Assembly: GCA_043799545.1 (NCBI GenBank)
Contig: JAZDNO010000019.1
Location: 72,551-136,550 of the forward strand
Reading direction: 5' to 3'
Length of the DNA stretch: 64,000 nucleotides
Origin: Methanobacteriota archaeon
GTDB taxonomy: Archaea > Thermoplasmatota > Thermoplasmata > SG8-5 > DAIRED01
A program made the translations under genes and the position numbers. Below, piece after piece: positions 1 to 64,000 of this stretch (position 1 is its first letter; every line of letters begins with the position of its first letter). A model generated the notes under the pieces. That model searched no databases. It was not told the DNA's origin and was given only the letters and a program-made list of their open reading frames with translations.

Positions 1-684
1 CGGACGGACGCGGAGATGGGCGTGTTCAACGTGCCTGTGACAGCCAGGGGAATCAACAAGGACATGGGTGTTGAGGTCGAGGCCACGCTCAACGCGAGGG
101 TGACAATCGCCGGGGTAGGCCCAAAGCTTGTGGTAACGTCCTCGACCCCGTCGAAGATAAACCCAGGCAGCAACTTCGTACTCACGCTGACCATAGAGAA
201 CCAGGGGGACGACACCGCGCGAAACGTGGTCATGTTCTCCATCAACGGCGGAACTTGGGACAGCCTCGAGTTGAACGGAGAGCTGGCGGCGCCAGTCCCG
301 ATGATAACTCCGCTCGTCCTCCCGGACATAGCGCCCGGAGACAACATAACAGTGACCATCGCAATGAAGTCGCCGGCAGACATGTCCAACGGACACGTCT
401 ACATGGTGGAACTCGGCGTGAGTTTCATAGACTCGTACGCCGACCCGTACTCGTACAGCAACGCCCAGACGACGTACTTCCAGGTCTCGGTCAAGACCAA
501 CGGCATGGGCGGCTCGTCCCTGGGGAATCTCTTCTTCATACTGACGCTGGTGGGAATCGTCGTCATGATATTCCTCTGCGTCTACACGGTGGTCTGGGCG
601 AGGAAGAACTGGGTGCCGAGGCGCAAGAAGGGAGCATCGCCGTACATTGTCGGCTCGGAGCAACCGCCGCAGCCTCCCCAGTGA
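1..684 (+). CDS. C-terminal part of an S-layer/COG1361 (CARDB-like Ig) surface protein with C-terminal TM helix and Pro/Gln tail; 5'-truncated by the window edge
   Basis: Frame is open from base 1. Contains a CARDB-like motif (LTIENQGDDTARNV...LPDIAPGDNITV), a hydrophobic segment LFFILTLVGIVVMIFLCVYTVVW, basic RKNWVPRRKK and the tail EQPPQPPQ. Confidence 0.7.
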   Translation, partial: RTDAEMGVFNVPVTARGINKDMGVEVEATLNARVTIAGVGPKLVVTSSTPSKINPGSNFVLTLTIENQGDDTARNVVMFSINGGTWDSLELNGELAAPVPMITPLVLPDIAPGDNITVTIAMKSPADMSNGHVYMVELGVSFIDSYADPYSYSNAQTTYFQVSVKTNGMGGSSLGNLFFILTLVGIVVMIFLCVYTVVWARKNWVPRRKKGASPYIVGSEQPPQPPQ

Positions 685-945
685 GCCGGAGAGCAAAACC
701 CTTTTCCTTTCCTTTTCATTTTAGCAGAAATTCCGGCATGCCTTCCGCGAGATGCGACCGCCTCTTCAAGTGGAGCAACGTGACGGGCCTGACGAGGGCG
801 GTGGGGGGCAGCTGTGGCGAAGCTGGCATCTAGTCAATTAAAACCCATATTTTAATACACAACTAGCGATGTGGTCAATTATCGGTCACTTTTTCTCGCT
901 CGCTATATGAACATTGACCACGCATATAGAATACGGTGATACCAA

Positions 946-1242
946 ATGACCATCGAGACAATCAAGAAGACGGACGCAGGACGTGAGCTGAAGATAGTCG
1001 ACGTGTCGGGCGCAAACCGGAGGAAGCAGGCCGTGAAATCCGCGGCGGTGATGTTGGTGGCCGCGCTGGTGTTCGGCCTGGCCTTCGCTGCGGTGGCTGA
1101 GGGGGCTCACATCTCCCACGGATACGACGGCGAGCCGCGGGCCGCGGAGGATGACGGGGGCGCAAGGCCGTGGGTCAAACTCCCCATCCCAGACTCGGAC
1201 AGCGTGCCGGGCGGGGTCAGGCCCACCCGATTGCCTGCGTAA
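946..1242 (+). CDS. Small hypothetical membrane/secreted protein
   Basis: GGTGA RBS about 7 nt upstream of the ATG; one hydrophobic helix (AAVMLVAALVFGLAFAAVA); GC3-rich codons. Confidence 0.6.
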   Translation: MTIETIKKTDAGRELKIVDVSGANRRKQAVKSAAVMLVAALVFGLAFAAVAEGAHISHGYDGEPRAAEDDGGARPWVKLPIPDSDSVPGGVRPTRLPA

Positions 1243-1390
1243 ACTGCCAGTACAAACCCTTTTTTAATATATTTTTCCAGACGCTTTTGACGTGGGCGGA
1301 TGGCGCAGAACCTGTCCGGGCGCGGCCGGTCCGGAAATGCGCCGAGCCAAGAAAATGATGAAAACTGTGAAAGGATTTTTCAAGTGCGCT

Positions 1391-2284
1391 TCAAAGCTTG
1401 GCGACCTTGTCGACCTTTGCCTTCGGGTCTACCTCGACCTTCCCGCCCTTCACCAGTCCGATTCTGCAGTGCGGGCCTATCACGACCTCTCCGCCGGAGA
1501 CCTCTTCCGCGATGACGCCGTCGATGTCCAGGCGCCCCTTCGCGACAAGCTTTTTGACTTTCAGCCGACCGTCGTCCCTGTGAAGCTTGATCTCTATCTC
1601 GTCCGCCTCGACGGACTCGGCGTGGTTCAGGTCCACGAGGCGCAGCGAGACCTTCTTTGCCGTCATCTTTCCGAATACGAACAAGCCGCGCCCCTCGACC
1701 GTCTCCGCCTCGATGTCCTTCATCTCCGAGGCGCCGGAGAACTTCAGTTCCCTGGCCTTGATGGTGCCGCGGATGTCTACCGCGCCTGAGAGCACGCACT
1801 TGCCCACGTTCACGTCTCCTGTGATATCGCTGGCGCCCGAGACGCGCATCGCGTCGCCGCTCACGCTCCCCTCGATGTCGCACGCTCCGCTTATCTGGAT
1901 GTCCGGGGATTCGACGTTCCCCTCGATGTCGCAAGAGCCAGACGCGTGGAACGACTTGCTAGCTTTCACGGAGCCGGCCACGTCGCACGCCCCGGAAATC
2001 TCCACCTCCTCCGCGTCCACGTCGCCGCCAACGTCGCTCGCTCCGGATACCTCCACCTTGACCGCGAACATGTCGCCGGGGTGGTCGCTGCAGCCGGAGA
2101 CGCGGATGACGGGAGCGCGCTCGCCGCCTCCCTTGGCGCCCGAAGGCGATTTTCCCTTCCTGGAATCGTCGCCAGCCTGCGCCTCGCTTTCGTACCTCAG
2201 CTTGATTTCCTTGTACGTCTCCTCGGACACCTCGCCGTTCGCGAACTTTTCGTCCAGCTTCCTCATCATATCCTTGAGTTCCAT
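1391..2284 (-). CDS. Bactofilin-like (polymer-forming cytoskeletal, YhbE/YhbF-type) beta-helix protein with an N-terminal SHOCT-like hairpin
   Basis: About 8 tandem ~17-aa repeats of [VIL]SG[AS]xD[IV]xG; N-terminus LDEKFANGEVSEETYKEIK; GAGGTGA RBS and TATAAATA upstream on the minus strand. Confidence 0.75.
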   Translation of the reverse strand: MELKDMMRKLDEKFANGEVSEETYKEIKLRYESEAQAGDDSRKGKSPSGAKGGGERAPVIRVSGCSDHPGDMFAVKVEVSGASDVGGDVDAEEVEISGACDVAGSVKASKSFHASGSCDIEGNVESPDIQISGACDIEGSVSGDAMRVSGASDITGDVNVGKCVLSGAVDIRGTIKARELKFSGASEMKDIEAETVEGRGLFVFGKMTAKKVSLRLVDLNHAESVEADEIEIKLHRDDGRLKVKKLVAKGRLDIDGVIAEEVSGGEVVIGPHCRIGLVKGGKVEVDPKAKVDKVAKL

Positions 2285-2368
2285 TTTTTATCACCTCTGA
2301 GGATGCAATGGCTCTCGGGATATTTATACAATCTTCAAAATAATAATTGACAAACGCAACCCAGGGGT

Positions 2369-2380
2369 TTGCAATTGCAA
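2369..2380. promoter_or_regulatory. Perfect 12-bp palindrome TTGCAATTGCAA in a divergent promoter region (candidate operator)
   Basis: Seen directly between the bactofilin-like gene and the ArsR-type gene, next to an imperfect inverted repeat GCAACCC..GGGTTTGC. Confidence 0.45.
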
Positions 2381-2417
2381 CGAAAAAGTTGAAATACTTG
2401 AAAATATATACAAAACC

Positions 2418-2843
2418 GTGCAAAAAAAGGCCTTCGCGATACTGTCGGTCATGGCGTCCAAGTCCAGGAACGACGTCCTGGAATGCCTCAATGCCGGATA
2501 CACGCACCCGAGCGAGATTGCCAAGAAGCTGAAGCTCACCCGCCAGGCCGTTGACAAGGCGCTGAGGGCCCTGTACGACCTTGGCATCCTCGACCGCTCG
2601 GCGGTCTTCCCGCCGGAGGGCCGGCCGAAAATCCTCTACACCATCAACCGCGCCGGCAGGAACCTGATACGGGCTCTGGAGGATGCGAGCCAGAACTACA
2701 TCGACGACTTGGACGGGCGCCTCAGGGAAGAGCTGGCCGCCCTCGACGCCGCGCTGGCGGAGGGGCGGATGGGCGAGGAGGTCTACCTCAGGAAGCGCGG
2801 GGAGATAGAGGGAAGGCGCGGGGAGAATCCTCCCGGACTTTGA
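2418..2843 (+). CDS. ArsR/winged-HTH transcriptional regulator with C-terminal SHOCT-like hairpin
   Basis: HTH PSEIAKKLKLTRQAVDKALRALYDLGIL, wing GRPKILYTI, C-terminal LDAALAEGRMGEEVYLRKR; GTG start. Confidence 0.8.
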   Translation: MQKKAFAILSVMASKSRNDVLECLNAGYTHPSEIAKKLKLTRQAVDKALRALYDLGILDRSAVFPPEGRPKILYTINRAGRNLIRALEDASQNYIDDLDGRLREELAALDAALAEGRMGEEVYLRKRGEIEGRRGENPPGL

Positions 2844-2898
2844 CATCGGCCATGGAAAGCCTTTTACCAGAATCCCGCATCCTCCGAACCGTGCTCAG

Positions 2899-4248
2899 AT
2901 GACGGACGAGGATTCCGAGCGGCTGGAGAAGGCCAGCCTCCCAGGCAGATTGGCGATGCGCTGGCACCCGTTTTACAAGGGGAAGGTCGAGATGATCGGC
3001 AAGTGCCGCGTGAAGGATTTCTCGGATTTCGGCGTGTGGTACACGCCAGGCGTGGCAGAACCTTGCAGGGCCATTGCGGCGGAGCCGATTCTGGCATACG
3101 AGCACACGAACAGATGGAACTACATCGCAGTCGCGTCGAACGGAACCAGGGTCCTAGGCCTCGGAGACATCGGACCGCTGGCCGGATACCCGGTGATGGA
3201 GGGCAAGTGCCTCCTGTTCAAGTACTTGGGCGGCGTGGACGCGACCTCGCTGATGATAGACACCAAGGACCCTGAGAAGTTCATAGAGACTGTTAAACTG
3301 GTCTCGCCGACGTTTGGCGGAATCAACCTGGAGGACATAAGGACGCCTGACTGCTACCGCATCCTCGACAGGCTGAGGGCGGAGCTGGACATCCCGGTTT
3401 GGCACGACGACCAGCAGGGCACGGCGGCCATCACGCTGGCAGGGGTGATAAACGGCCTGAAGGTCGCGGGGAAGAAGCTGCCGGAGGCGCGAATCGCCCT
3501 CGTCGGAGCTGGCGCCGCCAACATCTGCCTCGCCAACACCCTGGTGAAGGCGGGAGCGGACCCCGGAAAAATCGTGGTCGTGGACAGCAAGGGCACACTC
3601 CACACGGGCAGGGAGGACGCGGAGCGGGATGGCGCGGCGAACCCCCGCAAGTGGGAGCTGGCGGTCAAGACGAACAGGGAGGGCGTCGTCGGGGGCATAC
3701 CCGAGGCGCTCGCCGGCGCGGACGTGCTGGTCAGCGCGTCGAAGCCCGGTCCCGGCACAATCAGGAAGGAATGGCTCCGGGGCATGGCTGCGAATCCTGT
3801 AGTCTTCGCGGAGGCCAATCCAGTGCCAGAGATATGGCCGTGGGAGGCGAAAGAAGCTGGAGTGCGAATATTCGGCACGGGGCGGTCCGACTTCCCCAAC
3901 CAGGTGAACAACAGCATCGGCTTTCCAGGCATCTTCCGCGGGACTCTCGACGTGCGCGCCAGCACGATAACGGACGAGATGCACATCGCGGCGGCGCACT
4001 CCATCGCGAAGACGGCGGAGGAGCACGGTATAAGCGAGGAATACCTCGTCCCGACGATGGAAGACATGAACGTGTTCGTCAACGAGGCGGTCGCGGTGGC
4101 GGAGACGGCGATGGCGCAGGGCGTCGCGAGGCTGAAGCGCACGAGGCAGGATTTGCGCGAGACGGCGGAGGCGCTGATAAAATCATCGAGGGCAAAGACT
4201 CAGCTCATGATGGCGCAGGGATTTATTCAAGAGCCGCCGGAGTGCTGA
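2899..4248 (+). CDS. mae: NAD(P)-dependent malic enzyme (short form, no PTA domain)
   Basis: YTPGVAEPC, NGTRVLGLGDIG, MEGK, INLEDI, HDDQQGTA, GAGAA, TGRSDFPNQVNN motifs. Confidence 0.95.
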   Translation: MTDEDSERLEKASLPGRLAMRWHPFYKGKVEMIGKCRVKDFSDFGVWYTPGVAEPCRAIAAEPILAYEHTNRWNYIAVASNGTRVLGLGDIGPLAGYPVMEGKCLLFKYLGGVDATSLMIDTKDPEKFIETVKLVSPTFGGINLEDIRTPDCYRILDRLRAELDIPVWHDDQQGTAAITLAGVINGLKVAGKKLPEARIALVGAGAANICLANTLVKAGADPGKIVVVDSKGTLHTGREDAERDGAANPRKWELAVKTNREGVVGGIPEALAGADVLVSASKPGPGTIRKEWLRGMAANPVVFAEANPVPEIWPWEAKEAGVRIFGTGRSDFPNQVNNSIGFPGIFRGTLDVRASTITDEMHIAAAHSIAKTAEEHGISEEYLVPTMEDMNVFVNEAVAVAETAMAQGVARLKRTRQDLRETAEALIKSSRAKTQLMMAQGFIQEPPEC

Positions 4249-4352
4249 ATCGATAGATAGCGGTTGGATGCTGGACCACCTCAAAAGTAGTGTACAGTGG
4301 TAGCCTCAATAATGTGCGATGTTTAAATTGATAATATGGATTAACAATATGT

Positions 4353-4383
4353 GTTTCGGGACTGGTTTTTTCAGTCCCGAAAC
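4353..4383. terminator. 12-bp-stem hairpin between convergent genes
   Basis: GTTTCGGGACTG (4353-4364), 7-nt loop, CAGTCCCGAAAC (4372-4383); lies just past the stop of the 59-aa minus-strand ORF. Confidence 0.6.
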
Positions 4384-4394
4384 CTTGGTTTTCA

Positions 4395-4574
4395 TTACTT
4401 TACGGACGGTTTCTTCTCGTCGCTTCCGCTCTTTATTCTAATAGTTCCCATCAGCACCAGCACTACGAGCGTTATTATCACGGCGGCCAACAGGCCGAAA
4501 AAATACCAGCCCACTAGGAATGCAATCACCGACAGTAACGAGATTTTCGACCAATCCATGGATATTGATACCAT
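4395..4574 (-). CDS. 59-aa membrane protein (below the ORF-track cut-off)
   Basis: MVSISMDWSKISLLSVIAFLVGWYFFGLLAAVIITLVVLVLMGTIRIKSGSDEKKPSVK*; GGAGGTGA RBS upstream; follows 4612-4947 on the same strand. Confidence 0.7.
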   Translation of the reverse strand: MVSISMDWSKISLLSVIAFLVGWYFFGLLAAVIITLVVLVLMGTIRIKSGSDEKKPSVK

Positions 4575-4611
4575 TGTACATCACCTCCCTTTTATTGTTA
4601 TTTTATTATCC

Positions 4612-4947
4612 TCAGAGAGGCCCGCCTACGGTGGGCAGGAATATCCCGACGAATATCGCGACAATCCAGACGACCGCCGCTGTTGCGATGGCCTTCAGCC
4701 AGCCCATGTTGTACATGCTTCCGAGCGCGAGCGTCCATACAAGGCCGCCTAGCACCGCGGCAAGAAGCCCGTTGCCTAAGAAGAAATACGCCAGGGCATA
4801 GACAACGGCTCCTACCAGAGCCGCAATCAGGGCGGTCCCGAAGCCTTCGCTTTCACCGAACATGGCCGTTATCGCATAGATGATTATGGCCGATATGACC
4901 AGCGCGATAAGGAAATACAATAGCGTCGATATTATTGTTTCAGACAT
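4612..4947 (-). CDS. Small multi-pass membrane protein
   Basis: 111 aa, about four hydrophobic helices, AAGGA upstream. Confidence 0.75.
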   Translation of the reverse strand: MSETIISTLLYFLIALVISAIIIYAITAMFGESEGFGTALIAALVGAVVYALAYFFLGNGLLAAVLGGLVWTLALGSMYNMGWLKAIATAAVVWIVAIFVGIFLPTVGGPL

Positions 4948-5164
4948 TTTTTATCCTTCCTTGATACTCAATCTATTGCTAGCTATATATAACTTGTTAT
5001 CAAAAATTTAAATTCATCAGCTTGATAAATATTATTTTAATAAATAAATATTTGAAAAATACGATAATGTTGAAATCAATACAGAGCTATGATGCGAGGA
5101 GCGAAACCCCCCGGGCAATCGAAACCTGGATTAATTCTATGGTAAGTTGCAACCCGATGTAAGT

Positions 5165-5521
5165 TCACGCCCGTTTGAAGTGCCTCATCCTCTTCGGTAT
5201 CTCCAGGGAAATCTCCACGAGGCCCAAGCGCTTGCCGTCCTCGTACCACGGCGCCTGGTAGATTAGCTTCTTCACTCCGTCCTTTTCAATCGTGTACGCG
5301 TTCGTGCGACCGGATGCCATCATCGAGTCTATCTTCACGCGCGCCGCTGGAGGGTGGCATTGCCTCAAATCCTTACCGACTAGCTTCTTTCCCCCGTCCC
5401 TGACGAACGTCTTCTCCGAGCGCTTGTTCATCTCCAGGATTGTGCCGTCCTTAGCGCAGACGGTTATCGCTCCGGGGAATTCGTCTACCCACTGGTGCTG
5501 CTTGTAGGCTTTGGGATTCAT
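5165..5521 (-). CDS. Stand-alone PAS-domain protein
   Basis: PAS-like ITVCAKDGTILEMN...LVGKDLRQCHPP; start revised to MNPKAY. Confidence 0.75.
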   Translation of the reverse strand: MNPKAYKQHQWVDEFPGAITVCAKDGTILEMNKRSEKTFVRDGGKKLVGKDLRQCHPPAARVKIDSMMASGRTNAYTIEKDGVKKLIYQAPWYEDGKRLGLVEISLEIPKRMRHFKRA

Positions 5522-5613
5522 TGGAACACCTGATAGAAAGGGGAAGGAGCGAAGAAGGCAAAAAGGAATCGGATGGTCGGCATTGCCCAATGCTAGAGCA
5601 TCGTTTATGATGG

Positions 5614-5670
5614 CCCATCCAGATACGGACTAGCACTGCATGGCTGGTGAGCTAGTCCTCTCTGGATGGG
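5614..5670 (-). ncRNA. Two-part hairpin downstream of tRNA-Pro whose outer stem matches the tRNA 3' end
   Basis: CCCATCCAGA (5614-5623) pairs with TCTGGATGGG (5661-5670); GGACTAGC (5627-5634) pairs with GCTAGTCC (5651-5658). Function unknown. Confidence 0.35.
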
Positions 5671-5706
5671 AACCCATTCTCATAACTAATTCTAAAATGA
5701 TTCGGA

Positions 5707-5780
5707 TGGGCCCATCCAGATTCGAACTGGAGTCTCGAGCTCCCAAAGCTCGAAGTATGACCAAGCTAGCCCATGGGCCC
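5707..5780 (-). tRNA. tRNA-Pro (anticodon UGG), intronless
   Basis: GGGCCCA/TGGGCCC acceptor stem, CGAGC-TT TGG GA-GCTCG anticodon arm, TCCAG-TTCGAAT-CTGGA T arm, discriminator A; CCA not encoded. Confidence 0.95.
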
Positions 5781-5935
5781 TCGCCACGAGGATGGAGCGC
5801 TGGGATATATCTCTTTTCCGGTTCGGGGGAGCTATCAGCGGCGATATCCGGCCCTCATCCTTATATGAACGCGCAACCGGATGCAATCCAGCGTCAGGAA
5901 CAAACTTTATGAGTTCAAATTGGTTGTGCATCCCG

Positions 5936-7351
5936 ATGAAAAGGTTGAGCGTCGTCGCCGTGACCGCGGTCCTGCTGGCGGTTTCCATAGCCGGCACGGG
6001 TTGGGCGCTGAGCACCGAGCCCGAGAGGAACCCCGGCGATTCGGTCGCATTCGCCGTTCCTGTTTCAGAGCCCCTGGCGCCTGCCGCGGCTCCGCTGGCC
6101 GCGGGTTACACCCCGGCAAGCTTTCAGTTCGGCGTCGACGTCGAGACACATGGCATCTACGTCGGCTACGGCGGGGCGCTTCGGGTCAGGCTCAACAACA
6201 GCCGGAGCGACAGCGAGATGCATGTCGTCAAGGAGCGAATCGTTTGGCTCGGGGGGATTGTCGAGAAGGATGTGAGCGTCGAGGTCGGGGCGAGGGCGGT
6301 GAGCGACCTCGGGCTGGTGTGGCTTCCCGGGCCGAACTTCGAGGGGGACCAGTCATACAAGGTCTCCCTGGAAATCCTCGTGAAGCAGGGCTCGTCGTGG
6401 AAGCGCCTGGGCGACGCGGGCGATCAGTGGACGGACTTCCAGCCGGGGTCTCTGCCGGTCATCGTGGATGGAACCGCCTCCGAATACGAGCGGGGCACCA
6501 ATTGCTACGCATATTACGACAGGGCGAACGCCCTCATAGAGGACAGGGCGCAGACGGTGGCGGCGGCGCTCGCGGAGGCAACGTCCGGCATGCCTGGCGA
6601 CCTCACGTACGAGAGGCTGTGCGGGGTCTATGACTGGGTCTCCCATAACATCGCCTACGTCTCGGAACCGGAGGGCGAGGACGACTGGCAGACGCCCGAA
6701 GAGACGCTGGCGTCGGGCGGCGGGGACTGCGAGGATTTCACGCTCCTGATATCCGACATGGTTCTGGAGATGGGCGGGACCCCGAGGATGTACCTCATCG
6801 ACGAGCACGCATTCGCAGCAATCTGGGTGGGCGAGAGCACGGCCGCCGCTGAAGATGCCATCAACGGTTACTACGGCGCGGAGTTGAAGCTCGCTTTCAT
6901 AGAGGACGGCGGAGGGTTCTGGGTCGTGGCCGACCCTCTCGGCTCCCTGCACCTTGGCGGGCTAGCCGTCCGGTCCGAGCCCACGTCCTCAACTGTCTGG
7001 GACTTCACTGACACGGCTGTCCTCTACGGAATAGACATGACGAGGGCGCCGGGCAGCGTCCGGATTTGGGAGCAGGACAGGCTCTGGGGCATATTCCAGA
7101 TTGTATGCGACGTGCTCTTCCTGGCGGCTATCCTGATGGCAGTGGGCGTGGCTCCGAGGCCCGTGTGCGCCAGATGCGGAAGGAAGTTCTCCGGGGAGAT
7201 TATGGAGTGCAAGGCATGCGGAGCCCTGCATCATCCACACTGTGCGAGCCAGGGATTTTGCGCGAACTGCGGCGCATCATTTAGCGCGCCCCAACCATTG
7301 CAGCCAAGCTCGCCCCCTCCGCCAACGCTGCCCCCTCGGGCACCACTATAG
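5936..7351 (+). CDS. Exported transglutaminase-like protein with C-terminal TM helix and cytoplasmic RING-like Zn finger
   Basis: Signal peptide MKRLSVVAVTAVLLAVSIA; WQTPEETLASGGGDCEDF...HAF...D triad pattern; TM helix; C-x2-C-x10-C-x2-C-x4-H-x2-C-x5-C-x2-C; Pro-rich tail. Confidence 0.8.
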   Translation: MKRLSVVAVTAVLLAVSIAGTGWALSTEPERNPGDSVAFAVPVSEPLAPAAAPLAAGYTPASFQFGVDVETHGIYVGYGGALRVRLNNSRSDSEMHVVKERIVWLGGIVEKDVSVEVGARAVSDLGLVWLPGPNFEGDQSYKVSLEILVKQGSSWKRLGDAGDQWTDFQPGSLPVIVDGTASEYERGTNCYAYYDRANALIEDRAQTVAAALAEATSGMPGDLTYERLCGVYDWVSHNIAYVSEPEGEDDWQTPEETLASGGGDCEDFTLLISDMVLEMGGTPRMYLIDEHAFAAIWVGESTAAAEDAINGYYGAELKLAFIEDGGGFWVVADPLGSLHLGGLAVRSEPTSSTVWDFTDTAVLYGIDMTRAPGSVRIWEQDRLWGIFQIVCDVLFLAAILMAVGVAPRPVCARCGRKFSGEIMECKACGALHHPHCASQGFCANCGASFSAPQPLQPSSPPPPTLPPRAPL

Positions 7352-7375
7352 TGTCAATGAGCCGCCTGAGGATTT

Positions 7376-8665
7376 TCAATGCCCGGCCAGCATGGCCTCG
7401 AGGTCCTTCCCCGGCTCTCCGATGAGCATGAGGTTGTAGTTATCCTGCAGGACTTTGAGGACTTTTGGTGTGACGAACGCCGGCGGCGAAGGACCCAGCC
7501 TGATGTTCTTGACGCCCAGGTGAAGCAGGGTGAGCAGTATCGCCACCGCCTTCTGTTCGTACCACGAGAGCACGATAGAAAGCGGGAGTTCGTTCACGCT
7601 GCACTTGAACGCTTCCGCGAGCGCCTGCGCGATGAGTATCCCGCTGTAGCTGTTGTTGCACTGGCCAAGGTCGAGGAGGCGCGGGATGCCGTCTATGTCC
7701 CCGAAATCCCTGTCGTTGAAGCGGTACTTTCCGCACGCGACTGTGAGGATTAAGCAGTCCCTCGGAACGATCTCGGCCAGGCGCGTGTAATAGTCGCGCC
7801 CCGGCTTTGCGCCGTCGCATCCGCCGATGAGGAAGAACCTCCGTATCTTCCCGGCTTTGACTGCATCGACAATCTTCGGCGCGAGGGCGAGGACGGGCGA
7901 GTGGTGGAAGCCGGTCATGAGCGGCTTGCCAGATTTCTCGGGTAGAGCGCCGATTTTCTTCGCGTGCTCAATAACCGCGCTGTAGTCGGCCCTTTCGACG
8001 TGCTTGCAGCCGGCGACCGCTACGATGCTGGTAGTGTATAGCTTATCCCTGTACGAGTCCAGCGGGGGCATCACGCAGTTCGTCGTCATGAGTATCGGCC
8101 CTCCGAATTCAGGGAAATCGGTCCGCTGCTTCTGCCAGGCAGTGCCCCAGTTGCCGGCGAGATGCTTGTATTTCCTCAGCTCGGGGTAGGCGTGCGCAGG
8201 CAGCAGCTCGCCGTGGGTGTAGACCATGATTCCGGTCCCCTCGGTCTGCTTCAGCAGGGCTTCAAGGTCAAGGAAGTCGTGGCCGGAGACCAAAATCCCG
8301 GGAGCGGCCTTCCTCCCGGTCTGGACCCGGGATGGGCTGGGAGTCCCGAACCTATTCAGGGTCGCCTCGTCCAGCAGCTTCATGATGCGCAGGTTCGTCT
8401 CCCCGGCCTTGAGGACCAATTTCACATGGTCGTTCAGGTCGAAATCCACGTTGGTCAGGGTCTTGAACAGGGCCTCGTGCATGAACGCGTCCACGGCCTC
8501 GTCGTGCACGCCATATTCTCTGGCGTGGTAGGCATACGCTGCGATGCCCTTCAGACCGTATGTCAGAGTCAATTGCAGGCTCTGTATGTCCTCGTCCTTT
8601 CCGCACACACCCTTGACCGTGCATGCCTCTCCCTTCGCCGTCTGCTCGCACTGGTTACAGAACAT
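7376..8665 (-). CDS. hcp: Hybrid cluster protein (hydroxylamine/NO reductase), short class III type
   Basis: N-terminal C-x2-C-x8-C-x5-C (MFCNQCEQTAKGEACTVKGVCGK), SGHD, YTHGELLPAH, TTNC, GGCDG, ACGKY, GQCNN, WYEQKA; 429 aa. Confidence 0.95.
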   Translation of the reverse strand: MFCNQCEQTAKGEACTVKGVCGKDEDIQSLQLTLTYGLKGIAAYAYHAREYGVHDEAVDAFMHEALFKTLTNVDFDLNDHVKLVLKAGETNLRIMKLLDEATLNRFGTPSPSRVQTGRKAAPGILVSGHDFLDLEALLKQTEGTGIMVYTHGELLPAHAYPELRKYKHLAGNWGTAWQKQRTDFPEFGGPILMTTNCVMPPLDSYRDKLYTTSIVAVAGCKHVERADYSAVIEHAKKIGALPEKSGKPLMTGFHHSPVLALAPKIVDAVKAGKIRRFFLIGGCDGAKPGRDYYTRLAEIVPRDCLILTVACGKYRFNDRDFGDIDGIPRLLDLGQCNNSYSGILIAQALAEAFKCSVNELPLSIVLSWYEQKAVAILLTLLHLGVKNIRLGPSPPAFVTPKVLKVLQDNYNLMLIGEPGKDLEAMLAGH

Positions 8666-8933
8666 ATTTTTCCCCTCCTTTAATGCTGTTGCGGTCTGTC
8701 AGAGTCTGGGCCACGCCAGCGTAGCAGTCGTCGCACAGGAACCTCGGAGCCTTCCGCTCCCTCTTGCGCTCCATTCCGAGCATAGCCATGCCGGCGGTGT
8801 CCATCAACACCATCTCGGTGAACGTCACCTCCGCAATCCGCACGTGGTCCTGGCACAGGCCCATCCCGCACACGACGCATATCCCGACTGCCTGTGATTC
8901 CTTCCCCTTTTTGGCGCATTTGTAGCAGAGCAT
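8655..8933 (-). CDS. DUF2180-family Zn-binding archaeal protein
   Basis: C-x2-C...AVGICVVCGMGLCQDH...LCDDC pattern; overlaps the hcp start. Confidence 0.75.
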   Translation of the reverse strand: MLCYKCAKKGKESQAVGICVVCGMGLCQDHVRIAEVTFTEMVLMDTAGMAMLGMERKRERKAPRFLCDDCYAGVAQTLTDRNSIKGGEKYVL

Positions 8934-9070
8934 ACCTTTGTCCCCGTGATAAACAGGCGCCTATTTGTTATAAATGCAATCCCTACAAAATTAAACGATT
9001 GTGAACGTTATGGCATCCCACTCTGCTGGCGTGCAGAGCCAGTGACCAAGCGACCATTGCAACTCACCCA

Positions 9071-11983
9071 TCAACCTTCGCGACCCAGACCTTCTAGCAT
9101 CTTCTCGCACCGTTCGGCGTCCTTCCGGATGTTGGACTTCCTGAACGCCTGCAGCGCCAGCATAAGGTGCTCACGCGCAGATTCCCGTCTTCCCTCCTTC
9201 GCCAGGAGTTCGGCATACTGCGTGCGCACGATTGCCCCGTCGATGACGAAACCCGCCCCCTCCAGCCTATTGATGGATGATTCGTATTTGACGAAACAGC
9301 CATCTTTGTCGCCAGTTCCGAGAAGGACATCCCCCTCCAGCTTATCCACCATGCCGATGAACTTCTTCAGGTCGAGTTCCTCCGCGACCCTCTTCGCGCG
9401 CTCAATGTTCACACTTGCGTCTTCCAGCCTTCCCGTGGCCAGGTTCAGCTCCGCCAGGCCGCAGTTCGCGCTGGCCTCGCCGGGCCTGTCTCCGTCCGCC
9501 GACGCGATCTCGAGTGCGTGCGTGTAGGCATCTAAGGCGCCCTCCGCATCGCCGAGATTCGTCTTGCATTTGGCTATATTTGTGTACAGGCGCGCTGACT
9601 CGACTCCCAACCTTTCCGAGAGTTCTAACGCCCGCGAGAAATGCGCCATCGCGTTGTCGAAATCGGCTGTGTCCTGCAGGAGTGCGCCGATGTTGGTGTT
9701 GGCGAAGAGCGCGCCCATCAGGTCTCCAATCCCCTCGCGGATGGCGAGCGCCCTCTTGTAGTAGTCGAGCGCAGCGCCGTAATCACCGAGGTCTGCGTGA
9801 GCGTTCCCGATGTTGTTCAGGGAAGCCGCGATGACATCCTTGTTGCCGGATTTCTCTCGGGCCAACAACGCCTTCGAGTAATTCTCCAATGCCCGGGAGT
9901 TCTCTCCCCTGTCCGCGAGCACGTTGCCTATGAGGTTGAACGCGAACCCAGTCTCCTCGTAGGCGTTTCCCTGCTTCTCAAGAAGGGAAAGGCAGTCGTT
10001 GGCGCACGTCAATGCCGTGTCGAACTCACCAAGGCGCCAGTGAACAACCCCCTTTCCGACGGTCAGCTTGCTGAGCTCCGGGGAATCGGTAGCTTCGACT
10101 AGTTTGATTCCGGTTTCGAAGGATTCAATCGCGGCCTTCGGGTTCCCCGCCTTTTCTAGGGTATACCCGATTTTCCTGTGCAACCTGGCAGACCCTTCGG
10201 GCTCTTGGTTGGCCGACCTAGCAGACTCGTACTTCCCCACAGCTTCGACGAATCTGCTCACGAGCCTGAGCATGTCGCCGGTCCTCTCGCGTATTGCCGG
10301 AAGCCTCTCAGCATCGAGCAGGTTGCCGCTTTTGGCCGATGAGATGAGCGATTCGACGAATTCGAAATATTCAATCGCCGACGCCGGTGCGTAGACCAAG
10401 GCGGATTTCTCCCCGGCCAAGAGGTTGTAGTTCAGAGCCTTGCCGTGCTCGCGGCTCCTTCTAAAATGGTACGCTAGTTCGTGGAGGCGCGCTTCTTGCA
10501 GTCCGAGCCCTTCGATTGTCTCCCCTATTCGCCTGTGCCTGGCCGCCCTCCATCGCTCCCCCGTTTCGCCGTATATTATCTCCCTAACCTTCGGCATGGA
10601 GAACCTGTATGCTCCGTCGTCCCGTATGACGAGATGTCTCCCTTCGAGGCGCTCCAAGGCGCTCTCGAACGATTTTCCTGGCAGGTCCTTTTCCGAGACC
10701 GCGCGCGATAGAATGTCGAAGTCAATATCCCCTGGCATCGCCGCCATCAGTTCTATAACTTCGAGTTCGAGGTCGTGGAGGGAGTCGATTTTGGAGTGCA
10801 GAAGCGCGGACATCTGCGCCCCCACGCCGCTGGAGATTTGATAGTCCAACTCCGCAACATCCCCCACGCCCTTCGACACGATCAGGTCGGCGTATTCGCG
10901 AAGCAGCGCAGGGTTTCCGCCCGTCCTCTTGACGATTTCGAGCACGAGCTCTTCACGGAGCCCGTCCCCGCATGTTGAGCGGACGAATGCTGCGGCAGAA
11001 GGCTCGTTTAAATCTGCGAGGTGGATGATTTCGCCGTGCTTGTCAGCCAGAGTCATCAGGGCAGAGATGTGCTCAACCCCCTCCATCGGCTGCAGGGCTG
11101 CGATTACGAGCAGCTTCCTCTTTTTGTTGGTCCTCACAAGATGTTCCAGGAGTTGAAGCGAATTGCCGTCTATGGAGTGTGCGTCGTCGATGAAGAGCAA
11201 GGTTGGGGATTCCGATGCCAGCCTGTCGAACAGTAGCGAGTTCCTCTCGCCTATCCTGACCATCTGCTTCTTTATGTCGACATCGTCTCTCCTGGTTTCG
11301 AGGATGTACATCTTCTCCAGGAGTCCTTTCGCGAGGGCGGCGATGGGTGCAGCGGCCCTCATGTCCCCAGACCAGTTCCGCACGGTGTCGCCGTGCGCTG
11401 ATTCCATCTCGGAGACGCACCTCCCGAGGTCCCTCCTCATCTGGGGGCTATCGGTTCCGGACAGGACTCCCACGCAGAAGCAGTCACTCCCGTGCTCGAT
11501 GAGTATCTTGCTGGTCCTATACTCCAGTTTGCCCAGGCCGCCCTCCTCGATGCCGCCGTCCCCGATGGCCGCCCTGCCCAGGGAATCCCCCACAAAATTC
11601 TGCACTGCGGATATCATGCCGCCGACGATGTCCTCGTCCATCGGAGTGTCGACCCTGGCAGCGTGCGCCAGCACGAGCCCCGCTTTGTTGATGATGAAAA
11701 TCCTCTCGAACGAGGCCTTCTCTTCCCAAGGCAGTTCGACTATTCCCACGTTCCTGAAAGACTGGACGAAGACGCCGTATGGCGGAGCCCCTTCGTAGCA
11801 ATTGGCGGACAAGGTCTTCCAGTTGCCCGGCGGCAGCGCTTTCGCAAACTCCGACGCCAGGGTGCTCTTCCCTGTCCCCTCGTCGCCGGCGATCAAGATG
11901 AATCTTCCCGAACCAGAGAGCACTTCGCCGAGCCTCGCATTGAGCCTGCCGAGTTCGTCCACTCTTTCCAACCGAGGAACCAT
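9071..11983 (-). CDS. STAND-type AAA ATPase (AAA_16-like) with inserted longin/roadblock-like domain and C-terminal TPR repeats
   Basis: Walker A GDEGTGKS, Walker B LLFIDDAH, GGNP motif, multiple TPR helices (ASLNNIGNAHADLGDYGAALDYYKRAL). Confidence 0.85.
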   Translation of the reverse strand: MVPRLERVDELGRLNARLGEVLSGSGRFILIAGDEGTGKSTLASEFAKALPPGNWKTLSANCYEGAPPYGVFVQSFRNVGIVELPWEEKASFERIFIINKAGLVLAHAARVDTPMDEDIVGGMISAVQNFVGDSLGRAAIGDGGIEEGGLGKLEYRTSKILIEHGSDCFCVGVLSGTDSPQMRRDLGRCVSEMESAHGDTVRNWSGDMRAAAPIAALAKGLLEKMYILETRRDDVDIKKQMVRIGERNSLLFDRLASESPTLLFIDDAHSIDGNSLQLLEHLVRTNKKRKLLVIAALQPMEGVEHISALMTLADKHGEIIHLADLNEPSAAAFVRSTCGDGLREELVLEIVKRTGGNPALLREYADLIVSKGVGDVAELDYQISSGVGAQMSALLHSKIDSLHDLELEVIELMAAMPGDIDFDILSRAVSEKDLPGKSFESALERLEGRHLVIRDDGAYRFSMPKVREIIYGETGERWRAARHRRIGETIEGLGLQEARLHELAYHFRRSREHGKALNYNLLAGEKSALVYAPASAIEYFEFVESLISSAKSGNLLDAERLPAIRERTGDMLRLVSRFVEAVGKYESARSANQEPEGSARLHRKIGYTLEKAGNPKAAIESFETGIKLVEATDSPELSKLTVGKGVVHWRLGEFDTALTCANDCLSLLEKQGNAYEETGFAFNLIGNVLADRGENSRALENYSKALLAREKSGNKDVIAASLNNIGNAHADLGDYGAALDYYKRALAIREGIGDLMGALFANTNIGALLQDTADFDNAMAHFSRALELSERLGVESARLYTNIAKCKTNLGDAEGALDAYTHALEIASADGDRPGEASANCGLAELNLATGRLEDASVNIERAKRVAEELDLKKFIGMVDKLEGDVLLGTGDKDGCFVKYESSINRLEGAGFVIDGAIVRTQYAELLAKEGRRESAREHLMLALQAFRKSNIRKDAERCEKMLEGLGREG

Positions 11984-12115
11984 TTTCCTTTCCCGCCCAC
12001 AATGCGGAGCGGTATCAGCACCCGCACCCGCATTGGTAATGCGCCTTCGGATATATCGCTTTGTTCATCCCTTCGCGTCGAATGCAGATTTCGATGGGCT
12101 GGCACGACCTGCCAG

Positions 12116-12868
12116 TCAAACGGGTTTTTTCTTCCTGTCTCGCCAGTAATCGCAAATCAAGTATACGATTACGGACGCCAATATGCAGTACCCAATCGTC
12201 TCGACGACCGTCCGTCCGTAGGAATCCAGTATCGCCCCGCCAGCGTAGTAGCTCGCGCCGGCGATGGCGAAGCAGCCGATGAGCGAACCCGCGGTCACGG
12301 CTGCGAATACGACCCTTCCTCGAATCCCGGCCATCCTCCCAATCAGGGTGGACATGATTCCTCCGCTGCCCTGGACCGAGAGGCTCACGAACCCCGTCAA
12401 GCCCATGAATGCCAGCTTCTCCCCCTCGCGGCGCTTGCGGAGCCTGGCCGCTCCCTTCTCCTCCAGCTTGCGAAGCCACTTGCCAATGACGGGAATCATC
12501 TGGAGGAGGTCGAAGTTGTTCACAAGGAACATTGAGCACGTGATGTCAATGAACGCGACCGAGAAGGCCACGAGAGCTATGTCCAAGAACGGGCTGGTTT
12601 CTCCGTGCATCTCGCGGAGGCCGGGCATGTCCACGCTCCAGCCTATCCAAGAAGCGACGGTGTTCAACCCCACGAGCAGAGCCCCCGGGATGAGCAGGTA
12701 CTTGCCGATGGGGGTGATGAAGTAGAGCACCATCAGCGCCCCCGCGAGCATGAAAGCCTCCCATTCCAGGAATTCGTATAGTGCGATGCAGTAGAGTGCG
12801 ACTATCGCGACTGGAAGGAAGAACAATCCGAGGCGCTTCGCGACATATCTCCAATCAGGCATCTTCAC
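12116..12868 (-). CDS. Putative small multidrug export family membrane protein
   Basis: Multiple TM helices; GLTGFVSLSVQGSGG...G...AAVTAGSLI resembles the PF06695 signature. Confidence 0.7.
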   Translation of the reverse strand: MKMPDWRYVAKRLGLFFLPVAIVALYCIALYEFLEWEAFMLAGALMVLYFITPIGKYLLIPGALLVGLNTVASWIGWSVDMPGLREMHGETSPFLDIALVAFSVAFIDITCSMFLVNNFDLLQMIPVIGKWLRKLEEKGAARLRKRREGEKLAFMGLTGFVSLSVQGSGGIMSTLIGRMAGIRGRVVFAAVTAGSLIGCFAIAGASYYAGGAILDSYGRTVVETIGYCILASVIVYLICDYWRDRKKKPV

Positions 12869-13433
12869 CCTTCTCTGCGTGTGCGGCCTCGGCCAGATGC
12901 CCCATGAGCGCGGAAAAGGCCCTTCCCCTGTGGGAGATGCGGTTCTTGATGGAATGGTCCATCTCGGCGAAGGTCATGGAAGTTCCATTCGGTACGAAGA
13001 CTGGGTCGAAGCCGAAACCGCTTTCACCACGCGGAGCCTCTGAAATGGAGCCCTCGGTTACACCGGTGAAGATGTGCCTCTTGCCGTCAATCACCAGGCC
13101 GGCGCAGCATTCGAAGCGCGCGCTCCTGTCCTCGGCGCCTTCGAGCAGCTTGAGGATTCCCTGCCAACCCAGCGTCTTGTAAGCGTGGGCCGAGTAAACG
13201 CCCGGGAAGCCTTTCAGCGCCTCCACGAAGAGACCGGAATCGTCGATAATGAACGGCTCCTCGACCCTGCTCGACATCCATTCGAGGCCGTAGTTCACGA
13301 CGGCCTCCAGGGTCTCGACCTGCAGCTCCGGGTACGTGGTGTTGATTCTTTCAACCTTGTAACCCAGCGGCTCCAGCATGGCCCTGACCTCAGACGCCTT
13401 TCCCTCGTTCGACGTGACGAACCTAATGTTCAT
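12855..13433 (-). CDS. rdgB: Non-canonical purine NTP pyrophosphatase (RdgB/HAM1)
   Basis: FVTSNEGK, DDSGLFVEALKGFPGVYS, FGFDPVF, KNRISHRGRA. Confidence 0.95.
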   Translation of the reverse strand: MNIRFVTSNEGKASEVRAMLEPLGYKVERINTTYPELQVETLEAVVNYGLEWMSSRVEEPFIIDDSGLFVEALKGFPGVYSAHAYKTLGWQGILKLLEGAEDRSARFECCAGLVIDGKRHIFTGVTEGSISEAPRGESGFGFDPVFVPNGTSMTFAEMDHSIKNRISHRGRAFSALMGHLAEAAHAEKGEDA

Positions 13434-14040
13434 GGTATCTGCCCCTTTTCTCAACCTGGCCGACGACTTTCTCAATCTCCCGCGCCCCCGGGAACTCCGC
13501 CCTGTATCCCTCGAGCACGCTCTCGAAGCAATCCATGTGCGCCGAGTGCGCCGACTGGAAAGCCTCCTTCAGCAGGTGGAGGTCGACCGCCTTCTTCTCC
13601 GCCTCGGGGGTGAGCTCCCCCATGCTGAAGTCTATCATGTAAAGCCCGTCCGCGACTATGACGTTGGACGTTGTGAAATCCCCATGGATAATGTCCGCCT
13701 TGTGGAGTTTTCCGGCGCAGCGGCCCAGCTCGCGGCACAGGCGCTTCCTCTCGGCTGGCTTCGCCGCGTCGATGGCCTCCTTGGCCTGCGGCCCTTCTAT
13801 GAACTGCATGATGATTTTGTGGTTGGCCACGTCCGCGTCGTAGATGACCGGGACGAGGACGCCCGCCTTCCTGGCGGAGGCCACGAGCCTGACCTCGGCC
13901 CTCATGCGCTGCCTCCTGATGCGCTCGTCCAGCTCCGCGAGGCGGTAGCCCTTTGGGACGCGATGCTTGACAACCGCCTTCCTGCCCTTCCAATCAGCCA
14001 GGCACAGCTCCGCCTCCGCCCCGCGCCTGTAGATTTCCAT
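13423..14040 (-). CDS. bud32: KEOPS complex kinase Bud32 (stand-alone)
   Basis: RGAEA, KHRVPKGYR, LHKADIIHGDFTTSN, IDFSMG, AVDLHLL. Confidence 0.93.
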   Translation of the reverse strand: MEIYRRGAEAELCLADWKGRKAVVKHRVPKGYRLAELDERIRRQRMRAEVRLVASARKAGVLVPVIYDADVANHKIIMQFIEGPQAKEAIDAAKPAERKRLCRELGRCAGKLHKADIIHGDFTTSNVIVADGLYMIDFSMGELTPEAEKKAVDLHLLKEAFQSAHSAHMDCFESVLEGYRAEFPGAREIEKVVGQVEKRGRYHEH

Positions 14041-14513
14041 CAATCGCGCCCCTTGAACATGCCCCGGACAACGTCGCCCCTCGACAGGATGCCGACCAAT
14101 CCCTCATCGCCAACGACCGGAAGCCTGTTCACGTTGTGGCCGTTCATGAGGTTGACGGCCACAGAGAGGTCGTCGCCCGGCTTCACGGTGAGCACCTTCT
14201 GGTGCATGACATCCTGGACCTTCATGTCTGCCACTTCGTGCATCGCTTTCGAAATCTCAGTCTGCATGTCCTCCTCGACGAAGGAGACGCTCACCATTGA
14301 TAGAGAGGGATAGACCATCTTCAGGACCTTCGTGCGCTTCTTCACGGCCCCCACGATGTCAGACTCGCTTAGTATCCCGACGAGCTTCCCGCTGTCGTCC
14401 ACGACTGGCACCCCCGAAATGCCAGCGTCCGCCATCCGGCGGGCGGCGTCCTTGACGCTCTCCTTCGGGCTCGCCTTGATTACCTTGACGTTCATCAAAT
14501 CGCCGACTTTCAT
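14040..14513 (-). CDS. CBS-pair domain protein
   Basis: ISGVPVVDDSGKLVGILSESD and NRLPVV...LVGILSRGD. Confidence 0.9.
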   Translation of the reverse strand: MKVGDLMNVKVIKASPKESVKDAARRMADAGISGVPVVDDSGKLVGILSESDIVGAVKKRTKVLKMVYPSLSMVSVSFVEEDMQTEISKAMHEVADMKVQDVMHQKVLTVKPGDDLSVAVNLMNGHNVNRLPVVGDEGLVGILSRGDVVRGMFKGRD

Positions 14514-15814
14514 TTCTTTTCCTCCTTTCGCAGGTCTATGACGCGCTTCGCTTTGCCCTCGGAGCGCGGGAGCGATTCGGGCGGGAGAAGCTCCACCTTC
14601 GCCCTCACAGTTAGCAAGGCCTGCAGCTCCTTCTCCACGTCGGCCTTCAGCCTCGCCATCTGCGCCTTGTCCTGGTGCTTGAAGTTCGGGGAGACCTCCG
14701 CTTTGACACTCAAGTGGTCAAGGAGGTCGCGCTCGACAATTATCTGGTACTGGTCCCCCATCTCCGGCATGTTCATGAGCACGTGCTCGACCTGGCTCGG
14801 GAAGACGTTGACGCCGCCTATGATGAGCATGTCGTCGCTCCTGCCCTTGATGCGCATAATCCTCGGATGCCAGCGCCCGCACTCGCACTCCTCGTATTCC
14901 AGGGTGGCCAGGTCGCGCGTCCGGTATCGTATCAGGGGCATCGCCTCCCTCGTGAGCATCGTTATGACCAGCTCGCCTTTCTGTCCCGGCGGGAGTGGCT
15001 GCAGGGTCTCCGTGTCCACTATCTCGGGAAGGAACTCGTCCCCCCAGATGTGCAGGCCTTTCTGGTGCTCGCATTCGACTGCGACGCCTGGTCCGTACAG
15101 CTCGCTCATGCCGTAGCAGTCGTGCGCCCGCAGCCCGAACGTTTCCTGGATGCGCTTCCTCGCCTCCTCGGACCACGGCTCGGCCCCAAAGAGCCCGACG
15201 CGCAGGCGCAGGTCCTTCTTCGGGTCCATCCCTTCCTTGATGGCCTCCTCGCCGATGTACATGGCGTATGATGGGGTGCAGGCGAGCGCGGTGGTCTTCA
15301 TGTCCTTCATGAGCATGAGCTGGCGCTTCGTGTTTCCCGCCGCCGCAGGAATGACGACCGCGCCGATGCGCTCCGCGCCGTAGTGGAATCCCAAGCCGCC
15401 TGTGAACAGCCCGTAACCGTAGGCGTTCTGGACTATGTCCTTGGGCGTGACGTTCGCTGCAGCGTACGTCCGCGCCATCATCCGTATCCAGGTCTCCAAA
15501 TCGTTGCGCGTGTAAGTTACGACCGTGGGCTTTCCCGTCGTGCCGGACGAGGCGTGGAGGCGCACGACCTTCTCCAACTGCACCGCGAGGATGCCGTACG
15601 GGTAGTGGTCCCTCAGGTCGGTTTTGACTGTGAAAGGCAGCTTGGCCACGTCTTCGAGCGAACGGATGGAGTCCGCGCTGACGCCCTTCTCCTTGAACCG
15701 CTTCCCGTACATCGGGACGTTGTCCGCAGCGTACCGCGCCATCTTCTTAATGCGCTCGAGCTGAAGTTTCTGCAAAGCTTCCGGTCTCATTGTCTCAAGT
15801 TCTGGCTCGTACAA
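14510..15814 (-). CDS. paaK: Phenylacetate-CoA ligase family protein
   Basis: LPFTVKTDLR, HASSGTTGKP, YGLFTGGLG, GAEPWS, YGMSE, YRTRD, GRSDDM, GVNVFPSQ, GKAKRVID. Confidence 0.92.
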   Translation of the reverse strand: MYEPELETMRPEALQKLQLERIKKMARYAADNVPMYGKRFKEKGVSADSIRSLEDVAKLPFTVKTDLRDHYPYGILAVQLEKVVRLHASSGTTGKPTVVTYTRNDLETWIRMMARTYAAANVTPKDIVQNAYGYGLFTGGLGFHYGAERIGAVVIPAAAGNTKRQLMLMKDMKTTALACTPSYAMYIGEEAIKEGMDPKKDLRLRVGLFGAEPWSEEARKRIQETFGLRAHDCYGMSELYGPGVAVECEHQKGLHIWGDEFLPEIVDTETLQPLPPGQKGELVITMLTREAMPLIRYRTRDLATLEYEECECGRWHPRIMRIKGRSDDMLIIGGVNVFPSQVEHVLMNMPEMGDQYQIIVERDLLDHLSVKAEVSPNFKHQDKAQMARLKADVEKELQALLTVRAKVELLPPESLPRSEGKAKRVIDLRKEEKK

Positions 15815-15892
15815 TCGAATCCCTCGCGCATCGGGGATTGTGGAGGGGGGTGAAATAGGTTTCGGGAGAGACCTGACTGCGAATGCAAAAAT

Positions 15893-16066
15893 CTATTTTT
15901 TATTGATGCGGTTCTTCTCTTTCGGCATGCCCGGCATCTCGTTTTGTCCGTCTAGCATGAACTTCACTGATTCGTTCATGTTGACGATTGCCGCTTCCAT
16001 GCGCTCCAGGCGGCAGTTCAGGCAGTTGCAGCCTTCCATGGGTCGCTCGTTCTTGTCGGATTTCAT
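15893..16066 (-). CDS. 57-aa hypothetical protein with CxCxxC motif (below the ORF-track cut-off)
   Basis: MKSDKNERPMEGCNCLNCRLERMEAAIVNMNESVKFMLDGQNEMPGMPKEKNRINKK*; fills an intergenic gap on the same strand as its neighbours. Confidence 0.5.
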   Translation of the reverse strand: MKSDKNERPMEGCNCLNCRLERMEAAIVNMNESVKFMLDGQNEMPGMPKEKNRINKK

Positions 16067-16154
16067 CGGATACCGTCATCTGGATGGCGGATTTGCCATT
16101 TATACCTATTCTTCAAATTATCCTATATGGTAGCGTGGTCGTCGGAGACCTCTT

Positions 16155-16493
16155 TCATGCCCGCTTGGGTTTGTATCTGTCCCTCTGGTCGAAAATTGCG
16201 AACGAGGCATATCCGGCATGAATCCTTGCGGAATGCTTCACTTCTTTATCGATGAAGAACCGGTCCCCCTTTCCGTAGGAGTTCTTCCTGCCCTCGACTG
16301 TCACCTCGGCGCGGCCTTCCAGGACGATTTCCCACTGGCTCGCGTGCGAATGCTCGGGGACGTCCGTATCCTTGTCGAATTCCATGAAGACGATTTGGTG
16401 TGTCTCCGCTTGGGATATGAACACCCTCGCCCCATCGAACGGGATGTCAGCTTCAGGCAGGGCTTTCACAATTTCAGGGTATATGGATGGCAT
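16155..16493 (-). CDS. Cupin-domain protein
   Basis: VPEHSHASQWEIVLEG...VKHSA cupin metal motifs. Confidence 0.88.
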   Translation of the reverse strand: MPSIYPEIVKALPEADIPFDGARVFISQAETHQIVFMEFDKDTDVPEHSHASQWEIVLEGRAEVTVEGRKNSYGKGDRFFIDKEVKHSARIHAGYASFAIFDQRDRYKPKRA

Positions 16494-16622
16494 GGCGCAT
16501 CACCTGCCAAAAGATGGCGCTTAGACTGAAATACCTTTCGCTCGCCCCCCGGATGGCCGCCCCCGGTTCTGCCGCTCTATCGAGTGCGCACCTTTTTACA
16601 CAACCGCCCCTTCCCAACTAGC

Positions 16623-17846
16623 ATGGAAATTGAATTCCTCGGTGGCGCCAGCAAGGTCGGCAGCCTCGGCATGCTGATGAAGACCGGCGGCACGAAGCTC
16701 CTCATAGACTACGGCATAACGCCCACCGACCCGCCAGGGTATCCGGTGCGCACGACCGCTGTGGACGCGGTCCTGCTCACGCACGCCCACGTCGACCATT
16801 CGGGTATGATCCCCTGGTACGCGGGGAAATACGACAGCCCGATTCACGCCTCCCCTCCGACGATAGACGTTGGCCTGATGCTTATGGAAGACACAATCAA
16901 GGTCACCCAGGCGGAAGGATATCCCCTGCCGTACGAGCGTGGCGACGTCCGCGCGGCCCAGCGCAACTTCGACGAGACGGATGTGGGGGAAACGTTCCAT
17001 GTCGGCGACGTAGAAATCGAGACATTTTCCGCCGGCCACATCCCTGGGGCGATGATGTACATGGTCAAGTCCCACGACTCAGTTTTGTTCACGGGGGACA
17101 TCAACACCATCGACACGCGCCTGGTCGGGCGCTGCGACATGCCCCAGTGCGACACGCTGATACTGGAGAGCACCTACGCCGGCCGGCACCACCCCGACCG
17201 TCTGAAGACGGAATACGCTTTCCAGCGCAAGGTGGACGAGGTAGTCGCCAGGGGCGGAGTCGCCGTCGTTCCAGCGTTCGCCGTCGGGCGCACGCAGGAG
17301 GCTGCGATGGTGCTCGCGCAGAGCAGGCACCTCATCTGGCTCGACGGGATGGGCAAGCGCGTTAACGAGGCCTACCTCGACCACCCGAAGTACCTGGCAT
17401 CAGCGAAGAAGCTTCGCAGGGCCATGAACGTGTGCCAGGCTGTAAGGAACACCGGGGCGCGAAGCCAGGCAGCGCATGGGGACGTGATAATCACGACCAG
17501 CGGCATGCTGGACGGCGGGCCGGCGCTTAGCTACATAGACAAGCTGAGGCACGACCCGAAGAACGCAATCCTTCTCACTGGCTATCAGGTCGAAGGGACC
17601 AACGGCCGAAGGCTCATGGACACGGGCAAGATGGTCTTCGACGGCGAAGAGAAGGAAATCAACTGCGAGGTCTCTTTCTTCGACTTCTCGGCCCATGCGG
17701 ACCACAAGCAGCTCCTGCGCTTCGTGGACAAGTGCGAGCCCACGAAGGTTGTATTGATGCACGGGGACCAGCGCGAGGCGCTGGCAAAGGACTTGGAAGG
17801 GTACAACGTGGAGATGCCGAACGAGGGAGAGAAGATAGAAATCTGA
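16623..17846 (+). CDS. MBL/beta-CASP ribonuclease (aCPSF2-like, no KH domains)
   Basis: HAHVDHSG, AGHIPG, FTGD, LILESTYA, FAVGRTQE, TSGML.GGP, FSAHAD. Confidence 0.9.
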   Translation: MEIEFLGGASKVGSLGMLMKTGGTKLLIDYGITPTDPPGYPVRTTAVDAVLLTHAHVDHSGMIPWYAGKYDSPIHASPPTIDVGLMLMEDTIKVTQAEGYPLPYERGDVRAAQRNFDETDVGETFHVGDVEIETFSAGHIPGAMMYMVKSHDSVLFTGDINTIDTRLVGRCDMPQCDTLILESTYAGRHHPDRLKTEYAFQRKVDEVVARGGVAVVPAFAVGRTQEAAMVLAQSRHLIWLDGMGKRVNEAYLDHPKYLASAKKLRRAMNVCQAVRNTGARSQAAHGDVIITTSGMLDGGPALSYIDKLRHDPKNAILLTGYQVEGTNGRRLMDTGKMVFDGEEKEINCEVSFFDFSAHADHKQLLRFVDKCEPTKVVLMHGDQREALAKDLEGYNVEMPNEGEKIEI

Positions 17847-17965
17847 ACGCTACCGATAGTTTCCCATTTCGGTAAATTATAAGTATTGAACGGCCAATTG
17901 CCATCAGGGATTTCGATTGAAATGTGGACGAGAGAAGTCCGGTTGTTCAAAAGGAGCCTGGTATC

Positions 17966-18841
17966 GTGTTTGATTGGCTCATCAACATCCCCGGGCCGAC
18001 ATTCCTGGTGTACCTCCTCATTTTTATAATATCCTTAACTGTGGTAGGCGGTTATTTATGTTACTTTGACCCAACTGGCAAATTGGACGAGCCTGGGATT
18101 ACTGAGCTTGAAAAATACCATATAGCGGCATTGCGCGGAGGAGTCAAGGAAGTAATTGTCACGGCTGCATTCAGTCTCTGGCATAAGGGGCTTATCAATC
18201 TGGACAAAGATGAAATCGAACGTAACGAAAAAAATGTTCCCATACTAGATCCCATCGAAAAAGAGGTATATGATGAGCTCTCAACCCCGAAAACAGCGTC
18301 CTCATTGGTGTACAGCATCGGCTTAGGAGTTAGGTTGGAAGAATACATGGAATCCATCAACAAGAACCTGGAAAGGCTGCATTTAAAACCTGGTAAAAGT
18401 GCTGCATCTAGAGACTGGCTGATACTCTTTTCTATTCTCACGCCAATCCTCGTCATCGGTGGATTAAAGTTGTATTTTGGGATTGTGCGAGAGAAACCTG
18501 TCATGTTTTTAATAATTCTTCTGTGCATGTCCGCCATACTCATCGTGGTTTTGTTAAATCCATTGAAGTTCCAAACAACACTGGGAAGGCGTTATCTGAA
18601 TTCGTTGAAAGATCACTACAATTGCATCAAAGATCGCGCTCCAACGGATATTCTCAGATACAATATGGACCCGGCTATCGGAATGGCAGTATTCGGCGTG
18701 ACTGGGCTATATCTTGTAGCGTCTTTGAACACATTCACAAGCAAGTTCACGCCGCAGACGTCAAGCGGGGGATTCGGCTGCGGGGGCGCTGGTTGTGGCG
18801 GCGGTGGATGCGGCGGAGGTTGCGGGGGGTGCGGCGGATGA
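17966..18841 (+). CDS. TIGR04222-domain membrane protein with Gly/Cys low-complexity C-terminal tail
   Basis: IPGPTFLVYL N-terminus, YHIAALRGG, IGGLKLYFGIVREKPVMFL, TTLGRRYL, AVFG, tail GCGGAGCGGGGCGGGCGGCGG*. GTG start at 17966 is preferred (AAGGAG upstream); 17924 is an alternative. Confidence 0.85.
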   Translation: MFDWLINIPGPTFLVYLLIFIISLTVVGGYLCYFDPTGKLDEPGITELEKYHIAALRGGVKEVIVTAAFSLWHKGLINLDKDEIERNEKNVPILDPIEKEVYDELSTPKTASSLVYSIGLGVRLEEYMESINKNLERLHLKPGKSAASRDWLILFSILTPILVIGGLKLYFGIVREKPVMFLIILLCMSAILIVVLLNPLKFQTTLGRRYLNSLKDHYNCIKDRAPTDILRYNMDPAIGMAVFGVTGLYLVASLNTFTSKFTPQTSSGGFGCGGAGCGGGGCGGGCGGCGG

Positions 18842-19953
18842 AGAAAAACCGAACTGGTTGCAATAATCCGCGCGAGTCACCGTTGATATTCCAATGGCAT
18901 ATCACCGACAAGTGCAACCTCAATTGCCGTCATTGCTACCAAGATAATGGGCCTGTGCCAGATCCGGAATTCCCGATGTTGGAGAGGACATTCAGACAAT
19001 ATCTGGATTTGCTGGATAAAATCAAAGAAACGGGACGCTGGAAGCCGCGGGGGCACATCAACATAACCGGTGGAGAACCATTGCTCCGAGATGATTTGTT
19101 CAAGCTATTGAACTTGATATCGGAAGCCGACCGACGTGTATCCGTAGGGATACTCACGAATGGAACACTGGTCGACGATAAAATGGCTAAAAATATCGGC
19201 GACACGGGCGTCAAATTCGTCCAGGTTAGCATGGAAGGGGGGCGGAAAACCCACGATTGCGTCAGGGGGCAAGGCAATTTCAATCTCGTAATCGAGGGAA
19301 TAGAACGCCTGCAAGGTGCCGGTATTTCAACCTACGTTTCGTTCACCGCCCACCGTCTGAATTACATGGAATTTGGTGACGTAGCGGGGACATGTCGTAA
19401 ATTGGGCGTGGATTGTCTTTGGGCCGACCGTCTTATACCTTGCGGACGGGGCAGGGAATTGGCGAACAGCACTCTTTCGCCTGCACAGACGAGGACATTT
19501 TTCCAGAACATGAAGCGCGCAAGGTACAATTTGTCGCGTGGATGGGGCAAGAAAAAAACCGAGATACGTATGAAGCGCTCCCTTCAATTCCTCATCGGCG
19601 GTGGAATGCCGTACCGATGCTCCGCAGGAGACCGCCTGATAACTGTGATGCCTGATGGAACGATGTATCCATGCCGGAGGATGCCCATTTCCGTCGGAAA
19701 TGTAGCCGTTGAGTCCATATCAGACACATACTACAACAATGAATTCATGCAGGCGTTGCGCGATCCGGCCAGGGTGCCGGACGGTTGTGAGAATTGCCTT
19801 CACGCGAGCGCATGCCACGGAGGCTCCAGATGTCTGGCTAACGTCGTAAACGGTTCGCCGTTTACAAGGGACCCGGGATGCTGGGATGCTCATTTTAACA
19901 GCTTGGAAAGTCCTGTCTTTGATGTTGGGGACGTGAGGTGTGAAGTATGGTAG
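18838..19953 (+). CDS. Radical SAM/SPASM-domain protein
   Basis: CNLNCRHC (CxxxCxxC), TGGEPLL, ILTNG, QVSMEG; SPASM cysteines CSAG, YPC, CENC, C.GGSRC, DPGC; ATG overlaps the upstream TGA. Confidence 0.93.
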   Translation: MKKNRTGCNNPRESPLIFQWHITDKCNLNCRHCYQDNGPVPDPEFPMLERTFRQYLDLLDKIKETGRWKPRGHINITGGEPLLRDDLFKLLNLISEADRRVSVGILTNGTLVDDKMAKNIGDTGVKFVQVSMEGGRKTHDCVRGQGNFNLVIEGIERLQGAGISTYVSFTAHRLNYMEFGDVAGTCRKLGVDCLWADRLIPCGRGRELANSTLSPAQTRTFFQNMKRARYNLSRGWGKKKTEIRMKRSLQFLIGGGMPYRCSAGDRLITVMPDGTMYPCRRMPISVGNVAVESISDTYYNNEFMQALRDPARVPDGCENCLHASACHGGSRCLANVVNGSPFTRDPGCWDAHFNSLESPVFDVGDVRCEVW

Positions 19954-20687
19954 ACAATTTGCCGTTATCGAGCACGAATGTGGGACCGGAAAGCGTAAGA
20001 GCACTGGAACACTTTGTAGCAGATGTGTTGAAGGAGTTCCAAACTGACATATCATCCATCATTTTGTACGGCAGCGGTGCGCGTGCTGATTTCAGGGAGG
20101 GGAAAAGTGACCTCAACCTCCTTGTCGTATTTTCTAGTCTGGACATGGCGCGAATGAGCCGGTTCATACCTCTGCATGACAAATATCTTCGAAATCGAAT
20201 TGTACCACTGGCATTGACGAAGAAGGATCTCGTTGACACGGCCCATGTGTTTCCACTCAAGTTTCTATCGTTTAAAGAGGCAAATGTCGTCCTATCTGGC
20301 ATCGATGTGTTGAAAGAGATAGATGTGGACAATTCGCATGTCAGGTTTAGGTGCAAGCAGGAACTTCAAAACCTGTTGATGAGGTTGAGATACCACTACA
20401 TATCCAACCAAGGGCGGGGGCTGACGAACATGATGTCTCGCACATCGACAAATTTCATCGAATCCCTTCGTGTCGTGATATTGTTGGAAACGGGCAACAA
20501 ACCCGACAGAGTCGGGATAGTCGAGGCTGCCAGTTCAATCGGTATCGATGGAGGGGCTTTGAAGAAAGTGCTCGACATTAAGGGAAGGGATGTTGCCTTG
20601 CCAAACACAGAGTCCAGAGTGATTTTCGAGAGATATCTCCGAATTGTGGAGCAATTGTTAGCAAAGGTGGACAACCTTAAAGAATGA
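19947..20687 (+). CDS. Nucleotidyltransferase-fold protein
   Basis: IILYGSGARADF...SDLNLLVV (GS...DxN; second acidic residue replaced), followed by a helical domain; GAGGTG RBS; overlaps the rSAM stop. Confidence 0.8.
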   Translation: MVDNLPLSSTNVGPESVRALEHFVADVLKEFQTDISSIILYGSGARADFREGKSDLNLLVVFSSLDMARMSRFIPLHDKYLRNRIVPLALTKKDLVDTAHVFPLKFLSFKEANVVLSGIDVLKEIDVDNSHVRFRCKQELQNLLMRLRYHYISNQGRGLTNMMSRTSTNFIESLRVVILLETGNKPDRVGIVEAASSIGIDGGALKKVLDIKGRDVALPNTESRVIFERYLRIVEQLLAKVDNLKE

Positions 20688-20747
20688 ATATAGCAAGAAT
20701 ATTTTTGTAAATAAATTGAAATCTGAAAAGGTTTTTGGAATTTCAGC

Positions 20748-21440
20748 TTACTTTATTCCCCTGTCGTGCGCACCCACGCTCGGCCTGGCCTTCTCCGCGC
20801 CCTTGCCCTTTCTGCGGAGGCCGCGGCCCTTCTTTCCGGCGCTGGTCAGTCCGCGGTTCGCGCGTCCGCTCTGCTCATTGCCGCATATCCAGTTTATCTT
20901 CGGGTCCGCCCGTATGACCGGGTGGTCCGGGTCCACCAAGATGACCTCGAAGTACATGTTCTTCCCGTCCTGGGCGAGCCAGTAAGAGTTGAGAACCTCG
21001 AGGTTCGGGTACCTGCGGCCGACGCGCTCCTCGGCGATGCGCTTGAGGCTCTTGCCCGAAGTGATCTTGTTCAGGCCGCGGCGCTTCGGCTTGCGCCCGC
21101 CGATATGCTGGCGCTTCCTCAAAGGCCCGCGCCTGACCCGGCCCCTCACCACAACGTATCCCTGTTTGGCCTTGTAGCCGAGGGAGCGCGCCCTGTCCAG
21201 GCGGGTCGGGTGCTCGATGCGCACGAACGCCGGCTCGCGGCGCCACGCAATCATCCTGTGCCAGTTCAGGTCCTTCACGAACGAGTTGGCGGGGACCTTC
21301 CAGGCGTCCTTTATGTGAGAATACATGCTCTTCGCCGGCACGCCAGTGTGGAGCACAGTTGGCGGGGCCATGACGATTTCCTCTTCTGCCGGCGCTTCCT
21401 TCTTCTTCGGTCTGGCCTTCTTGGCCTTGTCTTCTGCCAT
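20748..21440 (-). CDS. rpl15e: 50S ribosomal protein eL15 with N-terminal extension
   Basis: [57 protein letters not shown]; GAGGTGA RBS. Confidence 0.97.
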
Positions 21441-21444
21441 GTCA

Positions 21445-21560
21445 GTTCACCTCTGCGACTCTTGCCGCGTTTCCGGGTTCGCCCGAAGGCACATTCCCGC
21501 TAGCCCAACGTATGTCGGGCCGAGTGCGGGACTCATCCCGCGACTTGAACCACCCCAGGC
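21445..21560 (-). ncRNA. Structured 5' leader of rpl15e (candidate eL15 ribosomal-protein leader)
   Basis: Minus-strand hairpins GCGGGA-TGAG-TCCCGC and GCCCGAC-ATAC-GTTGGGC (G-U pair favours this strand), plus GCC-TTCG-GGC, between the TATA box (~21568-21575) and the RBS. Confidence 0.55.
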
Positions 21561-21577
21561 CGAGGGGATATAAAAGC

Positions 21578-22552
21578 TTAGAGGTTTAACAATCCATAGA
21601 TGATGAATGGGAGTGCAATTGCAAGGATGGCTCCGTAGTAGTTCACCTGCTTGGAGTAGTCCACCTCTTTCCAGTACTCTTCGTCGATGTATATCACGGT
21701 CGTGACGAACAGCGAGGCGGCCAAGAACCCATAGGTCGCAATCATGATTTTGTCTATCGTCATCAGCATCGGCATCGGTGGCAGCGACGATGTCTGGCTG
21801 ATGTGGAACATCACGGCGGAGATGAGCATCGACGTGCCGAAGCCGATTCGGTTGGCTATCTTATCCGGCCTGAACGCGAACGAGAGGCCTGAGACTATGC
21901 AGAAGATTATCGGCGGGAGGAGGGTCTTGATGGCTGTCGTGGTCACGGCCCTGCCGATGCTGATGGAAAATGTGGTGCGCGAGTATGTCTCCCCCCAGTT
22001 CTCGTAAACCTTGTCGCTGACGGAGATTGCGACATCGTTCATCTGCCAGCCGGGGATGTTCAGAGATTCGTCTATCGTCGTGCCATCGGTGTCGGCGACG
22101 TACACGAGGTCGTCGACCGTGAGCTTGGAGTCTTCTATCTGGATGACTATCTCGAACTCGTTGAACGGGTAGGTCTTGAACTGCGGTTCGTTGTAGAGCG
22201 ACGCTTGGATGCGATACCAGACCTCGCGCACGCCGTCACTCGTCACGTCCGAGAGCTTCTGCGTCGAGCTCGCGCGCCCGTTCATGAACTCGTACGATAG
22301 CGCGGAGAAGTTCGCATCGCTCGCGTCCCATGCGAGCCACATGTAGAAGTCTATGGTGTACGTGCCTTTGTTGGCGTCGAAGTTGCCGAAGCCGACGACG
22401 TAAATTCCGACGGTCACCTGAGTGGCGCCGGCGGCCTGGCGCGTGGTCGGGGGCGCTGGTGCGGCCGCGTCCACGGAGCCGAGCGGCACCAGCGACAGGG
22501 CCAGGAGCCCGACGAGCGCGAGCGCCGCCATCCTGTAAATCCTCACAGACAT
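21578..22552 (-). CDS. Prokaryotic pentameric ligand-gated ion channel (GLIC/ELIC-like)
   Basis: Signal peptide; VTVGIYV...TYTIDFYMWLAWD; Pro-loop FKTYPFN; LNIPGW; YSR; four TM helices with LLPPIIF (M1), RIGFGTSMLISAVMFH (M2), LPP, MTIDKIM (M3). Confidence 0.85.
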   Translation of the reverse strand: MSVRIYRMAALALVGLLALSLVPLGSVDAAAPAPPTTRQAAGATQVTVGIYVVGFGNFDANKGTYTIDFYMWLAWDASDANFSALSYEFMNGRASSTQKLSDVTSDGVREVWYRIQASLYNEPQFKTYPFNEFEIVIQIEDSKLTVDDLVYVADTDGTTIDESLNIPGWQMNDVAISVSDKVYENWGETYSRTTFSISIGRAVTTTAIKTLLPPIIFCIVSGLSFAFRPDKIANRIGFGTSMLISAVMFHISQTSSLPPMPMLMTIDKIMIATYGFLAASLFVTTVIYIDEEYWKEVDYSKQVNYYGAILAIALPFIIYGLLNL

Positions 22553-22603
22553 TTCGATACCTCTGGGCAGGGCTATGCGGAAGGGATAGAAAAGGGTTTA
22601 GCC

Positions 22604-24211
22604 TCACATCCTGTAAACGCCGCTCTTCGTTTCCGGGAACGGCGCGTTGAGCGAGGCGGATATGCCGAGTGCGAGCACCATGCGCGTCTGCGCCGGGTCT
22701 ATGATGCCGTCGTCCCAGATTCGCGCCGACGAATAGTAAGGCCCGCCCTCCTTGTCGTACTTCTGCAGGATTGGGTCGGTCAGCTCCCTCTCCTCGTCGG
22801 CCGTCAGCTCCCTACCTTTGCGCCACATCTGGTCTTTCTTGACAGTCAGCAGAACGCCCGCGGCCTGCTTCCCGCCCATGACTGAGATACGAGCATTGGG
22901 CCACATCCAGAGCTGCCTCGGTCCGTATGCCCGCCCGCACATGCCGTAGTTGCCAGCGCCGAAGGAGCCGCCGATTATGACAGTGAACTTCGGAACGGCA
23001 GCGTTCGACACCGCGGAGACCATCTTCGCCCCGTCTTTTGCAATCCCACCGGCCTCGTACTTGCGCCCAATCATGAAGCCGGTGATGTTCTGCAGGAACA
23101 CCAGTGGAATCTTCCGCTGGCAGCAGAGTTCTATGAAGTGCGTGCCCTTGAGCGCGCTCTCCGAAAACAGCACGCCGTTGTTCGCCAGAATGCCGACCGG
23201 GTAGCCCATGATGTGGGCGAAGCCGGTGACCAGCGTCGTGCCGTACAGCTCCTTGAACTCGTGGAAGCGCGAGCCGTCGACGACGCGCGCGATTATCTCC
23301 CGGACCTCGAAAGGCTGGTGCGAATCCGCCGGGACGATGCCGTAGATGTCCTCTATGGGGTAAAGCGGCTCGTCTGGCTGCCCGCATTGGATGAACGTCT
23401 TTGGTTGGCGGTTCAGATTCTCCATTATGTTCCGCGCGGTGCGGAGCGACTCCTCGTCCCCCGTCGCGTAGTGGTCTGATACGCCGCTCTCGCGGCAGTG
23501 GACGTCCGCCCCACCCAAGTCCTCGGCCGTGACCTCCTCTCCGGTCGCAGCCTTTACCAGCGGCGGGCCTCCCAGGAATATCGTGCCGGTTCCCTTGACT
23601 ATAATTGTTTCATCGGACATCGCTGGAACGTACGCGCCGCCGGCGGTGCAAGAGCCCATCACGACGGCAATCTGGGGAATACCCCGCGCCGACATGACCG
23701 CCTGGTTGTAGAAAATGCGCCCGAAGTGCTCCCTGTCCGGAAAGACCTCGTCCTGCATCGGCAGGAACGCCCCGCCCGAATCGACCAGATATACGCACGG
23801 AAGGTGGTTCTCCAAGGCGATTTCCTGCGCGCGGAGGTGCTTCTTGACGGTCATCGGGTAATAAGTACCGCCCTTCACGGTCGCGTCGTTGGCGATAATC
23901 ACGACCTCGCGCCCGTGCACGACCCCGATTCCCGTGACGACTCCGGCCGCCGGCGCCTCGTTGTCGTACATGTTGTGGGCGGCCAGCGGGCTGAGCTCCA
24001 TGAACGGCGTCTCTTCGTCGCACAACATCTCGATGCGCTCCCTGGCGAGCATCTTCTTGCGCTCCTTGTGCTTCTTGATGTTCTCGGCGCCACCGCCCTC
24101 CCTGTTCTTTGCGAGCGCCTCTCTGAGCTGCGTTACCAGCTTCATGTTGTACTCGCTGTTTTCCTTGAACTGCGCGCTCTCCTTGTCTATCTTGCTCGGA
24201 AGGGCTTCCAT
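22604..24211 (-). CDS. mccB: Methylcrotonyl-CoA carboxylase beta (carboxyltransferase) subunit
   Basis: [49 protein letters not shown]. Confidence 0.92.
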
Positions 24212-24212
24212 C

Positions 24213-24707
24213 TCATTCGGCCTCCTTGACGTCGACTAGCCTCGCTCCTATGTCCACCTGGTCCTTCTCCTTGTGGTAGGACTTGGCCACCTTGCCTTTG
24301 AATGGCGATTTTATCTGGTACTCCATCTTCATCGCCTCGATTATCAGAAGGACCTGGTTCGCCTCGACCACGTCCCCTTCCGTGGCCTTCACCGCGACGA
24401 CCTTGCCGGAAATCGGCGACTTGATGTCCCCGGAGATCTTGGCGAACTGGTTGGGGTCCCTTGCCTGCTCCACCCGCTCCAGGCGGAACACTTGGCTGTC
24501 GAAGAACACGTGCCGCTGCGTGCCGTCGCGGGCGACGCAGCACTTGTGGAGAGCGCCGTCGACGTTGAGCTGGAAGAACCCCTGTTTTATCTCTCTCGCC
24601 TTTGCGATGTATGTCCTACCCTTGATGGTGACCTCGAAATGGTCCTCTTTCCTGACGAGCGACACGGAATGGCGCTCGTTCCCGAACTGGTAGAAGAAGT
24701 CGACCAT
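24213..24707 (-). CDS. BT-linker plus biotin carboxyl carrier subunit
   Basis: SPISGKVV and IIEAMKME biotinylation site; start revised to MVDFFY. Confidence 0.9.
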
Positions 24708-24711
24708 TGTT

Positions 24712-26214
24712 TCAGCCCCCCACGCGCCACTTTCCCGCCGTCTTCCAGGGCGAGTGCTTGTCGTGAGCCGCGACATCGATGACATCTGCAGCGGTTGCCA
24801 CCCCCTTCCGCACGGCCTCCTCTATCGCCGCTGCGATGAGAACCTCCGCAGGCGGCCCGCCCTCCGAAGGGTTCCAGTCCTTGAAATAGCGCTCGATGAA
24901 ATGGGTGCTCAGGTTGCCCGCCTTGAACTCTGGGTGGTTGATGATTGCCTTGAGGAAGTTCAGGTTCGTGGCAACGCCGAGGGCTAGATAGTTGGAGAGC
25001 GCCCAGTCCATCTTCCTGATTGCGTCGTCGCGGCTCTCGCCCGAGACTATGAGCTTCGCCAGCATCGGGTCGTAGTATGGCGTCACGACGCTTCCGGACT
25101 CCACGCCTGAATCGTGCCGCACGTTCATCCCGCTCGGCGCCTCGAACCTGTGTACGGTGCCGGTGGAGGGCATGAACCCCTTCTCCGGGTCCTCGGCGTA
25201 GATGCGGCACTCGATTGCGTGGCCGCGCTGGGTTATCTCGCTCTGGGCGAGAGTAAGCTCCTCGCCCGCGGCGATGCGAATCTGCCATTTCACTATGTCC
25301 ACTCCTGTTGTCATCTCGGTTATCGCGTGCTCGACCTGGAGACGCGTGTTCATCTCCAGGAAGTAGAAGTTTCCTCCCGCGAACATGAACTCGCAAGTGC
25401 CTGCGTTCGTGTAGCCAGCCGCCTTGGCGGCCATCACGCCCGCCAGCCCCATCCTCTCCCTTAGCTTCGGTGTCAGCGCGGGGCTGGGCGTCTCCTCTAT
25501 GACCTTCTGGTGCCTCCTCTGTATCGAGCACTCGCGCTCGAAGAGGTGGAGGACGTTCCCCTGGTTGTCCCCGAGTACCTGGATTTCGATGTGGCGCGTC
25601 TCGGCGAGGTACTTCTCTATGAACACCGTGTCGTCTCCGAACGCGGATTTCGCTTCGCGCCTGGCGGTTTCGAGCGCGGTCGCCAGGTCGTTCTCGGTCT
25701 CGACGACGTGCATCCCCTTTCCCCCGCCGCCCGCCGCCGCCTTCACGATGACCGGATAGCCAATCTTGCCGCACTCGGCAGAGACCTTCGCGAGGTCGCC
25801 CATGTCGCCGTTGTATCCGGGGACAATCGGCACCCCGGCGGCATTCATGACCTTCTTCGCCTCGACCTTGTTCCCCATCTTGGCGATGACTTCAGACTTC
25901 GGACCGATGAATACAATGCCCTCGGCCTCGCACCGCTTGGCGAACTCGGGATTCTCCGAGAGGAAGCCGTAGCCGGGGTGTATCGCCTCCGCGCCGGTCT
26001 GCTTGGCTGCTGCGATGACCTTGTCGATGTTGAGGTAGCTCTCGGACGGCGCGGGCGTGCCTATGAGAACCGCCTCGTCGGCGAGCTGCACGTGCGGGGC
26101 CTTCGCGTCCACCTCGGAGTAGACGGCCACGGTGGAAATCCCCATCTCCTGGCACGCCCTTATCACCCGGACGGCTATCTCCGCCCTGTTGGATATCAGT
26201 ATTTTCTTGAACAT
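24712..26214 (-). CDS. accC: Biotin carboxylase subunit
   Basis: NRAEIAVRV, HPGYGFLSEN, KAAAGGGGKGM, ERECSIQRRHQK, EMNTRLQVEH, YYDPMLAKL. Confidence 0.95.
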   Translation of the reverse strand: MFKKILISNRAEIAVRVIRACQEMGISTVAVYSEVDAKAPHVQLADEAVLIGTPAPSESYLNIDKVIAAAKQTGAEAIHPGYGFLSENPEFAKRCEAEGIVFIGPKSEVIAKMGNKVEAKKVMNAAGVPIVPGYNGDMGDLAKVSAECGKIGYPVIVKAAAGGGGKGMHVVETENDLATALETARREAKSAFGDDTVFIEKYLAETRHIEIQVLGDNQGNVLHLFERECSIQRRHQKVIEETPSPALTPKLRERMGLAGVMAAKAAGYTNAGTCEFMFAGGNFYFLEMNTRLQVEHAITEMTTGVDIVKWQIRIAAGEELTLAQSEITQRGHAIECRIYAEDPEKGFMPSTGTVHRFEAPSGMNVRHDSGVESGSVVTPYYDPMLAKLIVSGESRDDAIRKMDWALSNYLALGVATNLNFLKAIINHPEFKAGNLSTHFIERYFKDWNPSEGGPPAEVLIAAAIEEAVRKGVATAADVIDVAAHDKHSPWKTAGKWRVGG

Positions 26215-27012
26215 CTACTTCACGTTCCACGAAGGTTTTCGCTTTTCGAGAAATGCGGCCATTCCTTCCTGCCCCTCGGGGGTGCCCCTCAGCTCCGCAA
26301 TCTTCGCGACCGCATGCATCCGTATCTCGTCGGCAGGCATCGATTTGCACGCCTCGACGAGCCTCTTCGCCTCCCCAGTCGCCTTCGGCCCCGAGGAGAG
26401 GAGCTGGCGCGCCTGCTCCGCCACAACCGAATCGAGGATGTCGTCCGGCACGGCCGCGTCCACGAGTCCCAGCCTCGCTGCCGTGCGGGCGTCGAAGCGC
26501 TCGCCCGTCATGAACAGGCGCCGCGCAGCCGACGGCCCGATTCTCTCGACCACGTATGGAGATATCACGGCCGGGACGAGCCCGAGCTTGACCTCGCTGA
26601 AGGCGAAAGCCGCGGATTCAGCGGCTATCGCTATGTCGCAAACCGCCGCCAGCCCCGCCCCTCCGCCTATCGCCGCGCCATTAATCATGCCTATGACGGG
26701 TTTCGGGCAGGAGCGGATGGCCGCGAACATGTCCGAGAGCTCGCGAGCGTCCTTTGAATTCTCCATCGGTCCATAGCTGGCCATCGACTTCATGTAGTTC
26801 AGGTCGGCGCCGGCGCAGAACGATTTTCCGGCGCCTGTGAGAATCAGAACGCGGGCTTCGCCGTCCGCTGAGAGCGCCTCGAAAGCCGCGCGCAGCTCGT
26901 AGATGAGTTCGCCGTTGAATGCGTTGTGCGCGTCGGGCCGGTTGAGGACTATCCTGGCCAGGGCTCCCTCTGGCTCTATTTTCAATAGCGCAAATTGGTG
27001 CATCCTTCCCAA
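26215..27012 (-). CDS. liuC: Enoyl-CoA hydratase family, probable methylglutaconyl-CoA hydratase
   Basis: FCAGADL, GAAIGGGAGL, SEVKLGLVPA, EGQEGMAAFLEKRKPSW; context of the MCC genes. Confidence 0.8.
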   Translation of the reverse strand: MGRMHQFALLKIEPEGALARIVLNRPDAHNAFNGELIYELRAAFEALSADGEARVLILTGAGKSFCAGADLNYMKSMASYGPMENSKDARELSDMFAAIRSCPKPVIGMINGAAIGGGAGLAAVCDIAIAAESAAFAFSEVKLGLVPAVISPYVVERIGPSAARRLFMTGERFDARTAARLGLVDAAVPDDILDSVVAEQARQLLSSGPKATGEAKRLVEACKSMPADEIRMHAVAKIAELRGTPEGQEGMAAFLEKRKPSWNVK

Positions 27013-27100
27013 GTGAAAAGCTCACCGGATAAATAGGTTTGCCAAGTCCTTTACGGCAGTTGCCGAACAAGGTGGCGCCTGCCGTTACCTGATGGCCGGG

Positions 27101-28249
27101 TCACTTCTTTCTCTTCAGCCCTTTCACGGCGTTCTCGACTATCGGCATCGCCTTCTCGATATCCTCCCTGCTCGCCGCGAACGAGAACCTGATGTGCCCT
27201 TCTCCGGCCTGGCCGAAGGCGGTTCCGGGCGTGCATATGACCCCCGCCTTGAGGATGAGCATTGCCAGGTCGTGAGATGTAATATCGAAATCGAAGCCCG
27301 GGAACGCGTAGAACGTGCCCTTCGGGGGCGTGCATGCGAAGCCCTCGATGGTGTTCAGGCTTTTTACAAGCAGGTCGCGCCTGGCCTTGTACTCCTGCCT
27401 TCGCTCGTCTATGAACGCCTGCTGGCCCCTCATCCCGGCGAGGGCCGCGTGCTGCGCGGGAGTCGACGGGCAGGCGACGTCGTAGTAATGGGTCTTCGCC
27501 ATCTCCGTCATAATCTCACCCGAAGTCACCATGAATCCGACCCTCCATCCCGTCAGAGAGTAGACTTTGGAGAATGAGTTCACGTAGACCAGCAGGTCGC
27601 TGGCCGAGAGGAACGACTCGTGCGGGGCGTCGTAGACTATCGAATCGTAAACCTCGTCGGAGATGACGACAACCTTGTAGTCCGCCGCGAGGTCGGCAAT
27701 CGCCTTCAGGTCGTCCCGCGTGAACACCCCTCCCGTCGGGTTGCCGGGCGAGTTGACGATTATGGCCTTCGTCCTCGGAGAGACGAGGTCCTTCAGCTCC
27801 TCCATGTCGGGCCTGAAATCGTTTTCCTGGCTGAGCTTGTATGGGAAAGGCTTCGCGCCTGCCATCCTGGCGTGCGGCGCGTACAACACGAAACCCGGGT
27901 CGGGGATGATGATCTCGTCGCCCTGGTTGTAGAGGGTCTGAGCGGCCACCATCAGAGCCTGCGTGGCTCCGCAGGTTATCATCACGTTCCTCTGCTCCAC
28001 GTCGGACCTGAAGCGCTTCACGTACTCCACCACAGCGTTCCTCAGCTCGGGAACGCCCAACGTAGGGCCGTAACCGTTCTTTCCCGACAGAACGGCTTTG
28101 CCGAGCGCTTCCGCCACGTGAGGCGGCGGAGGGAAGTCCGGCTCGCCCAGGCCGAGGTTTATCGCCCCCTTCGGAGCCAATTCGAACATCTTCCGAACCC
28201 CCGATACCTGGAGCCCCTCCATGCGCTTGGCGAAAAGGCTGCGCGTCAT
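27101..28249 (-). CDS. PLP-dependent aminotransferase class I/II (aspartate aminotransferase-like)
   Basis: GEPDF, NSPGNPTG, SDEVY, SFSKVYSLTGWRVG; start position approximate. Confidence 0.93.
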   Translation of the reverse strand: MTRSLFAKRMEGLQVSGVRKMFELAPKGAINLGLGEPDFPPPPHVAEALGKAVLSGKNGYGPTLGVPELRNAVVEYVKRFRSDVEQRNVMITCGATQALMVAAQTLYNQGDEIIIPDPGFVLYAPHARMAGAKPFPYKLSQENDFRPDMEELKDLVSPRTKAIIVNSPGNPTGGVFTRDDLKAIADLAADYKVVVISDEVYDSIVYDAPHESFLSASDLLVYVNSFSKVYSLTGWRVGFMVTSGEIMTEMAKTHYYDVACPSTPAQHAALAGMRGQQAFIDERRQEYKARRDLLVKSLNTIEGFACTPPKGTFYAFPGFDFDITSHDLAMLILKAGVICTPGTAFGQAGEGHIRFSFAASREDIEKAMPIVENAVKGLKRKK

Positions 28250-28386
28250 GGGCGGGGGATTGGGCTCGGAGTTCATAAGGCCTGCGGAGGCAGGGCGCAC
28301 GGACATCCCGGGGTCTGCCTTAGACAAGTTGATATAGGGAGAAGGGAATTGTGGAATGGGTGAGGCATAAAGTGCGCAGGTCCGAT

Positions 28387-28728
28387 ATGGTAGTGGTGTC
28401 ATCGTACGCCGTGACGTTCATCCTGCTCGGCGTCTGGATGATGGCCGCCGCTCTCGACTACTTCAGTATTGTCGAGGCTTTCGTACTCTGGCTGGCGTCG
28501 GTCGGCGCGGTCATGCTGGCAATCGGCGCTGCGACCGTGCGCTCGTCTCCCGGGGTCGCCACGCTTCCGATGGGCACCGGGGGCTTCCTCGTGGTCATGG
28601 GGTTGGTGTCGTATTTCGTCATGGGCGACAGCCTGAGCCTGATGATGGGGCTGGCCCTCGTGATCATCATCTGTTCGAGCATGATTCTCATCATATATCT
28701 TACTAGATACAGCCTGGAGAAGGAGTGA
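28387..28728 (+). CDS. Small four-TM membrane protein
   Basis: Hydrophobic helices throughout; first gene of the apparent operon with the SPFH gene. Confidence 0.7.
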   Translation: MVVVSSYAVTFILLGVWMMAAALDYFSIVEAFVLWLASVGAVMLAIGAATVRSSPGVATLPMGTGGFLVVMGLVSYFVMGDSLSLMMGLALVIIICSSMILIIYLTRYSLEKE

Positions 28729-28732
28729 AAAG

Positions 28733-29266
28733 ATGGTAGACCTTAGGACGGAAGTTGCCAACGACCGCGGACTGATAAAGCAGATAGAGATGGCCATACC
28801 CGGATTCAGGGGATACAGGAAGCGCGAGGACCTCAGGATTGCCGACAGGCTGCTGCGCGAGCAGATGGCCAAGCGCCTGAAGGACGCCGCCACCGGGCTG
28901 GAGGCCGCCCGACGGGCCATGTCGCGCAGGCAGATGCTCGACTCTCTGGAGGACATAGGCAGGCTCATAGGGCTCACCAACTCCACCGAATCCCGCATGA
29001 GGCACGCCGAGCAGGGCTATACCGGGGTCTCTCCCGATTTTCGAATCGAGGAGGCGGAGCTCAACCAGATGTACGAGTGGGACCTCTCGCTGCTGAAGTG
29101 GCTGGATGAGATGCGCAACGGGTCGGAGAGGCTCCTGGCTGCCGCCGAGAGCTCGGACATGAGGGAGATGGGCAACCAGCTCAGGCTCTTCGACGCGGCC
29201 ATGAAGAATTTCGGCCAGACCTGGGACAAGAGGCGAGAGAGGATAGCCGGCCTGGAGGTGCAGTGA
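28733..29266 (+). CDS. Hypothetical helical protein (SPFH-associated)
   Basis: IPGFRGY...DLRIADRLLRE; GGAG RBS; overlaps the next gene. Confidence 0.8.
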   Translation: MVDLRTEVANDRGLIKQIEMAIPGFRGYRKREDLRIADRLLREQMAKRLKDAATGLEAARRAMSRRQMLDSLEDIGRLIGLTNSTESRMRHAEQGYTGVSPDFRIEEAELNQMYEWDLSLLKWLDEMRNGSERLLAAAESSDMREMGNQLRLFDAAMKNFGQTWDKRRERIAGLEVQ

Positions 29267-30429
29267 TGGTATTCGGAAGGGGGAAGAGCGCGGACGGCGA
29301 CGTCGCCCGGAACACGTACACCTGGCCCCAGGAGCTCAAGGGCAGCGACGCGACCGGCTACGCCGTCATGTACAAGCTCCCCACGAACGTCCAGTACAAC
29401 GACAACATCGTCGTGATGGAGGACGAGTACGCCGTTTTCTTCCGCGACGGCAAGGCGATGCACGTCTTCGACCAACCGGGCAGGTTCGCGCTCACGACCA
29501 CGAACGTCCCGATTCTCGGCACGCTCGGAGCCATGATAACCGGAGTACGCCAGCTCGGCGAAGTCTATTACGTTCAGCGCAGGGAGATGCGCGGCAAGTT
29601 CGGCACGCCCGAGCCATTGACGTTCTCCGACAGGGACTTTGGCCTAGTGCGCCTGCGCGTCTTCGGCAACCTGTCGTTCAAGGTCGTGGACCCTATCGTC
29701 TTCATCACGCAGATGGTCGGTACCAACCAGTGGACCACTCCGGAGCCGATAGTGGACTGGCTGCGGAGCGAGCTGGTCGTCGCGGTGAACGACGCGATGG
29801 GGGAGCTCAAGCGCGACCGCAACATGGCGCTCGTCGACATGCCCGCCTACCTTCAGGAAATCCAGCAGATGGTCATAGCCAAGGCGGAGACGAACGTCGC
29901 CCGCTTCGGGCTCAAGATAACGACGATAACCGGTCTTACGATAACGCCTCCAGAGGAAGTCGCCGCGGCGATAGACAAGCGCTCGTCGATGGGCGCGCTC
30001 GGCGTGAACTACATGCAGTACCAGACCGGGAAAGCCATCGAGGGCGTGGGCGAGGGCGCGGCAAAAGGCGGAGACGCCTCCGCGTTCGTAGGGATGGGGG
30101 CCGGCTTCGGCGCGGGGGCCGCAATGGGCGGCCAGATGTCCCAGAGCATGAGCCAGCCCGGCGGTCCGCCCCAGCAGGGCGTTCCCTGCCCGAAGTGCAA
30201 CACGCTCATCCCAGGCCAGGCGAAGTTCTGCCCCAACTGCGGCGGTCCCTCGCCGGCGCTGGGGACTCCATGCCCGAAGTGCGGGAAGCCCGTCGCGGCG
30301 GGGGCGAAGTTCTGCGCGGAGTGCGGGGCTCCCACGGCCAACGCGAAGGTGCCGTGCCCGAAGTGCAGCGCGATGGTGCCGGCGAATGGTAAGTTCTGCC
30401 CGGAATGCGGCGGCCAGATGGCGGTCTGA
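29263..30429 (+). CDS. SPFH-domain protein with C-terminal double zinc ribbons (YdjI-like)
   Basis: IVVMEDEYAVFFRDGKA...PGRFALTT, KFGTPEP, LRVFG; Gly/Met-rich linker; six CxxC pairs. Confidence 0.88.
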   Translation: MMVFGRGKSADGDVARNTYTWPQELKGSDATGYAVMYKLPTNVQYNDNIVVMEDEYAVFFRDGKAMHVFDQPGRFALTTTNVPILGTLGAMITGVRQLGEVYYVQRREMRGKFGTPEPLTFSDRDFGLVRLRVFGNLSFKVVDPIVFITQMVGTNQWTTPEPIVDWLRSELVVAVNDAMGELKRDRNMALVDMPAYLQEIQQMVIAKAETNVARFGLKITTITGLTITPPEEVAAAIDKRSSMGALGVNYMQYQTGKAIEGVGEGAAKGGDASAFVGMGAGFGAGAAMGGQMSQSMSQPGGPPQQGVPCPKCNTLIPGQAKFCPNCGGPSPALGTPCPKCGKPVAAGAKFCAECGAPTANAKVPCPKCSAMVPANGKFCPECGGQMAV

Positions 30430-30473
30430 GCGCGTATGGGGTAATGAAATGCTCTGTCCATAGGCGCTGATCA

Positions 30474-31097
30474 ATGTCGCATTACGATAGAAAACGCACA
30501 AGCGAATTGTTTGATAAAACGCCATCGCTTTCGAATAAATTCCAGAAACACATAGGCGATGCTGCATTTGATTGTCTGGAACTCAATGGCGGCGATGTGT
30601 TGTTGGACATCGGCACTGGGACCGGCAGATACGCAATAAAGGCGGCAATGATTTGCCATCATGTACTCGGAATCGACATCAGCAGAAAATCGTTGGAAAT
30701 CGCGCGTAAGAATTCTGAACATCTGGCTAATTTCCAATTTGGCTATGGTGCATTTGAAGAACCATGTGCAGAAATTCGACTCGAGAACTATGGTATAACA
30801 AAGATGTTAGCCATCTATTCGCTGCACCATTTATCAGACAATTTAAAGCGCGCAAGCATACAAAATATCGTGAAATATCTTGGAAGCCCAGGTCGTTTTG
30901 TCATCGGCGATTTAATGTTCTTTGAGAAGCCAGATAATCATCAGCAATCATTTTCAGAAGTTGCATACGATGGAGGCGAAACGGATTTACCAGCTGAACC
31001 CGCGTTTTTACTGAGCTGTTTCGAATCCATGGGCGCGAAATGTGAAATCCATAAGGTTCATCCTCTAGCTGGCATATTGGTCGCAGATTTTATTTAA
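30474..31097 (+). CDS. Class I SAM-dependent methyltransferase (AT-richer)
   Basis: LLDIGTGTG, GIDIS, YSLHHL, GRFVIGD. Confidence 0.88.
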   Translation: MSHYDRKRTSELFDKTPSLSNKFQKHIGDAAFDCLELNGGDVLLDIGTGTGRYAIKAAMICHHVLGIDISRKSLEIARKNSEHLANFQFGYGAFEEPCAEIRLENYGITKMLAIYSLHHLSDNLKRASIQNIVKYLGSPGRFVIGDLMFFEKPDNHQQSFSEVAYDGGETDLPAEPAFLLSCFESMGAKCEIHKVHPLAGILVADFI

Positions 31098-31262
31098 CGT
31101 TGTTTCTATTGGAGTATCCATAAGACCTCCGCCGCGGTTTATCCCCCATCGACGAGAGGGCGCGTATGTCTCGGTTTTTTATATTCTGATTTTCATATCT
31201 GACCTTGTGACACTTGCGGTTGGGCACAATCCCTTGCGGGGAGTTGAACGCCGTTGAAAGAA

Positions 31263-32192
31263 ATGGCAGTGTCCGGCGTAGTCGTAAGGAACTTCGACAA
31301 AACAAAGGACATCGACGAATTTGTGAAATTTTACAACGCCGCCCATTCGGATCATCCGAAGCACAAGGATTTGTCCGTCGAAATCGCCCAACGATATATA
31401 TTCGGGGCTCCGAATTATGACGGCTCCTCGCATTTCCTGGCGCTCAAGGATTCGAAAATCGTAGGCAGCGTCAAAGGCGAGACATTTGCTGGCACGACCG
31501 GCGTCATCGGAATGATTGTCAGGCCGGAGAATCGACATCTGGGGGTTGAAGACGCCCTCCATCAATCGGTGATGCGACACTTCCAGCAAAATGAGCTGAA
31601 GGATGCGAGGGTTCTTGTCGATTCGTCGTTCCCGAAGCTGGTCGAATTCTATAATCGTCAGGGATTCGAGGCGTGGAAGGTCAATTACGCGATGTCGAGT
31701 CGTTTGTCTGCGGCGATGCTGGCATCTCCGCAACTGCCCATCGATTACGCAGTGGAAATCGCAATGGGAGACAGCGAAAAGGGCGCAATACGGAATGTTT
31801 TGGACAAAGGATTCAGCGATGCGGATGGGGGAGCAGGAGAGATCCTCCACGAGTTTGACCGCATGTCGGCCCAAAAAGATTTTGACCCGACAGGGTTGCT
31901 TGTGGCCAGGAACGACGCGGGCGTCGTGGGGGTTTCCGTCAACTTCATACATCCTGCAATTCCGACCTCCGGTTACGTCGTATGGCTCGCAGTATTGCCT
32001 GGCGAAAGGGGCAAGGGTTTGGGGAAGGCTTTGTTGTTGGCTGGCATGAGATGGATGAAGGAAAAGGGCATCGAAACCGCAGAATTGAACGTCGATTTGA
32101 AGAACCCAGGTGCGTTAAAATTATACAAAAACTGCGGATTCGTTGTATCGTCCGAAACGATAATAATGAACAAGGCGCGCCTTGGTTCGTAG
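31263..32192 (+). CDS. Tandem GNAT acetyltransferase (AT-richer)
   Basis: VRPENRHLGV and VLPGERGKGLGKALL motifs; N...LKLYKNCGF. Confidence 0.88.
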   Translation: MAVSGVVVRNFDKTKDIDEFVKFYNAAHSDHPKHKDLSVEIAQRYIFGAPNYDGSSHFLALKDSKIVGSVKGETFAGTTGVIGMIVRPENRHLGVEDALHQSVMRHFQQNELKDARVLVDSSFPKLVEFYNRQGFEAWKVNYAMSSRLSAAMLASPQLPIDYAVEIAMGDSEKGAIRNVLDKGFSDADGGAGEILHEFDRMSAQKDFDPTGLLVARNDAGVVGVSVNFIHPAIPTSGYVVWLAVLPGERGKGLGKALLLAGMRWMKEKGIETAELNVDLKNPGALKLYKNCGFVVSSETIIMNKARLGS

Positions 32193-32216
32193 GCAATTTG
32201 GCGGCTGGCGCATCAT

Positions 32217-33224
32217 CTATTCGACCGCGCCCCTATCCCGCAAATCCTTGTCTATCTCCAGCAGCAGCATTATCCTCTTGTAGGTCGACGGGTGGGTCGA
32301 GGAGATTTCCCCCGCCTTGGACCACGCGCCCCGGCTTTTCTCTCCCCGCTCCGCGGCAATCTGAAGCTCCCTGTCGTCAAGCACGCCGTCGCGGTTCAGG
32401 TCGAGCTGCTGGATTTCCCTCGCGTTGGAAGCCGCAGCCTGCGGGTCGCCGATGTAGAACGCCCGGGCCGCTCCCGCGCTCTCCTTCGGCGCCAGCGACA
32501 AGCCGTAGGTGATTTTAGCAAGAGCGGACGCGAGCGCCCTCGGCCTACCCGTCGACGTTCCAGCGTACGAGTCGGCGTAGAACTCCCGCAGGCGCGAGAG
32601 CCTCAGGACGAGGAACTGGCTGATGACGTAGACTCCCAGCGCGACTATTCCGACGACCACCAGCCCGCCGGAGTCCTTGCTCCTGCGCCCGCCGCTGAAC
32701 ATCAGCATCCTGGCAATGAAATATGCGATCAGCGGTATCGCACCGGCGAAGGTCATTATGATGACGTCCCTGTGCCTGAGGTGGCCTATCTCGTGTGCGA
32801 GCACCGCCTTGACCTCATCGGAGCTCAGGCGCTCCAGCAGGCCCCTCGTGACAGCAAGCGTCGACGAGGCGAGAGTGCGCCCGAAGACGAAGGCGTTCGG
32901 GGACTTGTCCTCCACGATGGCAAGGCGCGGCATCGGGACGCCCGCCTTCTGCGCCAGCTCCCCCACCGTGCGCTCCAGGAACACGTTCTCCCCCGGTTTC
33001 AGATATCTCAAACCCGTGCTCCAGCGGACGATCGACGGGCCGACGGCCCACTGCATCAGCATGAAAAGCAGGACGAGCGCGGTGACCACAAGCACCTGGA
33101 GTATGAAGCCAAAACCGGTTCCGTAGTACCAGTAGATGCCCTCGAAGACGAACATCATGAGGGCGAAGAGCAGGCCGAAGACGAGAATCATAGTCAGCGC
33201 CATGCTGGTCTTGAGCGAGCCCAT
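32217..33224 (-). CDS. htpX: Zinc metalloprotease HtpX (M48)
   Basis: SPNAF, VTRGLL, AVLAHEIGH, SRLREFYAD, THP; start revised to MGSLK (33233 is an alternative). Confidence 0.92.
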   Translation of the reverse strand: MGSLKTSMALTMILVFGLLFALMMFVFEGIYWYYGTGFGFILQVLVVTALVLLFMLMQWAVGPSIVRWSTGLRYLKPGENVFLERTVGELAQKAGVPMPRLAIVEDKSPNAFVFGRTLASSTLAVTRGLLERLSSDEVKAVLAHEIGHLRHRDVIIMTFAGAIPLIAYFIARMLMFSGGRRSKDSGGLVVVGIVALGVYVISQFLVLRLSRLREFYADSYAGTSTGRPRALASALAKITYGLSLAPKESAGAARAFYIGDPQAAASNAREIQQLDLNRDGVLDDRELQIAAERGEKSRGAWSKAGEISSTHPSTYKRIMLLLEIDKDLRDRGAVE

Positions 33225-33380
33225 CGAGGCCATGAAGGCTGATTCGCGGAGCAGAGATATAAACCTGGCGGCGGAAGCGAGGGTTGTCACACAACCCGAG
33301 CGAGGACGAGCTGTGCTCGTCCGAACGCCCGCGGAATCCCACCGCAACCCTCTTATCCCCCGCCAAACATCCCTTTCTGG

Positions 33381-34154
33381 ATGACGGATGTAGTGGAGAA
33401 GCTCAGCTGCCCCGACTGCGGGGGCCCGTTGAAGGCCGCGCCGGGCGAGGCGATAATCACTTGTGAGTACTGTGGCTCCTCCGTGAACGTCGCAGTCGGC
33501 TCCAAGTATTTCCTCAACCACTCCGCTGTGCCGAACCGCCTGTCTCAAGCAGACGCGGAGGCGTCTGCACGCTCCTGGATGGCGGGCGGGTTCCTTAAGC
33601 CCGACGATTTGGCGCGCAAGGCCAAAATCGTTTCCATGGAGCTGAGCATGGTGCCGATTTTCGTCATGAACGTCTCTGCCGAGACGGACTACAAGGGGTT
33701 CTTCACCCGCGGAGGCCCGGCCATCCAGAGGTCGGGGAAGCTCTCGAAGGACTATTTCTGGAAGGTCGTCGGGCGCAGGGCCTCCAAGTTCCCAGCCCGC
33801 GAGTACCAGGTTCCGCTCTCCGCGAAAGCCGCGTTCACGATGGACCTCGTCCCCAAGGGGGCGAAGTTCCTCAACGCGGAGCTGGACGACGCAGAGGCGG
33901 TCGCGAAGGCGAAGCAGGAGATCGACGAGAACCAGCGCTTCTTGCTCTCCCAGGAGCTTGACATGATTGAGAGCGCTGAGACGAGGGCCGAAGTGCGCGA
34001 CGTCGAGTTCCTCCACGTGCCGGTTTGGAACGTCAGGTATGAATACCGGAAGCGCATCTACGAGTTGATGCTAGACGGGCAGACCGGCGCGGACATAAAG
34101 GGGGAAATCCCCGAGTCTGGCGTGAAGGGTCTGTTCGGCGGGCTATTCGGGTGA
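33381..34154 (+). CDS. N-terminal zinc-ribbon protein
   Basis: CPDCGGPL...CEYCGS; C-terminal HVPVWNVRYEY...MLDGQTG. Confidence 0.8.
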   Translation: MTDVVEKLSCPDCGGPLKAAPGEAIITCEYCGSSVNVAVGSKYFLNHSAVPNRLSQADAEASARSWMAGGFLKPDDLARKAKIVSMELSMVPIFVMNVSAETDYKGFFTRGGPAIQRSGKLSKDYFWKVVGRRASKFPAREYQVPLSAKAAFTMDLVPKGAKFLNAELDDAEAVAKAKQEIDENQRFLLSQELDMIESAETRAEVRDVEFLHVPVWNVRYEYRKRIYELMLDGQTGADIKGEIPESGVKGLFGGLFG

Positions 34155-34157
34155 GCC

Positions 34158-34343
34158 ATGGGCGAAAAGCTGCCGCAGCACAAGCATTGCAAGGTCTGCA
34201 GGAAGGCGGTCCTGGTCGACGAGGACTTCTGCGACGACATGTGCAAGAAGGAGTACCAGGAGGGTCTCAGGAAGAAGCGCAACAGCTACCTTCTCCTGCT
34301 GGTTTTCGCGGTTCTGATGATGTTGATGGCGTTCGCGATGTGA
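34158..34343 (+). CDS. DUF2116-family Zn-ribbon membrane protein
   Basis: QHKHCKVC...FCDDMC followed by a C-terminal TM helix. Confidence 0.8.
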   Translation: MGEKLPQHKHCKVCRKAVLVDEDFCDDMCKKEYQEGLRKKRNSYLLLLVFAVLMMLMAFAM

Positions 34344-34380
34344 GGGGAGCCTCAAAGCAGCCAATTATCGTACGGAGACC

Positions 34381-35451
34381 TCAATTGCCCGGCGACTTGC
34401 CCTTCTTCCTAACATACATGACAAGGCAGGTTCCCGAAAGGGCGAGCGGAAGGATGATGGACCCGCACATTCCTCCGTCCCCGCCAGGGTCGTCCCCGTC
34501 CCCGGAACCGTCTCCGTCACTCGAACCGTCCCCGCTGCCATCGCCCGAATCGTCCGCGACTATGACGATGTTCACGGAAGCCTCCTTCCCGCCACAGCTT
34601 GCCGTGACCGTTATCCTGTTCGAAATGCCTGCGGACGCATCGTGCGAGTCCCAGTACGCGCTTCCTGGCGGAACGAAACTCACGGTGACGGCGCTGTTGA
34701 GCGTGCCAGCGGTCTCAGGTTCGATCCGCGCCCCCGCCAGGTCGCCGTCCCAATCGCTCAAAGTGAAGGTGACGACTGTGCCGTCCGGAACCTGCTGGCC
34801 ATCTGCGAAGACAACCGCTCTCAGGTCGAACTCCAGGCTAGGGTCGGCCTGGACCTCGTTCTCGTCCTGCGAGAGGGTTAGGTACGCGACATTCAATGCC
34901 GGCACTGTCAGGGAGCCCCTGACGACCAAGCCGCGCGTTTCACCGTTTCCGTAAAGGCTGGACATCGAAACCATGAAAGAGCCTGAACGGGCTCCCGAGG
35001 GTATAGGTATGTCAACGCTGAACGATTGCTGCCATACAGTCCCCGACGTCGTCTCTGTCTTGTTCGCCCACCATTTGTCCTTTTCACCGTTTACTTCGAC
35101 CGAGGCCGATGTGGTCGTCGAGACCGATCCCCAGTCCATGTATACGGAGCCGCTCAGCGTCAGCGAGCCAGCCGTCAGGTTGCCCGCGTAAACGCGCGAT
35201 GTGGTGAAATCGCTCGTGTCCACCGGAGTGTCGAGGATGGCCCCAGAAACGCTGTACGTTATCTGCATGCCGTTGAAAGTGTCGGTAGGGAACGTGCCGC
35301 TTGTGCGCGTGCCTGGAGTTGCCGCCGCATGCGGAGCGACGAGCAATGAAGCTATGACAAGCGCTGTCAGGACAAAGGCCGAAGCGAATCCCAATTTGGA
35401 CGCATTCCCTATACCCGCGCTACGGTCGGCGAGCGACTCGATTCTTCTCAT
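34381..35451 (-). CDS. Exported protein with Ig-like domain, Asp/Gly/Ser linker and Cys-Gly-initiated C-terminal anchor
   Basis: Signal peptide; VPDGTVVTF (Big_1-like); DDSGDGSGDG linker; MCGSIILPLALSGTCLVMYVRKK. Confidence 0.75.
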   Translation of the reverse strand: MRRIESLADRSAGIGNASKLGFASAFVLTALVIASLLVAPHAAATPGTRTSGTFPTDTFNGMQITYSVSGAILDTPVDTSDFTTSRVYAGNLTAGSLTLSGSVYMDWGSVSTTTSASVEVNGEKDKWWANKTETTSGTVWQQSFSVDIPIPSGARSGSFMVSMSSLYGNGETRGLVVRGSLTVPALNVAYLTLSQDENEVQADPSLEFDLRAVVFADGQQVPDGTVVTFTLSDWDGDLAGARIEPETAGTLNSAVTVSFVPPGSAYWDSHDASAGISNRITVTASCGGKEASVNIVIVADDSGDGSGDGSSDGDGSGDGDDPGGDGGMCGSIILPLALSGTCLVMYVRKKGKSPGN

Positions 35452-35515
35452 GTCCCCGAGATTGAAAACGATATATATAATCGTTTTGGAATGCGCCGTG
35501 GGCGTTCGATAAAAT

Positions 35516-36100
35516 TCACTCTGTCCAGTTGAATACGAACTCGCAGTGGTCCGCGCCCTTGTGCACGCACTTCTCCTCGACCACGTCGAGCGATTTCGCC
35601 TTGGCGATTTTCATGCCGACGCCGTGGAAATATCCCGCCAGATATTTGCACAGAATGGGCGAGAACGGAAAATCATAGATTGCCATGCGCCCCCGGTCCT
35701 CGGTATTCTCCAGCACCTCGACACGGCCCGCCTTGTAGTTTTGCATCCAGATTTCTGGGCCGTGGGCGAGCGCCTTCTGAATAGACATAAAATAGTTCAG
35801 CATGAACTGGACGATGAACGAGTACCTGACAGATTCCTCGCCCATATGGTATATCCTCCTGTCGTCCCAGCCGAGCTCGGACTTGCAGGTTTCGAGGAAA
35901 TCGACGCGCATCTTGAGCGGGAGCCAATCTTTCTCGCCAATCCCAGCGAACCTGAACCCGGGCCATCGTTTCCCCAGGGAGGCTTCGACTTTCGCGAGGG
36001 CGTCATCGCCTCCGATGCGCTTGACGAAGGCCGCATTGGCGATAAATAGCGTGCCGCGGCATTTAGCGTCCGCCAGCGTCGCATTGGTCGGTTCTGTCAT
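35516..36100 (-). CDS. V4R (4-vinyl reductase) / TIGR02265-like ligand-binding protein
   Basis: CKYLAGYFHG...EEKCVHKGADHCEFVF. Confidence 0.75.
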   Translation of the reverse strand: MTEPTNATLADAKCRGTLFIANAAFVKRIGGDDALAKVEASLGKRWPGFRFAGIGEKDWLPLKMRVDFLETCKSELGWDDRRIYHMGEESVRYSFIVQFMLNYFMSIQKALAHGPEIWMQNYKAGRVEVLENTEDRGRMAIYDFPFSPILCKYLAGYFHGVGMKIAKAKSLDVVEEKCVHKGADHCEFVFNWTE

Positions 36101-36160
36101 TCAGTAGTGTATGCGCCTGCGCGGTATTAGACGTTTACCCTCCGCAAACGTTATCACCAA

Positions 36161-36178
36161 GCCCGTGAATTCACGGGC
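36161..36178. promoter_or_regulatory. Perfect 18-bp palindrome GCCCGTGAATTCACGGGC
   Basis: Directly abuts the ATG at 36179 in a divergent intergenic region. Confidence 0.5.
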
Positions 36179-37093
36179 ATGCAGCGCCCGGTTGCGCACA
36201 CCTATCGCAAGCCAGTCGTGGTGGGGACGAGGGACGAGGCCATACGTCTCTGCGGAATATGCCTGGGTGAAATCAAAGGCGGCCTCCCGTTCGCCATTTG
36301 CGACTGCGGCAAGCTCTACCACGTCACGTGCGGTTTCCGCGTCGGCGTCTGCGTCTCCTGCGGCATCCAGATGGACGAGGGGATGAGGCGCGAGCCCGAG
36401 GGCGGGGCGAAGCCTGCTGCTCCAAGGGAGGATGTCCCAACTGAAGTTCCGTCCGAGGTCGAGCCGATGAGGCCGGCCAGGCGGCTTTCGGTTGCGCAAA
36501 AACTCGAACTCCTGGAGGAGCGGCTGCTCACGGGTCACATCTCAGAAAATTTGTACAAAGAGCTCAAAGCCAAGTTCGAGATGGAACGGGAAACGGCGGA
36601 TGGAGATGCAGCCGAGGTTATTGCGCCGGCGCTCGAACCGGCCTTCGCCTGCCCCGAATGCGGTGAGGCGCTGGCTGACGGCGTGGCCTCCTGCCCGAAG
36701 TGCGGCCTTCGGCTCGACGAGAGCTTCGCCTGCCCCGAATGCGGCGCCTCGATGGAGAGGGACCAGAGGCGATGCTCCTGCGGGGCGGAGTTCACGGACG
36801 TCGAGGTCGAATACTCGTGCCCGATGTGCGGAGCCACGCAGAGCGGGGATACCGACGAGTGCGCGGCCTGCGGAGCCGAGTTCGCGGGCGATGCGCTGGA
36901 GACCGGATACGAGTGCCCCGAGTGTGGCCGCAAGGTGGAGGAGAGCGCCGCCGAATGCCAGTGCGGAGCGGTATTCGACAGGGAGGAGCACCAGGGGACC
37001 GCGCTCCAATGCCCCGAGTGCGGGGCGGAGGTCTCGCGCGAGGATTCCTTCTGCCCCGGATGCGGCGCGAGGTTCGCGGACGGCGCCGGCTAG
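36179..37093 (+). CDS. Multi-zinc-finger protein: RING/PHD-like finger, SHOCT-like hairpin, tandem zinc ribbons
   Basis: C-x2-C-x12-C-x-C-x4-H-x2-C-x6-C-x2-C; LEERLLTGHISENLYKELK; five CP(E/M)CG double-ribbon repeats. Confidence 0.8.
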   Translation: MQRPVAHTYRKPVVVGTRDEAIRLCGICLGEIKGGLPFAICDCGKLYHVTCGFRVGVCVSCGIQMDEGMRREPEGGAKPAAPREDVPTEVPSEVEPMRPARRLSVAQKLELLEERLLTGHISENLYKELKAKFEMERETADGDAAEVIAPALEPAFACPECGEALADGVASCPKCGLRLDESFACPECGASMERDQRRCSCGAEFTDVEVEYSCPMCGATQSGDTDECAACGAEFAGDALETGYECPECGRKVEESAAECQCGAVFDREEHQGTALQCPECGAEVSREDSFCPGCGARFADGAG

Positions 37094-38163
37094 CCGGACA
37101 TCCCCCTGAGGAAATTCCTGTAGGCTTCCATGCACTTTCCGACAGACTCGATTTCCACGTACTCGCCGACTGCGTGCCAGTGGTCCCCCGAAGGGCCGTA
37201 GACCGCCGTGGGGAACCTGATTGCCAGCGCGTTGTAGTCGCCCACGGATTTTCCGTAGATGACCTCGGGGTCGCCCGCGGCCCTTGAGAATTTGCCGATG
37301 TGCCCGCGCTTGTCGAAGATGTACGGTTCGAGGAACGGCGTCGGCCTGGGCATCCAGCGCAGCTTGATTGCGGGTCCAGTGTTCAGGCAGGCCAGCGCCT
37401 TGCGCGCCTCTGCCATGACCGACGCCTGCGTGTCACCCGGCACGACGTGCCTGTCCAGGCGCACGAGGCAGTAGTCCGGCACGCTGAGCCCGTCCCCGCC
37501 GCCGGCTATCTTCAGCACGCAGGTCGAGCCCTGGCCCAGCACTTCGTGCGACCTCGGGGCGATGTTCTCCAGCGCGAGTATTACCCTCGCCGCCTTCGAT
37601 ATTGCGTTGGCGCCCTTCTCCGGCCTGGCTCCATGCGCCGCCGTCCCGATGACCTCCGCCTCGACAACGTACCGTCCGCGGCATCCGAGCATCAGGCGCA
37701 GGTTCGTGGGCTCGGCGACTAGCGCCAGGTCGTAATCCCCAGAATCTTTCAGGAACTGGAAGGCGCCGCGGCAGTCTCCCTCCTCGTCCGAGGTGCCGAG
37801 GAACGTGACGTTCAGCCCTGAGTCAGCGAACTCGTTGTAAAGTATTGCCATGATTGCCAGCCCGGCCTTCATGTCGCATGCGCCCAGGCCGTAAAGTTTT
37901 CCATCCCGCACGAGCGGCTTGTACGGGTCGCGCCCGTACTCGCCCGGCGATGGCACGGTGTCCATGTGCCCGACCAGGAGGATTCGCGAACCGCGCCTCT
38001 TCGCAGCGCTCTTCGCGACGACGTTCGGCCCGGCGCCCTCGACCGCCTGCAGGGTCACCTCTCCTTTCAGCATCGAGGCTAGGAACTGGGAGATTTCCGT
38101 TTCCTTCCCGAATTCGCTGGGTATCGAAATCAGCTTCTTCGCCAGGTCAATGACATCCGCCAT
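37090..38163 (-). CDS. M20/M25/M40 metallopeptidase (ArgE/DapE/LysK-like)
   Basis: GHMDTV, GLGACDMKAG, DEEG, AEPT, AAHG, YGP...H...E. Confidence 0.88.
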   Translation of the reverse strand: MADVIDLAKKLISIPSEFGKETEISQFLASMLKGEVTLQAVEGAGPNVVAKSAAKRRGSRILLVGHMDTVPSPGEYGRDPYKPLVRDGKLYGLGACDMKAGLAIMAILYNEFADSGLNVTFLGTSDEEGDCRGAFQFLKDSGDYDLALVAEPTNLRLMLGCRGRYVVEAEVIGTAAHGARPEKGANAISKAARVILALENIAPRSHEVLGQGSTCVLKIAGGGDGLSVPDYCLVRLDRHVVPGDTQASVMAEARKALACLNTGPAIKLRWMPRPTPFLEPYIFDKRGHIGKFSRAAGDPEVIYGKSVGDYNALAIRFPTAVYGPSGDHWHAVGEYVEIESVGKCMEAYRNFLRGMSG

Positions 38164-39337
38164 CTTTCGCACGCTCCACCATTTTCCAGAAATCCTCTTC
38201 GCTCACCCGCCCGCGCAACTCGCCCAAGCGCTTCACCTCGTCGACGATGCCATCCAGCGCCTTTCCTTCGGCCGCGACTCCTCTACTCGCAAGCAGCCTC
38301 CGGATATGCTCGTGCCCCGAGTGCTTCCCCATCGTGAGGCTCCGCTTTCCGCCGACCAGCTCCGGACTGATGGCTTCGTAGGTGAACGGCTCCCGGAGGA
38401 TGGCCGCGACGTGGATGCCGCTCTCGTGCGTGAAGGCGTTTCCACCGACGATTGGCTTGTTCAAAGGCACCCTCACCCCCGAGAGGCTCGAAACCATCTC
38501 CGAAAGACCTGTCAGCTTCTCCAGGTCGATTCCGTGCCTCGCCCCGAGGACCAGCTCGGATGCGACCGCGAACTCCTCCAGAGCAAGGTTCCCCGCTCGC
38601 TCCCCGATTCCGTTCACGGTGGTGGCGAAGCACCGCGCCCCTCCCTTCATGGCTGCCAAGGAGTTCGCAAGGGCGAGACCTAAATCGTCGTGCAGGTGTG
38701 CGGAGAGCGGGGCATCGTATCTGGAAGAAAGCTCTTTCGCGAGGTGAGCCACCCCTTCCGGTGTTGCGCAGCCTGCCGTGTCCGTGAAGCCTATTCGCTC
38801 AGCTCCCTTCTTGATTGCGGCGGAGTAGAGCGAATGGAGATATCTCATCTCCGAGCGCGTGCTGTCCTCCGTGCTGAACGAGAACTTCGCCCCCCTGGAC
38901 TTAGCGTACTCCATGGCCTCGACCGAGCGCTCCAGGACGGTTTTTTTCGAGAGGCGGTACTTGTGCTTTATGTGCAAATTCGAGCTCGCGACGAACATCA
39001 GCATCAGGTCGATGTCCGAATCGACGCAGGCATCCACGTCCTCCCGCTGCATCCGGCAGAGGGCTAGTATTCTCGCCCCAGTTCCGAGCCCTGCCACGGC
39101 CTTGACGCACTGCCTTTCGCGCTGTGATACGACGGGAAACCCGGCTTCGATTTCGGGCACTCCGGCGTCGGCCAGCGCCTCGGCTATCCTGACCTTCTTC
39201 GGCACGTCGAAGCTAACCCCCGGCATCTGCTCCCCGTCCCTCAACGTCGTGTCGTAGACCTGGACCCGCGTCCCGCGGCGCCATCCAGACTCCGAAAGGG
39301 CTCGGTTGTTGAACGGACTCAAAGCGCTCCGTTTCAT
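38147..39337 (-). CDS. Homocitrate synthase / LeuA-family 2-oxoacid acetyltransferase lacking the regulatory domain
   Basis: DTTLRDGEQ, EAGFP, EDSTR, DTAG, HLHDDLGLA, NGIGERAGN, HESGIH, GKHSG; about 396 aa. Confidence 0.88.
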   Translation of the reverse strand: MKRSALSPFNNRALSESGWRRGTRVQVYDTTLRDGEQMPGVSFDVPKKVRIAEALADAGVPEIEAGFPVVSQRERQCVKAVAGLGTGARILALCRMQREDVDACVDSDIDLMLMFVASSNLHIKHKYRLSKKTVLERSVEAMEYAKSRGAKFSFSTEDSTRSEMRYLHSLYSAAIKKGAERIGFTDTAGCATPEGVAHLAKELSSRYDAPLSAHLHDDLGLALANSLAAMKGGARCFATTVNGIGERAGNLALEEFAVASELVLGARHGIDLEKLTGLSEMVSSLSGVRVPLNKPIVGGNAFTHESGIHVAAILREPFTYEAISPELVGGKRSLTMGKHSGHEHIRRLLASRGVAAEGKALDGIVDEVKRLGELRGRVSEEDFWKMVERAKDGGCH

Positions 39338-39423
39338 CGACCCCCGAATCCTGCTTGGACTATTAAACCTCGCACCGCCGGGTTTTGGCAAAGTATGTTA
39401 TACTATGCGCCGATTTATCCGCG

Positions 39424-40194
39424 ATGGACGTTCTGCTGTTCGTCGCCGGCGCCATAGGGTTCGGTCCAGCGCTGGCTGTCCTTTTCCTGCTGCTGCGGGA
39501 CTACGACTACCCCAGGATGGAGAAGGCGCTTTTCAGCGATACCAAGGTCTTCGGGCTCGTCGCGGCGGGCATGATAATTGGGACCGTGGTCTTCCTCATC
39601 GAGTGGCCGCTGTACCAGTCTTTCTACCTCCCCGCGACGGAGGACGGCGGGCTGGTGTTCGACTACGGCATGTTCTTCGTCATCTACGTGGCGCTCTTCT
39701 GCCTCGCCGAGGAGGGGGGAAAGCTGATGGTGCTCCTCTTCCCCGCAATCAGGAAGAAGTTCGACTGCGTGTTCTACGGCGTGGCGATAGGCTGCGGGAT
39801 GTCGGCCGTGGCGGTGCTGGAGATGGTCTTCATCACCATAGGCCAGGCTGGGACGATGCCCGACGCCGCGTGGTTCATCGCGATAGTCCTGTACTCCATC
39901 GCCCTGGCGATGATGCACGCCAGCACCGGGGCGATGATCGCGGAGGCCAGCCAGCGGGGGGACCCGTGGCCGGGCTTCTTTAAGGCCTTCGCGCTCAGGG
40001 CCATCGTGGCGACTCTCATGCTCCCGAACTTCATCACCGGCAACATCTGGTTCTCGGTTCCCCTGATGGTTCTCGTGTCGTTCCTGGCGCTCCAGCACGT
40101 TTCCTCCAAAGTCATCCCGAGCGCCCTCCCCGAGGAGATACGCGCCACCCTACGGAAGAGAAGGGGGCGGAGGCCGAAATCGGCAGATATATAA
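39424..40194 (+). CDS. PrsW-family intramembrane glutamic protease
   Basis: EEGGK (EExxK), downstream E (VLEM) and H (MMHASTG) motifs within multiple TM helices. Confidence 0.7.
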   Translation: MDVLLFVAGAIGFGPALAVLFLLLRDYDYPRMEKALFSDTKVFGLVAAGMIIGTVVFLIEWPLYQSFYLPATEDGGLVFDYGMFFVIYVALFCLAEEGGKLMVLLFPAIRKKFDCVFYGVAIGCGMSAVAVLEMVFITIGQAGTMPDAAWFIAIVLYSIALAMMHASTGAMIAEASQRGDPWPGFFKAFALRAIVATLMLPNFITGNIWFSVPLMVLVSFLALQHVSSKVIPSALPEEIRATLRKRRGRRPKSADI

Positions 40195-40238
40195 ACCTCT
40201 ACGGTAATGATTGTTTAGCTAAAAGTGGAGGGAATGCG

Positions 40239-43200
40239 ATGGCGGTCAAGGGCGAGAGCGTGGGCATGGCAAAGGCGAGGATTTTCGCGATATTGCTGGT
40301 ATTGGCGATGACTGTGACGGCGATGGTGCCGATGGCGTCGAGCGTCGATGTGGCGAAGGCGGATTGCGCTCTGCCGGCGATGGCTGGAACGATGCCAGCG
40401 GCGGCTGCGGAATCGATAGTGGGGGCGGTGCCGACGGCGGCGCCTGAACCGAACGAGTCGAACACAATCGTAGTGCAACCGAATGCGAGCGTTGGAAAGG
40501 ATGCATGGTTATACGATAACAACCCAAACGTGAATTATGGCGATTACAATATTTTCTCAGTAGGAACCTCCGGCACCGGTGAAACCGGGAGGGGTATCAT
40601 GCAATTCAGCTTCCCGACTAGCAACCGCAACATCCTCTCCGCGACGCTACAATTGTACAGCCTAGTCAACAACCGTGTTCCATACGGGGTCAATATCAGC
40701 GTTAACCCTGTCATAGGAGCATGGACGGAGGGGCCAGGCGGGGGCAATAACAATGTGACATGGAACAGCCGCCTCACTGGCACAGCTTGGACGAAACCTG
40801 GTGGCGATTATGACGCTACGAGGGTTGCGTACGTGAACGTTTCGGAAGTCAACACTTGGTACAGCTGGAACGTGACAGCCCTAGTTAAAGCCTGGGCGGC
40901 CGCTACGCTACCGAACAATGGGCTCCTTCTAAATGGGACTGCGCTGAATTGCGCATGGAATTGGATAGACTTCGCATCGAGCGACAATGGTAATGATTTG
41001 TTTAATCCGAAACTTATCATCGTTTACGCTGCCGAGATTTCCACGCCGGTCCCCTCCCAGACGATGTCAGAAGATGCGGCAGCGCTAACGATTCCCCTGA
41101 ACGGGAGGGGAAGCGGGACCGTGATGCACCAGTATGGAACAGGCACAGGTGGAAATCTCCTGCCATTTTTTGGTAGCTCGTACAACCAGATGCACCTTCA
41201 ATCGATATTCACGCATGATATGGTCGGAGCAGAAGGCATCATCACGGAGATCGCATTCAACCGAACCAACGCCGCAGACACTGGAACTTTCAACGATTTC
41301 CGTATCTCAATGGCACACACCGACTTGACCGCTGTAACCACAACATATGCTGACAATTACGATGGATACCTCGTAGAGGTTTTCCCGATGCAGACGATAT
41401 TCGTCAACTCATCGAATGGCAACAGCTGGATTTATTTCGATTTAAACGGAAATTTCACGTACGATTCCAGACACAATTTAGTCGTGGACATCACATGGAA
41501 CACCGATAGCGGCGATGATATTCCCCTCCAGAGGGAAATCGTCACCGGTGGGCGATGCTACGATGGTATTGGCGGAGCCACAGGAACTATCGAAGACCGC
41601 TTGACGGTCACCAGGTTCTCTGTCGACGTCGCCGACAATGTCGCGGTCGAGAGCGGCAACGATTGGAACTACTGGCCGTTCACGGACGAGGTGGACGGAG
41701 TATGGTCTATGCGAATGCAGATGCTATACTATCGCAGCATGGTGAACAAGAGCGGATGCTTGGACACGATATCTTTCCAGGGGGAGGAAGGGATTGCGGA
41801 TTGGTGCGTTCTGGAGAACGTTTCGATACGCCTTGGGCACACGACGCGGACGGACCTCACGAACACATTTAACAACAACATAGTCGGAGCCTGGACGACA
41901 GTCTTCACAAAGGCTTCGTACAATTTCACTTGTCCTGGCGCTCCAGGATACAGATGGGTCGTAATAGACATCGACGATACCTTCGTGTACAACAATGTCG
42001 ACAACCTCATCATTGACATTCGATGGAGAGGGAGCGAATATTCTGGAATTGGGGTGAACGATGGCTTGACGCTGACTGCCAATTGGTCGTGCCCATATGA
42101 TTCTAGATTGTGCGATTCAGACATTGATGCCACGATGGCATTCCCTGATAGTACGCTCTACAATGCTCGCTTCGGCTTCGCCGACTCCGCCAACCTCACC
42201 TGGTCCGCAGTCAGCCAGAACCCGACTCTGTTCACGGCGAACGTGCCGGCCGGCACCAGGAACCTCGTCATCACGCCGCTCCCGAACCAGAACGGCGCGG
42301 GCGTCGCCAGGCTCACGCTCCGCAACTCGAACGGGCTCACCACCTTCCAGGACATACCCGTCACAATCACCGCAGTCAACGACGCCCCAGTGCTGACGCC
42401 CCTGGTGGGCATCAAGTGCGTGGAAGACGTGCCTTACGTCCTCTGTCTTTACAAAAACAGCACAATCACGAACATATCCGACGTGGACAACGCAATTGCG
42501 AACCTCACCGTGACGGAGGATTCGAATAACGCGGTGGTGAACGGCACCAACATAACCTTCCTGTACACCGAACTGGCCAGCAGCCAGAACGTGACGATAA
42601 CCGTCACGGACCCGGACGGGCTGTCCGCAAATAGGACGGTCTTTGTCAATCTCACGAAGGTGAACGACGCGCCGTACTTCCTCAGCTTCCCATCGACGGC
42701 CAACTGCGATGCCACAAGACCTACGCACATCACGTTGGCTCCCGGCGACGAGGAAACCCCGCAGGGCCAACTCAGCATACAGACTTACTCCCCGTACGCC
42801 AGCGTGAGCGGCAACACCGTCGTCCTGACGTACCCGAAAGGGATAGGCTCGGACCAGCTGACCGTTTACTTGCTCGACACCCTGAAATACGGCACCGTGA
42901 ACAACGTCTCGCATCTGCTGCACGTGAGCATCGTGGACCACCCGGAGGTGACGAACCACACTCCGACCGGTAATTCCGTGCCGGTAACGGCAATAGTAAC
43001 GGCCACGTTCGACATGGCCATGAACCGCACGAAGGCGCAGAACGCCTTCTCGCTCAAGCTGGATGCGACTGCCGTCAACGGCACGTTCTCCTGGAGCGCA
43101 GACAACAAGACGATGACTTTCGTTCCGGCAGCTCACCTCACCAACGGCCTTTACACGGTCGAGGTGGCTGCGAGCGCGGAAAGCGCCGCAGGCGCCAAGA

Positions 43201-43748
43201 TGCTGTCTGCCTTCCGCTGGAACTTCACCGCCGCCCTGGGGACGTTCGACGGAGACGGAGACGGAATGCCGGACCAGTGGGAAATCGACAACGGCCTCGA
43301 CCCGACCGTGGACGACGCCCAGAACGACGCCGACGGGGACGGAATGCCGAACATCTACGAGTTCGAGAACGACCTCGACCCGCAGGTCAACGATGCCGAG
43401 CTGGACTCGGACGGGGACGGCGCGACGAACCTCGAGGAGTACGAGGCCGGCACGGACCCCAACGACCCGAGCGACACGCCTGCGGCCCCAATGGATTGGC
43501 TGCCGATACTGATGGCCGTTGTCGTGATTGCGGTAATCGCCGTCGTCGTGCTCTGGTTCTTGCTCGGGCGCAAGAAGAAGCCCGTCCAAACGGAGCCAGG
43601 CCACCCTTCGGCGTACCAGGAACTCCGCGAGCTCAGACCCGAGGTTCCGCCCGAGCGGCCCCCGCAGGAGGGCCAGCCGGCGAACCAGGGCTCGCCAGCG
43701 CCGCCAAGCCAGGGCGACCAGCAGTCTCCTCCCCCGCCGGGCCAGTAG
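40239..43748 (+). CDS. Large cell-surface protein: DNRLRE-like domain, two repeated beta modules, cadherin-like repeats, Ig-like domain, Ca-binding DGDG repeats, TM anchor
   Basis: KDAWLYDNNPNVNYG; VNDAP x2; TPTGNSVP..ITATFD; DGDGDGMPDQWE..NGLDP; TM helix, RKKK, Pro/Gln tail. Confidence 0.85.
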   Translation: MAVKGESVGMAKARIFAILLVLAMTVTAMVPMASSVDVAKADCALPAMAGTMPAAAAESIVGAVPTAAPEPNESNTIVVQPNASVGKDAWLYDNNPNVNYGDYNIFSVGTSGTGETGRGIMQFSFPTSNRNILSATLQLYSLVNNRVPYGVNISVNPVIGAWTEGPGGGNNNVTWNSRLTGTAWTKPGGDYDATRVAYVNVSEVNTWYSWNVTALVKAWAAATLPNNGLLLNGTALNCAWNWIDFASSDNGNDLFNPKLIIVYAAEISTPVPSQTMSEDAAALTIPLNGRGSGTVMHQYGTGTGGNLLPFFGSSYNQMHLQSIFTHDMVGAEGIITEIAFNRTNAADTGTFNDFRISMAHTDLTAVTTTYADNYDGYLVEVFPMQTIFVNSSNGNSWIYFDLNGNFTYDSRHNLVVDITWNTDSGDDIPLQREIVTGGRCYDGIGGATGTIEDRLTVTRFSVDVADNVAVESGNDWNYWPFTDEVDGVWSMRMQMLYYRSMVNKSGCLDTISFQGEEGIADWCVLENVSIRLGHTTRTDLTNTFNNNIVGAWTTVFTKASYNFTCPGAPGYRWVVIDIDDTFVYNNVDNLIIDIRWRGSEYSGIGVNDGLTLTANWSCPYDSRLCDSDIDATMAFPDSTLYNARFGFADSANLTWSAVSQNPTLFTANVPAGTRNLVITPLPNQNGAGVARLTLRNSNGLTTFQDIPVTITAVNDAPVLTPLVGIKCVEDVPYVLCLYKNSTITNISDVDNAIANLTVTEDSNNAVVNGTNITFLYTELASSQNVTITVTDPDGLSANRTVFVNLTKVNDAPYFLSFPSTANCDATRPTHITLAPGDEETPQGQLSIQTYSPYASVSGNTVVLTYPKGIGSDQLTVYLLDTLKYGTVNNVSHLLHVSIVDHPEVTNHTPTGNSVPVTAIVTATFDMAMNRTKAQNAFSLKLDATAVNGTFSWSADNKTMTFVPAAHLTNGLYTVEVAASAESAAGAKMLSAFRWNFTAALGTFDGDGDGMPDQWEIDNGLDPTVDDAQNDADGDGMPNIYEFENDLDPQVNDAELDSDGDGATNLEEYEAGTDPNDPSDTPAAPMDWLPILMAVVVIAVIAVVVLWFLLGRKKKPVQTEPGHPSAYQELRELRPEVPPERPPQEGQPANQGSPAPPSQGDQQSPPPPGQ

Positions 43749-44924
43749 GTGCGCGGTTTGGAATCGACGCCTCCCGTGCGATACGAGGAGCCGCCCCGCA
43801 AGAAGCGCAGCGTGGCCGGAATCATAGCCGTCGCGGCGGTGTTGATAATCGCGTTACTGCTTGTAGCCTCCCCCTGGTTCTGGGCGTTCATGGGCGATCT
43901 AGGGGAGACCCGAGCGTACGACGAGGGTGCCAAGCTCACGGTCAAGAGGACAATCGATTTTTCCGTGAGCGGGCAGGGGGTTGTCGACTACGAGCTGGAC
44001 ATCCCTTTGCCTAAGAACCTAGTTGATTCCGATTCGGCATACGTCCAGAGGTCCACAAAAACCGACCCGGCTCCAACGCCGCTCGACGAGTACAAATACG
44101 GCCAGCACTGGATGGTTTGGGACGGTTCGGATGCGGCCAGCAAGAAGTTCGTCATCGATTACGAGTTCGAGGTCAGCACCATAATCTGGAACATAGCGCC
44201 CTCGGACAGCGCGGACGTCTCCGCCATCCCGCAGGACATGATGGACCGGTACAATGGCGTGGAGTGGAAGATAGACCCGACGCTGCCAGAGGTTGCATCT
44301 TTGTCGAACGAGCTGACGCGCCTCGATGACAACGTCCGAGACAAGCTCCGCTCGATATACGACCACATGAAGGACAACCTCGTCTACGAGACCGGGCGCG
44401 ATGGCTTGCCGAAATCCTGCCTGGAGACCCTACACGAAGGGGCGGGGGATTGCGACGACCAGTCGATTCTGTTTTGCTCGCTTGCGCGGGCGGCGGGAAT
44501 ACCGGCGTGGATGGAGTTCGGCGCTCTCTACGACTCGGGGCAGGACATCTGGGGGGGCCACGCCTGGGCCAAGGCGTACGTTCCGCTGGCGAACGGCGGA
44601 GGCGGGGCCGTGTGCATCGACGTGGTCAACAGGGAGTTCTTCGTCCGCGCCTGCAACAGGTTCTCCGATTGGGAGAGCGACGGGAACGGCACGCACATGG
44701 AGGACTACTACAACACCCTCTCCTATACGTCGGTCCACAGCGTCCAGCTCGAATATTCCGAGACGTACGAGGGTTCGTACGAGGCCACCGGAGGAAAGGT
44801 GAGCGCAAGGATGGAATCGTCTATCCGGCCCGGAATGGCGCAGGAATTCATCGCCGCCAAACCGTCGGTCCGCGCCAGCGCAGGGGTTCAAAGCGATTTG
44901 AAGAGCCCTGCCCGCGCTTCGTAA
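43749..44924 (+). CDS. Membrane-anchored transglutaminase-like protein
   Basis: N-terminal TM helix; GAGDCDDQS, GHAWAKAY, D; starts immediately after the previous stop. Confidence 0.85.
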   Translation: MRGLESTPPVRYEEPPRKKRSVAGIIAVAAVLIIALLLVASPWFWAFMGDLGETRAYDEGAKLTVKRTIDFSVSGQGVVDYELDIPLPKNLVDSDSAYVQRSTKTDPAPTPLDEYKYGQHWMVWDGSDAASKKFVIDYEFEVSTIIWNIAPSDSADVSAIPQDMMDRYNGVEWKIDPTLPEVASLSNELTRLDDNVRDKLRSIYDHMKDNLVYETGRDGLPKSCLETLHEGAGDCDDQSILFCSLARAAGIPAWMEFGALYDSGQDIWGGHAWAKAYVPLANGGGGAVCIDVVNREFFVRACNRFSDWESDGNGTHMEDYYNTLSYTSVHSVQLEYSETYEGSYEATGGKVSARMESSIRPGMAQEFIAAKPSVRASAGVQSDLKSPARAS

Positions 44925-45298
44925 ACGGAGCCGTTGTCGACGAGCCTCTTCAGCCCCATCTCCCAGTTGGAGATGCCATCGGCCCTTGCCCGCGCAGCGA
45001 ACTCTTCCTCGCTGAATTCGCCCCTCTCCTTCGTGAGCGCCTCCGCTGCCGATTCGAGCCTTTCGAACTGAGTGAGCCCGGCTTTTTTCGCCGCAGATGT
45101 TTCAATGGCTTCCATTTTTCCGTCGCTGGACAACGCCGAAAGTGCCAGCCTGGCCTGATGGAGGGTCTCGAACTCGCGCTGCGGCGTCTGGCCGACCGGG
45201 AATCTCTTACCGCACCAAGGGCAGCCGGTGGTCTTGACCGGAATCTGGGCGATCTTCAGCCTGCCGCATCCGGGGCAAGGCATCACAGCGAAACTCAC
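44888..45298 (-). CDS. Zinc-ribbon plus winged-helix-like archaeal hypothetical protein
   Basis: CPGC...CPWC; C-terminal LKRLVDNGSVYE; start uncertain (45298 GTG or 45283 ATG). Confidence 0.65.
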   Translation of the reverse strand: MSFAVMPCPGCGRLKIAQIPVKTTGCPWCGKRFPVGQTPQREFETLHQARLALSALSSDGKMEAIETSAAKKAGLTQFERLESAAEALTKERGEFSEEEFAARARADGISNWEMGLKRLVDNGSVYEARAGLFKSL

Positions 45299-45323
45299 GT
45301 GGGACCATATCGGCGATGGAGAT

Positions 45324-45476
45324 TTATTCTTTCGCCCCGGGGTCGTCCTCCTCCTCGTCATCCTCTTCCTTCTTCCCGAATATCGAAAATATTCTGCTGG
45401 AGAGCCCAGGCTGGCGCTTTTTCTTCCGCGCCTCTATCCTTTCGAGGTCTCCGTAGAGATCTTTCCCGGAATGCAT
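45324..45476 (-). CDS. 50-aa basic/acidic small protein (below the ORF-track cut-off)
   Basis: MHSGKDLYGDLERIEARKKKRQPGLSSRIFSIFGKKEEDDEEEDDPGAKE*; GGAGGGG RBS upstream. Confidence 0.6.
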   Translation of the reverse strand: MHSGKDLYGDLERIEARKKKRQPGLSSRIFSIFGKKEEDDEEEDDPGAKE

Positions 45477-45651
45477 AGCCCCCTCCATTAATGGATAATA
45501 TGAATGGAAGAGTTTATATAGGTTTCCAATTGATGCTATAAATGTGTTTTGATATGTGGCTTATAAAAGTTACTGCATTGTCACGAGAAAAAGAAACAAC
45601 GGGCCTCTGCAAAAGCCTTTTATCGCAAGTGCCGATTGGCCCGCGACGAGC

Positions 45652-46956
45652 ATGTTGCCCATATCTGACGTTCTTGCGGGAAAGGCCGAGGAAGGCGCGG
45701 AAGTCGAGGTCCGCGGCTGGATCTGGCGCACAAGGAGCAGCGGGGGGATAGCGTTCCCGATACTGCGAGACTCCTCGGGCGTACTCCAGGTCACTGTGAA
45801 GAAGGGCAACGTGCCTGACGCGGATTTCGAGGATTCTCGCAAGGCACTGGTCGAGTCTTCAGTCATTGTCGCGGGCAAGGCGAAGAAGGACTCCCGCGCC
45901 CCCGGCGGCTGGGAGCTCCAGGCGACGGGATTCAAGTGCGTCTCGTTCGCGGAGCCGTACCCGATAACGAAGGACCAGTCCGAGGAATGGCTGCGCGAGA
46001 ACAGGCACCTGTGGCTCAGGTCGAGGCGCATGATTGCCATCCTAAAAATTCGCCACACCGTCGTCGGTGCGATTCACCAATTCTTCCGCGAGAGGGGCTA
46101 CTACGAGTTCGACCCGCCGATTCTCCAGCCCAACCAGTGCGAGGGCGGCTCGACGCTTTTCGAGGTCAAGTACTACGACATGAAGACTTACCTCTCGCAG
46201 ACGTGGCAACTCTACGCGGAGGCGGGCATCTTCGCGCTGGAGAAAATCTATGACGTCGCGCCGACGTTCCGCGCCGAGAAGTCCAAAACCTCGCGGCATC
46301 TTTGCGAGTTCTGGATGGCAGAGATGGAGGCCGCGTGGATGGGCCTGGACGAGTGCGCCCAGGTCGCGAAAGACGAAATCCAGTTCATAGTCCAGCAGGT
46401 TTTGGAGAAGAACCGCCCGGAGCTCGAGTTCCTCGGGCGCGACATTTCGAAGCTGGAAGCCAGCAGGACGAAGCCGTTCCCGACGATAACGTACACCGAG
46501 GCGCTGGAGCTGCTGAAGAAGAACGGCATGGCCGTCCCTTGGGGCAAGGACCTGCGCACCACCGAAGAAGAGGAGATAATGAAGCATTTTGACACTCCAG
46601 TCGTGGTGACGCACTATCCAAAGGAGATTATGGCGTTCTACAAGCCGGTGGATAAAGATGCGAAGGCGCCCGGCTCGGTGGCAAAGTGCTTCGACATGCT
46701 CGCCCCTGAGGGGTACAGCGAGATAGTCGGAGGCTCGGAGCGGGGAACTGACATACCCGAACTCAAAGAGAGCCTCGAGCGCGACGGGGAGAACCCCGAC
46801 AACTACCAGTTCTACATGGATTTGCGCAAGTACGGCTCCGTCCAGCACTCAGGATACGGCGTCGGCGTGGAGCGCGTCGTATCCTGGATTTGCGGCCTGG
46901 ACAACATCAAGGACGCCATCGCGTTCCCGAGGACGAGCACGAGGATAACGCCTTAG
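45652..46956 (+). CDS. asnS: Asparaginyl-tRNA synthetase
   Basis: OB fold (RGWIWR), EGGSTLF, YLSQTWQLY, FRAEKSKTSRHLCEFWMAE, GGSER, HSGYGVGVER. Confidence 0.93.
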   Translation: MLPISDVLAGKAEEGAEVEVRGWIWRTRSSGGIAFPILRDSSGVLQVTVKKGNVPDADFEDSRKALVESSVIVAGKAKKDSRAPGGWELQATGFKCVSFAEPYPITKDQSEEWLRENRHLWLRSRRMIAILKIRHTVVGAIHQFFRERGYYEFDPPILQPNQCEGGSTLFEVKYYDMKTYLSQTWQLYAEAGIFALEKIYDVAPTFRAEKSKTSRHLCEFWMAEMEAAWMGLDECAQVAKDEIQFIVQQVLEKNRPELEFLGRDISKLEASRTKPFPTITYTEALELLKKNGMAVPWGKDLRTTEEEEIMKHFDTPVVVTHYPKEIMAFYKPVDKDAKAPGSVAKCFDMLAPEGYSEIVGGSERGTDIPELKESLERDGENPDNYQFYMDLRKYGSVQHSGYGVGVERVVSWICGLDNIKDAIAFPRTSTRITP

Positions 46957-46998
46957 TTCGTCCATCAGGATTAAATCCCGTACTGCAATCCGCTTGCG

Positions 46999-47916
46999 AT
47001 GGCTCTCTGGACCTACGTCGCCCTCGACCTGCTCCTCCTGGCTTCGCTGTGCATGCTTGGCTTCGGCCTCGCCTTGAAGCGCGGCGCGTTCCACATCTTC
47101 CGGGCCGTCGGCTGGGCTGGCTTCGGCCTCTACTGGGGGCTCCAGGCGCCGCACTACTGGTCAATCGCCGATGCGGTGAACGTGCTCGGATGCCTGATGG
47201 CCATGCCGATTTTCTGCTACCTCGGCTGGCACGAGTACCTCTCTCATAAGTGGAACGACGAATACGAGCCGCTGCGGTTCGTGGGATGGGCGATGTTCAT
47301 CGCATCAATGGGTTTTTTCGTCGTGGACAAGATACCGGTTGTCTCGGGGGCCCTCATTCTAATCGTGGCGCAGCAGAGCGTCTGGCTGGCGAACCTCTTC
47401 GGTTACAATTTCGGCGTTTCTGGCGTGGAATATTATGGCAATCCATGGTACTACAAGACCGACTACCTGCCGATGAACGAGGTCAACGCCCCACTTGTGG
47501 GCGTAGACATCAAGATAGTCCTGGCCTGCACGGCCATCCAGGCATTGCTCATCACTGCGGCGTTCATCTTCGCCTCGCGCGGCGACAGCAAAAGGAAATG
47601 GCAAGCCTTCGCGGTCGTCGCCCCCTCGATATACCTCGTGAACCTGGCAAGGAACGCGCTCGTCGTGGCGCTCACCTACGAAAACGGGGTCGATTACTTC
47701 GACTTCGCCCACAACGTGATTGGGAAGACCATCAGCCTCGTCGCCCTCGTCGTGCTCGTCCTCTACGCCTTCTGGAAGCTCCCGGAGATGTACGAGGACA
47801 CCAACGGCGCGTTCGACCTTTTCTGGCGCAAGGGGCCGAGGCACGACTACGTCTCCAACGTGGGGAGGGTCTTCGAGCTGGCTGCGGGGAAGAGGGGGAA
47901 GAAGCCCTCCTCTTGA
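46999..47916 (+). CDS. artA: Archaeosortase A
   Basis: Multi-TM; catalytic IVLACTAIQ, NLARN, HNVIGK. Confidence 0.88.
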   Translation: MALWTYVALDLLLLASLCMLGFGLALKRGAFHIFRAVGWAGFGLYWGLQAPHYWSIADAVNVLGCLMAMPIFCYLGWHEYLSHKWNDEYEPLRFVGWAMFIASMGFFVVDKIPVVSGALILIVAQQSVWLANLFGYNFGVSGVEYYGNPWYYKTDYLPMNEVNAPLVGVDIKIVLACTAIQALLITAAFIFASRGDSKRKWQAFAVVAPSIYLVNLARNALVVALTYENGVDYFDFAHNVIGKTISLVALVVLVLYAFWKLPEMYEDTNGAFDLFWRKGPRHDYVSNVGRVFELAAGKRGKKPSS

Positions 47917-47929
47917 AAATGATGAGACC

Positions 47930-48520
47930 CTAACCTCTTGGGAGGTCATTTGAGTTCTTGAAAGCCGTTCCACATCCCTCGCAATAACCTGACTCGTCGA
48001 TATACATTCTGAATTTTGTAGCCCTGCATTTCGGGCAATACGGGACTCCCGCGACTACAGGTCTCTGCATTGTCTGGCCAGGCACCGGTGCCCGTCCTGG
48101 AAAAAGCTCATTGACATCGACATCGTCCGAGTATGATTCGTACTTCGTCGGTCGCCTCGTGCTAGATTTAAACTCATCCATCACGATGAATAAATATATG
48201 ACAACGAGCAGAAATATTGCAGCCTGGACCAGAGTCCACGGGTCTGATGCATCGACGAAAAGGTTCCAGAGGATTATCGGCAGGTTGAGCAATTGGAGTA
48301 TAAGCGTCCATACCCAAGCCCACTCTTCCAAGTTCCACAGCCCTTTCGCAAGATAAATCAAAGCAGCCCCGATTATCAATACCACCAAAGCAAAAATCCC
48401 AACGAAACAAACCAGAAGGCCAAGTATGGCCAATAAGATGCCAGTCACCAGTACGATAATACCCTCGATTGCAGTCAATATCGCAAGTACCGAGATTCCA
48501 ATTGGCCTTTCTTTCAGCAT
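47930..48520 (-). CDS. Membrane protein with C-terminal Zn ribbon (AT-richer)
   Basis: RPIGISVLAIL...GLWNLEEWAW TM domain; CPKC...CEGC. Confidence 0.75.
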   Translation of the reverse strand: MLKERPIGISVLAILTAIEGIIVLVTGILLAILGLLVCFVGIFALVVLIIGAALIYLAKGLWNLEEWAWVWTLILQLLNLPIILWNLFVDASDPWTLVQAAIFLLVVIYLFIVMDEFKSSTRRPTKYESYSDDVDVNELFPGRAPVPGQTMQRPVVAGVPYCPKCRATKFRMYIDESGYCEGCGTAFKNSNDLPRG

Positions 48521-48618
48521 GCCCTCATCCGCTACCTAACATTGCATGGATTTTCAGTATTTAATAATGAGTGCGCGCAACCAAAACCATTTTCTAACCC
48601 AATCGAATAGGCGTTGCG

Positions 48619-49260
48619 ATGAGAGCCGACAGAAAAGTCATTCTGGCGTTGGACGAGACGGACCCGGCCAAGGCGAAGGCCGTGGCAAAAGCGGTCGCCC
48701 CGTTCGTGGCCGCAATTAAAGTCAACTATCCGCTCGTCCTGAGCGCAGGCATGGGAATAATCACCGAGCTGGCCAAGGACTCTTACGTTCTTTGCGACTT
48801 CAAGGTGGCCGACATCCCAAACACGAACCGCCTCATCGTGGAGCAGGCTGTCAAGGCGGGGGCTAGCGGCGTCATATGTCACGCCTTCGCAGGCGATGAC
48901 TCGGTCAAGGCCTGCGTCGATGCGGCCCAGGGCAAAGACATATTCGTCGTCACGGAGATGAGCCATCCAGGCGGGAAGAGGTTCACGCAGCCGCTCGCGG
49001 ACGAGCTGGCCAAGATTGCGGTCGAGGCTGGCGCGGCCGGAGTCATCGCCCCGGCGACCAGGCCGGAGCGAATCGCGCACGTGCGGAAGCTCGTTGGCAA
49101 CCTCAAGATTCTCAGCCCCGGCGTGGGGGCTCAGGGCGGCAGCGCCCGAGACGCGCTGCGGGCTGGGGCGGACTACGTTATAGTGGGCCGTGGCATCTAT
49201 CAATCCCCGGACCCGGCAGCGGCTGCAAAAGCCGTTTCAGAGGAGACAAAATCCATATGA
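48619..49260 (+). CDS. pyrF: Orotidine-5'-phosphate decarboxylase
   Basis: LALD, DFKVADIPNT, MSHPG, PGVGAQGG, IVGRGIY. Confidence 0.96.
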   Translation: MRADRKVILALDETDPAKAKAVAKAVAPFVAAIKVNYPLVLSAGMGIITELAKDSYVLCDFKVADIPNTNRLIVEQAVKAGASGVICHAFAGDDSVKACVDAAQGKDIFVVTEMSHPGGKRFTQPLADELAKIAVEAGAAGVIAPATRPERIAHVRKLVGNLKILSPGVGAQGGSARDALRAGADYVIVGRGIYQSPDPAAAAKAVSEETKSI

Positions 49261-49979
49261 CCGAATCAAAAGCGAAGCCCAAGGTTCCCTATTCGCTGTA
49301 CGTCGTGTGCCCGGTTTGCGAGGAGGAGACGCTGCACAAGGTGCTGAAGGGCAAGATGCACTCGAAGGGCCAGGTCGTCAAGGTCGAGGCGACCGTCGAA
49401 TGCACCGTGTGCGCGAGTGTCCACCGCTCCGGCGTGAAGGAGACGAAGCCCATCGAGGTCCCGGCGGTCGTGAGCTGGAAGGACGCGTCCGAGCGTATTA
49501 AGATGGAGATGGCTCCGGACTACGTGGTATCGGTCGGCGACGTCCTACACGAGAAGTTCCCGCTGCTTGTCACCGCCGTGGAGACCAAAGTCCGCAGGGA
49601 GAGGCGCGCGCCGGCCAGGGACATCGTCTGCATCTGGGCCAAGCGCTACGACAAGGTCATCGTGAAGTTCTCGATAAACCGCGGCCTGAGGGCGACTCCG
49701 TACGAGACGGAGGCCTCGCCCGACGAGGAGTTCTCGGTGAAGAGCGTCATAGACCTGGGGAACGGCCCGATAATAATCACCAGCATCAAGACGAAGGACA
49801 CCATCAGGGACTGGGGGAGCGCCCCCGCGTCCGAAATCGTGCGCATCTACGGCAGGCCGTTCCGCGATTCTATTCGCGGCGATAGAGAGCGACTCCCGCC
49901 ACGCAGACAAGAACGACGGCCGCCATCGCGGACGCAATCTCGTCAAGGCCAAAGGGGCTCCCGGCGGGCTCGAAGGTGA
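49257..49979 (+). CDS. HVO_0476-family (COG1326) archaeal Zn-finger protein
   Basis: CPVCEEETLHKVLKG...CTVCASVH; IVRIYG; Arg-rich tail. Confidence 0.8.
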   Translation: MTESKAKPKVPYSLYVVCPVCEEETLHKVLKGKMHSKGQVVKVEATVECTVCASVHRSGVKETKPIEVPAVVSWKDASERIKMEMAPDYVVSVGDVLHEKFPLLVTAVETKVRRERRAPARDIVCIWAKRYDKVIVKFSINRGLRATPYETEASPDEEFSVKSVIDLGNGPIIITSIKTKDTIRDWGSAPASEIVRIYGRPFRDSIRGDRERLPPRRQERRPPSRTQSRQGQRGSRRARR

Positions 49980-50940
49980 TTGTGGTTTCCCCGCTCGTCC
50001 CGGGAACGTACACGTGGACCTGCAGCCAGTCCCCGTCCGCAGCCACGAAGTATTTTGGCTTGGAGCCCGTTTCGTAAAGGATAGAGGCGAGGCTGTCCGA
50101 GACCTTGGCCTTCGAGCCCCCGACCTCCACGCGCATGTCCCCCGCGTTCAGCTTCGGAAGCACCGTGCGGTCGACGTTGATGATGACGACCTTGCCGGAG
50201 GATATGGAGCCGGAAACCGAGGCAGTGTATGTGTCGTTGGTAGTCACGATGGTCCCAATCCCCACATCGGAGAAGGCGATGGTGTCCTCCATGATATTGC
50301 TGGCAGACGACGTTGCGAAGACCTCGCCGGCCACCCTTCCCTGGGCGATGCTGCTTGCAACGAAGGAGTCCTGGCCCGGGTTCGCCCGGAAGAGTATGCG
50401 CGAGCCCTCTTCGACGGTTGCCAGGATTCCACCTGGTAACGCTGCCAGGGTCCCCGGTCCCGCTAGGAAAAGGGTGGAGCTGACGCGCCCGTTGCCAACG
50501 ACGACCCCGCTTTCGCTGCTCGCCAGCGCGCTCATGCCCACGGGCAGGTCGAAGAAGGCTGCGTTCGCTCCAGAAAATGTGAATTCGATTGCGCCAGTGG
50601 GTATCCGGTGTATCACGAACTGCACGTCTGTTCCCATGTACGAAGCTGACGTCTCGCCGTCTGTTGGCTGCCGGTCGTTGATGAAATTGGCGAATCCGAT
50701 GCGCTCGAACACGATTTCAAGCTTGTCCGCGAACTTCACGGAGTAGTCCTCCAGTACGAATTTAAAGTTGCCGTTGCCAGTCGTCGCGATGGGGGCGTCC
50801 ATGTCGAGGGTGTAGTTCGAGTAGCTTCGCGAGAAGAGCGTGTTTCCCGGAGGGGCGGCGCTGCGCGCGAAGAGGGGGAACATAGCGCTAGCTGGGATGA
50901 GAATCAGCAGTGCGGTCGCGATGGCAGCGATTTTGTTCAT
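49870..50940 (-). CDS. Exported surface protein with C-terminal TM anchor
   Basis: Signal peptide MNKIAAIATALLILIPASA; C-terminus SPFG...AAVVLVCVAGVALYRRE. Confidence 0.75.
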   Translation of the reverse strand: MNKIAAIATALLILIPASAMFPLFARSAAPPGNTLFSRSYSNYTLDMDAPIATTGNGNFKFVLEDYSVKFADKLEIVFERIGFANFINDRQPTDGETSASYMGTDVQFVIHRIPTGAIEFTFSGANAAFFDLPVGMSALASSESGVVVGNGRVSSTLFLAGPGTLAALPGGILATVEEGSRILFRANPGQDSFVASSIAQGRVAGEVFATSSASNIMEDTIAFSDVGIGTIVTTNDTYTASVSGSISSGKVVIINVDRTVLPKLNAGDMRVEVGGSKAKVSDSLASILYETGSKPKYFVAADGDWLQVHVYVPGTSGETTITFEPAGSPFGLDEIASAMAAVVLVCVAGVALYRRE

Positions 50941-51100
50941 CTCCGCTTCTCCTTTTTGTGAAAAAAGCTAGAATGGAGGAGGCTCCCCCGGCCCTTTCGG
51001 ACCGGGGTCTCTATTACGTGGGCATAATAATAGATTTAGCCTCTGTGACAAATATGCACGGGGGTATTAATATCTCATTTGGTACAAGCGTCGAACTGAA

Positions 51101-51724
51101 CTAGGCCGCGGTAGCGCCGAAAAGCATGGCGATCGCGATGCAGAGCCCTGCCGTGATTACCCCGACCAGCAGCATCCTAGCTCCGTACTTGGCCATGCTC
51201 TCGTCGCTTATTTTGGCAAGATACATCCCAAGTCCGACGAGTACAGCGAGGGTAAGCCCGACTGAGGCGTAGAAAGCCACTAGGGGGCTAACAAGCCCGA
51301 AATGCTCCGCGAAGAATGGCGATATGACGCATATCGCTGCCAGCGCGGGCGAGAGCCCGTCCACGATGGCCACCACCGTCGTTGCGAAATCGTGCGCCTC
51401 CTCGTGTATCGTGTCTCGCATCGGCCTGAGCATCGCGCGCTCGAGCTCCTTTAGGCGCTTCTTCCGCTCCGCGCTCTCGGTCATGTAGGCGCCAGAAACC
51501 CCCGAAATCCCCATGGCCAATGCACCGGCGACTCCGGCCGCGATGATGATCTGCGGGTCCTCGATGCCAGATAAATATGAACCGATGACGACCCCCAGCA
51601 TGGTCAGAGCCCCGTCGAATGCGTTCATCACGAAGTAGCGCCTCGCGACCTCGCCGACCTCCGCCACCTTCCAATACAGGCGCCAGCGCGCTAAAACCTT
51701 CTTCAAGCCACTGCCATCAGCCAT
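51101..51724 (-). CDS. VIT1/CCC1-family metal transporter
   Basis: RRYFVMNAFDG, SGVSGAYMTESAERK, TM helices. Confidence 0.82.
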   Translation of the reverse strand: MADGSGLKKVLARWRLYWKVAEVGEVARRYFVMNAFDGALTMLGVVIGSYLSGIEDPQIIIAAGVAGALAMGISGVSGAYMTESAERKKRLKELERAMLRPMRDTIHEEAHDFATTVVAIVDGLSPALAAICVISPFFAEHFGLVSPLVAFYASVGLTLAVLVGLGMYLAKISDESMAKYGARMLLVGVITAGLCIAIAMLFGATAA

Positions 51725-51870
51725 TTATATATTTGCTCCGCCCATTCATAATGCCGACCTGGAGAAAAAGCTTTCGGCCTTGGGGGATAGTGCCAGCGCC
51801 AGCACTTTTCGGGTTGAATCGCCAGGCGAATCTCGCTCTACCAACGGCTTCGGCCAGATTTGCCCATTTG

Positions 51871-52236
51871 TTAATGGCACCCATGGCCCGCACAGGCCAT
51901 GTCCGGTTTGAGCTCGACCAGCTTGCCAGCCTTGAAATTGGCCGCTGCGGAGTCGACGGTTTCGCCATCCAGCAGAAAAACCTTGATGCCTGCCTGGTTG
52001 AACATATCGATAGCCCTGCGACCCATGCCACCGGTAACGACCGCTCCGACACCCTCGCCAGAGATGGCGGCGACTGGCTGGCATGCACCGTGCTCGTGGT
52101 GCTCGTTGGTGTTCTGCACCATCTTCAACTTGCCGGATTCGACATCGTAAAACGCGAAAAATGGGGCGCTCCCGAAGTGGCCGTGCACTTTAGAATCCAT
52201 ACCCTTGCTCTCGACTGTCGGCATGCAGATTTTCAT
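51871..52236 (-). CDS. NifB/NifX-family Fe-Mo cofactor-binding domain protein
   Basis: VHGHFGSAPFF, HHEHGAC, VVTGGMGRRA, AGIKV, C-terminal CAGHGCH. Confidence 0.88.
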   Translation of the reverse strand: MKICMPTVESKGMDSKVHGHFGSAPFFAFYDVESGKLKMVQNTNEHHEHGACQPVAAISGEGVGAVVTGGMGRRAIDMFNQAGIKVFLLDGETVDSAAANFKAGKLVELKPDMACAGHGCH

Positions 52237-52346
52237 GTTGTCGCTCCAATCCGGCAAAAGGCGTCATATCTTATTTAACTTGCGATGTAAAAACGAACCT
52301 CGCCCAGATGTCTATAAATGGGGCGGGTAATAACTGCCTCTCAGAG

Positions 52347-54269
52347 CTAAAGCACGGGAGCCAGCACCCTTGCCAGAATTCCCCCGAGCGCTAAGGCCAG
52401 ACCCACTTCGGCCAGCGAGATGGCTGCGGCCCACTTCAACCCGAGGTCCTTGTATATGACTGCAATGGTGGAGATGCACGGAATATATACCATTATGACG
52501 AAGCTGAAGATGAAAATCTGGAGCGGGGTCATCACCGTGGCGAAAGCTGTGGTCCCAGCTACAGCCGAGAGGAAGACGAGCGCCGCCTCCTTGCGCAGGA
52601 TACCGACGATGAGGAGTATGCCTGTGAAGGCCGGAAGTCCCAGCCAAGCGACTGTGACAGGGCTCATCACGTCCGCTATGGAACCCAGGTATCCAGCAAT
52701 GCGCAAACCCTCGATCACGACGCTGCCCGCGACGATTAGTGGGACCGCCATTGTCAGGAACGGCCTGAATTTAGCCCATGCCTGGCTGGCGACGATCGAC
52801 GCCTTGGGCATCCTGAACGATGGAATCTCCATTATCATGCCAGGCGAGCTGCCCGGCATGAGCCAGTTGAGGAACCTCCCGACGCCAAGGATGATGAGGA
52901 AATCCAGGGCATACAGGAATATGGCCCACTCGACGCCAAGGTACATGCCGACGAGACCCAGCACGACCGCCGTCCGCGCCGAGCAGGGTACCAGGGACGA
53001 GAGGAACGTTGTGATTATCCTGTCGCGCCTGTTCTCGATGATGCGGCAGCCTGCGCATGCCGGGACGTTGCAGCCGAACCCCAGCATCAGCGGCATGCAG
53101 GCCTTGCCGTGCAAACCGACGATGTGGCAGGGGCGGTCCATGAGGTAGCCGATGCGCGGCAGGTAGCCCACGTCTTCCAGAAAGCCCAGCAGGAGATAGA
53201 ACGGCAGGAGGAATCCCAGCGCCACGCCCAAAGCCGAATACAGCCCGACGATGCCGCCGCTCCAAGCCAGCTCCCCAGCCCATCCGGCCCATCCGGGGTT
53301 CATCCCCTCGAAAAGCGCCGCGAGCCCGTCTGAAGCCCACCCGCCGACGATGGATATGCTGGCGATTATCGCCGCCATGATGACGAATAGCCAGATATAG
53401 CCCCAGAAACCGTGCATGAGCGTTCTGTCGATTTTGTCCGCCAGAGGCTGGGAGCGGACTGGCGCGAACGACTGCGCCTCATTTGCCATCGACGCGGCGA
53501 GGGCGTACCTCTCGGAGGCGATAACGACGCCCGCAGGCTCGCCGTGAATGCGCTCCAGCTCCGCAGCTGCCTCATCGTAAGCTCGATTCTCAATCTCGGA
53601 GAGGCCGAACTCCGCCCCTTCCAGCAGCGATACGGCCATCCGTCTCGCATCCTCTGCCCGCTCGGGTCGCAGCACCTCCTCCAGGCGGGATATCCTTGCC
53701 TCGACCTCTGGTCCGTATCGTGGTCGGGCAGACACCTTGACGGACCCGCCGATTGCATTGTCCACGAGCTCGTGCAGACCGACCCCCGATGTGGCCGCCA
53801 CCTTGACAACGGGAACCCCGAGCCTCCTCGACAGCGCCTCCGCATCGATTGTGAGCCCTTTGGCCGAGGCGGCGTCCGTCATGTTCGCCGCGAGCACGAC
53901 TGGCACGCCCATTTCGATCAACTGGATTGTAAGGAAAAGGTTGCGCTCCAGCGCCGTCGAATCGACGACGTTGATGATGACGTCCGGCCTCTCGGCCAGT
54001 ATGTAGTCCCGCGTCACAGACTCCTCGGCCGATCCGCTCGAGAGCGAGTACGTGCCTGGCAAGTCGACGACGCGCACAAGCCTGCCGTCGTGGTTCAGAA
54101 CCCCCTCGGCCATCTCCACTGTCTTGCCGCCCCAATTGCCGACGGCTTGCTCCGAGCCCGTGAGCTGGTTGTAGATTGCGCTCTTGCCCACATTGGCATT
54201 GCCCACGAGGGCGACGGTCAGGTCGCAGCCTTGGCCGTTCCCCTTAATAATGGGGCGACCGTGGCCCAT
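52347..54269 (-). CDS. feoB: Ferrous iron transporter B
   Basis: GNANVGKS, GNWGGKTVE, DLPGTY, NMTD, GFGCNVPA, VPCSAR, YIPCIST. Confidence 0.95.
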   Translation of the reverse strand: MGHGRPIIKGNGQGCDLTVALVGNANVGKSAIYNQLTGSEQAVGNWGGKTVEMAEGVLNHDGRLVRVVDLPGTYSLSSGSAEESVTRDYILAERPDVIINVVDSTALERNLFLTIQLIEMGVPVVLAANMTDAASAKGLTIDAEALSRRLGVPVVKVAATSGVGLHELVDNAIGGSVKVSARPRYGPEVEARISRLEEVLRPERAEDARRMAVSLLEGAEFGLSEIENRAYDEAAAELERIHGEPAGVVIASERYALAASMANEAQSFAPVRSQPLADKIDRTLMHGFWGYIWLFVIMAAIIASISIVGGWASDGLAALFEGMNPGWAGWAGELAWSGGIVGLYSALGVALGFLLPFYLLLGFLEDVGYLPRIGYLMDRPCHIVGLHGKACMPLMLGFGCNVPACAGCRIIENRRDRIITTFLSSLVPCSARTAVVLGLVGMYLGVEWAIFLYALDFLIILGVGRFLNWLMPGSSPGMIMEIPSFRMPKASIVASQAWAKFRPFLTMAVPLIVAGSVVIEGLRIAGYLGSIADVMSPVTVAWLGLPAFTGILLIVGILRKEAALVFLSAVAGTTAFATVMTPLQIFIFSFVIMVYIPCISTIAVIYKDLGLKWAAAISLAEVGLALALGGILARVLAPVL

Positions 54270-54270
54270 C

Positions 54271-54939
54271 TCACGCCCCCGGCCTCACGAATATCTTGGC
54301 GGCGATTCCAGCACCTATGGCCAGACATGAGCCCCTCACAAGCACTTCGGCCGGCCCGTGCATTGGAGCAGCCCGGACAAGGGAGACCTCAGCCCCGGGG
54401 GTCAGTCCCATCTCCATCAGCTTATTACATACTTGCTTCCCGCCGTGTATATGGGCGATTTTCGCCTTTTGACCGGGTTTCAACGAGGTCAGGGGAACCG
54501 CACCAGCCATGCAGGCGCCACAGGCCTTCGCGTCCATGCCGCAAGAGGGGATTGGCTCGCCGTCCGGGCACTCGGTCGGTGCCCCGAGCATCTTGCATAG
54601 AGCCGCTTCGACGTCGTCCGATAGCGAGTGTTCCATCCTGCAGGCTTCATCGTGGACCTTGCGCCCCCTTAGCCCCAGCTTCCTTGTGAGGAAGACCTCC
54701 AGCAGGCGGTGCTTGCGCTTGACGCTCATCGCGCGGGCCAGGCCGGCCTTCGTGAGCGATGCCCCCTTGTATGCCTCGTAGAGCACGAGCCCCTCGCGAC
54801 ACATGCGCTGAAGCGCCTCCGTCGCGCTCGCCGGGGCGACATTCAGCCTCGCGGCCAGGTCGCCGGTCTTGACGGGCTTTCCGTCCTTCGAGAGGTCCAG
54901 GATGGCCTCCAGGTACTCGTCGACGTTCTCTTTCGGCAT
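54271..54939 (-). CDS. DtxR/MntR-family metal-dependent repressor fused to a FeoA domain
   Basis: DEYLEAI, RKHRLLEVFL, EACRMEH, CPDGEPIP; Cys linker CGMDAKACGAC; FeoA KLMEMGLTPG...RAAPMHGP. Confidence 0.9.
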   Translation of the reverse strand: MPKENVDEYLEAILDLSKDGKPVKTGDLAARLNVAPASATEALQRMCREGLVLYEAYKGASLTKAGLARAMSVKRKHRLLEVFLTRKLGLRGRKVHDEACRMEHSLSDDVEAALCKMLGAPTECPDGEPIPSCGMDAKACGACMAGAVPLTSLKPGQKAKIAHIHGGKQVCNKLMEMGLTPGAEVSLVRAAPMHGPAEVLVRGSCLAIGAGIAAKIFVRPGA

Positions 54940-54952
54940 GTTCTCAGGGATG

Positions 54953-54968
54953 TTTAGGGCGACCTAAA
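54953..54968. promoter_or_regulatory. DtxR/Sir-box-like operator TTTAGG-N4-CCTAAA
   Basis: Inverted repeat between the minus-strand TATA (TTTTATAT, ~54969-54976) and the repressor start; resembles the TTAGG...CCTAA DtxR-family consensus. Confidence 0.7.
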
Positions 54969-55026
54969 ATATAAAACCTTCGGCGGAACTCAGTCGCAGA
55001 CGCGCTTGGGATTGTGAATGCTTGGC

Positions 55027-55662
55027 TCATTCATCCCCGTCCGCTTCATCGCTGGCGCAGCCGCCGCAATCGCAGTCGTCGCCGTGCTCGCCAGCCGCTT
55101 CAAGCGAATCCCCATCGTCCGCCTTATTCTCACAGGATTTCTTCGGGAAGAAGTACGACGCCACGATGATGAGCACACCCGCCACTATCGCCACCATGGG
55201 TCCAATTCCCAGCGACGCCGACACGTAGTCCTGGGTCATCTGAGGCATTATCACAACCGCGACCGCCATGGCGGCCCCCATCGAGAGGCCGGTCGTCCCG
55301 AAAATCCTCACGAACCTTTTACCCATCAGGCCGACGACTATGGCCAGGATGCCGAAAACGACAGTTATCCACATGAAGACGGTCATCAGGAGGCCGACCG
55401 TTTTAATCGTGTCCTTGTAGCTCGCGACCTCGTTCAGCCCGGAAACCTCGTCCATGTAATCCTGCAAATCCTGGCTGGTAACCCCTTCCCGGTCGACGAG
55501 CAAGTCCTGCTGCTCCGCAGTCAAGGCGCTCGTATCTATCTTGTCCGCGTTGATGTCCAGGCTCGCAAAGGCCGGCAGGACCAAAGCTGCCAGAATCAGC
55601 AGCACCCCGCCCACCAGCGCCAGCACCATGCCGACGGTCTTTTTTTGTTCCATGATACACAC
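55027..55662 (-). CDS. Membrane protein with acidic Cys-containing C-terminal tail
   Basis: About four TM helices; tail HGDDCDCGGCASDEADGDE. Confidence 0.75.
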   Translation of the reverse strand: MCIMEQKKTVGMVLALVGGVLLILAALVLPAFASLDINADKIDTSALTAEQQDLLVDREGVTSQDLQDYMDEVSGLNEVASYKDTIKTVGLLMTVFMWITVVFGILAIVVGLMGKRFVRIFGTTGLSMGAAMAVAVVIMPQMTQDYVSASLGIGPMVAIVAGVLIIVASYFFPKKSCENKADDGDSLEAAGEHGDDCDCGGCASDEADGDE

Positions 55663-55725
55663 CTTGAATCTATATTGTAATCTATACTGCGGTATATATA
55701 TTTTTCCTTGAAGGTCTCAATCCCG

Positions 55726-56394
55726 TTACGAGTGGCGAACGAGGCCAATCGCCCCGGCGCGGCAGGCATCGATGCAAACCCCGCAGCCGAAACATTTTAC
55801 GGGGTCGAAACGGAGCTTCCCATCAGCGATGGTCCGGGCATTGAACTGGCAACGCTCTACGCACACCCCGCAATCTCTGCATTTTTCCTCGTTCTGCTCC
55901 GCGGCGTATCCCGAGCCGACGACGTGGCCGGTGTAACCGAACCTCACGACCGCGCCCAGAGAGTGGCAGCAGCACGAGCAGCAGCTGCACACCTTGTCTG
56001 GCTTCTCCTTCCCCTCGAAGACGTAGGCGACGTGGACCAATCCTGCCTCGTGGGTCCTGCGCATCGCGGCCAGCGCCTCGGCCTTGGTGATTTTCTTCGC
56101 CCCGGACTTGATTTCCTCCTCCGCGCAATCGTCGAAGCTCAGGCATCCGTCCATGGGCTCTATGCAGTTCCTCATCTTCGCCCGGCACTCGCACTCCTGC
56201 TTGGATATCAGCTTTGCTCCGTCCAGGAGGGCTTCAAGCTCCTTCATGGAGAATATCTTTTGCTTACCGTGGATTTTGACATCGACGGCCAGCGTGATGG
56301 GCTTCATCCTGCCTATGATGTCCCGCTCCAGCTCCGCTCGCGTCCAGTCTCCTCTTTTTGGCTTTCCCGAGGTCCGGCGCATCCCGGTGTTCAT
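55726..56394 (-). CDS. Fe-S protein with 2x[4Fe-4S] ferredoxin domain
   Basis: CECR...C...C; VCSCCSCCC; [11 protein letters not shown]; [11 protein letters not shown]. Confidence 0.88.
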
Positions 56395-57833
56395 TTCTTC
56401 AGGTCCCTGTGGCTGAATACCATGTCCTTCGCGGCCTTGACCTCGTCCACGCGGCCTATGGCCGTGTTGTGCGGGGCGCCCTTCAGCAGCTCCGGGTCCT
56501 CCGCCAGTATCTCCAGCATCGCGTCCGCGAAGCGGTCGAGCGTCTCCCTCGTCTCGGTCTCCGTCGGCTCGACCATTATCGCCTCGTCGACGAGGTGGGG
56601 GAAGTAAACCGTCGGCGCGTGGAATCCCTTGTCGAGCAGGCGCTTCGCCAAATCCAGCGTGCGCACGCCGCGCGCCTTGAGCTTCTCTCCGCCGAGGACG
56701 AACTCGTGCTTGCGCAATTCGCGGTACGGCATCCCGAACGAGGGGGCGAGCCTCGCCCTCAGGTAGTTCGAGTTCAGCACGGCGGTCTCCGTGGCCTGGG
56801 CGAGGCCGTTTCCGCCGAGCATCTTGATGTACGTGTATGCGCGAAGCAGCACGAGGAAGTTGCCGTATGCGCTGCGGACCTTGCCGATGGAGTCGGGCCT
56901 GTCGTAGTCCAGATGGTACGCCTCTCCGCGCTTTGCAACGACTGGCACCGGTAAAAACGGCTCCAGCCTCGCCTTCACTCCCACCGGGCCAGCCCCAGGG
57001 CCACCGCCCCCGTGCGGGGTGGCGAAGGTCTTGTGCAGGTTGAAGTGCACGATGTCGAAGTTCATGGCGCCTGGCGTGGTCTTGCCCATGATGGCGTTGA
57101 GGTTCGCGCCGTCGTAGTACAGCAGCGCCCCGGCCTGGTGCAGCACGTCCGCAATCTCCAGGACGTCGCTCTCGAAGATGCCTAGGGTATTGGGGTTGGT
57201 CAGCATGAACGCCGCCGTCTTGTCAGAGACCGCAGCTTTGAGCGCCTGGATGTCGACGCATCCCTCCTTCGACGGTATCTCGATGACCTCGAAGCCGGCC
57301 ATCGCCGCGCTCGCTGGATTCGTTCCGTGCGCCGATTCGGGGAGGATTACGACCTTGCGGTCGTCGCCGCGCTTCCTGTGATACGCGCGTACAATCATCA
57401 GGCCGGTCCACTCGCCGTGGGCGCCAGCCGCGGGCTGGAGGGTGACGGCGTCGACGCCGCCGACGACCTTCAGCATCTCCTGGAGCTCCCACATCATCCC
57501 GAGCGCGCCCTGGACGGTCTCTTCGGGCTGGAGCGGGTGAATCCTCGTCGCGCCAGACAGACCGACCATCTCGTCGCACAGCTTCGGGTTGTACTTCATC
57601 GTGCACGAGCCGAGCGGGTAGATGCCGTTGTCGACGCCGTAGTTCATCTGGGAGAGGTTGGTGAAGTGCCTGACTACGTCGCGCTCGGGCAGGTCGGGAA
57701 TTGCCGGGGCGTTGGCGCGCGCGAGCTTCGCCGGTAAGAATTTCTTTGCGGCCTGGGAATCCACGACCGCCTCCGCGGCGGCGCACATCTCGGTCAGAAG
57801 CGGCTCTTCGTACGTTGCCTGGTGGTACTTCAT
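56391..57833 (-). CDS. gcvPB: Glycine dehydrogenase (decarboxylating) subunit 2
   Basis: [49 protein letters not shown]. Confidence 0.96.
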
Positions 57834-59158
57834 GCGAGCACCCCCCCGAGGGCGTCGACTAGCGCCTTTCGCGCGACCGCATCGCTCCTCTCGGTGCAAG
57901 CCAGCAGCATCGCGTCCCCCATGCCTTCCTTGTGCAGCTGGAGCGGCGCGCCGCCTATGACGTTCTTCCTGGCGAGGCGCTTGTTCACTTCGCCAGCGTC
58001 GAGCGGCAGACCGATGGCGAACTCGTTGAAGAACGGCCCCTTGAACAACGGAGCGCGCACGTCCTTCATGTGAGCTAGCTCGGCCGCGAGTGCGTGGGCG
58101 TTCTCGAGGCTCTGCTCGGCGACGCGCTGCATCCCCTTCCGACCCATCAAAGCGACGTATGCCGCGGCCGCCACGGCCATCAAGGCCTGGTTGCTGCAGA
58201 TGTTGCTGGTGGCCTTGGAGCGCCTGATGTGCTGCTCCCTCGTCGAGAGCGTGAGGCAGAACGCGCGCTTTCCATGCGAGTCCGCGGTCATGCCGACGAC
58301 CCTGCCGGGCATCTTCCTGGCGTGCTCCTTCTTCACTGCGAAAAGGCCCGCCCCAGGCCCGCCGAAGTTCATGCCCAGGCCGAGAGGCTGGGCGTCCCCG
58401 ACTACGATGTCCGCGCCGAAATCGGCAGGCGCCTTGAGGAGGGCCAGGCTCATCGGGTTCACGCCGACGACGAGCGCCGCCTTGCCGGCCAGATCCTTCG
58501 CCTCCGGGAGCACCTCTTCCAGCACGCCGAACGAGTTGGGGCTCTGGACGAACAGCCCCGCGGTGTTCTCGTTCACAACGCTCGATATCGACGATGGGTC
58601 CGCCTGCCCTGTCAGGGGGTCGTAGGCGTACTCGACCAGCCTTATCCCAGGGCCGTCCAGATAATTCCTAAGGACGGATTTGTAATCCTTGTGGAGCGAG
58701 GCGGGTATGACGAATTCCTCCTTTCCGTTTATTCTGGAGGACATCAGCGCGGCCTCTGCCAGCGCGGTCGCGCCGTCGTACATTGTGTCGTTGACTACGT
58801 CCATGCCGGTCAGCTCAGCCATCATGCACTGGTACTCGAAAAGGGAGTGGAGGATTCCCTGGCTTATCTCCGGTTGATAGGGGGTGTAGGCCGTGACGAA
58901 CTCTGAGCGCCCGACTAATGCGCGCATCGCCGCCGGCGCGTAGTGGTCGTAGCTGCCAGCACCCATGAAGCACGGCGCGGTCGCGGCGGAGAGGTTCTTC
59001 GCCATCATGTCCTCGACGCATGCCCTGGTATGCAGCTCGTCGAGCCCGTCCGGAAGGTCTATTTTGCCGATGCGCACCTTCTGCGGCACGTCCGCGAAGA
59101 GCTCCTCCGCGCTTTTCATTCCTATCCTTTCCAGCATGCTGTCCAATTCGCAAGACAA
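57830..59158 (-). CDS. gcvPA: Glycine dehydrogenase (decarboxylating) subunit 1
   Basis: [50 protein letters not shown]; start TTG 59158 or ATG 59137. Confidence 0.96.
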
Positions 59159-59320
59159 GTTGGCACCCCGGCTGGGAATGGGGAGGGGGTGGATAAGGAT
59201 TTCGTCGCGCGATGTCCAGCGATATGCTTATTAACGGCAACGTATTCGGTGCGAACCGCACGAGATATATTCGCCAACAGTCAGCGCATCCGTGCCTCAA
59301 ACCTATTCATTCGCATGCTT

Positions 59321-59394
59321 GGGCCTGTAGCTCAGCTAGGTGGAGCACTCGGCTCTTAACCGAGGTGTCAAGGGTTCGAATCCCTTCAGGCCCG
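59321..59394 (+). tRNA. tRNA-Lys (anticodon CUU), intronless
   Basis: GGGCCTG/CAGGCCC acceptor stem, GCTC/GAGC D stem, CTCGG-CT CTT AA-CCGAG, AAGGG-TTCGAAT-CCCTT. Confidence 0.97.
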
Positions 59395-59568
59395 CATCTC
59401 ATTTTAGCCAGCAGTAGCGAATATATAAGTTATACGGGGTCTATTAGATATATACACGATTTCGGAGGGCGTCCCGACCTTTAACTTTTTTATTTTTTAC
59501 CATAGCTAATTGTAATTATTTGCATTTAGAGCAGAAAGTATTTATAGCCAACAATATATGTATTCCTC

Positions 59569-59814
59569 ATGAGCGCCATGATTAAAACAAGATATGCGGA
59601 GGAGCATATAAAGGTGAAAAAGATGATAGAACGTATTCACGATGAGACTGGCGGGTCATTATGTGTGGTGGTATCGGACCTCTCGAGAGAAATCAAGATG
59701 GATCCTAGAGTATTAAGAAACCACTTGGAAGTAATGGAGATAGATGGTTATGGCCAATTCTCAAACACTAACAAACGTCATATTTTTTGCCTGAAGGAGA
59801 AAGGAGATGAATGA
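59569..59814 (+). CDS. 81-aa hypothetical, possible winged-HTH
   Basis: VSDLSREIKMDPRVLRNHLEVM resembles an HTH; TTTATA upstream; overlaps the next ORF. Confidence 0.65.
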   Translation: MSAMIKTRYAEEHIKVKKMIERIHDETGGSLCVVVSDLSREIKMDPRVLRNHLEVMEIDGYGQFSNTNKRHIFCLKEKGDE

Positions 59815-59998
59815 AATGACAACATGTATCGTGAAAACAACGACGGACTACGATTGGGATAACGATCTAAACAGGAATGTGTACCACGCTATGAAAGCGG
59901 TGTGTGACATAAGTGGAAAAGGTTGTCTCTCGGTCGCTGAATTTAAGGAGAAACATGCCAGGAAGATTGAAACTGTTGAAGAAATCTGTCATGATTAA
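59807..59998 (+). CDS. 63-aa hypothetical protein
   Basis: GGAGA RBS, 8-nt overlap with the upstream ORF, ends VEEICHD. Confidence 0.6.
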   Translation: MNEMTTCIVKTTTDYDWDNDLNRNVYHAMKAVCDISGKGCLSVAEFKEKHARKIETVEEICHD

Positions 59999-60008
59999 CT
60001 ACGTCTAG

Positions 60009-60209
60009 ATGAGCTCGTCAATGCACTCCCTCGATACGTCTATCAAGGTCACCGGCTCATGGGCCGAGACCCGCAGAACCACCGTCGCCCTGCCCGATAT
60101 CGTCCTGCGCTACCTGCGCCTCGAGAGCGCCGCCCAGGACCGTGCCATGCAAGAACTTATTCTCGAAGCCCTCGTCGAGTACTACAAGCTAAAGCCCCCT
60201 GCATCCTGA
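60009..60209 (+). CDS. Ribbon-helix-helix (CopG-like) protein
   Basis: RRTTVALPDIVLRYLRLESAAQDRAMQELILEALVEY fits the RHH pattern. Confidence 0.7.
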   Translation: MSSSMHSLDTSIKVTGSWAETRRTTVALPDIVLRYLRLESAAQDRAMQELILEALVEYYKLKPPAS

Positions 60210-60269
60210 TGCGCAGATGCTCAGGCATTTTTCCAACGTTTTATATGCAGACCAGCCAATCTCCGCACC

Positions 60270-60431
60270 GTGGAACCAAGGAACCCCTACACCGGCAGGC
60301 CCAAGTGGCACCATATGGGCGGCTCGCCCTACCGTTTCTTCACCGACGACCCGGAGGGCCAGGGGCGCGGAAGGGGCTGGTACCACAAGTACCACGGCAA
60401 GTTCTTCAAGAGGGGCGGAGCCGCGAGCTGA
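60270..60431 (+). CDS. 53-aa His/Trp/Tyr/Gly/Arg-rich small protein, probably leaderless
   Basis: GTG-EPRNPYTGRPKWHHMGGSPYRFFTDDPEGQGRGRGWYHKYHGKFFKRGGAAS*; strong GC3 bias; TTTTATAT about 25 nt upstream. Confidence 0.55.
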   Translation: MEPRNPYTGRPKWHHMGGSPYRFFTDDPEGQGRGRGWYHKYHGKFFKRGGAAS

Positions 60432-60446
60432 TGAATCGAACACCCA

Positions 60447-62096
60447 TTATTTCTCTATGTGGTCTCTCTCCATGAATGGATACCTGTAATCCGTTGGTGG
60501 CACGAGGTTCTCCTTAATCGTCCTGGCACTTATCCAGCTTAGGAGGTTGGTGAACGACCCCGATTTGTCGTTGGTGCCAGAGCACCGCGCTCCCCCAAAA
60601 GGCTGCTGGCCAACGAACGCACCAGTGGGCTTGTCGTTGACATAGAAGTTCCCGGCAGCGTCGCGGAGCACCTTCGTCGCCTTGACGATAGCGGTCCTGT
60701 CCTTGGCGAATATCGCGCCAGTGAGTGCATATGGCGATGTCTGGTCGCACAGATGCAGGGTCTCCTCGAACTTAGCATCCTCATAGACGTAAGCCGTGAG
60801 CACCGGGCCGAATATCTCTTCTTCCATCGTGACGAAGTGTGGATCCTTGGCGAGTATGACTGTCGGCTCGACGAAATATCCCTTGGACGAGTCGGATTTG
60901 CCGCCGAAGACTATCTCGGCATCCTTGGAGTCCCGTGCCTTGGCGATGTAGCCAGTTATGGTGTCGAACGACGCCTTGTCGATGACCGCGTTCACGAAGT
61001 TGCCGAAGTCCTCCACGCCGCCCATTTTGACCTCTGAAAGCATCCTGCCAATCCTCTCCTTGACGGGCTCCCAGAGAGTATTCGGGACGTACATCCTCGA
61101 TGCGGCGGAGCACTTCTGACCCTGGTATTCGAATGCGCCTCGGACCGCTGCAACAGCGACTGCATCCACGTCTGCCGACGGGTGCACGAATATGAAGTCC
61201 TTGCCCCCAGTCTCGCCCACGAGATTCGGATACGATTTGTACTTCTTCAGGTTCGAGCCCAGTGTCTGCCAGAACTTGCTGAACACAGCAGTGGAACCTG
61301 TGAAGTGTATCGCGGCCAGCCTGCTGTCGTTGAGGACGACTTTGCCGACGGTCTCGCCCGACCCCGGGAGGAAGTTGATGACGCCGTCAGGGAAGCCAGC
61401 CTCATGGAAAATCTCCATCAGGTAGTAATTGGAGAGCAGCGAGGTCGAAGCCGGTTTCCATACGACAACATTACCCATTATGGCCGGAGCAGTTGGAAGA
61501 TTGCTGGCTATGGCCGTGAAGTTGAACGGCGTGACGGCAAAAACGAAACCCTCAAGTGGCCGATACTCCACCCGATTCAGCGTCCCAGGGGAGGGGTAAG
61601 CTTCGGGCTGCTCGCCGTAAATCTTCTGCATGAAGTACGCGTTGAACCTCAGGAAGTCTATGGTCTCGCATGCAGCATCTATCTCCGCCTGGAAAGCGTT
61701 TTTCCCCTGGCCAAGCATCGTTGCCGCGTTGAGGATATATCTGTACTTTCCGGAAATAAGCTCCGCGGCCTTGAGGGCGACCAACGCACGTTCCTCCCAA
61801 GGAAGCTCTTCCCACACGACCTTGGCTTCCATGGCGCACTCTATCGCCTCAGCGACCAGCTCCGGCGTTGCTTTGTGGTAATCTGCCAATATGTGTCCGT
61901 GATCGTGGGGCATGACGACCTTGCCCTTGTCTCCGGTCAGCCTCTTTCTGCCGCCGATGACTGGTGCGATCTCAATTCTGGCCTTTGTCATTGTTTCCAG
62001 AGCGGCGCGGAGGTTTTTCCTCTCGGGGCTGCCCGGCTGGTACTGATATATCGGCTCGTTTCTTGGCTTTGGGATGTTGATAATCGATTCGTGCAT
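60447..62096 (-). CDS. pruA: L-glutamate gamma-semialdehyde (P5C) dehydrogenase
   Basis: IPKPRNEP, QAEIDAACE, PFNFTAI, FTGST, ETGGK, EYQGQKCSA, EEIFGP, NDKPTGA, QPFGG. Confidence 0.92.
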   Translation of the reverse strand: MHESIINIPKPRNEPIYQYQPGSPERKNLRAALETMTKARIEIAPVIGGRKRLTGDKGKVVMPHDHGHILADYHKATPELVAEAIECAMEAKVVWEELPWEERALVALKAAELISGKYRYILNAATMLGQGKNAFQAEIDAACETIDFLRFNAYFMQKIYGEQPEAYPSPGTLNRVEYRPLEGFVFAVTPFNFTAIASNLPTAPAIMGNVVVWKPASTSLLSNYYLMEIFHEAGFPDGVINFLPGSGETVGKVVLNDSRLAAIHFTGSTAVFSKFWQTLGSNLKKYKSYPNLVGETGGKDFIFVHPSADVDAVAVAAVRGAFEYQGQKCSAASRMYVPNTLWEPVKERIGRMLSEVKMGGVEDFGNFVNAVIDKASFDTITGYIAKARDSKDAEIVFGGKSDSSKGYFVEPTVILAKDPHFVTMEEEIFGPVLTAYVYEDAKFEETLHLCDQTSPYALTGAIFAKDRTAIVKATKVLRDAAGNFYVNDKPTGAFVGQQPFGGARCSGTNDKSGSFTNLLSWISARTIKENLVPPTDYRYPFMERDHIEK

Positions 62097-62298
62097 GGCA
62101 ATCACCGTTATTCTCAATCAAGTATAACGATTATAAATAGTTATCTCGGAAGTTACTAAATTACGCTGGTACATGCCCATTCACTTCGATATAACGCAAG
62201 CAACATCCGAGTTCCGCAAGTGACGGTAAGGCATTCGGAACGACGGTGACCGGCTTGCTGCGGATATGCAAACCCGCGCAGAAGCAAATGGTGATAAA

Positions 62299-63708
62299 AT
62301 GTTCGTAGATGGAAAATGGATTGACCGCGATGAAAAAATGGACGTTCGAGACCCTTTCGATGGCTCGCTGATTGACCGCGTCCCGAAAGCCACGATAGAG
62401 GACGTCGAGCTTGCGCTCAAGTCGGCGGTTGAAGGGTTTCGCGCCATCAGAGGATTGCCTGCACATCAACGAGCGGAGATTCTTATGAGAACATCGAATA
62501 TCGTCAAACGGGACTTTGACGAGTTCGCCCGCACGATTGCCAGGGAGGGATCCAAGACCATCAAGGAGGCGAGGAGAGAGGTCACCAGATGCATCAACAC
62601 GCTTACCGTGTCGGCAGAGGAATCAAAGCGCATACTGGGAGAAACGATACCTTTCGATTCCTACCCAGGCGGTGAGAATAAAATCGGCTACTACTATAGG
62701 TTCCCGATAGGGGTCATACTGGCAATCACACCATTCAACGATCCATTGAATCTCGTTGCTCATAAATTGGGCCCGGCTTTCGCTTCGGGAAACTCCGTGA
62801 TATTGAAACCGACGACAGCTACCCCCCTATCTTCTGTCAAGCTGGTCAGAGCCTTTTTGGAGGCGCAGCTACCTCCCAAAGCTATCCAGCTTCTCATCGG
62901 GTCCGGGAAGGAGATTGGCGAGCCTCTCGTCCAGGACGATAGGGTGCGGATGGTTTCCTTTACTGGCGGGTTCGACGCCGGAAAGAGGATTACGCAACTA
63001 GCCGGCATCAAGAAAATCGGGATGGAGTTGGGCTCGAATTCCCCCGTCATCGTATGTGAAGACGCCAACCTTGAATATGCAATTGAATCCTGCGTTTCCG
63101 GGGCGTTCAGTGCTGCTGGCCAGAATTGCATCGGAGTGCAACGGATATATGTGCACAAGGACGTTTATGCGAAATTCAAGGACGGCTTTGTCGAGAGGAC
63201 GAAAAAGTACAAGGTTGGCGACAAGCTGAAAGAGGACACGGACATGGGTCCGATGATAAACGAGACCGAAGCGAAACGCATCGAGGAGTGGGTGAACGAG
63301 GCGAGGGAATTTGGCGCAATCGTTCTATCTGGAGGAGGACGCAGTGGGTCAATATACTCTCCCACTATCTTGGAGAACGTGCCGGAGAAGGCGCGAATAC
63401 ATCGCGAGGAAGCTTTCGGCCCAGTGGTCAACCTCTATCCGACATCCAGCATAGATGAAGCGATAGCAAAGGCAAACTCGCTCCCTTACGGCCTGCTTGC
63501 AGCGATATTCACTTCGGATATGAACACCGCCATGAAAGCAGCCCACGAGCTGGAATGTGGCGGCGTCATGATAAACGAATCCACAGACTACAGGCTCGAT
63601 TCGATGCCGTTCGGGGGCATTAAATGGTCCGGGCTGGGGCGGGAAGGCATCAAGTTCGCAATCCATGAGATGACGGAGCCAAAAGTGGTGTGTTTCAATA
63701 GGATCTGA
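62299..63708 (+). CDS. NAD(P)-dependent aldehyde dehydrogenase
   Basis: ITPFNDPL, KPT, SFTGG, ELGSN, GQNCIG, EAFGP, PFGG; GGTGA RBS. Confidence 0.93.
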   Translation: MFVDGKWIDRDEKMDVRDPFDGSLIDRVPKATIEDVELALKSAVEGFRAIRGLPAHQRAEILMRTSNIVKRDFDEFARTIAREGSKTIKEARREVTRCINTLTVSAEESKRILGETIPFDSYPGGENKIGYYYRFPIGVILAITPFNDPLNLVAHKLGPAFASGNSVILKPTTATPLSSVKLVRAFLEAQLPPKAIQLLIGSGKEIGEPLVQDDRVRMVSFTGGFDAGKRITQLAGIKKIGMELGSNSPVIVCEDANLEYAIESCVSGAFSAAGQNCIGVQRIYVHKDVYAKFKDGFVERTKKYKVGDKLKEDTDMGPMINETEAKRIEEWVNEAREFGAIVLSGGGRSGSIYSPTILENVPEKARIHREEAFGPVVNLYPTSSIDEAIAKANSLPYGLLAAIFTSDMNTAMKAAHELECGGVMINESTDYRLDSMPFGGIKWSGLGREGIKFAIHEMTEPKVVCFNRI

Positions 63709-63839
63709 TGCGAGACTCACAATTGCTTAGTAAGCGTATTCGTAAATATTCCATCCGTTCTCGTATTTAAAACCAGCATCGATTAATCGTTCAGGCCATA
63801 TAAACCACCTCGGCCAATCTCTCCCATAGGTGATCTCAA

Positions 63840-64000
63840 ATGAAGATCCGTAACATATTCGGCAACGAGTACTCCGGCACGATAGGCAAGAAGATAACGG
63901 CCTCGCGCTGGAAGGGAATAGAGTACATCAGGAAGTTCTTCGTGCCGCAGAACCCGAACACGGTCCTGCAGCAGGAGCACCGCGCCCTCTTCACGGGGGC
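63840..64000 (+). CDS. 5' part of an unannotated basic protein (3'-truncated), DUF6266-like motif
   Basis: TATAAA at ~63799, AGGTGA RBS, then MKIRNIFGNEYSGTIGKKITASRWKGIEYIRKFFVPQNPNTVLQQEHRALFTG open to the window end. Confidence 0.7.
   Translation, partial: MKIRNIFGNEYSGTIGKKITASRWKGIEYIRKFFVPQNPNTVLQQEHRALFTG

What the first reader, a model, noticed from the sequence alone, without database searches (positions are those of the whole stretch)
17966..19953. Radical SAM/SPASM enzyme translationally coupled to a TIGR04222 membrane protein with a RiPP-like Gly/Cys tail
Seen: the membrane protein ends ...SSGGFGCGGAGCGGGGCGGGCGGCGG* (5 Cys spaced x4, x4, x3, x2). Its TGA overlaps the ATG (ATGA, 18838-18841) of a CxxxCxxC + SPASM protein. 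Established: TIGR04222 proteins carry Gly/Cys or Ser tails that resemble ribosomal peptide precursors, but modification of those tails has not been shown to my knowledge. SPASM rSAMs install thioether crosslinks (sactionine/ranthionine) on Cys-rich substrates, including on a protein (QhpD on QhpC). Inference: this is an archaeal system in which a membrane-tethered protein tail, rather than a free peptide, is crosslinked or otherwise matured, giving either a modified membrane protein or a released peptide. This is the strongest candidate for an undescribed system in the window.
Basis: partly seen in the sequence, partly recalled or inferred. Interest (0 to 1): 0.88.

Follow-up and report, generated by a model that had tools for sequence, protein, structure and literature searches.

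The report
Radical-SAM enzyme for Cys-tailed membrane protein
A horizontally inserted three-gene block in a Thermoplasmatota archaeon pairs a membrane protein ending in a glycine/cysteine tail with its own radical-SAM iron-sulfur enzyme; the same enzyme-plus-tail pairing recurs across many anaerobic bacteria, so the enzyme very probably modifies the tail's cysteines, and I found no paper describing this.

Summary
Window 17966-18841 encodes a TIGR04222 membrane protein ending in a Gly/Cys tail. Its TGA overlaps the ATG (18838) of a radical SAM/SPASM enzyme, and a third, nucleotidyltransferase-fold gene overlaps that enzyme's stop.

The pairing is conserved. The enzyme belongs to a well-supported clade of 25 sequences, and 22 have a Gly/Ser/Cys-tailed protein next door. 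The body of the partner protein varies (TIGR04222, DUF2207, TPM, zinc ribbon). Only the tail is constant, which marks it as the likely substrate.

In ten Bacillota/Bacteroidota genomes, Cys-bearing tails sat next to the enzyme in 9 of 10 cases and Cys-free tails in 0 of 7. As a caveat, 8 Pseudomonadota genomes carry similar Cys tails with no such enzyme.

In this archaeon the block is a 2.88-kb low-GC insertion. A close relative has the empty site, and none of 60 relatives has orthologues.

The chemistry is unproven. I favour Cys-to-thiooxazole conversion, as SbtM does, which would make this an anaerobic counterpart of the MNIO enzymes proposed to modify TIGR04222 tails. Thioether crosslinking is nearly as likely.

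No curated family or paper found covers the system. Earlier agents of this scan noted the same pairing on at least 34 other genomes.

The parts
17848..20727 (.). 2,880-bp inserted low-GC island carrying the three genes
   Evidence: GC is 42-53% here, against 60-65% in the flanks and 58% genome-wide. A relative whose L15e is 89% identical has the beta-CASP stop and the L15e stop only 60 nt apart, with no cassette (L155). No orthologue of any of the three genes was found in 60 relatives.
17835..17847 (+). Left copy of a 13-nt direct repeat (ATAGAAATCTGAA), which is the last codons and stop of the beta-CASP gene
   Evidence: the repeat finder family D4, spacing 2880 nt. Repeats of this size occur by chance in 3 kb. 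What is suggestive is that the two copies fall on both island borders.
20715..20727 (+). Right copy of the direct repeat (ATTGAAATCTGAA)
   Evidence: It lies 20 nt before the L15e stop codon at 20748.
17966..18841 (+). TIGR04222 / DUF2207_C-type membrane protein (291 aa, P0001)
   Evidence: TIGR04222 scores 98.6 bits against a cut-off of 43. DUF2207_C scores 29.3 bits. The AF2 model has pLDDT 80 and three firm TM helices at 10-33, 144-174 and 180-197.
18758..18838 (+). Disordered Gly/Cys tail (residues 265-291, five Cys, each preceded by Gly); the proposed substrate
   Evidence: pLDDT is below 50 from residue 265. The tail is identical in the L003 orthologue, with only synonymous changes. The terminal GCGGCG motif is near-invariant.
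18838..19953 (+). Radical SAM/SPASM enzyme (371 aa, P0002), clade A, with no RRE domain
   Evidence: PF04055 and PF13186 match. No NCBIfam equivalog reaches its cut-off; the best are TIGR04053 at 153/395, ACGX rSAM at 148/400 and SbtM at 136/350. The protein sits in a 25-member clade with SH-aLRT 100.
18913..18936 (+). CxxxCxxC radical-SAM cluster motif (C26, C30, C33)
   Evidence: Invariant in 16 homologues.
19618..19881 (+). SPASM region with seven invariant Cys (C261, C279, C317, C320, C326, C332, C348)
   Evidence: Alignment A1. Seven rather than eight ligands suggests an open site on one auxiliary cluster; this is an inference.
19947..20687 (+). ANT/KNTase-fold protein (246 aa, P0003) with a degenerate catalytic motif; its start overlaps the rSAM stop by 7 nt
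   Evidence: AF2 pLDDT is 91. Foldseek matches AAD(9) 6xz0 at E 5e-7, plus AadA and ANT(4'). The usual DxD is [D/N]-x-N, with Asn57 near-invariant. Distant family members sit directly in front of a tail-less TIGR04222 protein.

Best explanation
The block is a dedicated protein-maturation cassette. P0001 is a three-TM membrane protein. Its disordered Gly/Cys C-terminal tail is the substrate of the co-translated radical SAM/SPASM enzyme P0002. The enzyme has no RRE/leader-binding domain, so it must recognise the tail itself, probably by binding a tail cysteine at the open site of an auxiliary 4Fe-4S cluster. It then cleaves SAM and uses the 5'-deoxyadenosyl radical to oxidise tail residues. The most likely product is a 5-thiooxazole made from Cys and the carbonyl of the preceding Gly/Ser, at -4 Da per site. 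That is the reaction shown for the SPASM enzyme SbtM and, with O2, for bufferin-type MNIO enzymes. On this reading the cassette is the oxygen-independent counterpart of the MNIO + TIGR04222 pairing, and it yields a membrane-tethered, thiol-rich, probably metal-binding appendage. The modified protein stays anchored and no peptide is released. P0003 is an accessory partner of the TIGR04222 membrane domain, not of the enzyme.

Shown: gene anatomy, conservation of the enzyme-tail pairing, the insertion, and the lack of membership in any curated family. Inferred: the enzyme-substrate relation, the chemistry, the topology and the biological role.
For: (1) All three genes are translationally coupled by overlaps.
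(2) The rSAM lies in a 25-row clade (SH-aLRT 100), and 22 of the 25 have an adjacent Gly/Ser/Cys-tailed protein. Of the three exceptions, one is cut off by the contig start (L010), one has a truncated second SPASM gene at the contig start upstream (L025), and one has a Cys-tailed TPM protein elsewhere in the same genome (L027/L114).
(3) The partner N-terminal domains differ: TIGR04222, full DUF2207, DUF2207-N, TPM and zinc ribbon. Only the tail is shared.
(4) Within-genome control in ten genomes: 10 Cys-bearing tails, 9 of them next to the rSAM; 7 Cys-free Gly/Ser tails, none next to it.
(5) In a sample of 401 Pseudomonadota genomes, all 6 clade-A rSAMs found were linked to Cys-tailed TIGR04222 genes. 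Five were adjacent and one was split across contig ends.
(6) A same-genus relative (G001) lacks this cassette but carries a different tail protein, ending ...GGGVCGGCGGCGGCGGCGG, that overlaps a different rSAM clade. This looks like non-orthologous replacement.
(7) The tail is under purifying selection: 3 of 3 changes are synonymous.
(8) P0001 is the only Gly/Cys-tailed ORF in the genome, and the cassette has no intergenic room for a hidden precursor.
(9) Hydropathy and the positive-inside rule give N-out/C-in with three firm TM helices, placing the tail in the cytoplasm where an rSAM works.
(10) On the chemistry: 98% of tail Cys are preceded by Gly or Ser. SbtM converts Gly-Cys/Sec to thio(seleno)oxazole (PMC9204691). 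TIGR04222 tails are proposed substrates of bufferin-like MNIOs (PMC12452194). SbtM is among the top three NCBIfam similarities of P0002. The own genome has no MNIO.
Against: No biochemical data exist for any member of this system. Eight of 14 Cys-tailed TIGR04222 genes in the Pseudomonadota sample lie in genomes with no clade-A rSAM, and none is adjacent to an MNIO. The Cys tail therefore works, or is handled, without this enzyme in some lineages. A weakly hydrophobic fourth segment (236-254) could be a fourth TM helix, which would put the tail outside the cell, as the MNIO paper predicts for its examples. Modification would then have to precede insertion. All similarities to SbtM, ACGX and other models fall far below their cut-offs, so the chemistry rests on analogy. 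The closest solved structures (SkfB, PqqE, CteB, anSME) point equally to thioether or formylglycine chemistry.
Confidence: 0.7

Rival explanations
1. Same enzyme-substrate pair but different chemistry. The rSAM installs sactionine-type thioether bridges (Cys S to the alpha-carbon of a neighbouring Gly/Ser/Ala), turning the floppy tail into a rigid, protease-resistant ladder.
For: Most characterised SPASM enzymes acting on Cys-rich substrates make thioethers. The best PDB sequence matches include SkfB (86.6 bits) and CteB (70.2 bits). Tails carry 2-9 Cys with short regular spacings, 53% of them CxxC. QhpD is a precedent for thioether formation on a protein (general knowledge, not tested here).
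Against: The protein has no RRE domain, which most sacti- and ranthipeptide synthases have. It scores far below the PapB, StsB and AlbA cut-offs. The only acceptors available are Gly, Ser, Ala and Asp. The parallel with MNIO partners of the same substrate family is not explained by thioether chemistry, which MNIOs are not known to perform.
Confidence: 0.3
2. The two proteins work together, but the tail is not the substrate. The Cys/Gly tail binds a metal or an Fe-S cluster, or docks the enzyme at the membrane. The rSAM then acts on another molecule, such as a lipid, a cofactor or another protein.
For: CxxC-rich Gly tails look like metal-binding sites. Similar Cys tails exist without any clade-A rSAM, so the tail has a function of its own. 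No binding could be shown in silico.
Against: The partners share only the tail and not the membrane body. Cys-free paralogue tails are never paired with the enzyme. No other conserved gene that could supply a substrate accompanies the pair. The neighbouring rSAM clades pair with short Cys-containing peptides.
Confidence: 0.12
3. The tail is a membrane-tethered RiPP precursor. After modification it is cleaved off and released as a free Cys/Gly-rich peptide.
For: The tail resembles a RiPP core peptide.
Against: No peptidase or exporter is conserved with the pair in the archaeal or bacterial loci examined. The tail follows directly after conserved helices, with no recognisable cleavage motif.
Confidence: 0.07
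4. The rSAM is a cofactor-biosynthesis enzyme of the AhbD/NirJ type and its adjacency to the membrane protein is incidental.
For: AhbD and NirJ models give 120-130 bits. The wider SPASM group sampled contains many AhbD/NirJ-like sequences.
Against: The scores are a quarter of the cut-offs. The AhbD/NirJ-like sequences fall on the other side of a branch with 95% support. The adjacency is conserved across phyla and across two domains. No heme or siroheme genes lie nearby.
Confidence: 0.03

Closest known systems
MNIO (DUF692, PF05114) enzymes paired with TIGR04222 membrane proteins (Microb Genom 2025, PMC12452194)
   Same: The substrate family is the same: TIGR04222 membrane proteins with unstructured Ser/Gly-rich, Cys-containing C-terminal tails, proposed but not shown to be modified by the neighbouring enzyme. 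That paper also reports that many TIGR04222 genes have no MNIO nearby.
   Different: The partner here is an unrelated, oxygen-sensitive radical SAM/SPASM enzyme. The own genome has no MNIO. The paper does not mention SPASM or DUF2207, and 'radical SAM' occurs only in two reference titles. The rSAM clade also serves DUF2207, TPM and zinc-ribbon proteins with the same kind of tail.
SbtM (TIGR04082), the thio(seleno)oxazole-forming radical SAM/SPASM maturase (PMC9204691)
   Same: It is a SPASM rSAM acting on a Gly-Cys/Sec motif by H-abstraction from the Cys beta-carbon, and it gives the same heterocycle class as bufferin MNIOs. It is among the top three NCBIfam similarities of P0002.
   Different: The score is 136 bits against a cut-off of 350. 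Only SbtM profile positions 201-498 align, so its roughly 200-residue N-terminal part is absent here. SbtM's substrate is a free peptide, not a membrane protein tail.
CteB/SCIFF, SkfB, AlbA and PapB sacti-/ranthipeptide synthases
   Same: They are SPASM/Twitch rSAMs that act on Cys-rich ribosomal substrates. CteB binds a substrate Cys on an auxiliary cluster with an open site, which the 7-Cys SPASM region here also suggests.
   Different: Those enzymes carry an N-terminal RRE and act on short leader-bearing peptides. P0002 has only about 25 residues before its CxxxCxxC, and all these family cut-offs are missed by a factor of 3 or more.
anSME and QhpD (SPASM enzymes that modify proteins rather than peptides)
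   Same: They are precedents for a SPASM rSAM maturing a folded or large protein at Cys residues, through formylglycine (anSME) or thioether bridges (QhpD).
   Different: The tail lacks the sulfatase C/S-x-P/A-x-R motif. anSME matches only weakly (68 bits in the PDB search). QhpD was not among the best 25 NCBIfam hits.
ACGX-repeat system rSAM (TIGR04340)
   Same: It is an uncharacterised SPASM rSAM family that, from memory, Haft linked to small peptides with Cys-Gly-rich repeats. It is the second-best NCBIfam similarity and aligns over its full length (positions 4-339 of 341).
   Different: The score is 148 bits against a cut-off of 400, so P0002 is not a member. The tail alone (residues 255-291) matched no NCBIfam model at E up to 0.1. 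Here the repeat sits on a membrane protein.

Membership tests
TIGR04222 domain-containing membrane protein | HMM score above the curated cut-off (43 bits) | tested here: met
   98.6 bits, profile positions 28-228 of 229.
TIGR04222 domain-containing membrane protein | Low-complexity Gly/Ser/Cys C-terminal region after the hydrophobic domain | tested here: met
   Residues 265-291 are Gly/Cys-only and disordered in the AF2 model.
Radical SAM superfamily (PF04055) | CxxxCxxC cluster motif and Pfam score above gathering | tested here: met
   C26/C30/C33 are invariant in 16 homologues. PF04055 scores 83.9 bits against 29.5.
SPASM subfamily (PF13186 / TIGR04085) | C-terminal Cys-rich domain for two auxiliary 4Fe-4S clusters | tested here: met
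   PF13186 scores 32.7 bits against 21.5. Seven Cys are invariant, fitting C..GxxxxC..CxxCx5Cx5C..C. Cluster content itself cannot be tested here.
Sacti-/ranthipeptide synthases (AlbA, StsB, PapB, CteB type) | N-terminal RRE (PqqD-like) leader-binding domain and a family HMM over its cut-off | tested here: not met
   No RRE domain in Pfam. PapB scores 107/340 and StsB 73/625.
SbtM thio(seleno)oxazole maturase (TIGR04082) | Equivalog HMM at or above 350 bits, full-length architecture of about 516 positions | tested here: not met
   136 bits; only profile positions 201-498 align.
ACGX-system rSAM (TIGR04340) | HMM at or above 400 bits | tested here: not met
   147.9 bits.
AhbD / NirJ heme-pathway rSAMs (TIGR04545, TIGR04051/54/55) | Equivalog HMM at or above 500-650 bits; clustering with bona fide members | tested here: not met
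   118-130 bits. AhbD/NirJ-like sequences (for example L060 at 445 bits and L070 at 489 bits) lie across a branch with 95% support.
Anaerobic sulfatase-maturing enzyme | Substrate motif C/S-x-P/A-x-R in the target; TIGR03942 at or above 349 bits | tested here: not met
   The tail contains only G, C, A, S and F. TIGR03942 is not among the 25 best families. The PDB match to 4k37 is 68 bits.
MNIO + TIGR04222 system | PF05114 enzyme encoded next to the TIGR04222 gene | tested here: not met
   No PF05114 match in the 94%-complete own genome, while the control genome Caulobacter matched.
Active Pol-beta-type nucleotidyltransferases (for P0003) | hG[GS] motif plus two catalytic carboxylates (DxD/E) | tested here: inconclusive
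   The GS motif and the ANT/KNTase two-domain fold are present. The carboxylate pair reads D-L-N here and [D/N]-x-N across the family. Activity cannot be judged from sequence.

The most novel reading that the evidence does not exclude
Clade-A radical SAM enzymes are the anaerobic, isofunctional replacement of MNIO enzymes. They convert the (Gly/Ser)-Cys units of membrane-protein tails into thiooxazoles. The result is a membrane-anchored metal-chelating appendage, a tethered 'bufferin', on several unrelated membrane-protein families (TIGR04222, DUF2207, TPM). This would give a first functional handle on the very widespread Gly-rich tails of these families. The ANT-fold pseudo-nucleotidyltransferase would be a further subunit of the TIGR04222 module.
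Probability: 0.27. Interest if true: 0.85.

Novelty: new variant of a known kind. Interest (0 to 1): 0.72.

Why it matters
Radical SAM/SPASM maturases are known for free peptides (RiPPs) and for a few soluble enzymes. Here an uncurated clade has, as its constant partner, the C-terminal tail of integral membrane proteins from several unrelated families. More than 100 sequence clusters at 43-51% identity turned up in one search, and the clade spans many bacterial phyla and archaea.

If confirmed, this would add a new substrate class to rSAM chemistry. It would provide an oxygen-independent counterpart to the still-untested MNIO + TIGR04222 hypothesis. It would also give a first experimental entry into DUF2207, TIGR04222 and TPM proteins, whose Gly-rich tails are common and unexplained.

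The cassette is small (two core genes) and directly testable by anaerobic co-expression and mass spectrometry. For this archaeon it is also a clean case of gene gain: an occupied site and an empty site are both available, and a same-genus relative carries a non-orthologous version of the same pairing.

Tried and rejected
(1) Complex prediction of the rSAM (alignment A1) with tail residues 250-291, SAM and three 4Fe-4S clusters gave a score of 0.03 against a mark of 0.32. The verdict was 'no answer', and the controls were not run. This is not used as evidence either way.

(2) A Foldseek search of the P0001 model against the PDB found nothing at E <= 0.001. The best match was GOLPH3/Vps74 at E 0.4 and TM 0.25-0.29, which I treat as noise.

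(3) The tail alone (residues 255-291) matched no NCBIfam model at E <= 0.1, so no known Cys-repeat peptide family such as ACGX or SCIFF claims it.

(4) hhalign of the TIGR04222 alignment against the G001 tail protein produced only an 18-column alignment with no meaning. Pfam and NCBIfam also found nothing for that protein.

(6) Literature searches for TIGR04222, DUF2207 + radical SAM, ACGX + radical SAM, and SPASM + membrane protein + cysteine-rich found no description of the pairing. The library lacks most subscription journals.

(7) I looked for MNIO adjacency in my own sample. None of 17 Pseudomonadota TIGR04222 genes lies next to a PF05114 gene. The MNIO link therefore rests on the paper, which covers mostly Actinomycetota, and not on my data.

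(8) I considered a hidden small precursor ORF and rejected it. The three genes overlap, and the 118-nt leader has only a roughly 35-codon out-of-frame ORF with few Cys and no Gly/Cys repeat.

(9) I considered P0003 as part of the rSAM system and rejected that. It is absent from the bacterial cassettes, and its distant relatives accompany tail-less TIGR04222 proteins without any rSAM.
Full report
**1. The observation**

The + strand between 17.9 and 20.7 kb carries three overlapping genes.

- **P0001** (17966-18841; GTG start preceded by GGAG at 17953-17956) is a 291-aa protein ending ...SSGGFGCGGAGCGGGGCGGGCGGCGG.
- **P0002**: the P0001 TGA (18839-18841) overlaps the ATG (18838) of this 371-aa protein, which has CxxxCxxC at C26/C30/C33.
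- **P0003**: the stop of P0002 overlaps, by 7 nt, the ATG (19947) of this 246-aa protein.

NCBIfam places P0001 in TIGR04222 (98.6 bits against a cut-off of 43). Pfam gives Radical_SAM plus SPASM for P0002.

**2. Is the pairing conserved?**

A word-indexed search with P0002 found one 78%-identical protein and then more than 100 clusters at 43-51% identity. The named ones come from Smithella, Nitrospirota, Desulfobacterales, Thermodesulfovibrionales and Bacillota. The 78% homologue sits in the same five-gene synteny. Two bacterial homologues examined at random both have, directly upstream, a TIGR04222 protein with a tail ending ...CGGCGD or ...CGGCGGGGD.

A scan of one genome per species with an alignment of the enzyme returned 80 loci. 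In a maximum-likelihood tree of 92 enzymes, the window's protein falls in a 25-row clade with SH-aLRT 100, which I call clade A. Of these 25 rows, 22 have a neighbouring protein whose last 25 residues are Gly/Ser/Cys-rich with at least 2 Cys.

The three exceptions are:
- L010, where the contig starts at the enzyme gene.
- L025, where the contig starts inside a second SPASM gene just upstream.
- L027, whose genome has a Cys-tailed TPM protein on another contig (L114).

Outside clade A only one locus, L094, has such a neighbour.

**3. What is the common denominator?**

The partner proteins are not one family:
- TIGR04222/DUF2207_C in Pseudomonadota, Nitrospirota, Thermodesulfobacteriota and archaea.
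- Full-length DUF2207 in Muribaculaceae and Bacilli.
- DUF2207 N-domain only in Lachnospiraceae and Ruminococcus.
- TPM domain in Ruminococcus and Acutalibacteraceae.
- A zinc ribbon in an Oscillospiraceae genome.

Only the tail is shared. Across 26 tails there are 2-9 Cys. The residue before Cys is Gly in 66% and Ser in 32% of cases, and 53% of spacings are CxxC. The enzyme has no RRE domain. This pattern is what one expects if the tail itself is recognised and modified.

**4. Does adjacency track with cysteine?**

In ten Bacillota/Bacteroidota genomes I collected all TPM or DUF2207 paralogues. Nearly all have low-complexity Gly/Ser tails. Ten tails contain Cys (2-7 each), and nine of these lie next to the clade-A enzyme; the tenth is L114. 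Seven tails have no Cys, and none lies next to the enzyme. Related genomes are not independent, so I attach no p-value.

**5. A limit to the rule**

In an even sample of 401 Pseudomonadota genomes, 17 TIGR04222 genes passed the cut-off.
- Fourteen of the 16 assessable tails contain Cys.
- Six are linked to a clade-A enzyme. Five are adjacent, and one is split across contig ends.
- Eight lie in genomes with no clade-A enzyme at E <= 1e-20.
- None of the 17 is next to an MNIO gene, although MNIO occurs in 133 of the 401 genomes.

So enzyme implies Cys tail, but Cys tail does not imply enzyme. The tail must have a use of its own, or be handled otherwise, in some presumably aerobic lineages.

**6. 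Where the enzyme sits among SPASM enzymes**

No NCBIfam equivalog is met. The scores are TIGR04053 153/395, ACGX-system 148/400, SbtM 136/350 and AhbD 130/500.

In the tree, sequences that score close to the AhbD/NirJ cut-offs (L060 at 445/500, L070 at 489/650) lie across a branch with 95% support. The nearest outgroup on the clade-A side is best matched by the ACGX and SbtM models.

The closest solved structures by sequence are SkfB, PqqE, CteB and anSME.

The SPASM region has seven invariant Cys and no conserved eighth. By analogy with CteB, this suggests an auxiliary cluster with an open site for a substrate thiolate. This is an inference.

**7. The cassette in this genome is an insertion**

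The host is a Thermoplasmatota archaeon. The nearest named relatives of its L15e are Thermoplasmata and Methanomassiliicoccales at 66-70% identity.

- None of the three genes has an orthologue in 60 relatives of the same class.
- The block has 42-53% GC, against 60-65% in the flanks.
- A metagenomic relative whose L15e is 89% identical has the beta-CASP stop and the L15e stop 60 nt apart, which is an empty site. A relative at 92% has the occupied site.
- The insert is bracketed by a 13-nt direct repeat (17835-17847 and 20715-20727, spacing 2880 nt). The left copy is the end of the beta-CASP gene.

Repeats of that size arise by chance in 3 kb, so the repeat is suggestive only. No integrase is present.

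**8. A second version in the same genus**

G001, a same-genus relative at 84% completeness, lacks the cassette. Instead it has a 465-496-aa membrane protein with no Pfam or NCBIfam match that ends ...GGGVCGGCGGCGGCGGCGG. This gene overlaps the start of a different SPASM enzyme, 33% identical to P0002, which I call clade B. Clade B groups with an Asgard sequence.

The sister group of clade B accompanies 32-46-aa peptides ending G-[K/R]-x-C-[H/L/F]-x. Two enzyme clades have thus independently come to sit beside Cys/Gly tails, and their neighbours are peptide maturases.

**9. The third gene**

P0003 folds with pLDDT 91 into the two-domain ANT/KNTase architecture. The best match is AAD(9) 6xz0 at E 5e-7. 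In this rare family (25 proteins) the catalytic DxD is [D/N]-x-N.

It is absent from the bacterial cassettes but present in a second archaeal one, L009. Distant members lie, with overlap, in front of a tail-less TIGR04222 protein and near LemA or TPM genes. I read it as a partner of the TIGR04222 membrane domain, carried along with the cassette.

**10. Topology**

Hydropathy and the AF2 model (pLDDT 80) give three firm TM helices. They are followed by K/R-rich helices (205-261) and the disordered tail. The positive-inside rule then puts the tail in the cytoplasm, where an rSAM could reach it. A weak fourth hydrophobic segment (236-254) leaves this open.

**11. Mechanism and comparison**

The 2025 MNIO survey (PMC12452194) proposes TIGR04222 tails as substrates of bufferin-like MNIOs. 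It notes that a third of genomes with TIGR04222 lack MNIO. It does not mention SPASM or DUF2207, and 'radical SAM' appears only in two reference titles.

SbtM, a SPASM enzyme, converts Gly-Cys/Sec into thio(seleno)oxazole, the same product class as bufferin MNIOs (PMC9204691; PMC12538549). The reaction I know to be shared by the two enzyme classes on Cys is thiooxazole formation, so I favour it (about 0.35-0.4 of the total). Thioether bridging is close behind (about 0.3).

The general claim, that the tail is the enzyme's substrate and the product stays membrane-anchored, I put at 0.7.

**12. Prior notes of this scan**

Earlier agents reported the same pairing on at least 34 other genomes, and first readers flagged this same stretch. 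I used these notes as leads only.

Noticed in passing
L029:3756-3932, L032:211-387, L035:3631-3801, L036:2094-2231, L043:1165-1290, L054:856-1041, L056:1387-1662, L064:3867-3995: A separate SPASM rSAM clade in Nitrospirota, Chloroflexota and Thermodesulfobacteriota. In each locus a 32-46-aa peptide sits directly in front of the enzyme. The peptides share a conserved E-x-x-F/Y-W leader and a C-terminus of the form G-[K/R]-x-C-[H/L/F]-x. Neither enzyme nor peptide reaches any NCBIfam cut-off. This looks like an undescribed single-Cys RiPP family.
   Followed up: partly
L094:1477-4013 (- strand; genome G001, same genus as the window): A membrane protein of 465-496 aa with no Pfam or NCBIfam match, ending ...GGGVCGGCGGCGGCGGCGG. 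It overlaps the start of a different SPASM rSAM (33% identity to P0002) that groups with an Asgard sequence (L041). This is a non-orthologous version of the same enzyme-tail pairing.
   Followed up: partly
L105:5001-6598; L104:3248-6327: Distant relatives of P0003 (ANT-fold, [D/N]-x-N motif) lie, with overlap, in front of a tail-less TIGR04222 protein (P0151, 61 bits), or next to LemA and TPM-domain genes. This suggests an NTase-like/TIGR04222/LemA/TPM membrane module that is independent of any rSAM.
   Followed up: partly
L133, L135, L138 (Pseudomonadota genomes G434, G386, G320): Cys-tailed TIGR04222 genes (...GGCGGGCGGCGG) with neither an rSAM nor an MNIO nearby. Instead they lie beside a conserved gene of about 186 aa (motif Y-[EA]-I-G-P-P) and what looks like rimM, judged by eye from the translation. 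What handles or uses these tails is unexplained.
   Followed up: no
L007:1010-2965: Upstream of the bacterial cassette lies a second rSAM/SPASM gene. It is preceded by a 243-aa protein built of proline-rich repeats (KFPP..., FPRDKFPPNTEHEPMHKLPKFPP). This may be another maturase-substrate pair.
   Followed up: no
L155:6694-6753: Empty insertion site in a close relative. The beta-CASP and L15e genes converge with 60 nt between their stops, containing a GC-rich hairpin (cccggacgg/ccgtccggg-like). In the window this spacer is replaced by the 2.88-kb island.
   Followed up: yes
window:21578-22552 (-): A 324-aa protein with a signal peptide and four C-terminal TM helices. Its orthologue in L155 carries a weak Pfam Neur_chan_memb hit, so it may be an archaeal pentameric ligand-gated channel homologue.
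   Followed up: no
L025:182-2175: In a Roseburia genome the clade-A rSAM is directly preceded by, and overlaps, a second SPASM-type enzyme that is cut by the contig start. This tandem two-maturase variant has no tail gene in the available sequence.
   Followed up: no
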